Shown piece after piece: positions 1 to 50,271 of a stretch of 50,271 nucleotides of DNA. Every line of letters begins with the position of its first letter. The first letter of the stretch is position 1. The stretch comes from Planctomycetota bacterium. Its GTDB lineage: Bacteria; Planctomycetota; UBA8108; UBA1146. The stretch covers positions 1-50,271 of the forward strand of contig JAYZBV010000034.1 in the NCBI GenBank assembly GCA_036338595.1, read 5' to 3'. The position numbers were made by a program, and so were the translations under genes. The notes beneath the pieces are model-generated. The model saw only the letters and a program-made list of their open reading frames with translations, was not told the origin of the DNA and did no database searches.

Positions 1-780
1 ATCGATGTAGACGTTGTCTCCGAGCATCAGGAAAGCAACTGGACGGGATTCGAGCACCGTGTCCCACATGTACTCCCACTTCGGTACAAACCCCGCTCCG
101 CCGCCAAAGCCGACCCGAAAACTGGCAGCGGTTCCCTGCTGCGGAAAGGTCTGGAACTGGCCGTTCTCGACCGGTACCTGCATGCCGTCGACCTCAATTT
201 CATAGCGATAGGAGTGATCTGCTTCCAGGCCGGTCAGCCGTGCCACGGCGGTAAAGTCAGTGTGCTCAGTGGCAGCCACCTGTTCGGACGTGCTGATGAG
301 CTTCCCGCTGCCGGCATCCAGGACCCGGACCTGGACGGATCCCTTTTTCGCTGTCCGCAGCCAGAGCGAGGCGGAGTCACTGCTGATCGCGCCGAGCATC
401 GGGCCGTGCAGCAGCTGGAGCGAGTCGTTCTGCCGCGCCCACTGGCGATATTGATCGGTAGCGTATAGCGGGGCCAGCCGGTCGCGGGGTCCGGCCACCA
501 GGCGTCCGAAGGGGAGCCCGGCATCGAGTGCAGCACGCGCGTGCACTACGGCCTGGTCGGTTTTCTTTGCTTCCAGGGCCGCCAGCATGCGGACGAAGTG
601 TGTTTCGGAGCTGGCCGCTTCTGCCTTTTCCAGTTCCGCCAATGCCTTGTCGACGTCTCCGCTGGCGATATGCCGCACGGCATTCCGCTCACGGTCATGC
701 TGGGCCGGGAGCGAGGAAGTGCAGAGCAGGACCAGTAGAAGGGCCAGTAGAAGGGTCCTTGCGGATCGCAACAGAATCAT
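1..780 (-). CDS. phoD: Alkaline phosphatase D (PhoD) family protein, 3' end outside the window
   Basis: Not in the ORF track because it runs off the edge. Manual translation from ATG 780 is open to base 1: MILLRSARTLLLALLLVLLC...LLHGPMLGAISSDSASLWLRT...RLTGLEADHSYRYEI...FQTFP...FRVGFGGG...FLMLGDNVYID. HGPMLG..W.RT, L.GL....Y.Y and LGDNVY.D are PhoD signatures. Confidence 0.85.
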   Translation of the reverse strand, partial: MILLRSARTLLLALLLVLLCTSSLPAQHDRERNAVRHIASGDVDKALAELEKAEAASSETHFVRMLAALEAKKTDQAVVHARAALDAGLPFGRLVAGPRDRLAPLYATDQYRQWARQNDSLQLLHGPMLGAISSDSASLWLRTAKKGSVQVRVLDAGSGKLISTSEQVAATEHTDFTAVARLTGLEADHSYRYEIEVDGMQVPVENGQFQTFPQQGTAASFRVGFGGGAGFVPKWEYMWDTVLESRPVAFLMLGDNVYID

Positions 781-938
781 GGCTGTTTCAGGGTAAGAGA
801 AGCGGGTCGTGAACCGGCATGCCAGAATCGCCAGTAGCTGGGGCCTCGCCGCTCGACCTTTCGGCACTGGCCGTTGGGGGTCTCGATCATCACCCATCCG
901 CCCGGCTTGAGTACCCGATACCAAACATTCCGAAGCGC

Positions 939-1787
939 TTAGCGGGGCACAAAAATCTTTCTGCCGATGGGAAGCGCGTTTGGATCGAGACCGTCATTCA
1001 ATTTCATGATCTCCATCCAGCGTCCCCCGTTACCCAGTTCATCTTGAGCGATGTCATAGAGGGTGTCCCCATCGCGAATCTGGTAGAGACGAACTCCTTC
1101 ACGAGCAGAGACGGTCGGTCTGGTGGCGGTCACTGCCCCGACCGTCGGGGAGCGATCTCTGCCGGGGATCGTCAGCATCCGTCCCGGCTGCAGAGTCGTG
1201 TCCTCCGTGAGACCCGGATTGACCTTGAGCAACTCGGGCCAGTGTTTGCCGCCGCCGAGTTCTCTGCTGGCGATCGCCCACAGGCTATCGCCTTGCTGCA
1301 CCACGATCTGGGTCGTCACGGGCACCACGGGCTTCGTCGCTGGAGTGACTCTGGATGCAGTAGCCCGGTCGGGACCTTGCCGATTCACAACAACAGGGTC
1401 GATACCCTGATCATCGCGGATGACACCGGCTGCAGGAGTCAGGCCGACCTGATCTGTCCTTGCCAGTGCAGGCTTCACAGCAACAGTGTCGACCAGGGGC
1501 GCATCGATGGGCCCTTCCACTGCTGGTTGAGAAACTGCGGTGGTCTTCGAGTCGACTGCAGGCTGACCTTGTGCAGCACGCTCCACGGCATTCCGTTGAC
1601 CGGAGGTACCCACTACTGCCCCGGACTGGTTCGTTCCCTGGAGAGATGCAGTGGCCTCAGGAACGGTGCCGGTCACCTGCTGCTCTGCAGTGGGCCCGCG
1701 TTGAACTTCACTGTTGAGTAGATTTGCAATGACGACGACAACCATCACCAAGATGAGAATGATGCCGATCTTTGTACCCGTACCCAT
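939..1787 (-). CDS. Membrane-anchored protein with two LysM domains
   Basis: N-terminal TM segment (KIGIILILVMVVVVIA), Ala/Pro/Thr-rich linker, two LysM repeats (VVQQGDSLWAIA...LTIP and YQIRDGDTLYDIA...IFVP). Start moved to ATG 1787, which follows GGGGGA. Confidence 0.85.
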   Translation of the reverse strand: MGTGTKIGIILILVMVVVVIANLLNSEVQRGPTAEQQVTGTVPEATASLQGTNQSGAVVGTSGQRNAVERAAQGQPAVDSKTTAVSQPAVEGPIDAPLVDTVAVKPALARTDQVGLTPAAGVIRDDQGIDPVVVNRQGPDRATASRVTPATKPVVPVTTQIVVQQGDSLWAIASRELGGGKHWPELLKVNPGLTEDTTLQPGRMLTIPGRDRSPTVGAVTATRPTVSAREGVRLYQIRDGDTLYDIAQDELGNGGRWMEIMKLNDGLDPNALPIGRKIFVPR

Positions 1788-1967
1788 GGAGTCCCCCATT
1801 CCCTCGCGAGGCCGATGGCACTCGCTTCCCCGAGGTGGGTTCGCATTGTAGGCGAGGGGCTTCCCTCGCAACTGATCGCCAGCAAGATACCCGGTGGACG
1901 CACTCGTATCCAGCAGCACCCCGGCTTCGTGTCAGATCTCCAGCGATACTGCTCCTGGAGATGGCAA

Positions 1968-2002
1968 CAGGGCGAGTCGATTCCGGGAACCGACTCGCCC
2001 TG
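1968..2002 (-). terminator. Strong GC-rich hairpin downstream of secDF, probable terminator or mRNA-stabilising stem
   Basis: Perfect 12-bp inverted repeat CAGGGCGAGTCG / CGACTCGCCCTG, 26 nt after the secDF stop. The U-tail is weak. Confidence 0.55.
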
Positions 2003-2028
2003 CTGCATTCCAAATCCCTCGAACTGTC

Positions 2029-4758
2029 TCACTTCTTCATCGAGGCCTCGGCGATCACCGCCTCACGGCGCATTCGAGCCTTCTCCTGCAAGTGAATCAG
2101 CGCCGGGCTCGCAACAAAGATGGAGGAATAGGTACCAACCATGACTCCGATGCAGAGCGCAAAGGCAAAGGCGTGAAGTCCTTCGCCGCCGTATACAAGC
2201 AAGATCAACACGACCAGGAAAGTGGTCAGAGAGGTGAGAAGCGTGCGACTCAGCGTCTGATTGACCGATTTATTTACAACTTCAATGTAGTTAACATCTC
2301 TTCGGGTATCGACCAGATTCTCTCGAATCCTGTCAAAGATCACGATGGTGTCGTTGAGCGAATATCCCACCACCGTCAGAAGCGCCGCCACCACCGGCAG
2401 GTTGATCTTCAGACTCAGGAAGTCGCCGAGCAGGAAGTCCCCCACCGCCATCGCTCCGAGCGTGAACAGGATGTCGTGAACCAGCGCCACGATCGCAGCC
2501 AGGCCGAAGCGGAGTTCAAATCGCAGACTGATGTAGAAGATGATGGCCAGGAAACTGATCATCAGGGCCACGAAGGTCTTTCCCTGCATGTCCTGGGCGA
2601 CCTTTCCCCCGATGCTGCTGAACTCGGGGAAGGGTTCCGAGAAGCTGATATTCTTGAACGACTTCAAGTTTTTCGTCAGATCACTCATCAGTGCCAGTGC
2701 CGCCGTGCTATCGGCCTGCGCCTCGCTCGTGATCTCGAAGGAAACCACCTCAGCGTCCTGGTAGTCTGCGACCGATTCGGTCACCGAGGCGATCGGGAAC
2801 CCGCTCTCGAGAATCGCATCCTCGATCATGCTTGCGGTCACACCCACTTCCAGGGAGTCGCCGACGACTCGAAGGGCGTTCAACCGTGCCTTGAAAAGAT
2901 GCGTGTCTGCAGCGCCATCGACACCAGCGACCGCCTCGACTCGAACATCTTCGATGGCGTTGGGGGCCAGCAGGCCTTCTTCCGTTAGCAACGTTTCGAT
3001 GGCTGCCTTGAATGCTTCCGTCTCGTCACTGTTTGCCCCCAGGGTCTTCGTTTTCAACGAATACCTCCGGGCTTCCTCGACACCCTGCGCCCCGAGAGCT
3101 TGCAACTGCAAGTCCTCGAATTTGACACTGTCATCGGCTGAACTCAACCCAGCAAGAGTGTTCCGTAGTTGCGCCTCGGATACGGGGCGAGTGAGGTTGA
3201 CAGACAGTTTGGTCCCGCCCGTGAAGTCGATTCCCATCGCCTGAGGTCCTCGCCAGATGAGGAAAACCACCCCGGCGACAACGAGTACGATCGAGAGAAT
3301 TCGAGTAGGACCACGCATCGACATGAACTGGATGTTGGTCTTCGAGACCAACCTGACCATCTTCAGTTCCTTGACGATCCCCGAGTTGATCAGGGACGAG
3401 AGCAGAAGACGGCTGACAAAGATGGAGCAGAAGAAGGAGGTGAAAATCCCGATCGAGAGGACAATAGCAAACCCCTTGACCGCTCCGGTACCGAACTGGA
3501 ACAACACGAATGCGGTGATCAAGGTGGTCAGGTTCGCGTCAAAGATGGTCCAGAAGGCACGCTGGAAACCGGCTTTGAATGCCGCTGGAAGTTCCTTGCC
3601 ACGATCCCTCTCCTCGCGAATCCGCTCGAAGATGAGGATGTTGGCATCCACCGCCATACCCACCGTCAGCAGCAGCCCCGCCATTCCAGGAAAGGTGAGA
3701 GTGTTGCGGAAGACCACCAGGAGCGTCAGGACCAGCATCAAGTTGAACAGCAACGACAGGTTCGCCACCAGGCCCGCTGCGCGGTAATACAGGACCATGA
3801 ACACGATCACGAGCAAGAAACCGATGACCATCGCCTGGGTTCCTCGGTCGATGGATTCCTTACCGAGGACCGATCCCACCGTCTGCTGACTGATGGGGAC
3901 AGGTCTCGTCGGCAACGACCCCGCCCTCAGCAAGGTGACGATGTCGTCGACTTCCTTCTGCGTAAAGGTTCCGGAGATGATCCCTGCGCCGAAGATCGCA
4001 TCGTTGATCGTTGCCACACTCACGGCCACGCCATCGAGCACGATCGCGAGACTTCGACCGATGTTTTCCCCGGTCAAATTTCCAAACAAGGTGCTCCCGG
4101 CACCTCCAAAGGTGAATCCAACGGCGGGGCCACCGGTCTGGTCGAAAGTGCTTCCCGCTTGCTGGATGAAGGACCCGGAGACCTTCATGGCGGGGCCATT
4201 TTCAACCACAACTGGAGCACCTCGAAGCCCATCGGGACCGGTACGGCCGTAGGTGACGATTCGATCGAGTTCTGGAGGAAGATTCTCCTCCGTCTGCTGT
4301 TCTGCGGGCAGCGCGTTGTAGGCGAGAATCGCCTGATCGCGACGGGACATCGCCTGCTCGATCTCGACGATGACATCCTGTCCGGAGTACTCTGCAGCAC
4401 TCGCGAGGTGGATGTTCAGCTGTCCAGCCTGCTCGATCTGTTTCTTGATTCGTTTGAGTTCCTCGTTGTCGAAGCCAGGCAATTGAATCTGCAGGCGGTT
4501 CGATCCAGCGATGGCAACGCTGATCTCCTTGAGGCCGTAACTGTCGAAACGACGGGCGATCACATCCTTCACATCAGAAGCGACGCTGGATCGCTGAGAT
4601 GCCGGAACATTTTCGAGCGGGATCTCGTACAGGAGTTCAGTGCCTCCTGCGAGGTCAATGCCCTTCTTGATGCCATTCTGGTAATCCTGAAGCGAATACA
4701 CACAGCCCGCGATGAGTAGGATCAGCAGAATGAATCCGCGGATGTTCTTATCGATCAT
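2029..4758 (-). CDS. secDF: Fused protein translocase subunit SecDF
   Basis: SecD motifs GIDLAGG, AIVLDG, GMAVDANILIFERIRE and DANLTT; SecF motifs GIDFTGG and GYSLNDTIVIFDRIRE; lies downstream of yajC. Confidence 0.97.
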   Translation of the reverse strand: MIDKNIRGFILLILLIAGCVYSLQDYQNGIKKGIDLAGGTELLYEIPLENVPASQRSSVASDVKDVIARRFDSYGLKEISVAIAGSNRLQIQLPGFDNEELKRIKKQIEQAGQLNIHLASAAEYSGQDVIVEIEQAMSRRDQAILAYNALPAEQQTEENLPPELDRIVTYGRTGPDGLRGAPVVVENGPAMKVSGSFIQQAGSTFDQTGGPAVGFTFGGAGSTLFGNLTGENIGRSLAIVLDGVAVSVATINDAIFGAGIISGTFTQKEVDDIVTLLRAGSLPTRPVPISQQTVGSVLGKESIDRGTQAMVIGFLLVIVFMVLYYRAAGLVANLSLLFNLMLVLTLLVVFRNTLTFPGMAGLLLTVGMAVDANILIFERIREERDRGKELPAAFKAGFQRAFWTIFDANLTTLITAFVLFQFGTGAVKGFAIVLSIGIFTSFFCSIFVSRLLLSSLINSGIVKELKMVRLVSKTNIQFMSMRGPTRILSIVLVVAGVVFLIWRGPQAMGIDFTGGTKLSVNLTRPVSEAQLRNTLAGLSSADDSVKFEDLQLQALGAQGVEEARRYSLKTKTLGANSDETEAFKAAIETLLTEEGLLAPNAIEDVRVEAVAGVDGAADTHLFKARLNALRVVGDSLEVGVTASMIEDAILESGFPIASVTESVADYQDAEVVSFEITSEAQADSTAALALMSDLTKNLKSFKNISFSEPFPEFSSIGGKVAQDMQGKTFVALMISFLAIIFYISLRFELRFGLAAIVALVHDILFTLGAMAVGDFLLGDFLSLKINLPVVAALLTVVGYSLNDTIVIFDRIRENLVDTRRDVNYIEVVNKSVNQTLSRTLLTSLTTFLVVLILLVYGGEGLHAFAFALCIGVMVGTYSSIFVASPALIHLQEKARMRREAVIAEASMKK

Positions 4759-5186
4759 CGTGCAGTGTCCTCTTCCTTGATCTTGGGCGGGGTATCCTCA
4801 CTCGAGAGAACTGCGGCCACTGACTGGCGCGCTATCCGCATACGAACATTTTTTGATTCATCGATGGTCAATACGATCAGATCATGATCGGCATCCACCT
4901 GGGCCACCTTGCCGACGATCCCCCCGATGGTGCGAACATGATCGTGCTTCTCCAGCCCATCGAGCAATCGCTGGTGTTCCTTGGCCTGCTTGCGCTGGGG
5001 TCTAAAGAGCAGGAAGTATGCTACCGCACCCATCAGGGCGAACATCGGTAGCATTTCGAGGAAGCCAACCTGCTCCGGTACTTCTGCGGCAGTTGCGGCA
5101 GTTGCGGCAGGGTCCTGAACCAGCATCGCGAGTGAACTCAGCGAAGTGCCGAACCAGTTGTATCCGACGGCGACGACAGACGACAT
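4755..5186 (-). CDS. yajC: Preprotein translocase subunit YajC
   Basis: YFLLFRPQRKQ...L.K.D.V.TIGGI.G motif; ATGA overlap with secDF. Confidence 0.95.
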   Translation of the reverse strand: MSSVVAVGYNWFGTSLSSLAMLVQDPAATAATAAEVPEQVGFLEMLPMFALMGAVAYFLLFRPQRKQAKEHQRLLDGLEKHDHVRTIGGIVGKVAQVDADHDLIVLTIDESKNVRMRIARQSVAAVLSSEDTPPKIKEEDTAR

Positions 5187-5313
5187 CGGTCGTTCCTCTC
5201 CGGGGCCACGTGGCGGCCCGATTGATTCTGTTCAATGACTGACTCTCCCCGATGTACCCGCAAATTGCGAACCCAGGGGGAGTTGCGGATCTTAGTGGCA
5301 CCCCTGCGCGGAT

Positions 5314-6480
5314 TCAACCGGACCGGGCCTGGAATCGCTCCAGAAATGAGGTGCGAAATTGCTCCCAGGACCCTTCCAGGGTCGCCTGACGGGCTCTTTC
5401 GAGGAACCCGTGAAAGACCCTCAAGTTGTGCAGAGATCCGAGGGTGTAGGCCAGCAACTCCTTGCGAGTGTAGAGGTGATGCAGTGTCCCTCTGCTGAAG
5501 CGGAGGCAGGCTGGACAGTCGCAGCCGGGTTCAATCGGGGAGCGATCGCGCCTGTGTTTCGAATTTCGAAGGTTGAGCATCGAGCCGTCCGAGAGAAACA
5601 GCGTCGCATTGCGTGCATTTCTGGTGGGAATCACGCAGTCGAAGAGATCGATGCCGCTCTCGACGGCGACCAGGAACTCCTCCAGCCCTCCCACTCCCAT
5701 CAGATAGCGTGGCCTATCGATGGGCAGGTGCCTGGCTGCGACAGAAATCGTCTCCAGCATCACATCTCGCTGTTCTCCAACACTGACGCCGCCGACCGCA
5801 TAGCCGTCGAAGGGGAGCTCACGCAGTCGCTGCGCACCTTCTCGGCGCAGATCCTCTTCGACTCCACCTTGCAGGATCCCGAAGAGTGCCATCGGTTCGT
5901 GAAGCTGCAGACTGTGGCGATGCTCCACCGATCGAGACGCCCATCTTTCGGTCCGTTCGAGCGCCCTGGCCGCGATATCCCTGTCGACTCCTGCGGGAGG
6001 GCACTCGTCGAGCACCATCGCGATGGTGCTACCGAGTTGCGCCTGCACATCGAGGACCGTCTCGGGAGTCAGCGACAGCATGTCTCCATCGATGTGATTC
6101 CTGAACTCCACGCCCTGCTCATCGATGCGATTGAGATGGCCGAGGGAGAAGACCTGAAAGCCGCCGGAATCGGTCAGGATCGGGCCGTCCCAGCCCATCA
6201 TCTGATGCAACCCTCCCAGTTCTCGTACGATCTCGGCGCCGGGCCTCACTGCGAGGTGATAGGTATTGGAAAGAACGACCTGGGTACCCAGTGCTGTCAG
6301 TTGATCGGGGCTGACCCCCTTCACCGTGCCCTGGGTTCCCACGGGCATGAAAGCAGGAGTACGGATCTCGCCTCGCGGAGTCGAGAAGGTCGCCGCTCTC
6401 GGCCCGTCCTGTGAACCCGCCTCCAGCTGGAACGAGAATCCTGGATGCATCGGGTGCTGCGCTTCGATCGAATCGCTCAC
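5314..6480 (-). CDS. tgt: tRNA-guanine transglycosylase
   Basis: TPAFMPVGT, NTYHL, TDSGGFQV, LDEC, QGG, GGVSVGE, YLMGVG, FDCV.PTR and Zn site CDCPAC. Start placed at GTG 6480 (GTGA overlap with the upstream stop); ATG 6450 is the alternative. Confidence 0.96.
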   Translation of the reverse strand: MSDSIEAQHPMHPGFSFQLEAGSQDGPRAATFSTPRGEIRTPAFMPVGTQGTVKGVSPDQLTALGTQVVLSNTYHLAVRPGAEIVRELGGLHQMMGWDGPILTDSGGFQVFSLGHLNRIDEQGVEFRNHIDGDMLSLTPETVLDVQAQLGSTIAMVLDECPPAGVDRDIAARALERTERWASRSVEHRHSLQLHEPMALFGILQGGVEEDLRREGAQRLRELPFDGYAVGGVSVGEQRDVMLETISVAARHLPIDRPRYLMGVGGLEEFLVAVESGIDLFDCVIPTRNARNATLFLSDGSMLNLRNSKHRRDRSPIEPGCDCPACLRFSRGTLHHLYTRKELLAYTLGSLHNLRVFHGFLERARQATLEGSWEQFRTSFLERFQARSG

Positions 6481-7673
6481 CACAGCGTCCGGATCATTGC
6501 TCCGGGATAATAATGCTCGAGAATCCAGGTTCGATTGGCTCCGCGTCGCGCATATCCCTGGGCACCGACCTGGCACATACCGATGCCGTGCCCCCAGCCC
6601 CTACCCTCGAACAGGTACCCCTCGGATGTCGGCCTGACGGTGAAACTGGGAGAGCGGAGCCCTCGGATGCCGCTCTTTCGCAGCGCCGATCGTAAGCGTG
6701 TGGTGTCGACCTCGAAGGATCCATGGCCATGGTCGATGCGAAGGTAGGGAACATGTCCCGATGCAGTGGTCTCGATCGGCGTCACGGCCGAGATCCTGCC
6801 GATCCGAATCTCTGATCCTGCGCAAACCAGTTCGAGCGCCTGACGCAATTTCGTCTCCGGAACGGCCTGTCGCCAGCGAAAGAAGCGGCTGCCGACACAG
6901 CCATCGCACCTGACGCTGGGCATCGTGGCAATCCCGGCGATCCCGAAACCCTGCGCCGCCGAACAGGTCTGGCCTCCACAGGTGGAATGGTAAAAACTCT
7001 CGAAGATCCTGTCCTCTGCGAGCAAGTGAACACCTCGGGTACCCTCCACGGCATCCTTGACCGTCTGCGGTATCCGTGCGGTTCCTCCGTATGCCTGGCT
7101 TCTCGGGTCGCCCCTGAGGTGGTAGCCGCGACCGGGACCACGCGCCTGTATCTGAAAATTGGCGTAGGTCCTGGCAGCGATGGCCTGAGCTTCGAGTGCT
7201 GCCGGAGGAAAGCTACTGGCCGACATCTCACGCGAGACGACACCGAGCAGATACCGTTCCAGCGGGATCTGCTCGATCATCTGCCAGCCGCCAGCACCGG
7301 CTTCGGGAGTCCACTCGACCCAGCCCTCGTGATGGCGCTCACCGATTTGCATGTCGCCACTGACCGCTCGTATGCTGACACTCTCGGTGAAAACCTGATC
7401 GCCGACGCGAAGCGATCCCTTCGCTGCCACCACCTCCAGAGGCGAAGAAACCGTGGCGACATCGTCGCCCGTCCGCACCTGGAATCTTCCAGCATCGCAG
7501 CTGGCCCGGTGTTGATGGGTTCCCTGTTCGAGCAGGACTCGGATGATGGGGCTGCCCGCCGCCAGCGTCCGCTGATCCGGGGAGGTCGATGGCAGCACAC
7601 CCTTCGGTGTGCTCGCAGGGGAAACCGAAGCGATCAGCAGCATCCCGATCAGCAGCATCATCGAGGCCCTCAT
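6477..7673 (-). CDS. SpoIID/LytB-domain peptidoglycan lytic transglycosylase-like protein
   Basis: Signal peptide; LERYLLGVV..EM, ALEAQAIAARTYA, YHSTCGG, GRGWGHGIGMCQ.GA, IL.HYYPG. Confidence 0.93.
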   Translation of the reverse strand: MRASMMLLIGMLLIASVSPASTPKGVLPSTSPDQRTLAAGSPIIRVLLEQGTHQHRASCDAGRFQVRTGDDVATVSSPLEVVAAKGSLRVGDQVFTESVSIRAVSGDMQIGERHHEGWVEWTPEAGAGGWQMIEQIPLERYLLGVVSREMSASSFPPAALEAQAIAARTYANFQIQARGPGRGYHLRGDPRSQAYGGTARIPQTVKDAVEGTRGVHLLAEDRIFESFYHSTCGGQTCSAAQGFGIAGIATMPSVRCDGCVGSRFFRWRQAVPETKLRQALELVCAGSEIRIGRISAVTPIETTASGHVPYLRIDHGHGSFEVDTTRLRSALRKSGIRGLRSPSFTVRPTSEGYLFEGRGWGHGIGMCQVGAQGYARRGANRTWILEHYYPGAMIRTLW

Positions 7674-8731
7674 GAGGAGCCTTCGAGATCGAGGGATCCC
7701 TGATCTCCTGCTTCAGCCGGAGACTGCAGGTCATCGCGCAGGCGATGACCGAGCACCCTGCCGCGCGGCGTCTTGGCCAGGAATCCGGCACGGATCAGGT
7801 ACGGTTCGTGCACATCCTCGATGGTGCGTTCCTCCTCGCCGACCGTGACCGCGATCGTCTTGATGCCGACCGCTTGCCCATCGGCGCGAGCCACCGTACT
7901 CAGGATCCTTCGATCGAGAGCGTCGAGTCCGTCCGGATCGACTCCTAGCCTGTCGAGTCCCGCACTGGCCGCTGCCCCATCGATCACCTTGTGGCCCTGG
8001 ACCTGCACGAAATCGCGAACCCTGCGAAGGTATCGGTTGGCGATCCGGGGAGTCCCTCGGCAGCGGCAAGCGAGCGCAGCCGCTCCATCCTCGGTCAGGT
8101 CGAGACCGAAGATGCGTGCACTGCGCACCAACACCTCGACGATCTCATCATCTCGATAGGGTTCCAGTTTTTCCTGAATGCCAAATCGAGCACGAAAGGG
8201 TGCGGTCAGGTTGCCTTCTCGGGTGGTCGCCGCGATCAATGTGAAACGAGGTAGATGGATTCTCATCGATCGAGCGTTGGGGCCCGAGTCGATGATGATG
8301 TCGATCTGAAAATCCTCCATCGCCGTGTAGAGATATTCCTCGACGACGCGACTGATGCGATGGACCTCGTCGATGAAGAGGATGTCCCCTTCATCCAGTT
8401 CTGTCAGCAGACCGACCAGATCCTTCGCCTTGTCCAGGACCGGGCCACTGGTGGCTCGAAACCCCACCTCCATGTGGCCTGCGACCAGTCCAGCGAGGGT
8501 CGTCTTGCCCAGGCCTGGCATTCCCGACAACAGCACATGGTCGAGGGGCTCGCCCCGTTCCTTCGCTGCGCCGAGAAAAACTCGCATATTTCCGACCACC
8601 GCTTGCTGGCCGATGAACTCGCTCAATTGGCTCGGCCGGATCTGCTCGTCGGTGAGCCGATCCTCGGACCCGACCGCTGCGGGCGCAGTTTCCCGCACCC
8701 TGGGCGCATCATCACTCTCACTTGCGGACAT
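7670..8731 (-). CDS. ruvB: Holliday junction branch migration helicase RuvB
   Basis: RP..L.EFIGQ, Walker A GMPGLGKTTLA, LFIDEVHR, AMEDF, GTPRIANR.LRRVRD, EPYL...G...TPRGR. Confidence 0.98.
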   Translation of the reverse strand: MSASESDDAPRVRETAPAAVGSEDRLTDEQIRPSQLSEFIGQQAVVGNMRVFLGAAKERGEPLDHVLLSGMPGLGKTTLAGLVAGHMEVGFRATSGPVLDKAKDLVGLLTELDEGDILFIDEVHRISRVVEEYLYTAMEDFQIDIIIDSGPNARSMRIHLPRFTLIAATTREGNLTAPFRARFGIQEKLEPYRDDEIVEVLVRSARIFGLDLTEDGAAALACRCRGTPRIANRYLRRVRDFVQVQGHKVIDGAAASAGLDRLGVDPDGLDALDRRILSTVARADGQAVGIKTIAVTVGEEERTIEDVHEPYLIRAGFLAKTPRGRVLGHRLRDDLQSPAEAGDQGSLDLEGSS

Positions 8732-8878
8732 ATTCGGCTAGCCTCCCTCGCAGACGGCGATGACCAGAGGATAGTCGGCAGGTGCCACCTCGACCAGCCC
8801 CGGTACCGCAGCCGGGGGCACCCTTGACCGGGGTTCATTCACTGGCGAGCATTTGAGTCAGCGAATCGATCGCGACCC

Positions 8879-8914
8879 ACAGTGCCATCGACAGTGCCAT
8901 CGACAGTGCCATCG
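8879..8914. repeat. Perfect 12-bp tandem repeat, 3 copies (ACAGTGCCATCG)
   Basis: Read directly at 8879-8890, 8891-8902 and 8903-8914, between the divergent ruvB and MFS genes. Confidence 0.95.
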
Positions 8915-8966
8915 CTCGAGTCGATGGACTACGAAGTTTCACAGCAGCAGGGAAGAGGAGAGCCCG

Positions 8967-10289
8967 TTGCCCCCATCCGCAACGCTGCCAGGAAACCACT
9001 CTGACGCCCCCAGACCAGGTCTCGGGCCGATTCTGCTGACCCTCTTCATCGATCTGGTCGGGTTCTCCATCATCTTTCCGCTGTTTCCTGCCATCATGGA
9101 GTCTTACCGCGCCGATCCATGGCTCGAAGCCGTCCTCGACGCTCTTCGATCCCTCTCACCCGAGATCAATGATGCGCGTCTCGTGACACTCTTCGGGGGC
9201 GTACTCGGTTCCATCTACTCGATCCTGCAGTTCCTGGTGAGCCCTCTCTGGGGCAGTCTTTCCGATCGAGTGGGACGCCGTCCGGTTCTGATGATCACCA
9301 TCGCCGGCAATCTGTTCGCCGCCTTGCTGTGGGCCTTCAGTGGTTCTTTTGCGCTGCTGGTGCTGTCTCGAATGCTGGCAGGAATCGCTGGCGGAAACAT
9401 CTCCGCTGCCACCGCAGCAGTCGCTGACTTGACTCCTGGAACCGATCGGGCCCGTGGAATGGGACTGATCGGTGCCGCATTTGGACTCGGATTCATCCTC
9501 GGGCCTGCCATCGGCGGGGGGCTGAGCCTCATCGACCTCACCCCTGCAGCGGAGGCGGCACAATCGACCGGCGTGTTTCGCACCAACCCCTTCAGCGCCG
9601 CGGCTCTCGGCGTCTGCGTGCTGTCGCTGATCAACCTCCTGTGGGTCTGGCGCTGCTTGCCGGAGACCAGACCCGAAGGATACCCTCCTCGCCCCATCCG
9701 GATTCAGGTGTCGCTGGGGAGTCGCTGGGGAGCGGATGTCGTTCGGATCCAGCTCGCCAACCTGATCTACCTCATCGGCTTCAGCGGCATGGAGTTCACG
9801 CTCGCGTTCCTGGTCCATCAACGCTTCGAATGGGGTAGCGAACAGATCGCCGGCATGTTCGTTGCCATCGGGCTGATCCTGGCGCTGGTCCAGGGTGGAC
9901 TCTCCCGGCCGATGTCACGACGATGGGGACCACACCTCACATCCCGGATCGGGTTCTGTCTCGTATTCGTTGGCCTCGTCGGCATCGCTCTGGCACTGCA
10001 GGAGTGGCAATTGATGCTGGCATTGCTGCCACTGTCGGTCGGCGCAGCGATGGTGATGCCGATGCTCTCGACCCTGGTCAGCCTCGCCGTCGGTCCCGAC
10101 CAGCAGGGAGAGGTTCTCGGCTGCTTTCGGTCGCTGGGAAGCCTGGCTCGTGCCATAGGCCCACTGGCGGCTGCGATCCTGTACTGGAAGATCGGACCCG
10201 CCGCACCCTACTGGGCCTCCGCCGCGATCCTGGTGATTCCGATCCTGCTCCTCTCAGGTGCTCTTGCCAGAAAACCTCAAATTCCATAG
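8967..10289 (+). CDS. MFS transporter, DHA1/TetA-like efflux family
   Basis: TLFIDLVGFSIIFP, motif A GSLSDRVGRRPVL, motif C GFILGPAIGG, about 12 hydrophobic segments. Start inferred at TTG 8967 after GAGGAG. Confidence 0.9.
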   Translation: MPPSATLPGNHSDAPRPGLGPILLTLFIDLVGFSIIFPLFPAIMESYRADPWLEAVLDALRSLSPEINDARLVTLFGGVLGSIYSILQFLVSPLWGSLSDRVGRRPVLMITIAGNLFAALLWAFSGSFALLVLSRMLAGIAGGNISAATAAVADLTPGTDRARGMGLIGAAFGLGFILGPAIGGGLSLIDLTPAAEAAQSTGVFRTNPFSAAALGVCVLSLINLLWVWRCLPETRPEGYPPRPIRIQVSLGSRWGADVVRIQLANLIYLIGFSGMEFTLAFLVHQRFEWGSEQIAGMFVAIGLILALVQGGLSRPMSRRWGPHLTSRIGFCLVFVGLVGIALALQEWQLMLALLPLSVGAAMVMPMLSTLVSLAVGPDQQGEVLGCFRSLGSLARAIGPLAAAILYWKIGPAAPYWASAAILVIPILLLSGALARKPQIP

Positions 10290-10331
10290 CATTTCCTTCA
10301 CGCCGCGCGATCACAGCCTGAAGGGCTTGTC

Positions 10332-11117
10332 GTGCAAAAATCTACATTCCGATCCAGTTCCTCCCGCACGGAGCTTCGTGACGGGCAGTGGTCAACTGCT
10401 CCTCTGGCGTTGGCATCTCTACTTTTTCTTTCTCTTGTGGTGACCATCACCGGCTGTACATCTGCCCCGGTCGGACGAGGAGAAGCGATCGGCACTGCCA
10501 TCGGCCCTGCAGATGTCGCAGCGATGGCGGCAGGGACATGGCAGATGCGCACCGAAAAACAGCAGGGGATGGCCGTACTTGGTGGTCTTCTCGCCTACGA
10601 CATGACAACGACCAATCAGGTCGAAGGCATCGATGTTGCACGGGAACGCATCAGTGCCGGTCCGTTGTGGATTGCAGGCACGACTGAAAGTCGTGCTCTC
10701 ACCGATGCAGGTGAAGAAAGTCATGGCAACTGGTTCTTCCCCTTCTGGCGCTACCGTGAAGTGAACGGTGAGCGGACCCTCTATCCGCTGATGGTGATCC
10801 CGATTCCACTCGGCAGTTCGCGCCCTTCCGACCTTGCAGATCTCGATCCCATCGCGCCATGGGATGCCACTGCAGTCGATACCAATCCGGCAGCGATCCC
10901 ACCTGAACCGGCACAGGTCAGTTCGAATACCGACCTCCCCATCGTCGATCCGCTGGCACGGACCTACAGACTACGCCAGGGCGACACGCTGTGGTCGCTG
11001 TCGAGCCGCTTCTATGGCAATGGCCAGCGATGGCGAGACATCGTGACGGCGAACCCGGCGATCATCGCTGACATCCACTCGATGGCGATCGGGACCACCA
11101 TCGTGATCCCCCGCTGA
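10332..11117 (+). CDS. Putative lipoprotein with a C-terminal LysM domain
   Basis: Hydrophobic stretch ending in lipobox-like ITG-C; C-terminal YRLRQGDTLWSLSSRFYG...IVIP. Exact start uncertain. Confidence 0.8.
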   Translation: MQKSTFRSSSSRTELRDGQWSTAPLALASLLFLSLVVTITGCTSAPVGRGEAIGTAIGPADVAAMAAGTWQMRTEKQQGMAVLGGLLAYDMTTTNQVEGIDVARERISAGPLWIAGTTESRALTDAGEESHGNWFFPFWRYREVNGERTLYPLMVIPIPLGSSRPSDLADLDPIAPWDATAVDTNPAAIPPEPAQVSSNTDLPIVDPLARTYRLRQGDTLWSLSSRFYGNGQRWRDIVTANPAIIADIHSMAIGTTIVIPR

Positions 11118-11489
11118 TGTGACCTGCGGCAACGATCCAGGCACCGGAAAACCGCCGGCCACGCTCGTCTTCGACGCAGTGATTCGATCATCCCGATCGG
11201 TATCGCTATCACTGCTTCCAGAGCAGATACGGGCATTATTTGCCGGACCCGCCACTGCGGGATCGGTACATGAAACTCAGCAACGTCTTTCTTGACCTGT
11301 TCACGACCTCTGGCCCGAGGGGAATGAAACTGCGGCGCAACTCGGCAGATTTACAAAAAGATACACTAGTAAAGCATTGTTAGTTCATTAGAATGGACTT
11401 TGTACACGACTTTCAACTTCGATGGAGGTCTTTGTTCTCCGGGGCCTGAGCTACCGGCCCGGAATCCACAGCGAGGAAGGAACATTCAG

Positions 11490-12818
11490 ATGCTGAACTG
11501 GAAGATGTTGTTGGGGGCGTTTTGTCTCCTCAGTTGCGTGACCGCGCTCCAGGGCCAGAATTATGCCCTCCATTCCGGAGCCACTTCGGGCCTACCCGGA
11601 GGAACCGCCACCGCAGTCATTAATTTAGAAACCCCCAGCCCCTCTCAGGGATTCCAGTTCGGAATGACTCATGACAGTTCGATGCTGACTGCCGTTCTGG
11701 TTTCCGAGGGCTCAGGCCTCACCACCACCAACGCGGGAAGTGGCGCCGATTACTTCCTGTTCGAACTCGCACCGGTGGGTGGACCTGGAGTCATCGTGGG
11801 CGCGATCGTGAGCCTGTCTCCACCGCTCGAATCGATTCCGGTCGGACTGCACGAAGTGGCACTGATTCAGTATTCGGTCGACGCTGCTGCCCTTCCTGGA
11901 ACCTCCACCGGTCTCACCTTCGTCAACACTCTCGGCAGTCCCGCAGTCAATTGCGTGATCTCGGTCGGGGGCGTGTCGCAGCAGCCGATTCTCGATCATG
12001 GATCGATGCTGGTCGAAACTCCGGCACCCACTGGCGTGACCGTGACGATAGACGATCCCTGCACCTGCGACGGTACCCTCAGCTGGACCAATGGAGGTCT
12101 CTACGACTCCATCGAGGTCACCCAGGACGGAATCACCACGACACACCTCGGAACCGCAACGAGCACGGCGATCGCCTTGACTGATGGTGTCGCCTCCAGC
12201 TTCGAGGTGGTCGGAATCAGCAATGCTCAGGCATCTGCGGCTGGACTCGGATCGGGAACCTGTGCTCAGACTCCTCCTTCCGCCGGTCCTTCTGACCTCA
12301 ACTGCACCATCGATCACGAGACCTGCACCGTGACCCTGACGTGGCTCAACAACGATCCAGCGTACCAGGCACTCACTCTCAGCGTCGACGGAGCACTGAT
12401 CGGTACGCTGCCAGGAACCTCCACGACGACCACCCATGTGCTGCCACTGGAACTGGTCGACTTCACCCTTGAAATCGGTGGATCTGGCGGCTGCGGCGAG
12501 GCACTTGCCTCGACCAGTTGCGTCATGGCGTGCCTCCCCGAGCGTTTCCGTCGCGGCGATGTCAACGGTGACAGCGGCGTCGACATCTCGGATGCCATCG
12601 GAACTCTCAGTTACCTGTTCCAGGCCGTTCCGCCTCTGTGCCTCGATGCCATCGATTCCAATGACGATGGAACTGTCGACATCTCGGATGCGATCAAGGT
12701 CCTCACCTACATCTTTGCAGGCGGCACCGAGCCCCCTGCGCCGGGAGCGACCAACTGTGGAATCGACCCGACCGACGATGCTCTCGATTGCGCCACATAC
12801 GACACCTCGGGGTGTTGA
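11490..12818 (+). CDS. Secreted protein with an N-terminal cohesin-like domain, two FN3/Ig-like repeats and a C-terminal dockerin-like module
   Basis: Signal peptide from ATG 11490. Beta-rich domain (TAVINLE...QGFQFGMTHD), two repeats with LSWTNGGLYDSIEV / LTWLNNDPAYQALTL, duplicated Ca-binding loops RGDVNGDSGVDISD and DSNDDGTVDISD. Confidence 0.75.
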   Translation: MLNWKMLLGAFCLLSCVTALQGQNYALHSGATSGLPGGTATAVINLETPSPSQGFQFGMTHDSSMLTAVLVSEGSGLTTTNAGSGADYFLFELAPVGGPGVIVGAIVSLSPPLESIPVGLHEVALIQYSVDAAALPGTSTGLTFVNTLGSPAVNCVISVGGVSQQPILDHGSMLVETPAPTGVTVTIDDPCTCDGTLSWTNGGLYDSIEVTQDGITTTHLGTATSTAIALTDGVASSFEVVGISNAQASAAGLGSGTCAQTPPSAGPSDLNCTIDHETCTVTLTWLNNDPAYQALTLSVDGALIGTLPGTSTTTTHVLPLELVDFTLEIGGSGGCGEALASTSCVMACLPERFRRGDVNGDSGVDISDAIGTLSYLFQAVPPLCLDAIDSNDDGTVDISDAIKVLTYIFAGGTEPPAPGATNCGIDPTDDALDCATYDTSGC

Positions 12819-12846
12819 TCAGCGCACTCGACTGAATCTGAAATAG

Positions 12847-12884
12847 AAGCGGGCCCGCCAGGTATCACCTGGCGGGCCCGTTTT
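12847..12884 (+). terminator. Intrinsic terminator between convergent genes
   Basis: Perfect 14-bp stem CGGGCCCGCCAGGT-ATC-ACCTGGCGGGCCCG followed by TTTT. The A-rich 5' flank suggests it may work in both directions. Confidence 0.9.
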
Positions 12885-12929
12885 CCATGCCACTCTTCTT
12901 CCATCCTGTGCGTACACGGAACAGACGTC

Positions 12930-14255
12930 CTAGATGGCCTCGAAGATGTGGCCCATCTTGTTCTTCTTGGCACGAAGGTAGCCAAGATTGACAGGGCCAG
13001 GCTCCGGCTCGATGGCCAACCTCTCTGCGACCACGATCCCGTTCGACTCGAGCCCGGACACCTTGGCCGGATTGTTCGTCAGCAAGCGAACACTGGTCGC
13101 CCCCAGCGACTTCAGAATACTGGCCGCATCGCCGTAGTCGCGAAGATCGGGTGCGAACCCGAGTCGTTCGTTCGCCTCGACGGTATCGAGTCCCTCGTTC
13201 TGCTGAAGGTGGTAGGCCTCGATTTTTCGGGTCAATCCGATGCCTCGCCCCTCTTGCGGAAGATAGAGCAGCGCACCCCGTTCTCGAGAGCCGATGGCCT
13301 CGAGAGCCATCTGCAATTGTGCGCCACAATCACATCGGAGCGAACCGATGACATCTCCCGTGAAACAGGCGCTGTGTAATCTCACGATGGGAGCTTCGGC
13401 AGACGGGCCCATGCCCAGATCGCCCTGTCGAAGTACCGTGATGGGTGTGCCGAAAGGCACGCTCCACGACTCGATCTCGAACAATCCGTACGGCGTCGGC
13501 AGTTGAGCTCCAGAATGGCGCGACGGCTCTACCGTTGGCTGCGACTCACCGGCAGCGGGTTGCGCTGCTGCAGATTGCGATGATGCGTCACCCGACAGTG
13601 CTGGACTCGCCTGCTCATGACGCTGTTCCTCTTGACGCTGCTGAACGAGGCTATCTATCGTCCCCAGCGGCAATTGATGTAACTTTGCAAATGCGATCAG
13701 ATCGGGAAGCCTCGCCATCGATCCGTCCTCATTCATCACCTCACAGATCACCGCAGCAGGCTGAAGCCCTGCACGCTCGACCAGATGAAGTGCGGCCTCC
13801 GTGTGGCCACTTCGGCTCAACAATCCACCCGGGTTTGCTTTCAACGGGAACACATGTCCCGGTCTCTTGAAATCATCGGATGTCGATCCTGGGGCGGCGA
13901 GTTTGCGAAGGGTCCTGGCTCGATCAAATGCGCTGATTCCGGTCGAGTTTCCCTCGCGGGCATCGACAGACATGGTGAAGGCACACTCCATCGGATCGCA
14001 CGGCGTTGCATTCATCAGAGACAACTCGAGTCGATCGGTGATCTGCTGTGCCAGCGGTGCGCAGATCAGCCCCCGAGCGTGGGTCGCGAGAAAATTGACC
14101 TGCTCCGGTGTGATCGATTGAGCGGCCACGACAAGATCACCCTCATTCTCGCGATTTGCATCATCGATGAGGATGACCATGCCGCCACGAGAGATCTCAA
14201 TTATCAGTTCTTCGGCGCTGGCGAAGGGCAAGGCAACTCCTAGCGATGGTTCCAT
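12930..14255 (-). CDS. ribBA: Bifunctional DHBP synthase / GTP cyclohydrolase II
   Basis: RENEGD, GLIC, FTMSVD, TGISA.DR, RPGHVFPL, GHTEA; then RLHSAC.TGD..GS.RCDCG, QEGRGIGL..K..AY, LLTNNP.K. Confidence 0.97.
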   Translation of the reverse strand: MEPSLGVALPFASAEELIIEISRGGMVILIDDANRENEGDLVVAAQSITPEQVNFLATHARGLICAPLAQQITDRLELSLMNATPCDPMECAFTMSVDAREGNSTGISAFDRARTLRKLAAPGSTSDDFKRPGHVFPLKANPGGLLSRSGHTEAALHLVERAGLQPAAVICEVMNEDGSMARLPDLIAFAKLHQLPLGTIDSLVQQRQEEQRHEQASPALSGDASSQSAAAQPAAGESQPTVEPSRHSGAQLPTPYGLFEIESWSVPFGTPITVLRQGDLGMGPSAEAPIVRLHSACFTGDVIGSLRCDCGAQLQMALEAIGSRERGALLYLPQEGRGIGLTRKIEAYHLQQNEGLDTVEANERLGFAPDLRDYGDAASILKSLGATSVRLLTNNPAKVSGLESNGIVVAERLAIEPEPGPVNLGYLRAKKNKMGHIFEAI

Positions 14256-14332
14256 TCCAGGACACGGTGACCCCTCTGATGCGAGGCGGTCTGATCATTC
14301 TAGTGGCTCACCGGCCCGGAAAGGAGTGATTC

Positions 14333-14974
14333 CTAGTCTCCTCTTCGACGGAATTCGACCCCCTCGGTGTGACCACCGAGTTGGATGACCAGGTCCTCGA
14401 CTCGCTTTACCAGTCGCGTCGCCGCACCAGGAAGTTCCACCGTTCCCCAGACGAGGATCAGCGCCATCCGTGTCTGGTCGTCAGTCTTGCACCTCTGGGA
14501 GTCCTTGACGGCATTGGCCAGGGGTCCATCCCGATCGCACAGGCAAATCAATCCTGCGACATCGATCTGCTGATCGGAGCGATTGAAGATGTAGCGTTCG
14601 CCCGGCTGGCCCATCGAGATGGTCAACGGCGGCTGAACACGATCCAGATCGACCACGCTCAGCGGCAGCCCCTCGGCTCTCGACGCCGCGTTTCCTGCAT
14701 CGACCAGGGGCAGGATCGACCCGAGGCGCCCCTGCGCTGCGGCCTTGACCAGCCACTCGCTCGAGGGCTTTCCACGGCCTGCAGGACGATAGCCACCGTG
14801 GCGAAGCAGGGATCGAACTGCCTGCCTGGACTCCTGGCCCACCTCCTCGGGACCGTTCCCCGGTTCCAGCATTTTCTGCAGCCAGTCTGGACTCTCGTTG
14901 CCCTGGGGAGTGGACAGTTCGACGCGGATGGCCGCCGGATCGAGTAGTGGGTGCGAATCGACCTCGATGAACAT
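14333..14974 (-). CDS. Free-standing B3/4 (PheRS beta editing-like) domain protein
   Basis: GRGKPSSEWL, I.PLVD..N..S....P.SV.DLD, G..GE.Y, L.D..GP and DSQR.K match the B3/4 family pattern. Confidence 0.8.
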   Translation of the reverse strand: MFIEVDSHPLLDPAAIRVELSTPQGNESPDWLQKMLEPGNGPEEVGQESRQAVRSLLRHGGYRPAGRGKPSSEWLVKAAAQGRLGSILPLVDAGNAASRAEGLPLSVVDLDRVQPPLTISMGQPGERYIFNRSDQQIDVAGLICLCDRDGPLANAVKDSQRCKTDDQTRMALILVWGTVELPGAATRLVKRVEDLVIQLGGHTEGVEFRRRGD

Positions 14975-15054
14975 CTTCTGCCACTCCTCATCTGTGCGCC
15001 CCGGCTTTCCTTGTCGAAGCGCAGCGGGGGGCTACCATCCAGCGGATCCAGCTC

Positions 15055-15969
15055 ATGGGGCTGCGATCACCGATCGAACTGGAGGGTAGCAGGGTGCCAC
15101 GGGAAGCGGATGCGATCGATGCTGGAATTCGTCTCGGCGAGGGATGTTCGCCACATCTCGCCCAGGAGCTGCTCCAGCTTCCCGCGCTCTCGGTCATCGC
15201 CAGTGGCCGTCGAGGTCGACTCGAGCGCATCGAATGGCAAGGAACGCCCTACGCTCGAAAGGTCTACCTGCCCACATCGGCGACACCGATTCGAGTGTTG
15301 GCGAGGAGATTGCCACGTCGCTGGCGCTGGGCAAGACCCCATCGGTCGTGGCAAGCGATGCTGTTGGGAGTGCCTCTGGACCTGCCGCTTCCTCGGCCAC
15401 TGGTTCTCGACACGAACCGATCCCGAGCAGTACTGATCAGCAGTTGGGTTGCGGGGGAGCCGATTCATCACTGGTTTGCTCGCAGTAGCCAGAGCGATTG
15501 GCCACCTCGCGATCAATTCCGTTTTGCGCGCTGGATCGGGGCTCGCCTACAACAGGTGACGGCACTCGGTTTCAGTTCACGAGATCTGGCTCCCCACAAT
15601 GTACTCGTGAGCGGGGATCCCGAAGGACCATGGCAACTGGGCATCGTGGATCTCGACGACGCCGTGGTCGGACCGGCCCCTTCGAGACGACAACTATCAC
15701 ACTCTCTGGCTCAGGTCGGACATCTCCCTCCGACCATCTCCTCGACCTTGCTGATGCGCGCGATGCATGCCTTTCTCGATGAGCAAGAGAATGAGATGCT
15801 GGGCGAGCACCGCAATTCTATCGCCGACATCGCAGCGAGGATTCATCAACTCCAGCGTATCAAACGAGAGAGACAAGCCAGGAGCGGCACCTTCGATCCA
15901 CTCGCTGGCTGGGGCCTCGGAGAAGATGGACTTCCAGTACCGTTTACCGGAGCACGCTCAGGGCCCTGA
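15055..15969 (+). CDS. Lipopolysaccharide kinase (Kdo/WaaP/InaA-like) family protein
   Basis: ARKVY (Lys), P.PL, RDLAPHNVLV catalytic loop, IVDLDD metal-binding loop. Confidence 0.7.
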   Translation: MGLRSPIELEGSRVPREADAIDAGIRLGEGCSPHLAQELLQLPALSVIASGRRGRLERIEWQGTPYARKVYLPTSATPIRVLARRLPRRWRWARPHRSWQAMLLGVPLDLPLPRPLVLDTNRSRAVLISSWVAGEPIHHWFARSSQSDWPPRDQFRFARWIGARLQQVTALGFSSRDLAPHNVLVSGDPEGPWQLGIVDLDDAVVGPAPSRRQLSHSLAQVGHLPPTISSTLLMRAMHAFLDEQENEMLGEHRNSIADIAARIHQLQRIKRERQARSGTFDPLAGWGLGEDGLPVPFTGARSGP

Positions 15970-16083
15970 TTCGGCGCACTACCGCCATCCAGAAACGGGC
16001 GCCGACTCTCCCTTGAAGAAACAGTGGGAACTGCCTCGATGCAGAGTTCGTCCTTGGCGATGGGTAACAGGGAGGAGCGGAGC

Positions 16084-16584
16084 ATGGGCTACCGACTGTA
16101 CGTCTTCGACCTCGATGAGACTCTCTGGTGTGCAGATCTTCAGCAGGTCTGCCCGTTTCATGGCCCCTTTCAGCTCAGTGGCAGGCATCTGGCCAGTTGT
16201 GACACGGCCACCGTGCGACTGCGTCGAGGGACCCGAAAACTGATGCGATCGATCCATCGTACCGGAGGAATCTGCTCGTTGGCCTGCCGAGCGGATGAGT
16301 CCGTGTGCAATGAATTGCTGGATACCTTCGGAATTCGTGACCTTTTCTTCCATCCTCGATATGGCCTGATGGAGAAAGGAGAGGCGATTCTTGAGGTTCT
16401 CGAGGAGATCCGAACCGATCTCGGGGTCAAAATTCGGAGCGATGAGGTACTTTTTATCGACGATGCCCCCGCCAATACTCGCGAAGCACGCCGCGTCGGA
16501 GCCACCACCCTGCTGTACGGCCGGGACATCAGAAATCTCGGCGAGTTGCAGTCTCTCGTGATGCGGAGTTCCAAGAACGCTTGA
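16084..16584 (+). CDS. HAD subfamily IIIC phosphatase, magnesium-dependent phosphatase-1-like
   Basis: VFDLDETLW, Lys motif, LFIDD...N; RBS GGAGGAG before ATG 16084. Confidence 0.85.
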   Translation: MGYRLYVFDLDETLWCADLQQVCPFHGPFQLSGRHLASCDTATVRLRRGTRKLMRSIHRTGGICSLACRADESVCNELLDTFGIRDLFFHPRYGLMEKGEAILEVLEEIRTDLGVKIRSDEVLFIDDAPANTREARRVGATTLLYGRDIRNLGELQSLVMRSSKNA

Positions 16585-16670
16585 ATTGAGACCCCTCTCC
16601 TATTCATCCTGTGTGGTCACGGTCGCACTTCCGATCGGCGACCCGCACGGATGGAAAGGACGGAAAACGG

Positions 16671-17657
16671 ATGTCCGAGGAGACAACGGGAGAGCTGAAC
16701 GATGCTGCTCCCCCCGCTTCGCCGATGGCTACCGTCATCGAGGCCAGAAAATTGAGTCGCTCCTTCGGCGAGACGAGGGCTGCACAAGATGTATCCTTCG
16801 AGGTTCGCCGCGGAGAGATCCTCGGTTTTCTTGGCCCCAATGGAGCCGGCAAGAGTACCACCCTGAGGATGATCACCGGATTACTCGCCCCCGATCACGG
16901 TTCGGCGAAGATCTGCGGTATCGATATGGCGACCGATCCGATCGCAGCCAAGAAAAAGTTTGGCTACTTACCGGAGAGTATTCCTCTATATGACGAGATG
17001 GAGGTCATCGATTACCTCCGATTCGTCGGTAGCGCACGGGGACTCCGAAAAGCAGAGCTGGAGAAGAGTATCGATCGCATCGCAATGCGCCTCGGCCTGA
17101 TGTCGATGTTACGCCGTCGCTGCGGAACTCTCTCCAAGGGATTCCGCCAGAGAGTCGGCCTCGCCCAGGCTCTGATTCACGGTCCGGAGGTAGTGATTCT
17201 CGACGAACCCACCAACGGACTCGACCCTCGTCAGATCATCGAGGTCAGGTCCTTGATTCGTGAACTGGCCACCGATTGCGCGGTCATCTTCAGCACTCAC
17301 ATCTTGCAGGAAATCGCCGCCATCTGTACTCGAATCATCGTCATCCACTCCGGCCATCTGATCGCAGACGGCACGCCAGAAGAACTGGCGGGAGACTCCT
17401 CCGAGGAATGGCAGGTGGTGACCTCTGGTAACGGTGTGAATCCTGAACAGTGCCCCGAGTTACAGCTGGCCCCAGGTGTTGTGCTGGGCACGGGAGAAAC
17501 CGTTCACAGGTGGCTCGGAGAATCGGCTCCTGACCTCGGTGAGTTGTCGACCCAGATCTATCGATCTGGATCGAGACTGCTGCATGTAGGTCGCTCGAGA
17601 GAGAGCCTGGAGCAGGTTTACCTGCGCCTGACCGGCGGAGAGCAGGTGCCAGCATGA
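16671..17657 (+). CDS. ABC transporter ATP-binding protein, GldA-like
   Basis: [53 protein letters not shown]. Confidence 0.93.
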
Positions 17658-18388
17658 AGGAGATACTGATCGTCGCTCGTCGCGAATGCGGCGCCTACTT
17701 CCAGACGCCCATCGCCTGGATCTTCATCGCGCTCCAGATCGCAATCCTGTCCTTCTTCTTCTTTCTCTACTCTCCCTTCTTCATCATCGAGAGTGCTGAC
17801 ATGAGGGTCTGGTTTGGATTGACGCCATTTACCCTGATGGTGTTCGCACCCGCAGTCACCATGCGCCTGTGGTCTGAGGAATTGAGAACCGGCAGCACGG
17901 AGGTGCTCCTGTCCCTGCCCGTCAAGGTGAGAAACATGGTAATTGGCAAGTGGCTCGCCTCCGTCGTGGTGTTACTGGCGAGCGTGATCTGCAGCCTCGG
18001 GATTCCCGCAACCATCAGCTACCTGGCGGCCAGCCCCATCGACTGGGGTCCGATCATCGGTGGCTACATCGGCACCATGCTGGCGGGAATGATGTTTCTT
18101 GCGCTCGGGTGCTGGGTCTCTGCGCTCTCTCGCAACCAGGTGGTCTCGCTGCTGGTAGGAGTCACCGCTGGCATCGTGTTGGTACTTGCATTGAGTCCCG
18201 ATTTCGCCTCATTCATCTCTGGATCCAATGAGACGCTTGCAAGAGTCGTCGAGTCTCTGGGTGTTCAATCCCACTTTCGATCGATCGAGCGCGGAGTACT
18301 CGCCATCAGCGATGTCGTTTATTTTCTGTCCGGCTCCTGCTTCTTCCTGGCGCTGACGGTGTTCCAGGTCGAACTGAAGAAACAGTAG
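17654..18388 (+). CDS. ABC-2 permease, GldF-like
   Basis: RE...YF.TP.AW, PAVTMRLWSEE...G..E.L..LP, HF....RG....DV.YF; ATGA overlap with the ATPase gene. Confidence 0.9.
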   Translation: MKEILIVARRECGAYFQTPIAWIFIALQIAILSFFFFLYSPFFIIESADMRVWFGLTPFTLMVFAPAVTMRLWSEELRTGSTEVLLSLPVKVRNMVIGKWLASVVVLLASVICSLGIPATISYLAASPIDWGPIIGGYIGTMLAGMMFLALGCWVSALSRNQVVSLLVGVTAGIVLVLALSPDFASFISGSNETLARVVESLGVQSHFRSIERGVLAISDVVYFLSGSCFFLALTVFQVELKKQ

Positions 18389-18393
18389 GGGGA

Positions 18394-20190
18394 ATGATGG
18401 AACAAAGATTGTCAAGTTTCATGACCCGCTGGGTCTCTTCACTGATCTTGCTGACCGTACTACTGGTCATCTGCAATGCCATCGCACTGCGCTTCGACAA
18501 GCGCATAGACCTGACGAAGGTCGGCATTCACACCGTGAGCCCCGAGACGGGTCGAATCCTCTCTGAACTCCCGGAGGAGTTGACCATCGAGTACTGGGTC
18601 AGTGAGAGGATGCCGTCTGGCCTCCAGAATCTGCGCCGAGATACCGTCGATTACCTGGATGAATTCCAGCGCTCCGCCAGGGCTTCCGGGGCCGATCTCA
18701 AGATCCAGGTTCTGAATCCGAACCGGATCATCGAGGACTTCGTCAAGGAGAAGGAGAAGTCGGGGGATGCTCCCGAGCAGAATCCGACGCAAGCGCTGCT
18801 CGGCGGATCCGCATCCTTTGCCGATGAGATCAAGAAGGAACTGGCGCAACAGGGGATCCCGGAGCTCCAGGGACGATCCTTCAAGGATGATGGTTTCGAG
18901 ATCGTGCCCTTCTACAGTGCGCTGGTGCTCAAGTACCTCGACCGAGATGTGGAAGCGATTCCTGTGCACACGAACCTCGAGGGTCTCGAATATGAGCTGG
19001 TGAGCCGAATCGCAAAACTGGCGAGTACATCCAAGCCCGTGATCGCTTTCTTCCACGGCAGACCCGAGGACCTCATCACTGAAGCGAATGGTACTCCGTT
19101 GCCTCAGCCGATCGGTCATTTCGACCCCTTCGTCAACGACATTCTCAGTGACAGGTTCGATGTCAGGCGAATTGACCTGACCCGGGATTCGCTGATTCCT
19201 GAAGAGGCTGCACTTCTGATCATCGCAGAACCGAACGCAACGACTCCGAGGCAACGCTTCGAGATCGAAAGATCGATCGCGTCTGGCCGACCGGCATTCG
19301 TGATGGCCTCGACAACGACGGGCACCCTTGACCAGCGACTTCAGTTCACACCACTTGCGCCTGGGCTCTCTCCGACGCTTCGAATGTGGGGTGTTGAGAC
19401 GGTCGAAAATGTCATCGTGGCCAGTAACGAGTGTGGCTCGATCGAGATCCTGCGCCCGGGTCCATTCGGATCCCAGTTTCGCCAGGCCGCTCCATTCCAT
19501 CTCTGCCCTATTGCTACTGGAAATGGTCTCGATGGAACATCTCCTCTGACCAGAGGGGTCGGGTCCATCGTCTTTCCCTTCGCCACACCTTTTGCGATCA
19601 ATCAGGAGATGGCTGCGGCGGCAGGAATCGAGATCTCGACCCTCGCCAGTTCATCGAGTGGCTCCTGGTTAGCCCGGTTCAGCCCCGGATACACGGCAGA
19701 GATGGATTCCAAGCCACAGGATCCGGGATCACTGGCAGTACGCCATCTCGGCTTGCTACTGGAAGGCACCTTCCCGACCACCTTCGAGGAGGGAACGCCG
19801 GTTCCTCCCTGGGATCCCACCGAGGAAACCGATACAGAAAGTCCGACGGTGGCGGCCATCGCCTCCAGGCCGGGTCGGGTACTGCTGCTCGGTTCCGCCG
19901 ACATCGCCAAGTACGCATCGCTGAGCCTCTACCAGCAGAATGTTCGGTTTCTCGTCGGTTCCATCGAAGCGCTGGCCCTCGATCCAGATCTGGCAATGAT
20001 CCGTGCCAAGGTACAGGTCTCCAGTGCGCTGCGAGAAACCGAGCGTGGCGAGAGGAATCTGGCAACCTATGGCAACATGGTCGGAATACCGCTGATCTTG
20101 CTGCTGATCTTCATGGTCTATTCGGCGAGCCGAACGGGTGCATCCTACGCTTATGAGAACAAGATCCACTCGGAAGAGGTCTCTGCATGA
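18394..20190 (+). CDS. GldG-like ABC auxiliary component
   Basis: N-terminal TM, R.DLT....T.S..T..IL..L, LEYEL...I..L, large soluble domain, C-terminal TM. Confidence 0.85.
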   Translation: MMEQRLSSFMTRWVSSLILLTVLLVICNAIALRFDKRIDLTKVGIHTVSPETGRILSELPEELTIEYWVSERMPSGLQNLRRDTVDYLDEFQRSARASGADLKIQVLNPNRIIEDFVKEKEKSGDAPEQNPTQALLGGSASFADEIKKELAQQGIPELQGRSFKDDGFEIVPFYSALVLKYLDRDVEAIPVHTNLEGLEYELVSRIAKLASTSKPVIAFFHGRPEDLITEANGTPLPQPIGHFDPFVNDILSDRFDVRRIDLTRDSLIPEEAALLIIAEPNATTPRQRFEIERSIASGRPAFVMASTTTGTLDQRLQFTPLAPGLSPTLRMWGVETVENVIVASNECGSIEILRPGPFGSQFRQAAPFHLCPIATGNGLDGTSPLTRGVGSIVFPFATPFAINQEMAAAAGIEISTLASSSSGSWLARFSPGYTAEMDSKPQDPGSLAVRHLGLLLEGTFPTTFEEGTPVPPWDPTEETDTESPTVAAIASRPGRVLLLGSADIAKYASLSLYQQNVRFLVGSIEALALDPDLAMIRAKVQVSSALRETERGERNLATYGNMVGIPLILLLIFMVYSASRTGASYAYENKIHSEEVSA

Positions 20191-21299
20191 CTCCCAGAAA
20201 TTTGAGTATGCTGCTGGCGATCATCATCGGTGCCGGACTGCTTTTCTACTTCGAGAAGGACCCCTATTCCGAGCCGACCGAGGTGCCCGTCGCCATCGCA
20301 GCCTTCACCCAACTGGATGTGCAGCAGGTGGCGCGCGTCGAGATGATGCAGGGGACCCACTCCGTCGTGCTGGAGAGGCAAGGAGACTCCTGGAGTGTCC
20401 CTTCGGCGTGGGATTACGCTGCGGATCATCAGGAAATTAATCAGCTCCTCACCGATATTCGCTCGATCGCCGCTGCTCAGCAACGCGCCTCGAAAGTGGC
20501 CAGCCACTCGACATTCGATGTCAACGATGAAGCCGGTTTGAAGATCGCTCTCAAGGACTCATCCGGTCAAACGATGACAGATCTGGTGCTCGGTAAGCGG
20601 GATGGCTTCGGCCGTTCCTTCATCCGCATCGCGGGGTCGAACGAGGTCTACAGCGTATCTCCCAATCTCAGGGCGCGCGCCGCCTTTGCAGGCTCCACCC
20701 TCGAAGCGGGTCGCTGGACCGACAAGATGCTGTTTCGGCTGCCGGCAGACGCGGTGGTTCGCCGGATGCACATCGAAACCCCTGAGGGCCTCTCCCAGTT
20801 GGTCTGGAAAGCGTCAGAAAAGCCGCCCGTACCTCAAGCAGATGAGAATCCTCTGCTGGCGGGAAGCGAGGATCCACTCTGGATGGTGCGCTCGTCTACC
20901 GATGGTGAACTACTCCCTGCCGACGAGACCACGGTCAAGGGCATCATCTCGTCTCTGAATAATGTCCAGGCAGCCTGGCCCATCGATCCGAGCGATATGG
21001 CAGCGCTGGGGCTCGACCCGGCATCCTCCTTCATCGAGGTCGAACTCTCCGATGGATCGATTCACACCATCCAGTTCGGCCAGGAGAGAGAGCTTCCAAC
21101 CGGAGGACAGGGATTCACCGCTCGTGTGGTGGGAGATCATCGGACCGTGATGGTGAGACAATGGATCAGGGATTCGCTGCTCAAGGGCGCCGATGCGCTT
21201 CGCGCAGCGCAGGACCCGCCACAGGATCCAGGCGTGCCTGAGGAGGGAGATGCTCTCCCGGTTCCCGAGCAAGATCCTGCGACCGACTCTGACGGCTAG
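20187..21299 (+). CDS. DUF4340 domain protein
   Basis: N-terminal TM, repeated W.V/M......AD...V..L/I and GLDP motifs; usual position after a GldG-like gene. Confidence 0.8.
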   Translation: MTPRNLSMLLAIIIGAGLLFYFEKDPYSEPTEVPVAIAAFTQLDVQQVARVEMMQGTHSVVLERQGDSWSVPSAWDYAADHQEINQLLTDIRSIAAAQQRASKVASHSTFDVNDEAGLKIALKDSSGQTMTDLVLGKRDGFGRSFIRIAGSNEVYSVSPNLRARAAFAGSTLEAGRWTDKMLFRLPADAVVRRMHIETPEGLSQLVWKASEKPPVPQADENPLLAGSEDPLWMVRSSTDGELLPADETTVKGIISSLNNVQAAWPIDPSDMAALGLDPASSFIEVELSDGSIHTIQFGQERELPTGGQGFTARVVGDHRTVMVRQWIRDSLLKGADALRAAQDPPQDPGVPEEGDALPVPEQDPATDSDG

Positions 21300-21368
21300 C
21301 ATGGATCGAGGCCTGACTCCCGGCTACCCTGAAGCGGGGTCGGTGGACCCCTCTTCAGGAGGAGATCG

Positions 21369-21986
21369 ATGGCCAAACTCTACTTCAGGCACGGGACAGT
21401 GGGCAGTGCCAAGACTCTGAATCTGCTGGCGGTAGCTCACAACTATGAACGCCAGGGCAAAAAAGTCATCGTCATCAAGCCCGGCTTTGACGACAGGTAC
21501 GGCACGAATGAAGTCGCCTCTCGCGCTGGATTACACCGCGAGGCTCACATCATCCTGTCTGCATCGGGGCGCCTGGACCGATCGATGTTCGACGATGTTC
21601 AGTGTGTGCTGGTCGATGAGGTTCAGTTCCTGACATCCCTTCACATCGACCAGTTGCGGGACATCTGCGATCAGGTCGGTGTACCGGTGATCTGCTATGG
21701 CTTGAGAACGGACTTTCGAAGCAAGTTGTTTGAAGGCAGCCGTCGCCTGATGGAACTGGCAGACTCCATCGAGGAAGTGAAGACCACATGCCATCGCTGC
21801 AACCGGAAGGCGATCTTCAATCTCAAGTGCGTCGATGGGGTAGCGCTCCTCGATGGACCCAGCCAACAGGTCGCAGGAGATGAGACCTTTCAACCGGTGT
21901 GTTCACTGCACTATGTGGAGGCGCTGAATCTCGATGGTGTCGAGGGGATCGACGAAGACATTGCTGAAAGCGAGTTGACGACATGA
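21369..21986 (+). CDS. tdk: Thymidine kinase (type II)
   Basis: MAKLYF..G.V.SAKT, D.RY, SR.G, VDEVQFL, YGLRTDF, C..C...A..N, C..H. Confidence 0.96.
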   Translation: MAKLYFRHGTVGSAKTLNLLAVAHNYERQGKKVIVIKPGFDDRYGTNEVASRAGLHREAHIILSASGRLDRSMFDDVQCVLVDEVQFLTSLHIDQLRDICDQVGVPVICYGLRTDFRSKLFEGSRRLMELADSIEEVKTTCHRCNRKAIFNLKCVDGVALLDGPSQQVAGDETFQPVCSLHYVEALNLDGVEGIDEDIAESELTT

Positions 21987-23488
21987 AAGACGACGCCATT
22001 TCCGAGTTGAAGGAGAAGTTGCGCGGGATCTCATTGATCGAACATTCCATCATGCTGCTGGAGTGGGATCAGGAGACCTACATGCCACCCGGTGGTGCTG
22101 AGTCGCGCGCTGCTGCTCTGGGCGAGATTGTCGGGATCAAGCACAGACGATCGCAGGATCCAGCGCTGGGGGATTGCATCGACCGCGCCGAGGATATGGC
22201 CAGGAGTTCGGGAGACCCAGACCTGCAGGCTCTCGTCAGAGAAGTCCGCTACGACTACGACCAGTCGGTACGGATCCCGGCCAGCCTCGCCACCGAGATC
22301 GCAGAAACCAGTTCGCAGGCGATGACGGCATGGAGAGTTGCAAGAGAAAAGGACGAGTTCTCACTATTCGAACCGCTACTGTCGAAGCAGGTCGAGTTGC
22401 AGGGCGACTACGCAGATGCTCTTCAGAACGATGGGTTCGAACGCTACGACGTCTTGATGAACCTGTACGAACGGGGCATGACTGCCAACCAGTTCGAGAA
22501 GATCTGCCAGCAGGTCGTGCCCGGACTTCGAACGATCATCGAGCGCGCCACGGAAAACCCCTCCGATGCTCCTTCCTTCATGAAGGGGCCGTGGGACAAG
22601 GACCAGCAACTCGCCTTCTCCAGGGAGGTGGCCGCTGAACTCGGCTACGACTTCGAGCGTGGAACTCTGGACCTGACAGCGCATCCCTTCTGTACATCTC
22701 CTTCAGCGCCTCATGATGTGCGGATCACCACCCGCGTCAGCACCGATGATTTCACCAGTAATCTATTCGGAGTGATCCACGAAACGGGTCATGCCCTGTA
22801 TGAGCAGGGACTCGACTCCAGTTGGGAACACACCCCTCTTTGCGACAGCATCTCGCTCGGAATTCACGAATCGCAAAGTCTATTCTGGGAAAATGAAATC
22901 GCCCGTGGAGAGGCTTTCTGGAGTCACTTCCTTCCCAAGATGAGTCAGTACTTCCCGGGAAAGCTGGAAGGTGTGAGCCCAAGGGAGATGGCCGCTGCTG
23001 TCAATCCCGTGCGTCCTTCGTTGATCCGGGTCGAAGCAGATGAAGTCACCTATGGCCTCCATATTGCACTTCGCTTCGAACTGGAAAAAGGTCTCTTCGA
23101 TGGCACCATCTCGGTCGCGGACCTGCCCGGCTTATGGCGCGAAAAGATGCAGGAATACCTGGGGATCCAGCCGGAGACCGATCGCGATGGAGTACTTCAG
23201 GACATCCACTGGAGTTTTGGCCTGTTCGGCTATTTCCCGACATACCTGCTCGGGGCCCTCTACTCGGCACACTTCTGCGAGGCGATCGGTCGTGAAATCA
23301 ATATCGACCAGGAGGTCTCTGCAGGCCGATTCGATGCCATCCTTGAGTGGCTGCGTACCCGGGTGCACACACCCGGGCGACGCAGGACACCTCTGGAACT
23401 GCTGGAGGATGCGACGGGATCTGGACTCGACCCGAGCGTGATGATCTCGGCTCTCGATCGCAAGGTCGAGATGGTCCACGGAGTGTAG
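21983..23488 (+). CDS. Carboxypeptidase Taq-like (peptidase M32)
   Basis: WDQETYMP.G, HPF, DVRITTR, HETGH, HESQS, IRVEADE.TY.LH, QDIHW, GYFPTY.LG. Confidence 0.96.
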   Translation: MKDDAISELKEKLRGISLIEHSIMLLEWDQETYMPPGGAESRAAALGEIVGIKHRRSQDPALGDCIDRAEDMARSSGDPDLQALVREVRYDYDQSVRIPASLATEIAETSSQAMTAWRVAREKDEFSLFEPLLSKQVELQGDYADALQNDGFERYDVLMNLYERGMTANQFEKICQQVVPGLRTIIERATENPSDAPSFMKGPWDKDQQLAFSREVAAELGYDFERGTLDLTAHPFCTSPSAPHDVRITTRVSTDDFTSNLFGVIHETGHALYEQGLDSSWEHTPLCDSISLGIHESQSLFWENEIARGEAFWSHFLPKMSQYFPGKLEGVSPREMAAAVNPVRPSLIRVEADEVTYGLHIALRFELEKGLFDGTISVADLPGLWREKMQEYLGIQPETDRDGVLQDIHWSFGLFGYFPTYLLGALYSAHFCEAIGREINIDQEVSAGRFDAILEWLRTRVHTPGRRRTPLELLEDATGSGLDPSVMISALDRKVEMVHGV

Positions 23489-23494
23489 ACACAG

Positions 23495-25741
23495 GTGCTG
23501 GGGGCACTCTCCGAGTTTGCGCGCTGGTTACACCTGCAGTGGCCCGCAGGAGTTGTGGAGCCGGTGCCCGAGGTGGATTCACACTTCTCGACCAATGTTC
23601 CCGGTCTCTTCATCGTCGGTGATCTGACCGGCACTCCACACCTCAAGTTTGCCGTCGACTCGGGCACCCGCGTCGTGCGATCGATGGATGGCGATCGGTC
23701 CGTCTCTGCGGATGGTCGGCTACCACTCGTCATCATCGGTGCGGGTGTCTCCGGCCTCGCCGCAGCCATCGAGGCGAAACGCCTGGGGATCGAACATCGC
23801 CTGCTCGAGTGCAGTCGCGTGCTCGAGACCCTGGAGAACTTTCCCGTCGGCAAACCGATCTTCACCTGCCCCACGGAGATGAAGCCGGCCGGACAGTTGC
23901 AGTTCCCCGAGGGAGATCTCGACCGGGAAGGGCTGCTGGAGTCGCTCCATCAGCAGGTCAGGGAAGCTGGAGTCACTCCGGTCTGCGCGCGTGTCGAAAG
24001 GGTCGTTCGCCACGAGGGAGCACTGAAGGTCATCTGCCAGCAAGGCGAGGATCTGGAGGCGACGAGGGTCGTGATCGCGATCGGTCGAGGCGGTGACCAC
24101 CGGCAGCTCGGCGTAGAAGGAGAAGAACTCGCCCATGTCTCTCATCGCATGCACGATCCAGGCGCCCACCGTGGCGAGTCGGTCCTGGTGGTCGGCGGTG
24201 GCAACACTGCCTGTGAGACCGCTGTCGCTCTCGCCGATGCGGGAGCAGTGGTCACCCTGTCGCACCGCAGTGACCAGCTGGTGAGACCAGTGCAGCAGAT
24301 CCTCGACCTCGTCGAGGATCGCCGCGACAAGAAACAGATCCAGGTCGAGGCAGCATCCGAGGTGATCCAGATCGATGCAGAGCAGGTGAAGCTGCGCACC
24401 GCCGCTGGCATCCGCTCCGTCTCTGCGAGCGCCGTCTACACGATGATCGGCCGCGAGGCGCCTCTGGCGTTCCTTCGGCGCTGCGGTGTCAGGATCCGCG
24501 GCGAGTGGACGGCCCGCAGCTGGATCAGCCTGCTCGCAGTGTTGACCTTCTGTACGCTGCTCTTTCACTGGAAGAGCGCAGTCGACTGGTTTCCGGTCGC
24601 TGACTGGTGGCGATCTCAAGGAGGTTTTCCGGCGGGGGTCGATCGCTGGTGGGCTGGTCTCGGAGGCGCATTTTCAGATGTAACGACGCTGGCCGGGACT
24701 CTCGCAACCAGCGTTGGTGAAGCAGGATTCTGGTACAGCCTCGCCTACACCCTGGTGATCCTGATCTTCGGCATCCGCAGGATCCGGCGACGACGAACCG
24801 CATATGTGAAGTGGCAAACCTGGACCCTGATCTCGATCCAGGCGTTGCCGCTGTTTCTATTACCCTACCTTTTTCTGCCCTGGCTCGGACATCTAGGCTG
24901 CTTCGATGCAGGCTGGGGCAAGGCGGTGGCCGACGCCTTGTTTCCTGAGGTGCAGGGCTACGCACCGGGCCGCGAGTACTGGCGTTGCTTCGGTTTGATC
25001 CTCGCCTGGCCGCTCTTCTTCTGGAATGTTTTCACCGCCGAACCGCTGACGACATGGCTGGTGATCTCGCTGGTCCAGACCTTCGTGTTGCTGCCGCTGG
25101 CGATCCGTCGCTGGGGCAAGGGCGTCTACTGCGGCTGGATCTGCTCCTGCGGGGCGCTCGCCGAGACACTCGGCGACACCCAGCGTCACAAGATGCCCCA
25201 CGGTCGATGGACGATGCGTCTCAACTTCCTCGGCCAGTTGCTGCTGGTACTGTGCCTCCTCATGCTCGCGACACGGCTAGCGTCGTGGGGGTCTCCCGAC
25301 AGCACCATCGGAAGCCTGGCGACCGGCATCTACGGCGGCATCCTCAACGGAATACCGCTGCTGAGTTACCGGTGGACCGTCGACCTGTTCTTCTCCGGAA
25401 TCCTCGGAGTCGGCCTCTACTGGCACTTTTCTGGACGGACCTGGTGTCGATTTGCCTGTCCTCTGGCAGCCCTGATGAACATCTATGCGCGCTTTTCTCG
25501 CTTCCGGATCATCTCCGACAAGAAACGGTGCATCTCGTGTAACGTCTGCACCTCTGTATGCCACCAGGGTATCGATGTGATGGGATTCGCACAGCGCGGT
25601 ATCCCCGTCGAGGATCCTCAGTGTGTGCGGTGCAGTGCCTGTATCCATGAGTGCCCGACAGCGGTACTGCAGTTCGGTGAGGTCGATGCGGGGGGGCGCG
25701 TGATCCGTCTCGATCGGCTCGAGAGCACGCTCCAGAGGTAG
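23495..25741 (+). CDS. FAD/NAD(P)H oxidoreductase fused to a polytopic membrane domain and 4Fe-4S ferredoxin motifs
   Basis: IIGAGVSG, VVGGGNTA and TNVPGLFIVGD; several TM helices; CGWICSCG, WCRFACP, CISCNVCTSVC, CVRCSACIHECP. Confidence 0.85.
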   Translation: MLGALSEFARWLHLQWPAGVVEPVPEVDSHFSTNVPGLFIVGDLTGTPHLKFAVDSGTRVVRSMDGDRSVSADGRLPLVIIGAGVSGLAAAIEAKRLGIEHRLLECSRVLETLENFPVGKPIFTCPTEMKPAGQLQFPEGDLDREGLLESLHQQVREAGVTPVCARVERVVRHEGALKVICQQGEDLEATRVVIAIGRGGDHRQLGVEGEELAHVSHRMHDPGAHRGESVLVVGGGNTACETAVALADAGAVVTLSHRSDQLVRPVQQILDLVEDRRDKKQIQVEAASEVIQIDAEQVKLRTAAGIRSVSASAVYTMIGREAPLAFLRRCGVRIRGEWTARSWISLLAVLTFCTLLFHWKSAVDWFPVADWWRSQGGFPAGVDRWWAGLGGAFSDVTTLAGTLATSVGEAGFWYSLAYTLVILIFGIRRIRRRRTAYVKWQTWTLISIQALPLFLLPYLFLPWLGHLGCFDAGWGKAVADALFPEVQGYAPGREYWRCFGLILAWPLFFWNVFTAEPLTTWLVISLVQTFVLLPLAIRRWGKGVYCGWICSCGALAETLGDTQRHKMPHGRWTMRLNFLGQLLLVLCLLMLATRLASWGSPDSTIGSLATGIYGGILNGIPLLSYRWTVDLFFSGILGVGLYWHFSGRTWCRFACPLAALMNIYARFSRFRIISDKKRCISCNVCTSVCHQGIDVMGFAQRGIPVEDPQCVRCSACIHECPTAVLQFGEVDAGGRVIRLDRLESTLQR

Positions 25742-25764
25742 ACGCTCGGCGACTCGCGGTCTGA

Positions 25765-26292
25765 TCAGAAACTGGTATCGAGCCGATCGGATGCATCTCC
25801 CGGTTCAGGAGCTGGCAGACTCTGTTCCTGTTCGACCAGTTGCTGAGCTCCGGGGCTGAGGAACACCTCGACATGTTCGAAGGTCTGCATCCCCAGCAAG
25901 TCCCCGAGACGGGTCTGGGCACGCAAGCCGCGCGCCTTCAGTTCGATGCTCTCACACAGCGTGGTCAACAGTTGTGCCAGTTCTGAAGGCAGAAACTCGC
26001 TCGCCTCGACGACGGAAAAGGAAGCGGGGTTGTCGATGCCGATCGCGTCTCCGAGTTCCTCGGAAACGATGGCTCTCTGACGCTCTTCATCGATGAGTCG
26101 GTAGAGCAACCGACCTTCCAGCTGCCGGTAGGTGATCAACTGCTCGTAATCAGCCATCATTTCGCTTTCATCGATGTCGATCATGACCTGGGCCAGTTCC
26201 TCATGAAGGGCCGCAATTCGCGACAGGATCTGGGACAGTTCGGTGGCGAGATCCTCGCTCTGATTCGGTTTCCGTTGATCTTCTGTCATCAT
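25765..26292 (-). CDS. Helical protein resembling the flagellar export chaperone FlgN
   Basis: Size and heptad pattern (L.QIL......EEL...M.......M..D.EQL......E..L...L...E.QR) resemble FlgN. No other flagellar genes nearby. Confidence 0.5.
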   Translation of the reverse strand: MMTEDQRKPNQSEDLATELSQILSRIAALHEELAQVMIDIDESEMMADYEQLITYRQLEGRLLYRLIDEERQRAIVSEELGDAIGIDNPASFSVVEASEFLPSELAQLLTTLCESIELKARGLRAQTRLGDLLGMQTFEHVEVFLSPGAQQLVEQEQSLPAPEPGDASDRLDTSF

Positions 26293-26480
26293 TCCTCGCG
26301 CTTTCGGGCAACGGGCAGGGCCATGCTATATCTTCGGCAGATGACGTCGATTTCTGGAGCAGATCGTCAGATCGGTGCCATTTCGGCAAATTCTGCACAT
26401 CTGCAGCAAATCCTGCACCTCTTCGATCAGTCGAGTTGCCCGGATCCTGCGCCGGGAGTAGGTTCGAGGTCTCAACCGGT

Positions 26481-26562
26481 GGGCGGGTGGCGGAACTGGC
26501 AGACGCGCCAGATTTAGGTTCTGGTCCCGAGAGGGGTGGGGGTTCGAGTCCCCCCTCGCCCA
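26481..26562 (+). tRNA. tRNA-Leu, anticodon TAG
   Basis: Acceptor stem GGGCGGG/CTCGCCC plus discriminator A; D-arm GCGGAACTGGCAGACGC; anticodon arm CCAGA-TTTAGGT-TCTGG; long variable arm; T-arm GGGGG-TTCGAGT-CCCCC. CCA is not encoded. Confidence 0.97.
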
Positions 26563-26610
26563 TACTTCTTCACTCTCCGAGCGAGGCCAAGTGTCAATGC
26601 CGCGGAGGGG

Positions 26611-27126
26611 TCACTCGTTTTCTGCATCGAACTCGCAGAAACCGATGCTCCGGTAGAGCCCGATCGCCGCTTGATTGGCTTCATGCACGGAGAGATGCAA
26701 CTCGGTGTCTCCCCGATCCTGTAGTGCCGCAATGCTTGCAGTGATCAGCGCTCTGGCATGCCCTCGACGCTGATACCGTGGATGAGTCATGGAAAATGCC
26801 AGCAACGGCAAGCCCTGGTACAGGGTGAGGAGACTCGCTGCAATGATACCACTTCCCTCCGGTGATCGGCGGATGAAGGAAGCACCGGCGATCAATGCCC
26901 CGTAACGACCTCGAAAGGTGCCGTCGATCTCTGCCATCGCATCTTCGAGAGTTTCTCCATCATCATCGACGGTGCCTTGATAGGACTCGAACATCAACGC
27001 GGCCAGTTCACACTTGAGATCGGTAGTCTCGCGAGAATCTGCAGCGATGGAGGCATCCAACGACTCGGAGGACTCACTCCTCTCCACCTCGATCGCATCG
27101 AGAGCCAGGCGCATCCGCTTCCTCAT
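26611..27126 (-). CDS. GNAT family N-acetyltransferase
   Basis: THPRYQRRGHA acetyl-CoA motif and L.V...N..A..LY...GF; ATGA-coupled to the upstream gene. Confidence 0.9.
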   Translation of the reverse strand: MRKRMRLALDAIEVERSESSESLDASIAADSRETTDLKCELAALMFESYQGTVDDDGETLEDAMAEIDGTFRGRYGALIAGASFIRRSPEGSGIIAASLLTLYQGLPLLAFSMTHPRYQRRGHARALITASIAALQDRGDTELHLSVHEANQAAIGLYRSIGFCEFDAENE

Positions 27127-28280
27127 CCACCACTCCCGCTGGCGATCTGTCGCAGCGCCTCGACGACAAGGTCCCGTTGCCGATCATCGTTCTCGAGGCC
27201 CGGCGAGATGCGCAGCGTTCCCCCCACTTCCAGCGTCCCGATGTGGCGGTGAGCCAGCGGGGCACAGTGCAAGCCGGCACGACAGCGTGCACCGCAGATC
27301 GCTTCCAGTTGCGCGGCAGCATCTTCGGGAGCCTGACCGGGGAACTCCAGCGCGAGTACGGGAGTACGAGCAGCCCCGCAACTTTCCCCTCGCATGACCA
27401 CTCCATCGATGTCGGCGATCGCCTGGCGCCAGACCTCACGCAACTGGCTCAACTGCTCGAATCGAGGAGCCACGGGATGTTCTTCGAAATCGCGTAACGC
27501 GGCCTCCAGTCCAGCGATGCCGGGCAGGTTGGGCGTGCCCGATTCGAATCGCCCGGGGCCCCCATCGGGAATCGTCGGATGGGCGCTATCGACTCCGTTG
27601 CCACCGATCCACAGCGGTTCTGGCTCATAACCCGGTGCCATGTAGCAGGGACCGACACCCGGTGGTCCACCGAGGTGTTTGTGGCCAGCCATCGTGAACG
27701 CAACCAGTCCTGGACATCGTGCCAGGTGCAGCGGCACGATCCCCGCGGATTGGGCGCCGTCGACCACCAGCGGCAACGAGTGTTGCTGGCACCACGCCCC
27801 CACCTCTTCGATCGGCTGGATGATCCCCGTCACGTTGCTGGCGTGCTGCAACACGACTCCCAGGGCAGCTCCCGGATCGAGCTGCGACAGCTGTTCGAGA
27901 TCGACCTGCCCAACTGCATCGACCGGCAAGGCTCGCACCCGCTCCTCACCGAGTGCACGGACCGCGGGCCTCCACACTGCATTGTGTTCGAGAGCCCCGA
28001 TCCACAGCACCGATTCGTTTGCGGCTGGGCCACAGAGATCGGAGATGACGGTCGAGAGTGCCAGCGTCGAGGAAGGAAACAGCACCATCCGGCTCTCGTC
28101 AGCGACACCGAGCAGTTGTGCCAGACGCCGACGACAGCCACTGACGAGATCCCCGGCAGCCCTGGCACCCCCGTGGTTGCCCCTGCCGACGCTTCCAGCC
28201 AGGTGCAATGCCGACTGCATCGCCTCGGCGACACCGGGGTGTCGCGGGTGCGCCGTCGCCGCATGGTCGAGATAGATCAT
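27123..28280 (-). CDS. Class V PLP enzyme, cysteine desulfurase / selenocysteine lyase family
   Basis: MIYLDHAAT, EHNAV, HASNVTG, DGAQSAG, GHK (PLP lysine), ESGTPN, RAGLHCAP (catalytic Cys); RBS GGAGG before ATG 28280. Confidence 0.9.
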   Translation of the reverse strand: MIYLDHAATAHPRHPGVAEAMQSALHLAGSVGRGNHGGARAAGDLVSGCRRRLAQLLGVADESRMVLFPSSTLALSTVISDLCGPAANESVLWIGALEHNAVWRPAVRALGEERVRALPVDAVGQVDLEQLSQLDPGAALGVVLQHASNVTGIIQPIEEVGAWCQQHSLPLVVDGAQSAGIVPLHLARCPGLVAFTMAGHKHLGGPPGVGPCYMAPGYEPEPLWIGGNGVDSAHPTIPDGGPGRFESGTPNLPGIAGLEAALRDFEEHPVAPRFEQLSQLREVWRQAIADIDGVVMRGESCGAARTPVLALEFPGQAPEDAAAQLEAICGARCRAGLHCAPLAHRHIGTLEVGGTLRISPGLENDDRQRDLVVEALRQIASGSGG

Positions 28281-28419
28281 CGTTCCTCCAGCGGGATGGT
28301 CGACGCAACGACCGCCATCGTCAAGGGAACGCACTTGCACCGCACACGAATCCGAAACAGGATCGCCACAGCGCCATGCCAATGGCCCCCTTCGAAGCAG
28401 TGCGCGGAAAGGAACCCGG

Positions 28420-29025
28420 ATGACTGTCGGTCACAGAAGCCTCGATCCCGAACAACTCGACCGCAAGCAACGCTACCTGCTGATGGTCGCCAGCGTCGTG
28501 CCTCGCCCCATCGCCTGGACCTCCACCGTCAGCAGTTCCGGAATCTCGAATCTGGCTCCCTTCAGTTTCTTCGGAGGAGTCAGCAGCGATCCTCCGACGG
28601 TGGTGCTGAGCATCGGCAGGCGAAAAGATGGCAGCCACAAGGACACTGCCCGAAATCTGCTCGAGGGCGGGGAAGCGGTGATCCACATCTGTGAGAACCG
28701 CGATGGTTCCAGCATGGTCGCCAGCAGTGAAGGCCTTCCCCCCGACGAGAGCGAGATCGATCTGCTGGATCTGGCCATCGTCGACTCGGATGTAGTCAGC
28801 CCACCCCGATTGCGGGATGCAGCCATCGCCCTCGAATCGACACGCATTCACCATCGAGAAGTGGGCAACGGTCCGGTGGATCTGTTCCTGCTCGAGGTGG
28901 TTCGGTTCCATCTCAGGGAAGACCTGTTGTGCGATGGATTGCCCGACGCCGCCGAGATGAAGGCACTCGGTCGCCTCGGCGGCTCTCTCTACTGCGACAC
29001 CTCAGCACCTTTTTCCATCGAGTGA
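28420..29025 (+). CDS. Flavin reductase family (flavoredoxin-like) protein
   Basis: VVPRPIAW.ST, NLAPFSFF, KDT.RN, RLGG..Y. Confidence 0.93.
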   Translation: MTVGHRSLDPEQLDRKQRYLLMVASVVPRPIAWTSTVSSSGISNLAPFSFFGGVSSDPPTVVLSIGRRKDGSHKDTARNLLEGGEAVIHICENRDGSSMVASSEGLPPDESEIDLLDLAIVDSDVVSPPRLRDAAIALESTRIHHREVGNGPVDLFLLEVVRFHLREDLLCDGLPDAAEMKALGRLGGSLYCDTSAPFSIE

Positions 29026-29164
29026 CCCGACTAGGTTTCTCGCCAGCGTCTCGACAGGTACCATGTCGCCGTGGCGTGCGACCGCTCTCGCGGGGGAACC
29101 CAGGTCGATCCTGGGCGGGGGAGTCTGGAACTGGCGCCGTTTCTTCCTCGGATTGGGGGAAGCC

Positions 29165-32100
29165 ATGCGTCACCAAATTTCCATATCTGGCAGCGGCTCA
29201 AGCCGACCCGGGGTCGCCTTCACCCGGTTGTTGGTGATGCTGGTCATCGCCATCATCGCACTGCTGCCTTCCTGCCACAGAAGTGGCAGTTACAGCGACA
29301 ACGGATCGGTCGTGGTGATCGAGGATCCTTGCCTCGATTCGCCACTGCCCTCCTACCCGCCCGGATACCCGCTGGCGTTGCTGGAGTTGCTACCGTTTGT
29401 CGCCATGGAACCCCAGGTTCCCCAGCCCCCCGATGGCATCTCGTGCCTTCCGAGTGTCTACCTGGTCGCACCGCCGCTGCCGGCAGGACTGGCCCTCGAC
29501 GAGGTTACCGGAACCATCTCGGGAACTCCCGAGATCAGCGGTACCACCAGTGAACATGTCATCACCGCCGTCTTCCCCGATGCTACCGAGGACTTCCTGA
29601 TGACGATCATCGTGCTGGCCCTGCCACCGGCATTCATCTATCCGCAGGATAGCGTCGACCTGATCGAGCAAGATCAGCTCTTGCTCGATCCAGAACTGCT
29701 GCCCGGATCGGGGCCGATCGAGAACTGGAGTGTCGAAACTCCCGGAGCCCCACCACTGTCTGCCATCGTCGACACGCTGACGGGACAGCTGGCACTCTTC
29801 GGCAGCGGCAATTACACCGCAATCGTCACCGGCACCAACAACGCCGGAGATGCGAGTTTCTCCATCGAGGTCACGACACTGTTACTGCCTCGAATCACTT
29901 CGCCGCTGTTGTTTGTAGATGACGGCGATGGAGTGCTCGGAGTCGGGGATCACATCCACATCGAGACCACCACCGAGGTACAAGCACCGAGCAGTGGAGC
30001 CGACACCTTGACGATGTCAGCGGGGAGTTCGCTCGGCAGCGGGAGCGTCTCCATCGCGACGGGGACGACGACCACTCTGATCAGCATCGGCGAAGGAGCC
30101 GTGCTGGAAGCGCGTGGTGCGGCAGATGCGGTGGGAGCGACCAGTTCAGCGCCGCTGACCTCGATCCCCAGTCATGGCACTCCCGGCGAACTGGTGGATC
30201 TCACCACGGGTCTGCCGCTGGCCACCACGCCTGCACTCGATCTGTTTCCGGGGCTGCGCCAGGGGATCGTCGGTACCTTCCCCACCAACCAGGTCATCGC
30301 CGCAGATCTCGATGCCGATGGACGCAGTGAACTGGTCGCCATCACCGAGGGGCAATTGTTGCGCCTCGAGCGCGATGGCAGTGGCAACTGGGCCAGCGAG
30401 ACGATCGGTGGCTCGGGACTGGTCTCGGTGGCGGCCTCCGACATCGATGATGATGGGGATCTCGACCTGATCGCGGTGGGAGCGGAGGGAGTCTTCGGCT
30501 TCAATAATGACGCAGGATCCTTCAACTTGAGTCTCTTTGACGCCAATGCAGCGAGTCGAATCGTCATCGCTGATCTTGACCGAGATGGGGACGACGATCT
30601 TCTCGTCGCCCGATCGGCGAGTAGCGTGGAGGTCTTTGCTGGCGATGGATCAGGCAACTTTGTCAGCAGTGAGATGCTGCCGGTGGACGGCAGCGCAGGG
30701 ATCGTGGTGATCGACCTCGACCGAGATGGCTATCTCGATGTTGCGACCGCAGAGCCGGCACTGCTGAAGGGCGATGCCAATGGTCTGACGCCCTGGAGTG
30801 GCGCCCCCCTTCCCGATCCACCCTGCAGTGGTCTCGTCTCCATCGATACCGATCGAGCCGATGGCTGGCAGAGCCTCGTGTGGCTCACCGCCGATGACAC
30901 CCTGCATCGCATCGATTCCATCGGTGGCAGTCTCGAGATCGATCTCATCAGCGGACTCTTCACATCGGTTCATTCGATCGATGGCGCCGACCTCGATCGG
31001 GACGGTGGCGATGACCTGCTGCTGATAGGCAACGATGGCATCCGCATCCATCCTTCGCGGGGTGCACTACCTGTCGATGGGGTCGAACTCTCGTCGCGGG
31101 CTGCGATGCTGATGACGCTGGACAACGTCAGCAGCATTTGCACCACCGATCTGGACGCAGACGGTGACCTCGATGTGATCGCTGCGGGTGCCTCGGGCAT
31201 CGTCGAAGGGATCAATGGTCTCGAAGCGGTGATAGGAAGCGTCTCCCTGCAGCTGGATCCTCACCCCGGATCGGGTCACGAGATCCGATCGGTGCTGGCG
31301 ACCGGCGACATCCAGCAAGATGGATACCTCGACAGGGTCGTCGCCGGTCCGGGATCGTCCGCTGGACTGCGCGCCACCTGGTTGCTGCCCGGAAGTGACC
31401 CCTCGGTGGCGCTGCTACTGGTCGAAGGAGCCGATGTTCGCTCGGCAGCACTGGTGGATGTGGAGCGAGACGGGGATCTGGACATCGTGCTGGGAGTGCA
31501 CGACGGCATCGATCTGCTGTTGATCCAGCAGACCCCCACTCAATACCTGACGATCGATTTCCCGGGTGGGCACGAGGGTGATGTCACCAATGCGCTGCAG
31601 TGCGGCGATGTCGATGGAGATGGAATCGAGGATCTGGTGCAGGGCTGTTACGGACTCAACAGGATCTGGATCGGCGACGGTGCAGGATCCTTCGGGCCCC
31701 TGTCACAACTCTTTCCGCCGGATGTGACCTATGCCATCCACCTCGACGATCTCGATGGAGATGGCGACCTGGATCTGGTCAGCGGCAACTCCACCGGTCG
31801 CCACAACCGCCTGTGGATCAATGACGGCAGCGGAATCTTCTCTGACTCGGGCCAGATTCTGGGAGTCATGGAGGTTCGCAGTATCACCTCCGGAGACATC
31901 GATCAGGATGGGGATGCCGACCTGGTGCTCGGCATGACAGGCGCCGGGTCGATCGGATTCCCCGATGCCATCTGGCACAACGATGGTAGCGGTCACTTCT
32001 CGGAGGCTACCTCTCCAGATGCCGATGGCAGCGCATCGCTGGCGGTTGCGCTCGGCGATCTCGATCTCGATGGCGACCTCGATCTGGTCACTGCTGCGGT

Positions 32101-32269
32101 GACGGGATTGAGGGTGCAGTGGAATCTGGGTGGATTCTTCTCCAGCGCCGAGTGGCTCGCATCTGGATACCACGATTCGGTACAACTGCTCGATGTCGAT
32201 GGAGACGGTGATCTCGACCTGCAGAGCGCCAGTGCAGCCCTCGACCTGGAGACGTGGATCGCTCGCTGA
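29165..32269 (+). CDS. Large putative lipoprotein with Ig-like domains and about 14 FG-GAP/VCBS repeats
   Basis: Lipobox-like LPS-C; putative Ig motif LPAGLALDEVTGTISGTP; 14 DxDxDG.xD-like repeats. Start inferred at ATG 29165. Confidence 0.85.
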   Translation: MRHQISISGSGSSRPGVAFTRLLVMLVIAIIALLPSCHRSGSYSDNGSVVVIEDPCLDSPLPSYPPGYPLALLELLPFVAMEPQVPQPPDGISCLPSVYLVAPPLPAGLALDEVTGTISGTPEISGTTSEHVITAVFPDATEDFLMTIIVLALPPAFIYPQDSVDLIEQDQLLLDPELLPGSGPIENWSVETPGAPPLSAIVDTLTGQLALFGSGNYTAIVTGTNNAGDASFSIEVTTLLLPRITSPLLFVDDGDGVLGVGDHIHIETTTEVQAPSSGADTLTMSAGSSLGSGSVSIATGTTTTLISIGEGAVLEARGAADAVGATSSAPLTSIPSHGTPGELVDLTTGLPLATTPALDLFPGLRQGIVGTFPTNQVIAADLDADGRSELVAITEGQLLRLERDGSGNWASETIGGSGLVSVAASDIDDDGDLDLIAVGAEGVFGFNNDAGSFNLSLFDANAASRIVIADLDRDGDDDLLVARSASSVEVFAGDGSGNFVSSEMLPVDGSAGIVVIDLDRDGYLDVATAEPALLKGDANGLTPWSGAPLPDPPCSGLVSIDTDRADGWQSLVWLTADDTLHRIDSIGGSLEIDLISGLFTSVHSIDGADLDRDGGDDLLLIGNDGIRIHPSRGALPVDGVELSSRAAMLMTLDNVSSICTTDLDADGDLDVIAAGASGIVEGINGLEAVIGSVSLQLDPHPGSGHEIRSVLATGDIQQDGYLDRVVAGPGSSAGLRATWLLPGSDPSVALLLVEGADVRSAALVDVERDGDLDIVLGVHDGIDLLLIQQTPTQYLTIDFPGGHEGDVTNALQCGDVDGDGIEDLVQGCYGLNRIWIGDGAGSFGPLSQLFPPDVTYAIHLDDLDGDGDLDLVSGNSTGRHNRLWINDGSGIFSDSGQILGVMEVRSITSGDIDQDGDADLVLGMTGAGSIGFPDAIWHNDGSGHFSEATSPDADGSASLAVALGDLDLDGDLDLVTAAVTGLRVQWNLGGFFSSAEWLASGYHDSVQLLDVDGDGDLDLQSASAALDLETWIAR

Positions 32270-32390
32270 TGTGGATCGCTCGCTGAGCCCCATCCGGTAC
32301 CGATTCCATATCCTGGTAGATCCCCCCCCGAGGCCGATAGCGTCCGACACCGACAAGCCTTACCATCCGCATCCTCAGATTGGAGTAGCG

Positions 32391-33230
32391 ATGACCCATC
32401 TCATCATTTCAGCGATCCTGATGACATCCCTCGGCGCCACCGAGCCCGTGAATCTGGAGGCTGGCATCGAGCCGGCTCCAGCGGTGGTCAGCCTCAAGTC
32501 GATTCTCGTCTTCAGCCGCACTTCTGGATTCCGCCACGGCAGCATCGGGCCGGGCAAGGCAGCCCTCACCGCACTGGGAGAAGCACACGGTTTCAGGGTC
32601 CAGGTGACGGAAGACCCGACCCTCTTCAATGACGCCGAACTCGAAAAGCATCAGGTGGTGGTGTTTCTCAACACGACCCAGGATGTGCTCGAACCTGCCC
32701 AGGAACAGATCTTCGAGCGCTGGATCAGAGGCGGTGGAGGCTACGTCGGTATCCATTCCGCCAGTGACACCGAATATGACTGGGCCTTCTACGGTCACCT
32801 GGTCGGGGCCTATTTCTCAGGACATCCGCGAGTTCAGGAAGCGACCGTCAATGTCGTCTATCCGAAACATCCGGCGATGATGCATCTTCCCAGGAGCTGG
32901 AAGCGAACCGATGAGTGGTACAACTTCCAGAAGTTGCCAGAAAAGGTCCGGATCCTCGCCTGGCTCGATACCGACAGTTACGAGGGATCGACGATGAAGG
33001 GCAAACATCCGGCCGCCTGGTGCCACATGATCGACAAGGGACGCAGTTTTTACACCGTCGGTGGACACACCAATGAGTCCTTTGCGGAACCGCTCTTCAT
33101 GAAGCACCTGCACGGCGCCATCTGGTGGGCCTGTGGCAATAACAATGCACCGCCATCCCTTCCAGCCGATGACGTTGAATCCACCGAGAAAAAGCCGCCC
33201 GCCAAGACTTCCGCTGGAGACACCCGATGA
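32391..33230 (+). CDS. Secreted ThuA-domain protein
   Basis: LVFSRT.GFRH.SI, VFLNTT, GGG.VGIH.A.D, DEWYNF, GR.FYT..GH; start ATG 32391 after GGAG. Confidence 0.9.
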   Translation: MTHLIISAILMTSLGATEPVNLEAGIEPAPAVVSLKSILVFSRTSGFRHGSIGPGKAALTALGEAHGFRVQVTEDPTLFNDAELEKHQVVVFLNTTQDVLEPAQEQIFERWIRGGGGYVGIHSASDTEYDWAFYGHLVGAYFSGHPRVQEATVNVVYPKHPAMMHLPRSWKRTDEWYNFQKLPEKVRILAWLDTDSYEGSTMKGKHPAAWCHMIDKGRSFYTVGGHTNESFAEPLFMKHLHGAIWWACGNNNAPPSLPADDVESTEKKPPAKTSAGDTR

Positions 33231-34603
33231 ATCGAATCGAACAGGACACTCTCATCTCACTCAATCCCGCAACCGGTGAAGAAGTGGGACGGCTCCCCAT
33301 CACTCCTGTCGATCAGATCGCCGCAGTGGTCGCCACCGCCCGTGCCGCTCAACCTGCGTGGGGTCGGCTGTCGTTGCAGCAACGCGCCGATCAGATGCGT
33401 CCCTTTGGCGATGCTCTGGTCTCTGCGGCAGAGGAACTCGGCACCCTGCTGACACGAGAGATGGGGAAACCGCTCGCCGAGGGCATCGGCGAGACGAAGC
33501 ATTGCGGCTCCACGCTGGGCAATACTCTCGATGAGTTGATCGAGGCCCTCACTCCGGAGCCGATGGATGACAAGAGTGTTTCATCGACACTGGTGTTTGA
33601 TCCGCTCGGGGTTTGCGCCGGCATCACGCCGTGGAACTTTCCACTCTCGATGCCGCACTGGACGGTGATCCCGGCGCTGATGGCCGGCAACTCGGTGGTG
33701 CTGAAGCCATCGGAAAAGACGCCGCTGGTCGCTCAGGCCTATGCCGAGCTGTTGATGTCCCACCTGCCGGAAGGTGTCCTGCAGGTGATTCACGGCGATG
33801 GCACCCAGGGCCAGGCTCTGGTCGCTGCCGATGTCGATCTGATCGCCTTCACAGGTTCGCGCGCCACCGGGGCGCATATCCTGGAGAGTGCCGGCGGCGG
33901 GCTCAAGAGAGTGATCCTGGAACTCGGCGGCAAGGACCCACTGATCGTGCTCGACGATGCCGATCTGGAAGCGGCGGCGAAGTTCGCCGCCTCGAACTCC
34001 TTTCGAAATGCCGGTCAGGTCTGTGTCAGCACCGAACGAATCTACGTTCAGGAACCGGTACTCGATCAGTTCCAGAAGCTGCTGTGCGAAGCAGCGGGCC
34101 AGATGCAAGTCGGCGATGGCTGTGACGATGGCACCGAGATCGGACCGATGATCGACAGTGGCCAGAAGAAACATGTCGAGGATCAGGTCGAGAAGGCGCT
34201 CTCCGATGGTGCCGAGGTACTCTTCCGGGGAGAGGATCTCGGTGGCAACTTCTTCCCGCTGACGGTGCTCTCCGATTGTCAGGAATCGATGGATGTCATC
34301 CGAGAAGAGACCTTTGGCCCGGTCGCCTGTGTCCTGAAGGTGACAGACGATGCCGAGGCGATCGATCGCGCCAACAATACCCCGTACGGTCTCGGCGCGG
34401 CTGTCTTCGGCAGCTCGGAACGAGCCCACGACATCGCGCGACAGTTGACCGCCGGCATGGTCGGCATCAACAAGGGCTGCGGCGGAGCCAGCGGCACACC
34501 GTGGGTCGGCGCAAAACAATCCGGCTACGGCTATCACTCCGGTCGCGACGGCCACAGACAGTTTGCCCAGTTGCGCGTGATCAGCGAGATGCGCAGCCAG
34601 TAA
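33227..34603 (+). CDS. Aldehyde dehydrogenase family protein
   Basis: ITPWNFP, KPSE, FTGS, LELGGKD, NAGQVC, EETFGP, YGL. Confidence 0.96.
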   Translation: MNRIEQDTLISLNPATGEEVGRLPITPVDQIAAVVATARAAQPAWGRLSLQQRADQMRPFGDALVSAAEELGTLLTREMGKPLAEGIGETKHCGSTLGNTLDELIEALTPEPMDDKSVSSTLVFDPLGVCAGITPWNFPLSMPHWTVIPALMAGNSVVLKPSEKTPLVAQAYAELLMSHLPEGVLQVIHGDGTQGQALVAADVDLIAFTGSRATGAHILESAGGGLKRVILELGGKDPLIVLDDADLEAAAKFAASNSFRNAGQVCVSTERIYVQEPVLDQFQKLLCEAAGQMQVGDGCDDGTEIGPMIDSGQKKHVEDQVEKALSDGAEVLFRGEDLGGNFFPLTVLSDCQESMDVIREETFGPVACVLKVTDDAEAIDRANNTPYGLGAAVFGSSERAHDIARQLTAGMVGINKGCGGASGTPWVGAKQSGYGYHSGRDGHRQFAQLRVISEMRSQ

Positions 34604-34621
34604 GCGAGGTACCCGCGCCGG

Positions 34622-35824
34622 TCACGCCCCGAACTTGTCGAGGCGATCGGCGTGAGCAAGCAGAAGCGGCATCAATTCCTGGCCACGGATGGTGCCGATG
34701 TCGCCGTAGATGCAGCCGCGCTCGGTGAAGGGGACCCCCTCCACCGGCAACACCCGCCTCGAATGAACCAGCAACGGCACCGGATGCCAGGAGTGCTCGG
34801 CCATCGAGGTCGGTGTCGAGTGATCCCCGGTGATGGCGACGACATCGAGCCCCGCCTCGAGGAAGGAAGGAAGTGCCGCATCGAAGGTCTCGATGGCCGC
34901 CACCTTGGCGTCGAAATCGCCGCTGTGCCCGGCCGTGTCGGTATCCTTGTGATGGATGAACAGAAACTGGTAGCCGTCACTGACCGCTCTCGACAGCGAC
35001 TGGGCCTGCTCCTTCAGGTCATTTCCGGCATCGAGGGCGTCCATTCCTACCAGCTTTGCGACACCCCGATACATCGGATAGATCGCGATGGCACCGCTTC
35101 GAAGGTTGTACAACTGCTCGAAGGTGGGCACATCGGGTCTGCTCGAGAAGCCTCGCAGCAACACACCGTTAGCCACCTGTTCCGTTGCCAGCACTTCTCG
35201 CGCCCTGCTGATCCATTCGGTGGCCAGCGATGCGGTTCGCTCTGAACTGGTACCGCGCCCCACGAATGGCAGTGGCTCTCGCCCCGTCACCTGGGGGTCG
35301 TTGTCGGTGACCGCTGCACCGAGGGCATCTCCGGTGATCACCCAGGTGAAACGATGTTGCTTGCCCGCCAGCAGCCGCACCTGAACTCCATCGAGAGAAA
35401 TCTGCTCCATCAGCAGTTCGCAGATCCTGTCGCACTCCTCATCGGATGGACGACCGGCGCGACGATCCGAGACCAGCCCCTTCTCATCGATGCTACAGAA
35501 GTTGCCGCGAGCAGCGATCTCACCTGTAGCGAGCGGATAGTCGCTGCCGAGTGCTTCCAGCAGTCCTCGACCGAAATCCAGTTGCATCGGATCATGCCCG
35601 AAGAGCGACATATGCCCGGGACCGGAGCCCGGCGTGATTCCCGGCGGCAGCAACTGAACTCTTCCCAGCGATGAAATCTTCGCCAGCTCATCGAGATGCG
35701 GCGTATTCGCCGCTTCCAGTTCGGTCTTGGCACCATCGGGATGGGGAAGCCCACCGAGGCCGTCGAGCACGAAGAGCCCGATGCTTCCCCCTCGATCGCG
35801 GACCAGTTCCAGAGGACAGGTCAT
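34622..35824 (-). CDS. apgM: Cofactor-independent phosphoglycerate mutase, archaeal (ApgM) type
   Basis: LDGLG, T.LE.A.TP.LD, PGSG.GH.SLFG, GRG.LEA.G, RGNF, DRRAGR, D.AGH.GD, TGDHSTP, HSWHPVP; start ATG 35824 after GGAAGGGGG. Confidence 0.92.
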   Translation of the reverse strand: MTCPLELVRDRGGSIGLFVLDGLGGLPHPDGAKTELEAANTPHLDELAKISSLGRVQLLPPGITPGSGPGHMSLFGHDPMQLDFGRGLLEALGSDYPLATGEIAARGNFCSIDEKGLVSDRRAGRPSDEECDRICELLMEQISLDGVQVRLLAGKQHRFTWVITGDALGAAVTDNDPQVTGREPLPFVGRGTSSERTASLATEWISRAREVLATEQVANGVLLRGFSSRPDVPTFEQLYNLRSGAIAIYPMYRGVAKLVGMDALDAGNDLKEQAQSLSRAVSDGYQFLFIHHKDTDTAGHSGDFDAKVAAIETFDAALPSFLEAGLDVVAITGDHSTPTSMAEHSWHPVPLLVHSRRVLPVEGVPFTERGCIYGDIGTIRGQELMPLLLAHADRLDKFGA

Positions 35825-35946
35825 CGTCCCCCCTTCCGCTGGCATTGTCCAAGTAGCAGCGAGGGACGGCAAGGGAAGTGGCTCCCCTTCCAGGAACAAC
35901 AATCTCGGGTACCCTGAGCCGATCGAAGGGGAGGGACGAGGAGCCC

Positions 35947-37095
35947 ATGGAACCGATCTGCTCCCTCCACCTCAATACAGCGCGGAGTTGGCGAGGCGGA
36001 GAGCGACAAACACTGCTGCTGCTGGAGGGTCTCCGTCGCGAGGGTCACGCCCCCTCCGTCGTCTGTCCGCCCGGATCTCCGCTGGCGCAGAGGGCTCAGG
36101 CGAGTGGCATTCCAGTTCACGAGATCCCTCTGCGGGGAGAGCTGGACCTTTCATCGGCGATGAAACTGCGCCGGTTGATCCTGGAAATGAAGCCCCAGAT
36201 CCTTCAACTCCATACGGCACACGCCCACTCCACCGGCCTGCTCTCACGCCTCGGACTCGGCACACGGCCTGCCGTCATCGTCCAGCGCCGCGTCGATTTC
36301 TCGATTCATCGAAGTGGCACACCGGGGTTGACGCGACTGAAGTACCAGTTTGGCGTCGACAGGTACATCGCCATCTCGCACAAGATCGCCGAGGTGCTGC
36401 AACGAGACGACATCGATCCGAAGCGCATCCGTGTCGTTCACTCGGGGGTTCCGCCGCTGCCCGAGCCGGTCCGAAGCACGGATGAACTGAGAGACAGATG
36501 GCAACTGGACAGAGATGCGCCACTGCTGGGGACCATCGGTGCGCTCACCGGGCACAAGGGACACCGCCATCTGATCGAGGCGATGGCGCTGCTTCGTCCG
36601 CGAGATCCAGCAGCACAACTGGTGTTGATCGGCGAAGGCGAAGAGGCACAGACTCTCGATGCCCTCGCCACCGAACGGGGAGTAGCCGATCGGGTGCATC
36701 GCATCGGATTCGAGGAAGATGTGTCATCGTGGCTGCATGCTCTCGATCTCTTCATTCACCCCAGCCTCGACGAAGGACTCGGCACCAGCATCCTCGATGC
36801 GCTCCAGGCGGGACGAACCGTGGTCGCCAGCGATGTCGGCGGCATCCCCGAGGTGATCGAAGATGGCGTCACCGGCCGCCTCGTGGCTGCGGCAGATCCA
36901 CGCCAGCTCGCCGAGGTGATCGATGAATTGCTCGATGACCCGGCCACTGCTGCACAACTCGCAGCAGCGGGGCAGCAGTTCCAGAAGCACAACTTCAGTG
37001 CCGATGCGATGGTGCGTGGCAACATCGAGGTCCACCAGGAACTGCTCGAGGAACTGCAAGCCGGAGAATCGAGCGATGAGGAGATCACCCGATGA
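35947..37095 (+). CDS. Glycosyltransferase family 4
   Basis: RGGERQ, KGH..L..A, EGLG....DA, S.VGGIPEVI. Confidence 0.93.
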   Translation: MEPICSLHLNTARSWRGGERQTLLLLEGLRREGHAPSVVCPPGSPLAQRAQASGIPVHEIPLRGELDLSSAMKLRRLILEMKPQILQLHTAHAHSTGLLSRLGLGTRPAVIVQRRVDFSIHRSGTPGLTRLKYQFGVDRYIAISHKIAEVLQRDDIDPKRIRVVHSGVPPLPEPVRSTDELRDRWQLDRDAPLLGTIGALTGHKGHRHLIEAMALLRPRDPAAQLVLIGEGEEAQTLDALATERGVADRVHRIGFEEDVSSWLHALDLFIHPSLDEGLGTSILDALQAGRTVVASDVGGIPEVIEDGVTGRLVAAADPRQLAEVIDELLDDPATAAQLAAAGQQFQKHNFSADAMVRGNIEVHQELLEELQAGESSDEEITR

Positions 37096-37847
37096 TTCCA
37101 ATTCGTGACAGCGAGCCCAGTGGCATCACCCCCTATGTGACGATCGGGCTGATGGTGCTGAATATCCTCGGATTCCTGCTTCAACTGAGCAGTGGTGACG
37201 ATCTCATCGACCGCTACGGCCTTCGCCCCGCCATCCTCGTCGGTTGGGTCGAAGGGGTGGATACGGTGACCGAGGCAGTGGATGCCTCCGATCGATTCGG
37301 AATCCAGCAACGCTCCTCCCGTGAGCACCAGATTTCCTTCTCGACTGCGATGCTTCCACTGTTCTTGTCGATGTTTCTCCATGCCGGGTTTCTCCACCTC
37401 ATCGGCAACATGTTGTTCCTGTGGATCTTTGGCGACAATGTCGAGGGGCGGCTGGGGCACCTGCGCTTTCTGCTCTTCTACATCATCTGCGGAGTCGCCG
37501 CATCGGCGATTCATACCCAGATGAATGTTGAATCGATGATCCCGACCATCGGTGCCAGTGGAGCGATTTTCGGAGTACTGGGTGCCTACTGGCTCTGCTT
37601 TCCCCACTCGTTGGTCACGGTCTTCTACTGGATCTTCATCCTGTTCGGCACCTTTCAGATGCGAGCCAGCTGGCTACTGGGCATCTATATCGGTCTCGAT
37701 ATCTTCAGGGGTCTCAACGATACCGGTGGCAACGTGGCGGTGTGGGCTCATATTGGCGGCTTCTTCGCCGGTCTCGGCCTGGTGATCCTGATGACCCCCG
37801 AATCTGCCCGAGGAAAACGCCCGACACGCTGGTCCGTCATTCGATAG
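37092..37847 (+). CDS. Rhomboid intramembrane serine protease
   Basis: SMFLHAG..H..GNM.FLWIFGDNVE, GASGA, AHIGGF. Confidence 0.95.
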   Translation: MIPIRDSEPSGITPYVTIGLMVLNILGFLLQLSSGDDLIDRYGLRPAILVGWVEGVDTVTEAVDASDRFGIQQRSSREHQISFSTAMLPLFLSMFLHAGFLHLIGNMLFLWIFGDNVEGRLGHLRFLLFYIICGVAASAIHTQMNVESMIPTIGASGAIFGVLGAYWLCFPHSLVTVFYWIFILFGTFQMRASWLLGIYIGLDIFRGLNDTGGNVAVWAHIGGFFAGLGLVILMTPESARGKRPTRWSVIR

Positions 37848-37857
37848 GAGATCTCTG

Positions 37858-38472
37858 TTGCAGCCGTGGCTCCCCTGGGTCGTGTTCCCGCTGGTCGGTG
37901 CTCTGATCGGCTGGGCCACCAACTGGTTGGCGGTGAAGATGCTGTTTCGCCCCCACCAGCCACTGGGGATCGGCCCCTTGAAAATTCAGGGTGTGGTTCC
38001 ACGTCGCCAGGAAGCACTCGCAGAGAGCATCGCAGAGACCGTTCAGGAGGAACTGATCTCTGCCGATGACATCGCTCAGCTGGTTCAAAAACTCGCCACC
38101 AGTGATGATGTCCGAACTCGACTCAAGGGTCGCATCGATCAGTTGATCGAGGAACAGATTCAAAGTTTCGGGCCGATGGTGGCAGCGTTCTTGCCCAACG
38201 AACTGGTCGATAAGATCCGCAACCGCATCGAGGTGGAGGTGTTCTCCTTTGTCGAGGAACTGGGAACCGATCTGCACGGCACACTCGGCGAGCAACTCGA
38301 TCTGAAGCAGAAGGTGCGCGATCGCATCCTCGCCTTCGAACTCGATCAGATGGAACGACTGGTACTGCGGGTTGCTCGCAAGGAATTGCGTCACATCGAG
38401 TTCCTCGGTGGCGTGCTTGGTTTCGTCGTCGGTCTGGTCGAGGCGGGATTGCTTTCATTGTGGAGTGGATGA
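37858..38472 (+). CDS. DUF445 family membrane protein
   Basis: GALIGW.TNWLAVKMLFRP, QG..P.R...LA, EL..IE..GG.LG..VG; TTG start after AGGAG. Confidence 0.9.
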   Translation: MQPWLPWVVFPLVGALIGWATNWLAVKMLFRPHQPLGIGPLKIQGVVPRRQEALAESIAETVQEELISADDIAQLVQKLATSDDVRTRLKGRIDQLIEEQIQSFGPMVAAFLPNELVDKIRNRIEVEVFSFVEELGTDLHGTLGEQLDLKQKVRDRILAFELDQMERLVLRVARKELRHIEFLGGVLGFVVGLVEAGLLSLWSG

Positions 38473-38886
38473 TCAGAAACTCTTGAACACCTTGGCGATG
38501 CCGGGGCCCTCGACGTGCATCTTGAACTCGTTGAAGTAGCCCCACGGGGTGTGATGGACCTGGAAGCCGACCGACACCAGTCGCTCCCCCACCTCCTCGA
38601 TGATGCTCCGCGACTCTTGCGGCTCGGCGGTCTGCTCCGCCAGATGCGCAAAGGAGTGCAACACCACCTGCTCCACCTCGACCTTGCGCGCGTGCCACTT
38701 GAGATTCTTGATCGCCTTTCTCACCGCTGTCACCCGATCATCGAGGTCGTGCGGTTCGACATGGATCCACGCCAGCACCGCACCGTCGGCAACGGTCGCT
38801 TCCTCCTGCCGCTCCTCTTCTGTCTCGAGGTTGCGACAGTGGGTGCGGTACCAGAAATCGCTCACATGGAGCATCAGCATCTTCAT
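38473..38886 (-). CDS. Stand-alone archaeal-type threonyl-tRNA synthetase editing domain protein
   Basis: From ATG 38886: MKMLMLH...F.Y, I.VE..D, VLHSFAHL, TPWGYF.EF...V.G...AKV. This parallels the archaeal ThrRS N-terminal editing domain (YPYAHL, PFGWYK.F). Confidence 0.8.
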   Translation of the reverse strand: MKMLMLHVSDFWYRTHCRNLETEEERQEEATVADGAVLAWIHVEPHDLDDRVTAVRKAIKNLKWHARKVEVEQVVLHSFAHLAEQTAEPQESRSIIEEVGERLVSVGFQVHHTPWGYFNEFKMHVEGPGIAKVFKSF

Positions 38887-39032
38887 GCCCGGATCTTGCC
38901 TCCGGAGGCATGCCCCGTCCATATCTGACCATTTCCTGACCGGATAGAGTTTGACCATCTCTGGCATTGTCACCCGGCGAACGATACTATGTGGATAGAT
39001 CCTGGCCACTTTGTCTCCCGGAAAGAGGATAT

Positions 39033-42000
39033 GTGCCTGGAGCCGCACCCCAACAGCTGCTCAATCACCGATACCGCCTCGATGTCCGCATTGGACGCGG
39101 TGGTATGGGAGATGTCTGGCGTGCCCACGATGAGGCGCGAGATGGTGCTCTGGTGGCGATCAAACTGATGCCGGAGGGGCTCGACGAGGTCGATCGGCGC
39201 CGCTTCGAACGGGAAGTTCGGGTGTTGCAGGAGATCACCCACCCCTCGGTGGTTCCGCTGCTCGATATCGGCTGGCAGGGAGACAGCCTCTTCTACGTCA
39301 TGGAATATGTCGGCCCCATCTCGCTCGAGGATGTTTTTCTCGCGCATCCGCAGGGCCTGCCCGAGGCACGATGGCCGTGGCTGATCGAACGCGCCGGCGA
39401 GGTGCTCGATGCACTGGCCCACCTGCATCAACAACGGCTCGTTCACCGCGATGTGAAGCCGAGTAACATCCTGCTGCGATTCGCAGCGGATGGCGCCTCG
39501 TCGGTGGACGACTGGGAACACCTCACCGCAGGCAGGGCGCTGCTCGCAGATCTCGGCCTGGTCGCCCGAACCGATGTCGATTCTGCGCTGACGCAGAGTG
39601 CCCTCGGCACTCCTCAGTACATGGCACCGGAGCAGATCGAGAGTCCCGCCTCCGTCGATGAACGCAGCGATCTCTGGTCGGTAGGGATCTTGCTCTACCG
39701 TGGCCTCGCCGGTCGGCTCCCCTTCCAGCGTCTCAGTGATGCACTGTCTCGAAGGGCACCGGAGCCGCTTCCCCGGATGAGTGTTGCGATGAAAGATGCG
39801 ATCTCGACCTTGATGGAGTTCGAGCCTCACCGGCGCCCACCTGACGCCAGCCATGCCGCAGCGTTACTTCGAAGCGCCATCTCGGACACACCCTCCGATG
39901 CCCCTTCGGTCGAGATCTCTCGCCGTTCGATGCCCACCTTCACCGGCCGGCAGAGCGCTCGTGATTCGATGCTGGAGGCCGCTCGCCTGGCCGCTCGCGG
40001 CGAGGGACGCTGGGTTCACATCGAGGGTGAACGAGGACACGGCAAGACATGGCTCGTCAGTCGCAGTGATTTCCGCTCGCGAGCGCTGGTCGAGGAGCAG
40101 TTGCAGCACTTCAACGGCACCTTCGACGGCAGGGAACCTCACTCCGGCTTTCGAGTGCTTCTGGAACAGGTGCTGGGACACATCGCCAGGAACAGCGGAA
40201 CCGAAGCTGCCAGCGAAGCGCTCGGGCGCTGGGGTGGACATCTGGCCGGGGCCTTTCCGAGACTGTGTGGCCACGGCTGGATCGAGGGCTGCGCCGTCGT
40301 CGATACGGCTTCACCTCCAGAGATCATCCAGGAACGCGTGCTCGAATCGGTGGTCCAGGTGCTCACCACCGATGCGGAGGTGGAACCGAGATGCCTTGTT
40401 CTCGAGGATCTCCACTACTGTGACGAGTTCGATATCGAGTTGCTTCGCCGGCTGACGATCGCCTCGCTCGATCTTCCGATTCTGGTCATCACCACTGCAC
40501 GCCCCATCGCTACCCAGAAACTGAAGCCACTGGCGAGGCTTCGTGCCGAGATCGAGGTGGAGGACCGTTTCTTGACGATTCCCGTGGGGCCTTTCGTCGC
40601 CGATGAAAGTTCCCAATTGCTGCGTTCGATGTTGATCCCCGATCTGCCTCTATCCGATGAACTCGCCGTGGCCCTGCAGCGCCAGAGTAACGGTGTTCCG
40701 TTGATCCTGGTCCAGTTGCTCGGGTCTCTCTGGAGTAGAGATTCGCTCGCGCCTGTGGATGGGGAATGGACCTCACAATCGGAATCACTGCGAGATCTGC
40801 CGGTTCCAGATGCGGCGCGCAGCCACTTCCTTCAACTTCTGGAAGAACTCACCGCTCAACAGCGCAGGGTGCTCGATGTGGCCTCGGTGATCTCCGGTTC
40901 CATCGACTTCGACATCCTGGTCGAAGCGTGTGGTATCGACGAGTTCGAACTCGATGGTCACGCCAGGGTGCTGGTTCGAAGTGGCACGCTCCAGGAGGAT
41001 CCGGGTGGCTTTCGCTGGGGTCATGGCTGGGAGAAAGAGATCGTCAACACCGAATTGACCCAGCCGATGCGCAGGCGCTTGAACCTGCGAGTCGGCCGAT
41101 TACTCGAGCAGCGCTATACCGAAGAGGATGCACCTGTGCAGGCGATCGCCGAGCATTTCTCACTCGGCGGAGACGAGCAGAAGGGGCGCGACTGGCTTCT
41201 CAAGGCTGCAGATCGTGCCGAGACGGCCTGGGCGCACGATCGTGCGCTGGAACTGTGCGAGCGTGCGCTGCACCTCTCGCACCAGAAAGAAGCCCAGAGA
41301 GAACTACTGGGGCGCATCGGCGATCTGCGTCTACGAACCGGCGATCCCGAAGGCGGACGAGAGGCCTACACCGAGGCGATGGGGTTGTGGACTGCTGTCG
41401 AGAGCCAGCTGCTCGCCGATGCAGGGCCAGCATCGGGTGCCGAACTGGGCCCCTACATCCTGCTGATCCATCGCATCGGTGAATCGCAGATGCACGCTGG
41501 AGAATACGATCAGGCTCTCGCCAATTTTAGAAAGGCACAATCGCTCGCAGAAGTGGCGAAACTCCCGGACCAGGTGGCGCTGTCCCTGTGTCGACAGGGT
41601 GCGGTGCACGCTTTCGCAGACGACATGGCCGCAGCCAGGGCTGCCTATGAATCTGCGACTTCGCTGTGCGAGACGGAACCGGATCTCGATCACCCGCATG
41701 TCGTCGCATTGATCGGTCTCTCCTCGCTGGATCGTCGAAACGGGCATCTGCAAGAAGCCCTTCAACTGTGTGATGCGGCATTGCCCGTGGCAGAACGGGT
41801 CAATAATCCGATGCAACTGGCAGGACTGCTGGGACAGCGAGGGACACTGTTTCAGAATCTCGGCCAGATCGAACACGCCATCGATGCCTACGAAAAATCC
41901 CGGGCACTTCGTGAGGAATGTGGGGATCGGCGGGGATTGGCCATCACTCTGATGAACCTGGGACGGATGCTGGTCAGCAGTGGCTCCGTCGAACGAGGCG

Positions 42001-42824
42001 AAGAGCAGCTGCAGAAAGCGCTCGAACTGTTCCGGGAGACGGGTGACCTGCAGGGTCGGGTGCTGACCCTGGGCAACCTCGGCAGCCTTCGATTCCACAG
42101 AGGGGACCACTCCTCGGCGCGTCAGATCCTCGAACAGTACCTGGAACTCTCGACGCTGCACGGTCTCAAGAGGCCTGAAGCCGATGCCAGGGTCAGTCTC
42201 GGCATGCTGGAACTGGAACGGCACCGCCCTGAACTGGCGAGTGAATTCCTCGACCAGGGGTTCGATGGGTTCCTGGCAGCAGGAGACCGACAGGGCGCAC
42301 TTCACGCCCAGGTCCAGCAGGCGCGAGCAGCGGGAAGAAATGGCGATGCGGCCGCAGCACTTCAGATCGCACAGACGACCCAGTTGGCGGCTGAGGCCTC
42401 GAAGGGGATGCCCCTGCTCATCGAATCGCTGCGCATCCAGGCGGAAGCACTGCGTGATCTTCAACAACTCGATGAAGCACTGGATAAGATCGAAAAATCG
42501 ATCGAGAACTGTACCGACCAGCGGCTCCCCTATGCAGAGGGATGCTGCTGGAGAACTCTGGGCAAAATTCAACGCGATCGTGGCTTCGAATGGGCCGATC
42601 GTTCCGGCGTGGCCTTCGAGAAAGCACTGAAACTGTTCGAAGCACACGGAGCTCGCCACGCGCTGGCAGTCACCCGGCGCGAGTTTGCCTCATTTCTGAT
42701 CGAGGTCGATGAGCCCGATCTTGCCAACGATCAGCTCGATCAGGCTCTCGTGACCTTTTCCGAGCTGGATTGCCCGGAAGAGACGCAGATGACGATGGCG
42801 ATTCGCGACAGTATTGCGAGATAG
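39033..42824 (+). CDS. Ser/Thr protein kinase - STAND-like (AAA_16) ATPase - TPR multidomain protein
   Basis: GRGGMG.V, VAIK, HRDVKPSN, DLG, GTPQYMAPEQ, SDLWS.G; Walker A GERGHGKT, Walker B LEDLH, G.PL; about 550 aa of TPR-like helices. Start inferred at GTG 39033. Confidence 0.92.
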   Translation: MPGAAPQQLLNHRYRLDVRIGRGGMGDVWRAHDEARDGALVAIKLMPEGLDEVDRRRFEREVRVLQEITHPSVVPLLDIGWQGDSLFYVMEYVGPISLEDVFLAHPQGLPEARWPWLIERAGEVLDALAHLHQQRLVHRDVKPSNILLRFAADGASSVDDWEHLTAGRALLADLGLVARTDVDSALTQSALGTPQYMAPEQIESPASVDERSDLWSVGILLYRGLAGRLPFQRLSDALSRRAPEPLPRMSVAMKDAISTLMEFEPHRRPPDASHAAALLRSAISDTPSDAPSVEISRRSMPTFTGRQSARDSMLEAARLAARGEGRWVHIEGERGHGKTWLVSRSDFRSRALVEEQLQHFNGTFDGREPHSGFRVLLEQVLGHIARNSGTEAASEALGRWGGHLAGAFPRLCGHGWIEGCAVVDTASPPEIIQERVLESVVQVLTTDAEVEPRCLVLEDLHYCDEFDIELLRRLTIASLDLPILVITTARPIATQKLKPLARLRAEIEVEDRFLTIPVGPFVADESSQLLRSMLIPDLPLSDELAVALQRQSNGVPLILVQLLGSLWSRDSLAPVDGEWTSQSESLRDLPVPDAARSHFLQLLEELTAQQRRVLDVASVISGSIDFDILVEACGIDEFELDGHARVLVRSGTLQEDPGGFRWGHGWEKEIVNTELTQPMRRRLNLRVGRLLEQRYTEEDAPVQAIAEHFSLGGDEQKGRDWLLKAADRAETAWAHDRALELCERALHLSHQKEAQRELLGRIGDLRLRTGDPEGGREAYTEAMGLWTAVESQLLADAGPASGAELGPYILLIHRIGESQMHAGEYDQALANFRKAQSLAEVAKLPDQVALSLCRQGAVHAFADDMAAARAAYESATSLCETEPDLDHPHVVALIGLSSLDRRNGHLQEALQLCDAALPVAERVNNPMQLAGLLGQRGTLFQNLGQIEHAIDAYEKSRALREECGDRRGLAITLMNLGRMLVSSGSVERGEEQLQKALELFRETGDLQGRVLTLGNLGSLRFHRGDHSSARQILEQYLELSTLHGLKRPEADARVSLGMLELERHRPELASEFLDQGFDGFLAAGDRQGALHAQVQQARAAGRNGDAAAALQIAQTTQLAAEASKGMPLLIESLRIQAEALRDLQQLDEALDKIEKSIENCTDQRLPYAEGCCWRTLGKIQRDRGFEWADRSGVAFEKALKLFEAHGARHALAVTRREFASFLIEVDEPDLANDQLDQALVTFSELDCPEETQMTMAIRDSIAR

Positions 42825-42835
42825 GGAGAACGACG

Positions 42836-44596
42836 ATGGAGAAACTGGACTACCGGGTCAGGGCGGTGCTTGCGCGCGTCAGGAGTACCCTCGACCGATT
42901 CAGCCTCAGGCTCGAGGTGGATTGGGACTACGATGTTCGTCAGGTCCTCGAGGAGATCCTGGCACTGGCAGTGGGAGAACTGGAGTTCGGGGATGGAGCC
43001 CCGATCGACCGTGCCCTGTTGATCACCCAGGATCCCCGCGGCGACCGCCTCGAGGCAGGAGCCGGCTGGAGTGCTCAGGAAGAGGATCTCACGTTCAGTC
43101 GCACCATCGTCGAGCAGACGATGCAGGGTGGCTCCCCGATCCTGTGCGAGGACGCCCTCGATGATCCACGATTCCGGTCATCAGAGAGCCTCAGAGGGAT
43201 CCAGGTGCTGACGCTGCTGTCGGTTCCTCTACGAGCTGTGGATGAAGTGATCGGAGCGCTCTACATCGAGCGAAGGGACGCGCGACACCTCTTCAATGAA
43301 AGGGATCAGGCCTTTGTCGAGGCGCTCGCCGAGACGATTGCCCCTGCGGTTCGTACCGCTCTGATCCACCAGGACCATGTCCGCGAGTTGCGCGAACTAC
43401 GCGCGAAGACGGAAGCCACTTCGCGCATGGGGAGAATCATCGGCCATTCCACCGCCATCGTAAAAACCCTGGATCTGGCTCGTACCGCCTCGGGTCTCGA
43501 TCGGACCGTTCTCATCACTGGAGAATCTGGCGTCGGCAAGGAACTGGTCGCTCGCGCCATTCATGATCAATCGCGGCGGTCACAGAAGCCCTTCGCAGTG
43601 GTGGATTGCTCGGGGCTGTCGGAGACCCTGCTCGAGAGTGAACTCTTCGGACATGTAAGAGGCTCCTTCACCGGAGCAATTGCGGACAAGGTAGGCGCCT
43701 TCGAGGCCGCCGAGGGAGGCACCGTCTTTCTCGACGAGATCAGCGATGCCACCGCTTCGATGCAGCAGTTGCTCCGCAGAGTCTTGCAGGAGGGAGAGAT
43801 CCGGCGCGTCGGTGACCGCCAGTGGAGAAAGGTCGATGTCAGGGTTCTCTGTGCCACCAATAGAGATCTTGCCGAGGAAGTCGAGAAGGGCAATTTTCTG
43901 CTCGATCTGTTCCATCGGATGCATGAATTCCCGTTGCGACTGCCTCCTCTTCGGGAGCGAAAGGAGGACATCCCGCTGCTCTCACAGCACTTCGTGGCGC
44001 TGTTCGGAGAAACCAAGAATCCCCCCATCACCGAAGTCACTCCCGAGGCACTGGCGATCCTCGCCGGTAGAGACTGGAGAGCCAACAATGTCCGGGAACT
44101 GCGAAATGTCATCCGGCTCAGCGTCGATCTGTCCAATGGGCCTCGTATCGACTCACAGGTGCTCGACCGGGTCTTCGATGTCCGGGGTGAGCCGGGAACC
44201 GAAACCGCAACAGATACCGGTCTCGAGTTCGCCTCGGGATCGTTATTGAAATTTGATCGCGCCGGTCTCTCCGACTTGATCCGATCGACTCCTGACGAAG
44301 CGTCCAAGGAAAAGCGCCCCTGGGCGCTGCTGCAGAAGGAGTTCGGGGGCACCTTGATCACGGAAACATTGAGACAGACGCGCTGGAAACTGCGACCCGC
44401 GGCACGGATTCTCGGCATCTCGCCGGTCAAATTGAGACAGGATTTCCGGGTCTGGGTCGAGCACCTGCTGGCAGAGCATCAGGGAGATCAGCAGCAGGTC
44501 GCATCTCGCCTCGACATGCCCGCTGACTTGTTGCGAAAGAAGATGGACGACCTCGGGATCGGGGAATCGACTGGCAATGATGGGGGCCGATCATGA
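42836..44596 (+). CDS. GAF-domain sigma54-dependent transcriptional activator
   Basis: GAF (DA..DPRF..S.S.....S..VPL); GESGVGKE, ESELFGH..GSFTGA, GGT.FLDEI, LRRVLQE, ATNRDL, PPLRER.EDI, NVREL.N; C-terminal HTH. Confidence 0.95.
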   Translation: MEKLDYRVRAVLARVRSTLDRFSLRLEVDWDYDVRQVLEEILALAVGELEFGDGAPIDRALLITQDPRGDRLEAGAGWSAQEEDLTFSRTIVEQTMQGGSPILCEDALDDPRFRSSESLRGIQVLTLLSVPLRAVDEVIGALYIERRDARHLFNERDQAFVEALAETIAPAVRTALIHQDHVRELRELRAKTEATSRMGRIIGHSTAIVKTLDLARTASGLDRTVLITGESGVGKELVARAIHDQSRRSQKPFAVVDCSGLSETLLESELFGHVRGSFTGAIADKVGAFEAAEGGTVFLDEISDATASMQQLLRRVLQEGEIRRVGDRQWRKVDVRVLCATNRDLAEEVEKGNFLLDLFHRMHEFPLRLPPLRERKEDIPLLSQHFVALFGETKNPPITEVTPEALAILAGRDWRANNVRELRNVIRLSVDLSNGPRIDSQVLDRVFDVRGEPGTETATDTGLEFASGSLLKFDRAGLSDLIRSTPDEASKEKRPWALLQKEFGGTLITETLRQTRWKLRPAARILGISPVKLRQDFRVWVEHLLAEHQGDQQQVASRLDMPADLLRKKMDDLGIGESTGNDGGRS

Positions 44597-44886
44597 AGGT
44601 CGGCATCATCAAAGCCGACCTGCAGGTTCCCGGCTCCAGATCACTCAAGGAGAAGCGCCATGTCCTGCGCAGCTTGAAGGATCGATTGCGATCTCGCTTC
44701 GAGGTCTCCGTGGCCGAGGTGGATTCTCAGGACATGCTGCAACGAATGGTGATCGGAGTGTCGTTTGTCGCATCGGACGGAAAGAACGCAGAGTCCCGCA
44801 TGCAACAGATCGTCGATTTCATCGAGGGCTTCACCGGGTCGATGGTCATCCGGATCGAGCGTGAGATCCTGAACGAGAATCCCTAG
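44593..44886 (+). CDS. DUF503 (YlxP-like) protein
   Basis: SLKEKR.V..SL...L...F.VSVAEV..QD; ATGA overlap with the activator stop. Confidence 0.92.
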   Translation: MKVGIIKADLQVPGSRSLKEKRHVLRSLKDRLRSRFEVSVAEVDSQDMLQRMVIGVSFVASDGKNAESRMQQIVDFIEGFTGSMVIRIEREILNENP

Positions 44887-44938
44887 TACCCCGGCACAAC
44901 GGGGCGTACCGTTATCCTGGAAGCTACAGGAGGACCAC

Positions 44939-46450
44939 TTGAAGATCGAAGCACTCGGACATTCCGCCTTCATCGCCACCATCGACCGGGAGGACAAAAC
45001 GCCCTACCGGCTGCTGGCAGATCCGTGGCTCGATGATCACGTCATCGGTGATGTGGGCGGTCGGTTCCCCAGGATTCGCGCTGACTGGTCCAAACTGGGC
45101 CCCATCGATGGCATCTGGATTTCCCATTCGCACACCGATCACCTGTGCCCCTACTCGCTGCTGCAACTGCATCGAGAACTCGAGGGAAATCCAAGGCTGC
45201 TGATTCCGACCAGCCTCAGGTACCTGAAGTCGATCCTGACCGAGTTCTTGCCCGAATGGCCGATCACCGTACTCGAACAGGATTCCACCGTGGACCTGGG
45301 GGGGATCGATGCGCGTGCGTTCTTCAATGTTCGTGAAGATGCCACGAATGAAGACGACTGCATGATCTTGCTGCTCGATAACGGTCAAGATGCCCTCCTT
45401 TCGGAGGCCGATGCCGTGCTGCCGATGGAGGACCCTGCCGTCAGGGAGATGGTCGGCGAGTTGCTCCTGGAGGCGGGTCCGAGGCAAAGGATCTTTCTCA
45501 CCACTCGTAACGAACTGGAAGCGACGATGGCAAGTGTCGATGCTCCAGATCAGGAGACCCGGCAGCAAGTGGTGGCGCATCAGCGAGGTGTATCGGCACA
45601 ACTGGCACAGGAGGAGATCGTTCCCAACGGCGCCACGTCCTGCCCCTGGCAGGCACAAGGCACGGTTCGCATCATCATCGGACAGGGGATCTCGCTGCCC
45701 CACGAGGTTGTCGGCTGCTGGAATCGTGTACTGTTTCCGGTGCGACTCGAAGACCGGGCACGGATCGAGCGAGACGCAGTGGTTCGAGAAAACCTGCCGC
45801 TCCAGGTGATGGCACTCCACGGAGGTGAATCGGTCAGCGTCGATTCGGGAGTCGCCGGCGCCGTGACACCCGTCCAGGGCCTGGAAGTTCTCGATCAGGA
45901 GTCACAACGCCACTTCGACCCCGAAACCGAGATCGTCGCCGATTTCCCCGTCGCTCCTCTGAGAGATGAACAACGCGATGCCACCACTCAACACCAGCAG
46001 ATCCTGCACTTCCTTCAGCAGCGATATCTGCCCTACCTGATCGGTCAGCGAAAGCCGCCGATCGAGCACCGACTCTCTGAATACGGGGGCCAGTATCGCG
46101 TGCGTATCCGATACGGCACCACGGACTCCTGGAGTCCGAGGGATTACCTGATCCGATTCTCCGCCTTGCGCTTCGAGGAGCAGCCGGTCGACGGCGATGC
46201 GGATGTTCAGGAGGAATACTGGGCCAATGACCTGGATGATTACTTCCAGGGTACAGCGGACGACTTCTCGACCTTCTGTCGTAGTTTCCCGGGCGGAAGT
46301 AGTCATGAGTTCTGGGATTGTCTCGGTATGCCGTATCTCAACGACGATCTGGTCGCCAGAAAGATCAGATTACACTTCGAACGTGCACTGAGCGGCGAGA
46401 GCGCTGCCGCATTCGTCCTACCACTGTGGGATTTTGCCCGCCAGGTTTGA
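44939..46450 (+). CDS. Metallo-beta-lactamase-fold protein with a long C-terminal extension
   Basis: LGHSAF, L.DPWL, ISHSHTDH (HxHxDH); TTG start after AGGAGG. Confidence 0.8.
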   Translation: MKIEALGHSAFIATIDREDKTPYRLLADPWLDDHVIGDVGGRFPRIRADWSKLGPIDGIWISHSHTDHLCPYSLLQLHRELEGNPRLLIPTSLRYLKSILTEFLPEWPITVLEQDSTVDLGGIDARAFFNVREDATNEDDCMILLLDNGQDALLSEADAVLPMEDPAVREMVGELLLEAGPRQRIFLTTRNELEATMASVDAPDQETRQQVVAHQRGVSAQLAQEEIVPNGATSCPWQAQGTVRIIIGQGISLPHEVVGCWNRVLFPVRLEDRARIERDAVVRENLPLQVMALHGGESVSVDSGVAGAVTPVQGLEVLDQESQRHFDPETEIVADFPVAPLRDEQRDATTQHQQILHFLQQRYLPYLIGQRKPPIEHRLSEYGGQYRVRIRYGTTDSWSPRDYLIRFSALRFEEQPVDGDADVQEEYWANDLDDYFQGTADDFSTFCRSFPGGSSHEFWDCLGMPYLNDDLVARKIRLHFERALSGESAAAFVLPLWDFARQV

Positions 46451-46458
46451 AACGAGCC

Positions 46459-47604
46459 TCACGCCTCCAGCACATGCCTGGCGATGATCAGTCGCTGGAT
46501 CTGATTGGTGCCCTCGTAGATCTGCATCACCTTGGCGTCTCGCATCAGTTTCTCGACCGGGTATTCCTTCGAGTATCCGTAGCCGCCAAAGACCTGCACC
46601 GCATCGGTAGCGGCCTTCATGGCGATGTCGCCGGCGAAGCACTTGGCCATCGAGCATTGCTTGGTGTTGCGTTGCCCCTGATCGATCATCCACGCCGATT
46701 GCCAGGTCAACAGCCGTGCCGCTTCCACATCCTTGGCCATGTCGGCAATTATGAACTGTATCGCCTGCTGCCGGGCGATCGGTTTCCCGAATGCCCGACG
46801 ATCGAGAGAATAGCGGGTCGCCTCCTCCAGTGAACGCCGTGCCACCCCCACCGCCGCAGCAGCGACACCCGGCCGTGTGCGATCAAAGGTTTTCATGGCG
46901 ATGAGGAAACCCTTGCCCTCGGCTCCGATTCGGTTTGCTGCCGGGATCTCCACATCCTGGAAGTTGATGAAGACGGTGTTGGAAGCTCGCTGCCCCATCA
47001 TGTCTTCTTTTTTACCGATCTCGATCCCGTCTGCATCGGAAGGAACCACGAAACAGGTGATCCCTTCGTGTCCGCTCCCGGGATCGGTGCTGGCAAACAG
47101 GATGAAGAACCCTGCGTGTGATCCACCCGAAACCCACGCCTTGGATCCATTGATGAGATAGCTGTCTCCCTTTCGAATCGCCGTGGTACGAAGCGACGCA
47201 GCATCGCTTCCTGCGTCCGGTTCCGACAGGCAATAGGAAGCCGTGATGTGCTCGGAGGTGAGTTTTCCAAGCCACTTCTTCTTTTGCTCTTCATCTCCGC
47301 CGATCAGGATCGGAACCGCTGAGAGGTTATTGACGGTGATGCTGATGGCCATTCCTGAACAGCCGAAGGCCAGTTCCTCGGTGATGAGCGCCTCCTCGAA
47401 GTGACCCAGGGCCCCCCCGCCATACTGGTCCGGAATGGTGATGTTCATCAGGCCCAGTTCGAAGGCCTGGGCAGCAACAGCAGTGGGATACTCGCCAGTG
47501 CGGTCATGGTGCTCGGCGACCGGGACGACCTCCTTGGCGACGAATTCACGACTCATATCGACCAGCATCCGCTGTTCGTCGGAGAGTGCGAAGGATACCA
47601 TCAT
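46459..47604 (-). CDS. Acyl-CoA dehydrogenase
   Basis: YCLSEP.AGSD, NGSK.W.S, KMGQR-like DMMGQRAS, R..FG..I...QAIQF, Q.FGG.GY..E..VE...RDAK..QIYEGT. Confidence 0.97.
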   Translation of the reverse strand: MMVSFALSDEQRMLVDMSREFVAKEVVPVAEHHDRTGEYPTAVAAQAFELGLMNITIPDQYGGGALGHFEEALITEELAFGCSGMAISITVNNLSAVPILIGGDEEQKKKWLGKLTSEHITASYCLSEPDAGSDAASLRTTAIRKGDSYLINGSKAWVSGGSHAGFFILFASTDPGSGHEGITCFVVPSDADGIEIGKKEDMMGQRASNTVFINFQDVEIPAANRIGAEGKGFLIAMKTFDRTRPGVAAAAVGVARRSLEEATRYSLDRRAFGKPIARQQAIQFIIADMAKDVEAARLLTWQSAWMIDQGQRNTKQCSMAKCFAGDIAMKAATDAVQVFGGYGYSKEYPVEKLMRDAKVMQIYEGTNQIQRLIIARHVLEA

Positions 47605-47767
47605 GGGCCTTTCCGGAGGCGAGGACCGGCTGGATGCTGGTCCTGATTACATCGTCTGGCGCTAGTGGAGACTTCCTGTTGTGCCTGCGTTACTTTGTCC
47701 GCTGACATGCCCTGGCGCAAGCGATGGGCAAGCGACCGACCGAAGGAAGAATGAGAGGAGAAATCGC

Positions 47768-48835
47768 GTGGCACGCGTACTGGTAGCGATGAGCGGTGGA
47801 GTCGACTCCAGCGTTGCTGCCCACCTACTACGAGAGCAGGGGCACGAGGTGATCGGAGCCTTCCTGCGGCTGGGAGACGGCGGCCAGGCGGCGGAGAAGA
47901 GCCGTGCCTGCTGCACCGTCGAAGATGCCATCGATGCCAGACGGGTCGCCGATGTGCTGGAGATCCCCTTCTACTCCTTCAACTACGCCGAGCAGTTCAG
48001 AAAGATCATCGATTACTTCGTCGACGAGTATCGAGATGGCCGTACTCCCAACCCTTGTGCCCGTTGCAACCAGTGGATCAAGTTCGATGTCTTTCACGAT
48101 CTGGCCAGAGACCTCGGTGCCGAATTCGTCGCTACCGGTCACTACGCCCAGGTCATCGAAGGCGTGGATGGTCCCCGACTCGCTCGTGGCCTCGATGGAG
48201 ACAAGGATCAATCCTACTTCCTCGCCACCGTGCCCTACTCGGTACTGAAGGAGTGCCTGTTTCCGGTCGGCGACCTTCGCAAATCCGCAGTGAGAGATCT
48301 CGCTGGAGCCGCCAGTTTGCCAGTGGTTCAGAAAGCAGAGAGCCAGGAGATCTGCTTCGTGCCCGCCAACGATTATCGTCGAGTCATCCGCAAGGAAGCT
48401 CCAGAGAGCCTCCAGCAAGGAGACATCATCGATGAGGAGGGCGACAAGATCGGGACCCACGAGGGGTACGCCGCATACACCGTCGGTCAACGCCGAGGAC
48501 TCGGCATCGCCGCCGGCGAACCACGCTATGTCGTGAAAACGGACCGAACCACCAACCAGGTAGTGCTCGGTCGCCGGGAATCATTGCTCGAGGATCAGTT
48601 CCAGATCTCCGAGATGAACTGGCTCAGACCAAAGCCACCGGAACTTCCCCTTCGCTGCACGGTTCAAATTCGCCATGGCGGCACGCCTCAGCCGTGCACG
48701 GTGGAGGTCACTCCTGCCAATGAATGGCTGCAGATATCACTCGACCAGCCGGTGTTCGCCATCGCATCGGGGCAGGTCGCTGCCCTGTACGACGACAATG
48801 TGGTACTCGGGGGAGGCTGGATCGAGAAGTCCTGA
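47768..48835 (+). CDS. mnmA: tRNA 2-thiouridine(34) synthase MnmA
   Basis: AMSGGVDSS, TPNPC..CN, ATGHYA, KDQSYFL, ESQEICF, T.GQRRG, GQ....Y. Confidence 0.97.
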   Translation: MARVLVAMSGGVDSSVAAHLLREQGHEVIGAFLRLGDGGQAAEKSRACCTVEDAIDARRVADVLEIPFYSFNYAEQFRKIIDYFVDEYRDGRTPNPCARCNQWIKFDVFHDLARDLGAEFVATGHYAQVIEGVDGPRLARGLDGDKDQSYFLATVPYSVLKECLFPVGDLRKSAVRDLAGAASLPVVQKAESQEICFVPANDYRRVIRKEAPESLQQGDIIDEEGDKIGTHEGYAAYTVGQRRGLGIAAGEPRYVVKTDRTTNQVVLGRRESLLEDQFQISEMNWLRPKPPELPLRCTVQIRHGGTPQPCTVEVTPANEWLQISLDQPVFAIASGQVAALYDDNVVLGGGWIEKS

Positions 48836-48879
48836 GGCGTCCAGCTTCCTCAGGACCTCCTGGTCGATCCACACCTGTC

Positions 48880-49857
48880 TCAGCGCCGCCGCGCGGCTCT
48901 GGCCGACGTGATCCGGTCCGCGAATTCTTGCAATTCGGTCTCGATATTCTTGACCTGCTTTTGGGTCAGTTTGTTGCGAGTTTTTCCGATCATGTCGATG
49001 AAGTGGGCGCGCTCTTCAGGCGCCACCGGGCAACCGATATTACCTTCCGGCCCATCCCCGGTGATGAGCGTCTTGCCATCTCCATCGAGAATCACCATCC
49101 AGGGGATTCCGCCGGTTTTCTTACCCCGGATCCGTGCCGCCACTTCTTTGCCACCGGTCATGCGATCGGTGTCGATTTTCAGATCGATGTAGTCGTTGGC
49201 GAGTAACTTCGATACTTCTGGTGTGCCGAGGAACTCCTCGAGCTTGCCGCACCAGCCTCACCACGGTGCACCGAGATGCAGTAACACCTTGCGGCCATCC
49301 TTCTTCGCTTGCTTCAACGCCGCTGCCAGCACCTTCTCGGCATCTTCCGGGGGCGTCTTCTGCTCCTGCAGGAACTTTTCGACCTTGGCGCTATCGTGAT
49401 GGTCTCCCTCTTCCAGGTCGCCGGTGTTCTGGTTGGCCACGACCTTGCCAGATCCATCCAGGACGGTGATGTAGGGAACCCCCTGCTTCTTCAACTTCGC
49501 ACCATACTTCTCGGTGATGCTCATATTCTTGTCGAAGTGACCGATGTCTACCTTCACCACTTCGTATTCATAGCGGACAGTTCGCGCCACGGTTCGATCC
49601 TTCTTGAAGAACTGATCGAGTTTGACGCACCACCCGCACCAGTTGCCGCCGAAGACCACCATCACACGCTTGTGATTCTTGCCTGCCCTGGCCACTGCAG
49701 CGGCAATGTCTGCAGCCGCATCGGCGTTCTCATCGTAGACGGCAGGAGCGTCTTTCTTCTCGACAGCCTCCTTCGCTTCCTGGCCAAGGACTTGAGCGGC
49801 CGGAATTTGAACGATCAGGATCAAGATCAGAGACAGGAAACCAGGTTTGAGATTCAT
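48880..49857 (-). CDS. Exported tandem thioredoxin-fold protein, probable selenoprotein (in-frame TGA at 49258-49260)
   Basis: Track ORFs 49258..49866 and 48880..49161 share a frame, and the only interruption is one TGA: LHLGAPW-TGA-GWCGKLEEFL...DYIDLKIDTDRM. Domain 1 has GGNWCGWCVKL and GVPY; domain 2 has GIPW. Confidence 0.88.
49218..49255 (-). promoter_or_regulatory. Candidate bacterial SECIS element
   Basis: mRNA after the UGA: GG-CUGGUG-CGGCAAGCU-CGAGG-AGUU-CCUCG-GCA-CACCAG. Lower stem CUGGUG/CACCAG, upper stem CGAGG/CCUCG, apical loop AGUU 22 nt after the UGA. Confidence 0.7.
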
Positions 49858-50033
49858 CTGACGCACCCCTTCCTCAGCATGACGACCTTGTCGATGACAG
49901 GAATCACCTGCGATCGATCAGTCGGCATCGTAGCAGGGATGAGGGGTGGCATCAGCCAACGACTACGAGCGGTAGAGACTGGCATGAGCTGGTTTCTTCC
50001 TCGATGCTGATCGCTCACGGGAGGGACTACAGC

Positions 50034-50271
50034 ATGGACGATCGGTGGATCCAGGAACAGATCGACAACTGGGTTTCTGATTTCCTCATCGACGATGCGG
50101 GCGACCGTGTCGATCCCGCACTGGCACCTCATGCTCAGGGAATTCTCGCTACCTTTCTACGCCACGCCTGCTCGGTTCGTCAGGTTGCCCCGGACGCCAT
50201 CGAGGAGAAAGACGTCCGTGCTGGACTGCTTGATGGGCTCGGCTCACTCTCCCTCTCCGAGAAACTACAGC
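50034..50271 (+). CDS. Hypothetical protein, 3' end outside the window
   Basis: ATG 50034 after GGGAGGGA; frame is open to the window edge (MDDRWIQEQIDNWVSDFLIDDAGDRVDPALAPHAQGILATFL...). Confidence 0.65.
   Translation, partial: MDDRWIQEQIDNWVSDFLIDDAGDRVDPALAPHAQGILATFLRHACSVRQVAPDAIEEKDVRAGLLDGLGSLSLSEKLQ

Follow-up and report, generated by a model that had tools for sequence, protein, structure and literature searches.

A minus-strand gene in the window (the whole 50,271-nucleotide stretch of Planctomycetota DNA analysed here) almost certainly encodes a selenoprotein, with the UGA at codon 200 specifying selenocysteine (Sec), as judged from comparative sequence evidence. Its product as a whole is best explained, with good confidence, as an exported two-domain thiol-disulfide oxidoreductase with Sec at residue 200. 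When read through, the gene is a single frame of 325 codons that starts with an ATG at 49857, ends with a TGA at 48880–48882, and is interrupted only by the TGA of codon 200; standard ORF calling splits it into two pieces (49258–49866 and 48880–49161). The TGA falls on the first Cys of a duplicated active site, GGNW-C74-GW-C77 in domain 1 and LGAPW-TGA-GW-C203 in domain 2, and both halves have a cis-Pro loop (GVPY with Pro128 and GIPW with Pro252). These features were part of the initial annotation, which had joined the two called ORFs into one frame with no strand given, assigned an N-terminal signal peptide to the product, and held that TGA is not globally reassigned; all of them withstood the analysis, and for the last point both an ATGA overlap at 44593–44596 and the TGA stop of an mnmA gene proved real. 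The features of the gene are listed in Table 1.

Table 1. Positions of the selenoprotein gene and its features in the window.
Feature	Position	Strand	Basis or remark
Whole gene	48880..49857	−	325 codons via TGA codon 200; relatives (P0002, P0003) share the ATG start
Possible alternative start	in-frame GTG at 49866	−	ORF inspection
Predicted signal peptide, residues ~1–25, likely cleavage before Q26	49783..49857	−	Hydropathy, by hand; same layout in relatives
Domain 1, thioredoxin fold (Thioredoxin_7 type), residues ~37–168	49354..49749	−	Pfam, model, PDB 3FK8 alignment
C74-G-W-C77 motif, domain 1	49627..49638	−	Sequence, relatives
Domain 2, selenocysteine module, residues ~172–324	48886..49344	−	Thioredoxin fold and two added C-terminal helices; Pfam, model, fold search
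TGA, very probably selenocysteine 200, first position of U200-G-W-C203	49258..49260	−	Alignment of relatives
Cys203, resolving residue of UxxC	49249..49251	−	Invariant in 128/128 aligned sequences
Bacterial SECIS, 6-bp stem, AGUU tetraloop beginning 22 nt after UGA	49226..49241	−	Conservation and consensus (PMC13188914)
Pro252, cis-Pro position of domain 2	49102..49104	−	Invariant in 128/128 aligned sequences; cis geometry predicted from the fold
Cys276 in G275-C276-P277	49030..49032	−	Cys or other small residue where position 200 is Sec; aromatic where it is Cys

Conservation on both sides of codon 200 argues that the TGA is a sense codon. Full-length matches were found at 18 loci in 61 related genomes (two of the loci from the source assembly), with TGA at codon 200 in 17 and TGC in one, and the TGA form is kept down to about 39% identity. 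Among the 120 proteins listed of the 587 that passed the E-value threshold, all 111 full-length homologues have Cys at position 200, and the remaining nine end at the residue just before the TGA position. The pattern foreseen for a genuine Sec codon, i.e., homologues with Cys or TGA at this position and conserved sequence on either side, is therefore present. The downstream disablements expected of a decaying gene are not seen in the relatives, where the frame stays open for 117–126 codons past the TGA in all 16 complete TGA loci. Median dN/dS values for 12 close sequences are 0.09 before the TGA, from 60 measurable pairs of 66, and 0.11 after it, from 52 of 66; together with the conservation and the hairpin described below, they imply that the reading frame is more than chance. 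Two samples of 61 and 401 genomes hold 38 genomes, of many families, with the TGA form; because kin among the genomes are not independent, such counts overstate the support. A nonsense mutation, a pseudogene or an assembly error might be suspected from the state of the assembly (88% complete, 7% contamination) and from a second, near-identical copy of the gene within it, but the same TGA recurs in the 38 genomes, the downstream frame is open in every complete TGA locus and under purifying selection, and a contig from another public run (X2 record 7) spans codon 200 without a difference, though on one side it extends for just 24 letters. The probability of such an artefact is negligible, the conservation having already refuted it. 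The second copy (L049, G000:C21:1-1292) takes in the gene together with the region upstream, shows 95.2% identity across 1294 nt, and has the TGA and the hairpin as well; it shares an overlap with the contig of the window at the latter's end and probably represents a second strain in the bin.

Read-through corrects a systematic annotation error, in that the deposited proteins of relatives end at the UGA. Among the 120 listed database proteins, all nine matches with more than 70% identity are cut there, four of four inspected longer or odd members of the truncated clusters likewise stop before the TGA, and a 199-residue record (P0127) is identical to the first 199 residues of the product and ends at the Trp preceding the UGA, so the splitting of the gene by automated annotation, as anticipated, is on record. 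In another relative's GenBank record (P0130), the truncated protein is begun far upstream, over the antisense of the divergent plus-strand ORF at 50004–50271, which is itself ended by the contig edge. A search of 27 same-family genomes with the window gene as query left 12 without a match, among them all eight of genus g7, where selA and selB are present, so that the gene is dispensable.

All four genes of the Sec machinery, for which a genome search had been proposed, are present in the source genome: selA, selD and tRNA-Sec (selC) are clustered on contig C72 and selB lies on C108, with selA, selB and selD scoring over their cut-offs. In the cluster (G000:C72:32141-34795, minus strand), SelD has a CxxU motif with an in-frame TGA and a hairpin of its own. 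Genomes with the TGA form contain selB in 38 of 38 cases and selA in 37 of 38, the one without a selA match (G011) being 82% complete, and four genomes at 99% completeness contain neither selA nor selB: domain 2 was detected in three of them, each time in the Cys form, and the fourth matched domain 1 only. Sec-competent genomes may hold either version of the protein, since selA is also found in 18 of 21 genomes with the Cys form, and the switch between Cys and Sec goes along with a change at one loop residue of the active site.

The AGUU hairpin (−11.8 to −17.5 kcal/mol, according to the folding window) falls within the bacterial SECIS consensus, which specifies a loop of 3–9 nt with a G among its first two positions, a stem of 4–16 bp, a distance of 16–37 nt from the UGA, and an MFE of −7.5 or lower (PMC13188914, section 5). 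For loci from protein searches that did not use the hairpin, it occurs in 39 of 41 TGA forms (L068 and L075 are those without it) vs none of 22 Cys forms. The synonymous difference at codons 206–210 is 0.00 in 66 pairs, compared with 0.60 and 0.64 in the flanks, and the variable stem positions stay paired (A-U in 35 and G-U in 6 of 41 at one, U-G in 25 and U-A in 14 of 41 at the other) through one-sided changes, no two-sided change being seen among the 41 TGA forms. The hairpin fixes the peptide LEEFL, an RNA signal thus setting five protein residues across a phylum. The case for a SECIS rests on conservation, since the 91 nt that begin with the UGA fold with an unremarkable energy (z −0.62) and hairpins loosely resembling a SECIS are frequent, mostly by chance (280 candidates in the source genome); no Rfam match was obtained within 48000–50271. 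Taken together, the UGA/Cys alignment, the SECIS, the sel genes, and the coding conservation on both sides are those of a bacterial selenoprotein.

Insertion of Trp or Cys at the UGA, through a changed code or a suppressor, would also give a full-length product, and a decoder of Trp codons is unseen in the source genome, where ARAGORN reported neither tRNA-Trp nor tRNA-Ile among 40 tRNAs, as fits an incomplete assembly. Ordinary genes of the genome end in TGA, however, the sole TCA-anticodon tRNA found is tRNA-Sec, position 200 is Cys and never Trp in the full-length homologues, and the occurrence of the hairpin follows that of the TGA. Recoding to Trp or Cys is thus very improbable, and Sec insertion is the reading that we adopt.

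In Pfam, the read-through protein is best matched by Thioredoxin_7 (PF13899; 87 bits, two stretches), and it passes the cut-offs of PF00085 and PF13098, the latter with 58.2 bits vs 27 and the best stretch in domain 1; a stand-alone Sec domain (L121) scores 36 against PF13098. The AlphaFold model, based on a 128-sequence alignment, has two thioredoxin folds (pLDDT 93, pTM 0.84), and a model of domain 2 folded from its single sequence (pLDDT 44) was left unused. Domain 1 superimposes on PDB 3FK8 with a Z score of 19.7 and an rmsd of 1.9 over 128 residues (sequence E 1.5e-20), and residues 172–295 of domain 2 align to thioredoxins h (Z 11.8). Taken per domain, 3FK8 is followed in fold similarity by the C-terminal domains of DsbD, by thioredoxins, and by DsbH, and in Foldseek the next matches after 3FK8 are tandem domains of the PDI family. 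The N-terminus has a basic residue and a hydrophobic core whose 10-residue Kyte-Doolittle value, checked by hand, peaks at 3.49 at residue 7, as fits a signal peptide, and hydropathy gives no sign of a further membrane span in the read-through protein (highest mean over 19 residues 0.83).

Based on these features, a mechanism of four steps can be proposed. SelB with Sec-tRNA would bind the hairpin and insert Sec at residue 200, a step that is strongly supported by the sequence and that we regard as nearly certain, and the signal peptide would then direct the protein to the periplasm, which is likely. There, by analogy with thioredoxin chemistry, the U200 selenolate would attack substrate disulfides or oxidised thiols and Cys203 would resolve the intermediate, with the cis-Pro loop positioning the substrate (compare the excerpted PMC13269488); with selenium, the nucleophile would stay reactive even when the pH is low or the conditions are oxidising. 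Domain 2 would be the conserved working unit, and domain 1 may be either an independent, dispensable second site or a substrate-binding partner, comparable to the catalytic and non-catalytic domains of PDI. In the last step, the enzyme, as a reductase or isomerase, would be re-reduced by the DsbD of the same genome, an assignment that we favour by a narrow measure. DsbD is the usual electron source, or hub, of periplasmic reductases according to the excerpted PMC3322552, and its presence in the source genome together with the reductase type of the nearest folds points to a reductase. The DsbD gene (L215, G000:C106:1-2172, minus strand) runs off the contig end, and the N-terminal part of its product apparently comprises two domains that each contain a C-x4-C pair.

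The selenoprotein could alternatively belong to the oxidising branch and work as a dithiol oxidase or isomerase, with a VKOR-DsbA fusion to reoxidise it. Such a fusion of about 425 residues is encoded in the genome (L216, G000:C57:27663-28937, plus strand), and the PDI-family matches in Foldseek are in line with this role. The helical insertion of DsbA is absent from the model, however, the PDI matches have an rmsd of 9–18 Å over the whole chain, and the closest per-domain folds (DsbD C-terminal domain, thioredoxin h, DsbH) are of the reductase type, which together make an oxidising role unlikely. DsbB was not found in the 88%-complete source genome.

The distribution of the Sec domain bears on the roles of the two domains. 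A scan for the TGA and hairpin pattern with one genome per species gave at least 118 matches, and 117 of the 118 listed are domain 2 homologues; this set holds the hairpin by construction and was excluded from the argument for it. The matches listed include 80 titled loci, of which 74 are labelled as Planctomycetota or a group within, five only as 'bacterium', and one as Myxococcota. In these 80 SECIS-bearing genes, domain 1 has an intact CxxC in 11, lacks the CxxC in 39, and is not detectable in 30. Their architectures, the classes of which are approximate because some loci lie at contig ends, comprise an intact CxxC domain followed by the Sec domain, as in the window gene (11 of the 80), domain 1 without CxxC followed by the Sec domain (23), the same arrangement with a Dioxygenase_C-like tail (5: L101, L108, L142, L146, and L153; Pfam on one), a Sec redoxin followed by a dead domain 1 and the Sec domain (11), a Sec redoxin followed by the Sec domain (10) or preceded by it (2), the Sec domain with DUF885 (2: L149 and L169; Pfam on one), and the Sec domain alone (16). 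Double-Sec fusions, in which a Sec redoxin is joined to the Sec domain in either order, account for 23 of the 80 titled loci among the matches listed (L085, L086, L088, L089, L092, L097, L104, L143, L170, and others). By a crude rule, 71 of 77 Sec genes have signal-like N-termini. The predominance of signal-like N-termini and the small share of intact CxxC motifs show that domain 2 is the core of the family, nearly always exported, and that domain 1 can do without its CxxC. Domain 2 is probably an uncatalogued Sec module that has been shuffled into many exported proteins of Planctomycetota.

This distribution also affects two further proposals of the initial annotation, namely that the protein is a periplasmic relay pairing a thiol and a selenol site in one chain, and that stopping at the UGA leaves an intact domain 1, so that selenium supply could switch between two isoforms. 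Its overall reading of one exported gene, split by annotation, with UGA as Sec, holds up, but the dedicated relay and a selenium-controlled switch between two useful isoforms find no support, since only 11 of the 80 Sec genes among the matches listed keep the domain-1 CxxC, and in the other 69 a product that stops at the UGA would contain neither active site of the pair. Electron passage between C74/C77 and U200/C203, combined with a switch by selenium between the full-length protein and a useful short form with Cys only, would agree with the retention, in the window lineage, of the CxxC in a well-conserved domain 1 (mean dN 0.116 vs 0.229 downstream in the 12 close sequences), with the presence of both motifs in 110 of 111 full-length Cys homologues (among the 120 listed, from a search biased to intact domain 1), and with the leakiness of UGA recoding in E. 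coli, where it is only 30–40% efficient (excerpted PMC4513850). Domain-1 cysteines are lost in Cys forms too (L035, L082, L093), however, and the two-domain layout, being the norm in Cys forms, predates selenium. The short product, moreover, ends inside domain 2: according to the model, its 199 residues should include a helix and a hydrophobic strand of domain 2 (residues 173–199), and it is thus probably not a clean domain 1. The combination of relay and switch is accordingly quite improbable. In view of the recoding efficiency in E. coli, some truncated protein is likely made as a by-product, but no sign of selection for it is seen here.

Sec forms of other kinds were also observed. Among the matches listed of a metagenome scan, which are mostly chance, nine domain-1-type (3FK8-like) proteins have a TGA at their own first Cys (L222, L247, L257, L264, L278, L280, L289, L299, and L333); these are signal-bearing and have different downstream sequence, and eight end after the single domain while one is incomplete, making them a candidate second Sec subfamily. 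The matches listed also include four stand-alone domain-2-type TGA proteins without the AGUU hairpin. In the family at large, selenium has therefore been taken up into domains of either type, and no two-domain gene with Sec in domain 1 occurs among the 118 matches listed of the metagenome scan. Hairpin-less TGA forms of domain 2 (L068, L075, L226, L276, L313, and L328) represent either independent Sec origins with different SECIS elements or nonsense alleles. As regards the hairpin type, the 12–14 apparent switches on the free tree are no evidence for repeated origin of Sec, because a single clade for the 44 hairpin (SECIS)-type Sec forms is not rejected (p-AU 0.51). In the source genome itself, a motif version of the selenoproteome scan, with gene counts too noisy for any other use, served only for picking out recognisable families. 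Two candidate selenoproteins (G000:C38:9208, minus strand, and G000:C77:30010, plus strand) are TlpA-like redoxins with a W-U-G-P-C motif and signal-like N-termini, and their hairpins have a GGUC loop on a stem resembling that of the window gene. Another candidate, with C-G-U, is present in two near-identical copies (G000:C33:5111, minus strand, and G000:C93:3131, plus strand) and resembles what we take, from its motif, to be the catalogued UshA-like CxU family.

Sec and Cys forms of domain 2 differ at position 276, which is flanked by Gly275 and Pro277, both invariant in the 128-sequence alignment. After removal of too-short and distant rows, and of 35 duplicates from the 286 sequences left, 251 non-identical domain 2 sequences were compared. 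In the 121 Sec forms, residue 276 is Cys in 92, Gly in 16, Ala in 4, Phe in 7, and Tyr in 2, and in the 130 Cys forms it is Phe in 67, Tyr in 49, His in 5, Cys in 8, and Met in 1, i.e., Cys, Gly or Ala in 112 of 121 Sec forms vs Phe, Tyr or His in 121 of 130 Cys forms. When the comparison is restricted to the 62 sequences that came solely from genome searches by protein, Cys276 occurs in 36 of 41 Sec forms vs 3 of 21 Cys forms, and the four hairpin-less stand-alone forms have Ser. By the order of secondary structure in the model, residue 276 lies in the loop after the last strand and before the last helix of the fold, and in thioredoxin the same loop lines the substrate groove. Two readings can be given, a third redox residue or the loss of a bulky side chain, and the substitution by Gly, Ala, and Ser favours the steric one. 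Co-evolution of Sec and Cys276 was considered and is not demonstrated, as only two independent pairs of the Sec/276 change fall on well-supported branches, and the link may be a single ancestral event. An analogy to the C-terminal resolving Cys of monothiol glutaredoxins was dropped, finding no support in the excerpted literature passages. It is conceivable, but doubtful, that the shuffled domain 2 forms a periplasmic selenol network in which Cys276 makes an alternative selenenyl-sulfide with U200, rescuing oxidised selenium or trapping substrates; if so, the active site of domain 2 would have three redox residues, with Cys276 on a loop beside the nucleophile.

The surroundings of the gene are variable. 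A plus-strand mnmA-type tRNA thiouridylase gene (47681–48835) converges on the selenoprotein gene, and relatives have other genes on that side, so that this adjacency is not conserved; clustering of the neighbourhoods of 118 loci gave no partner gene common beyond close kin, and neither a promoter-like site nor a minus-strand terminator was found for the gene. Fourteen DNA runs from six studies contain at least half of the gene's words, and 13 of them are labelled marine or seawater. RNA runs with small word shares were excluded from this habitat reading, and contigs from RNA libraries match only parts of the gene, by which expression is not demonstrated.

With this protein the bacterial selenoproteome gains a sizeable family from Planctomycetota, which, with Cys and Sec sites in one chain, offers a natural test bed for the replacement of sulfur by selenium. 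The understanding of recoding or of thioredoxin chemistry is unchanged, and what will interest specialists is the shuffled module, the RNA signal with its frozen synonymous sites, and residue 276. A tandem CxxC/UxxC family was not found in the open-access literature or the catalogues compared. The excerpted Table 1 of PMC13188914 (119 families) has several UxxC thioredoxin-fold families, for two of which the window protein exceeds the cut-off of the Pfam label, none in the excerpt being a tandem CxxC/UxxC protein or carrying the PF13899 label, and exported selenoproteins, with ABC substrate-binding and outer-membrane examples, are already catalogued there. In the four supplement files of the GOS selenoprotein dataset, as excerpted, the motifs of the window family are absent, and the main text of deep-Sep and BSepDB, as excerpted, has no mention of Planctomycetes or thioredoxin; the 57,630 entries of BSepDB may hold such genes under a broad family. 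For the planctomycete P1, two 'thiol-disulfide isomerase-like thioredoxin' selenoprotein candidates with no SECIS are given in the excerpted S9 Table of PMC4807772. Compared by description only, these resemble the window gene in being planctomycete, thioredoxin-like, and split into two genes.

Among individual families, the thiol:disulfide interchange selenoprotein (PF13098, representative WP_011366075.1) comes close, sharing the UxxC thioredoxin fold, a SECIS within the ORF, and many Cys homologues; the window protein has PF13098 over its cut-off and a UxxC motif. By label and motif, as far as the excerpted catalogue allows comparison, the window protein differs in being tandem, with mixed CxxC/UxxC, and in matching PF13899 best. 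None of 19 listed NCBIfam named selenoprotein families reaches its cut-off, and the curated families Trx7/PDZ (NF041199, 16.3 vs 300) and TsoB (NF045694, 59.8 vs 805), which have a related thioredoxin domain, differ in architecture and in their Sec motifs, CxxU and UxxxxU in the excerpted descriptions. Protein disulfide isomerase and ERp72 likewise carry thioredoxin domains in tandem, and across their family some of the copies are catalytic and others are not. The window protein falls outside that family, with two domains rather than a four-domain layout, CGWC/UGWC motifs, poor whole-chain superposition, and scores below the cut-offs (TIGR01126 38.5 vs 107.2, TIGR01130 27.5 vs 344.25).

The closest solved relative of domain 1 is PDB 3FK8 from Xylella fastidiosa, a 'disulphide isomerase' by the depositors' label, which unlike the window protein is a single domain of 133 residues with Cys only. 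DsbH and the C-terminal domain of DsbD are periplasmic CxxC thioredoxin-fold domains of the reducing pathway. DsbH (NF043050, PDB 2JU5) and the DsbD domain resemble the thioredoxin-fold domains of the window protein (Z 11.6–12.1), but the window protein has two such domains, no membrane domain, and selenocysteine, and scores 60.9 bits against the DsbH cut-off of 190. In this company the window gene almost certainly encodes, by its sequence relationships, a genuine selenoprotein of a rather ordinary kind, which belongs to a widespread family and fits the known class of UxxC thioredoxin folds.
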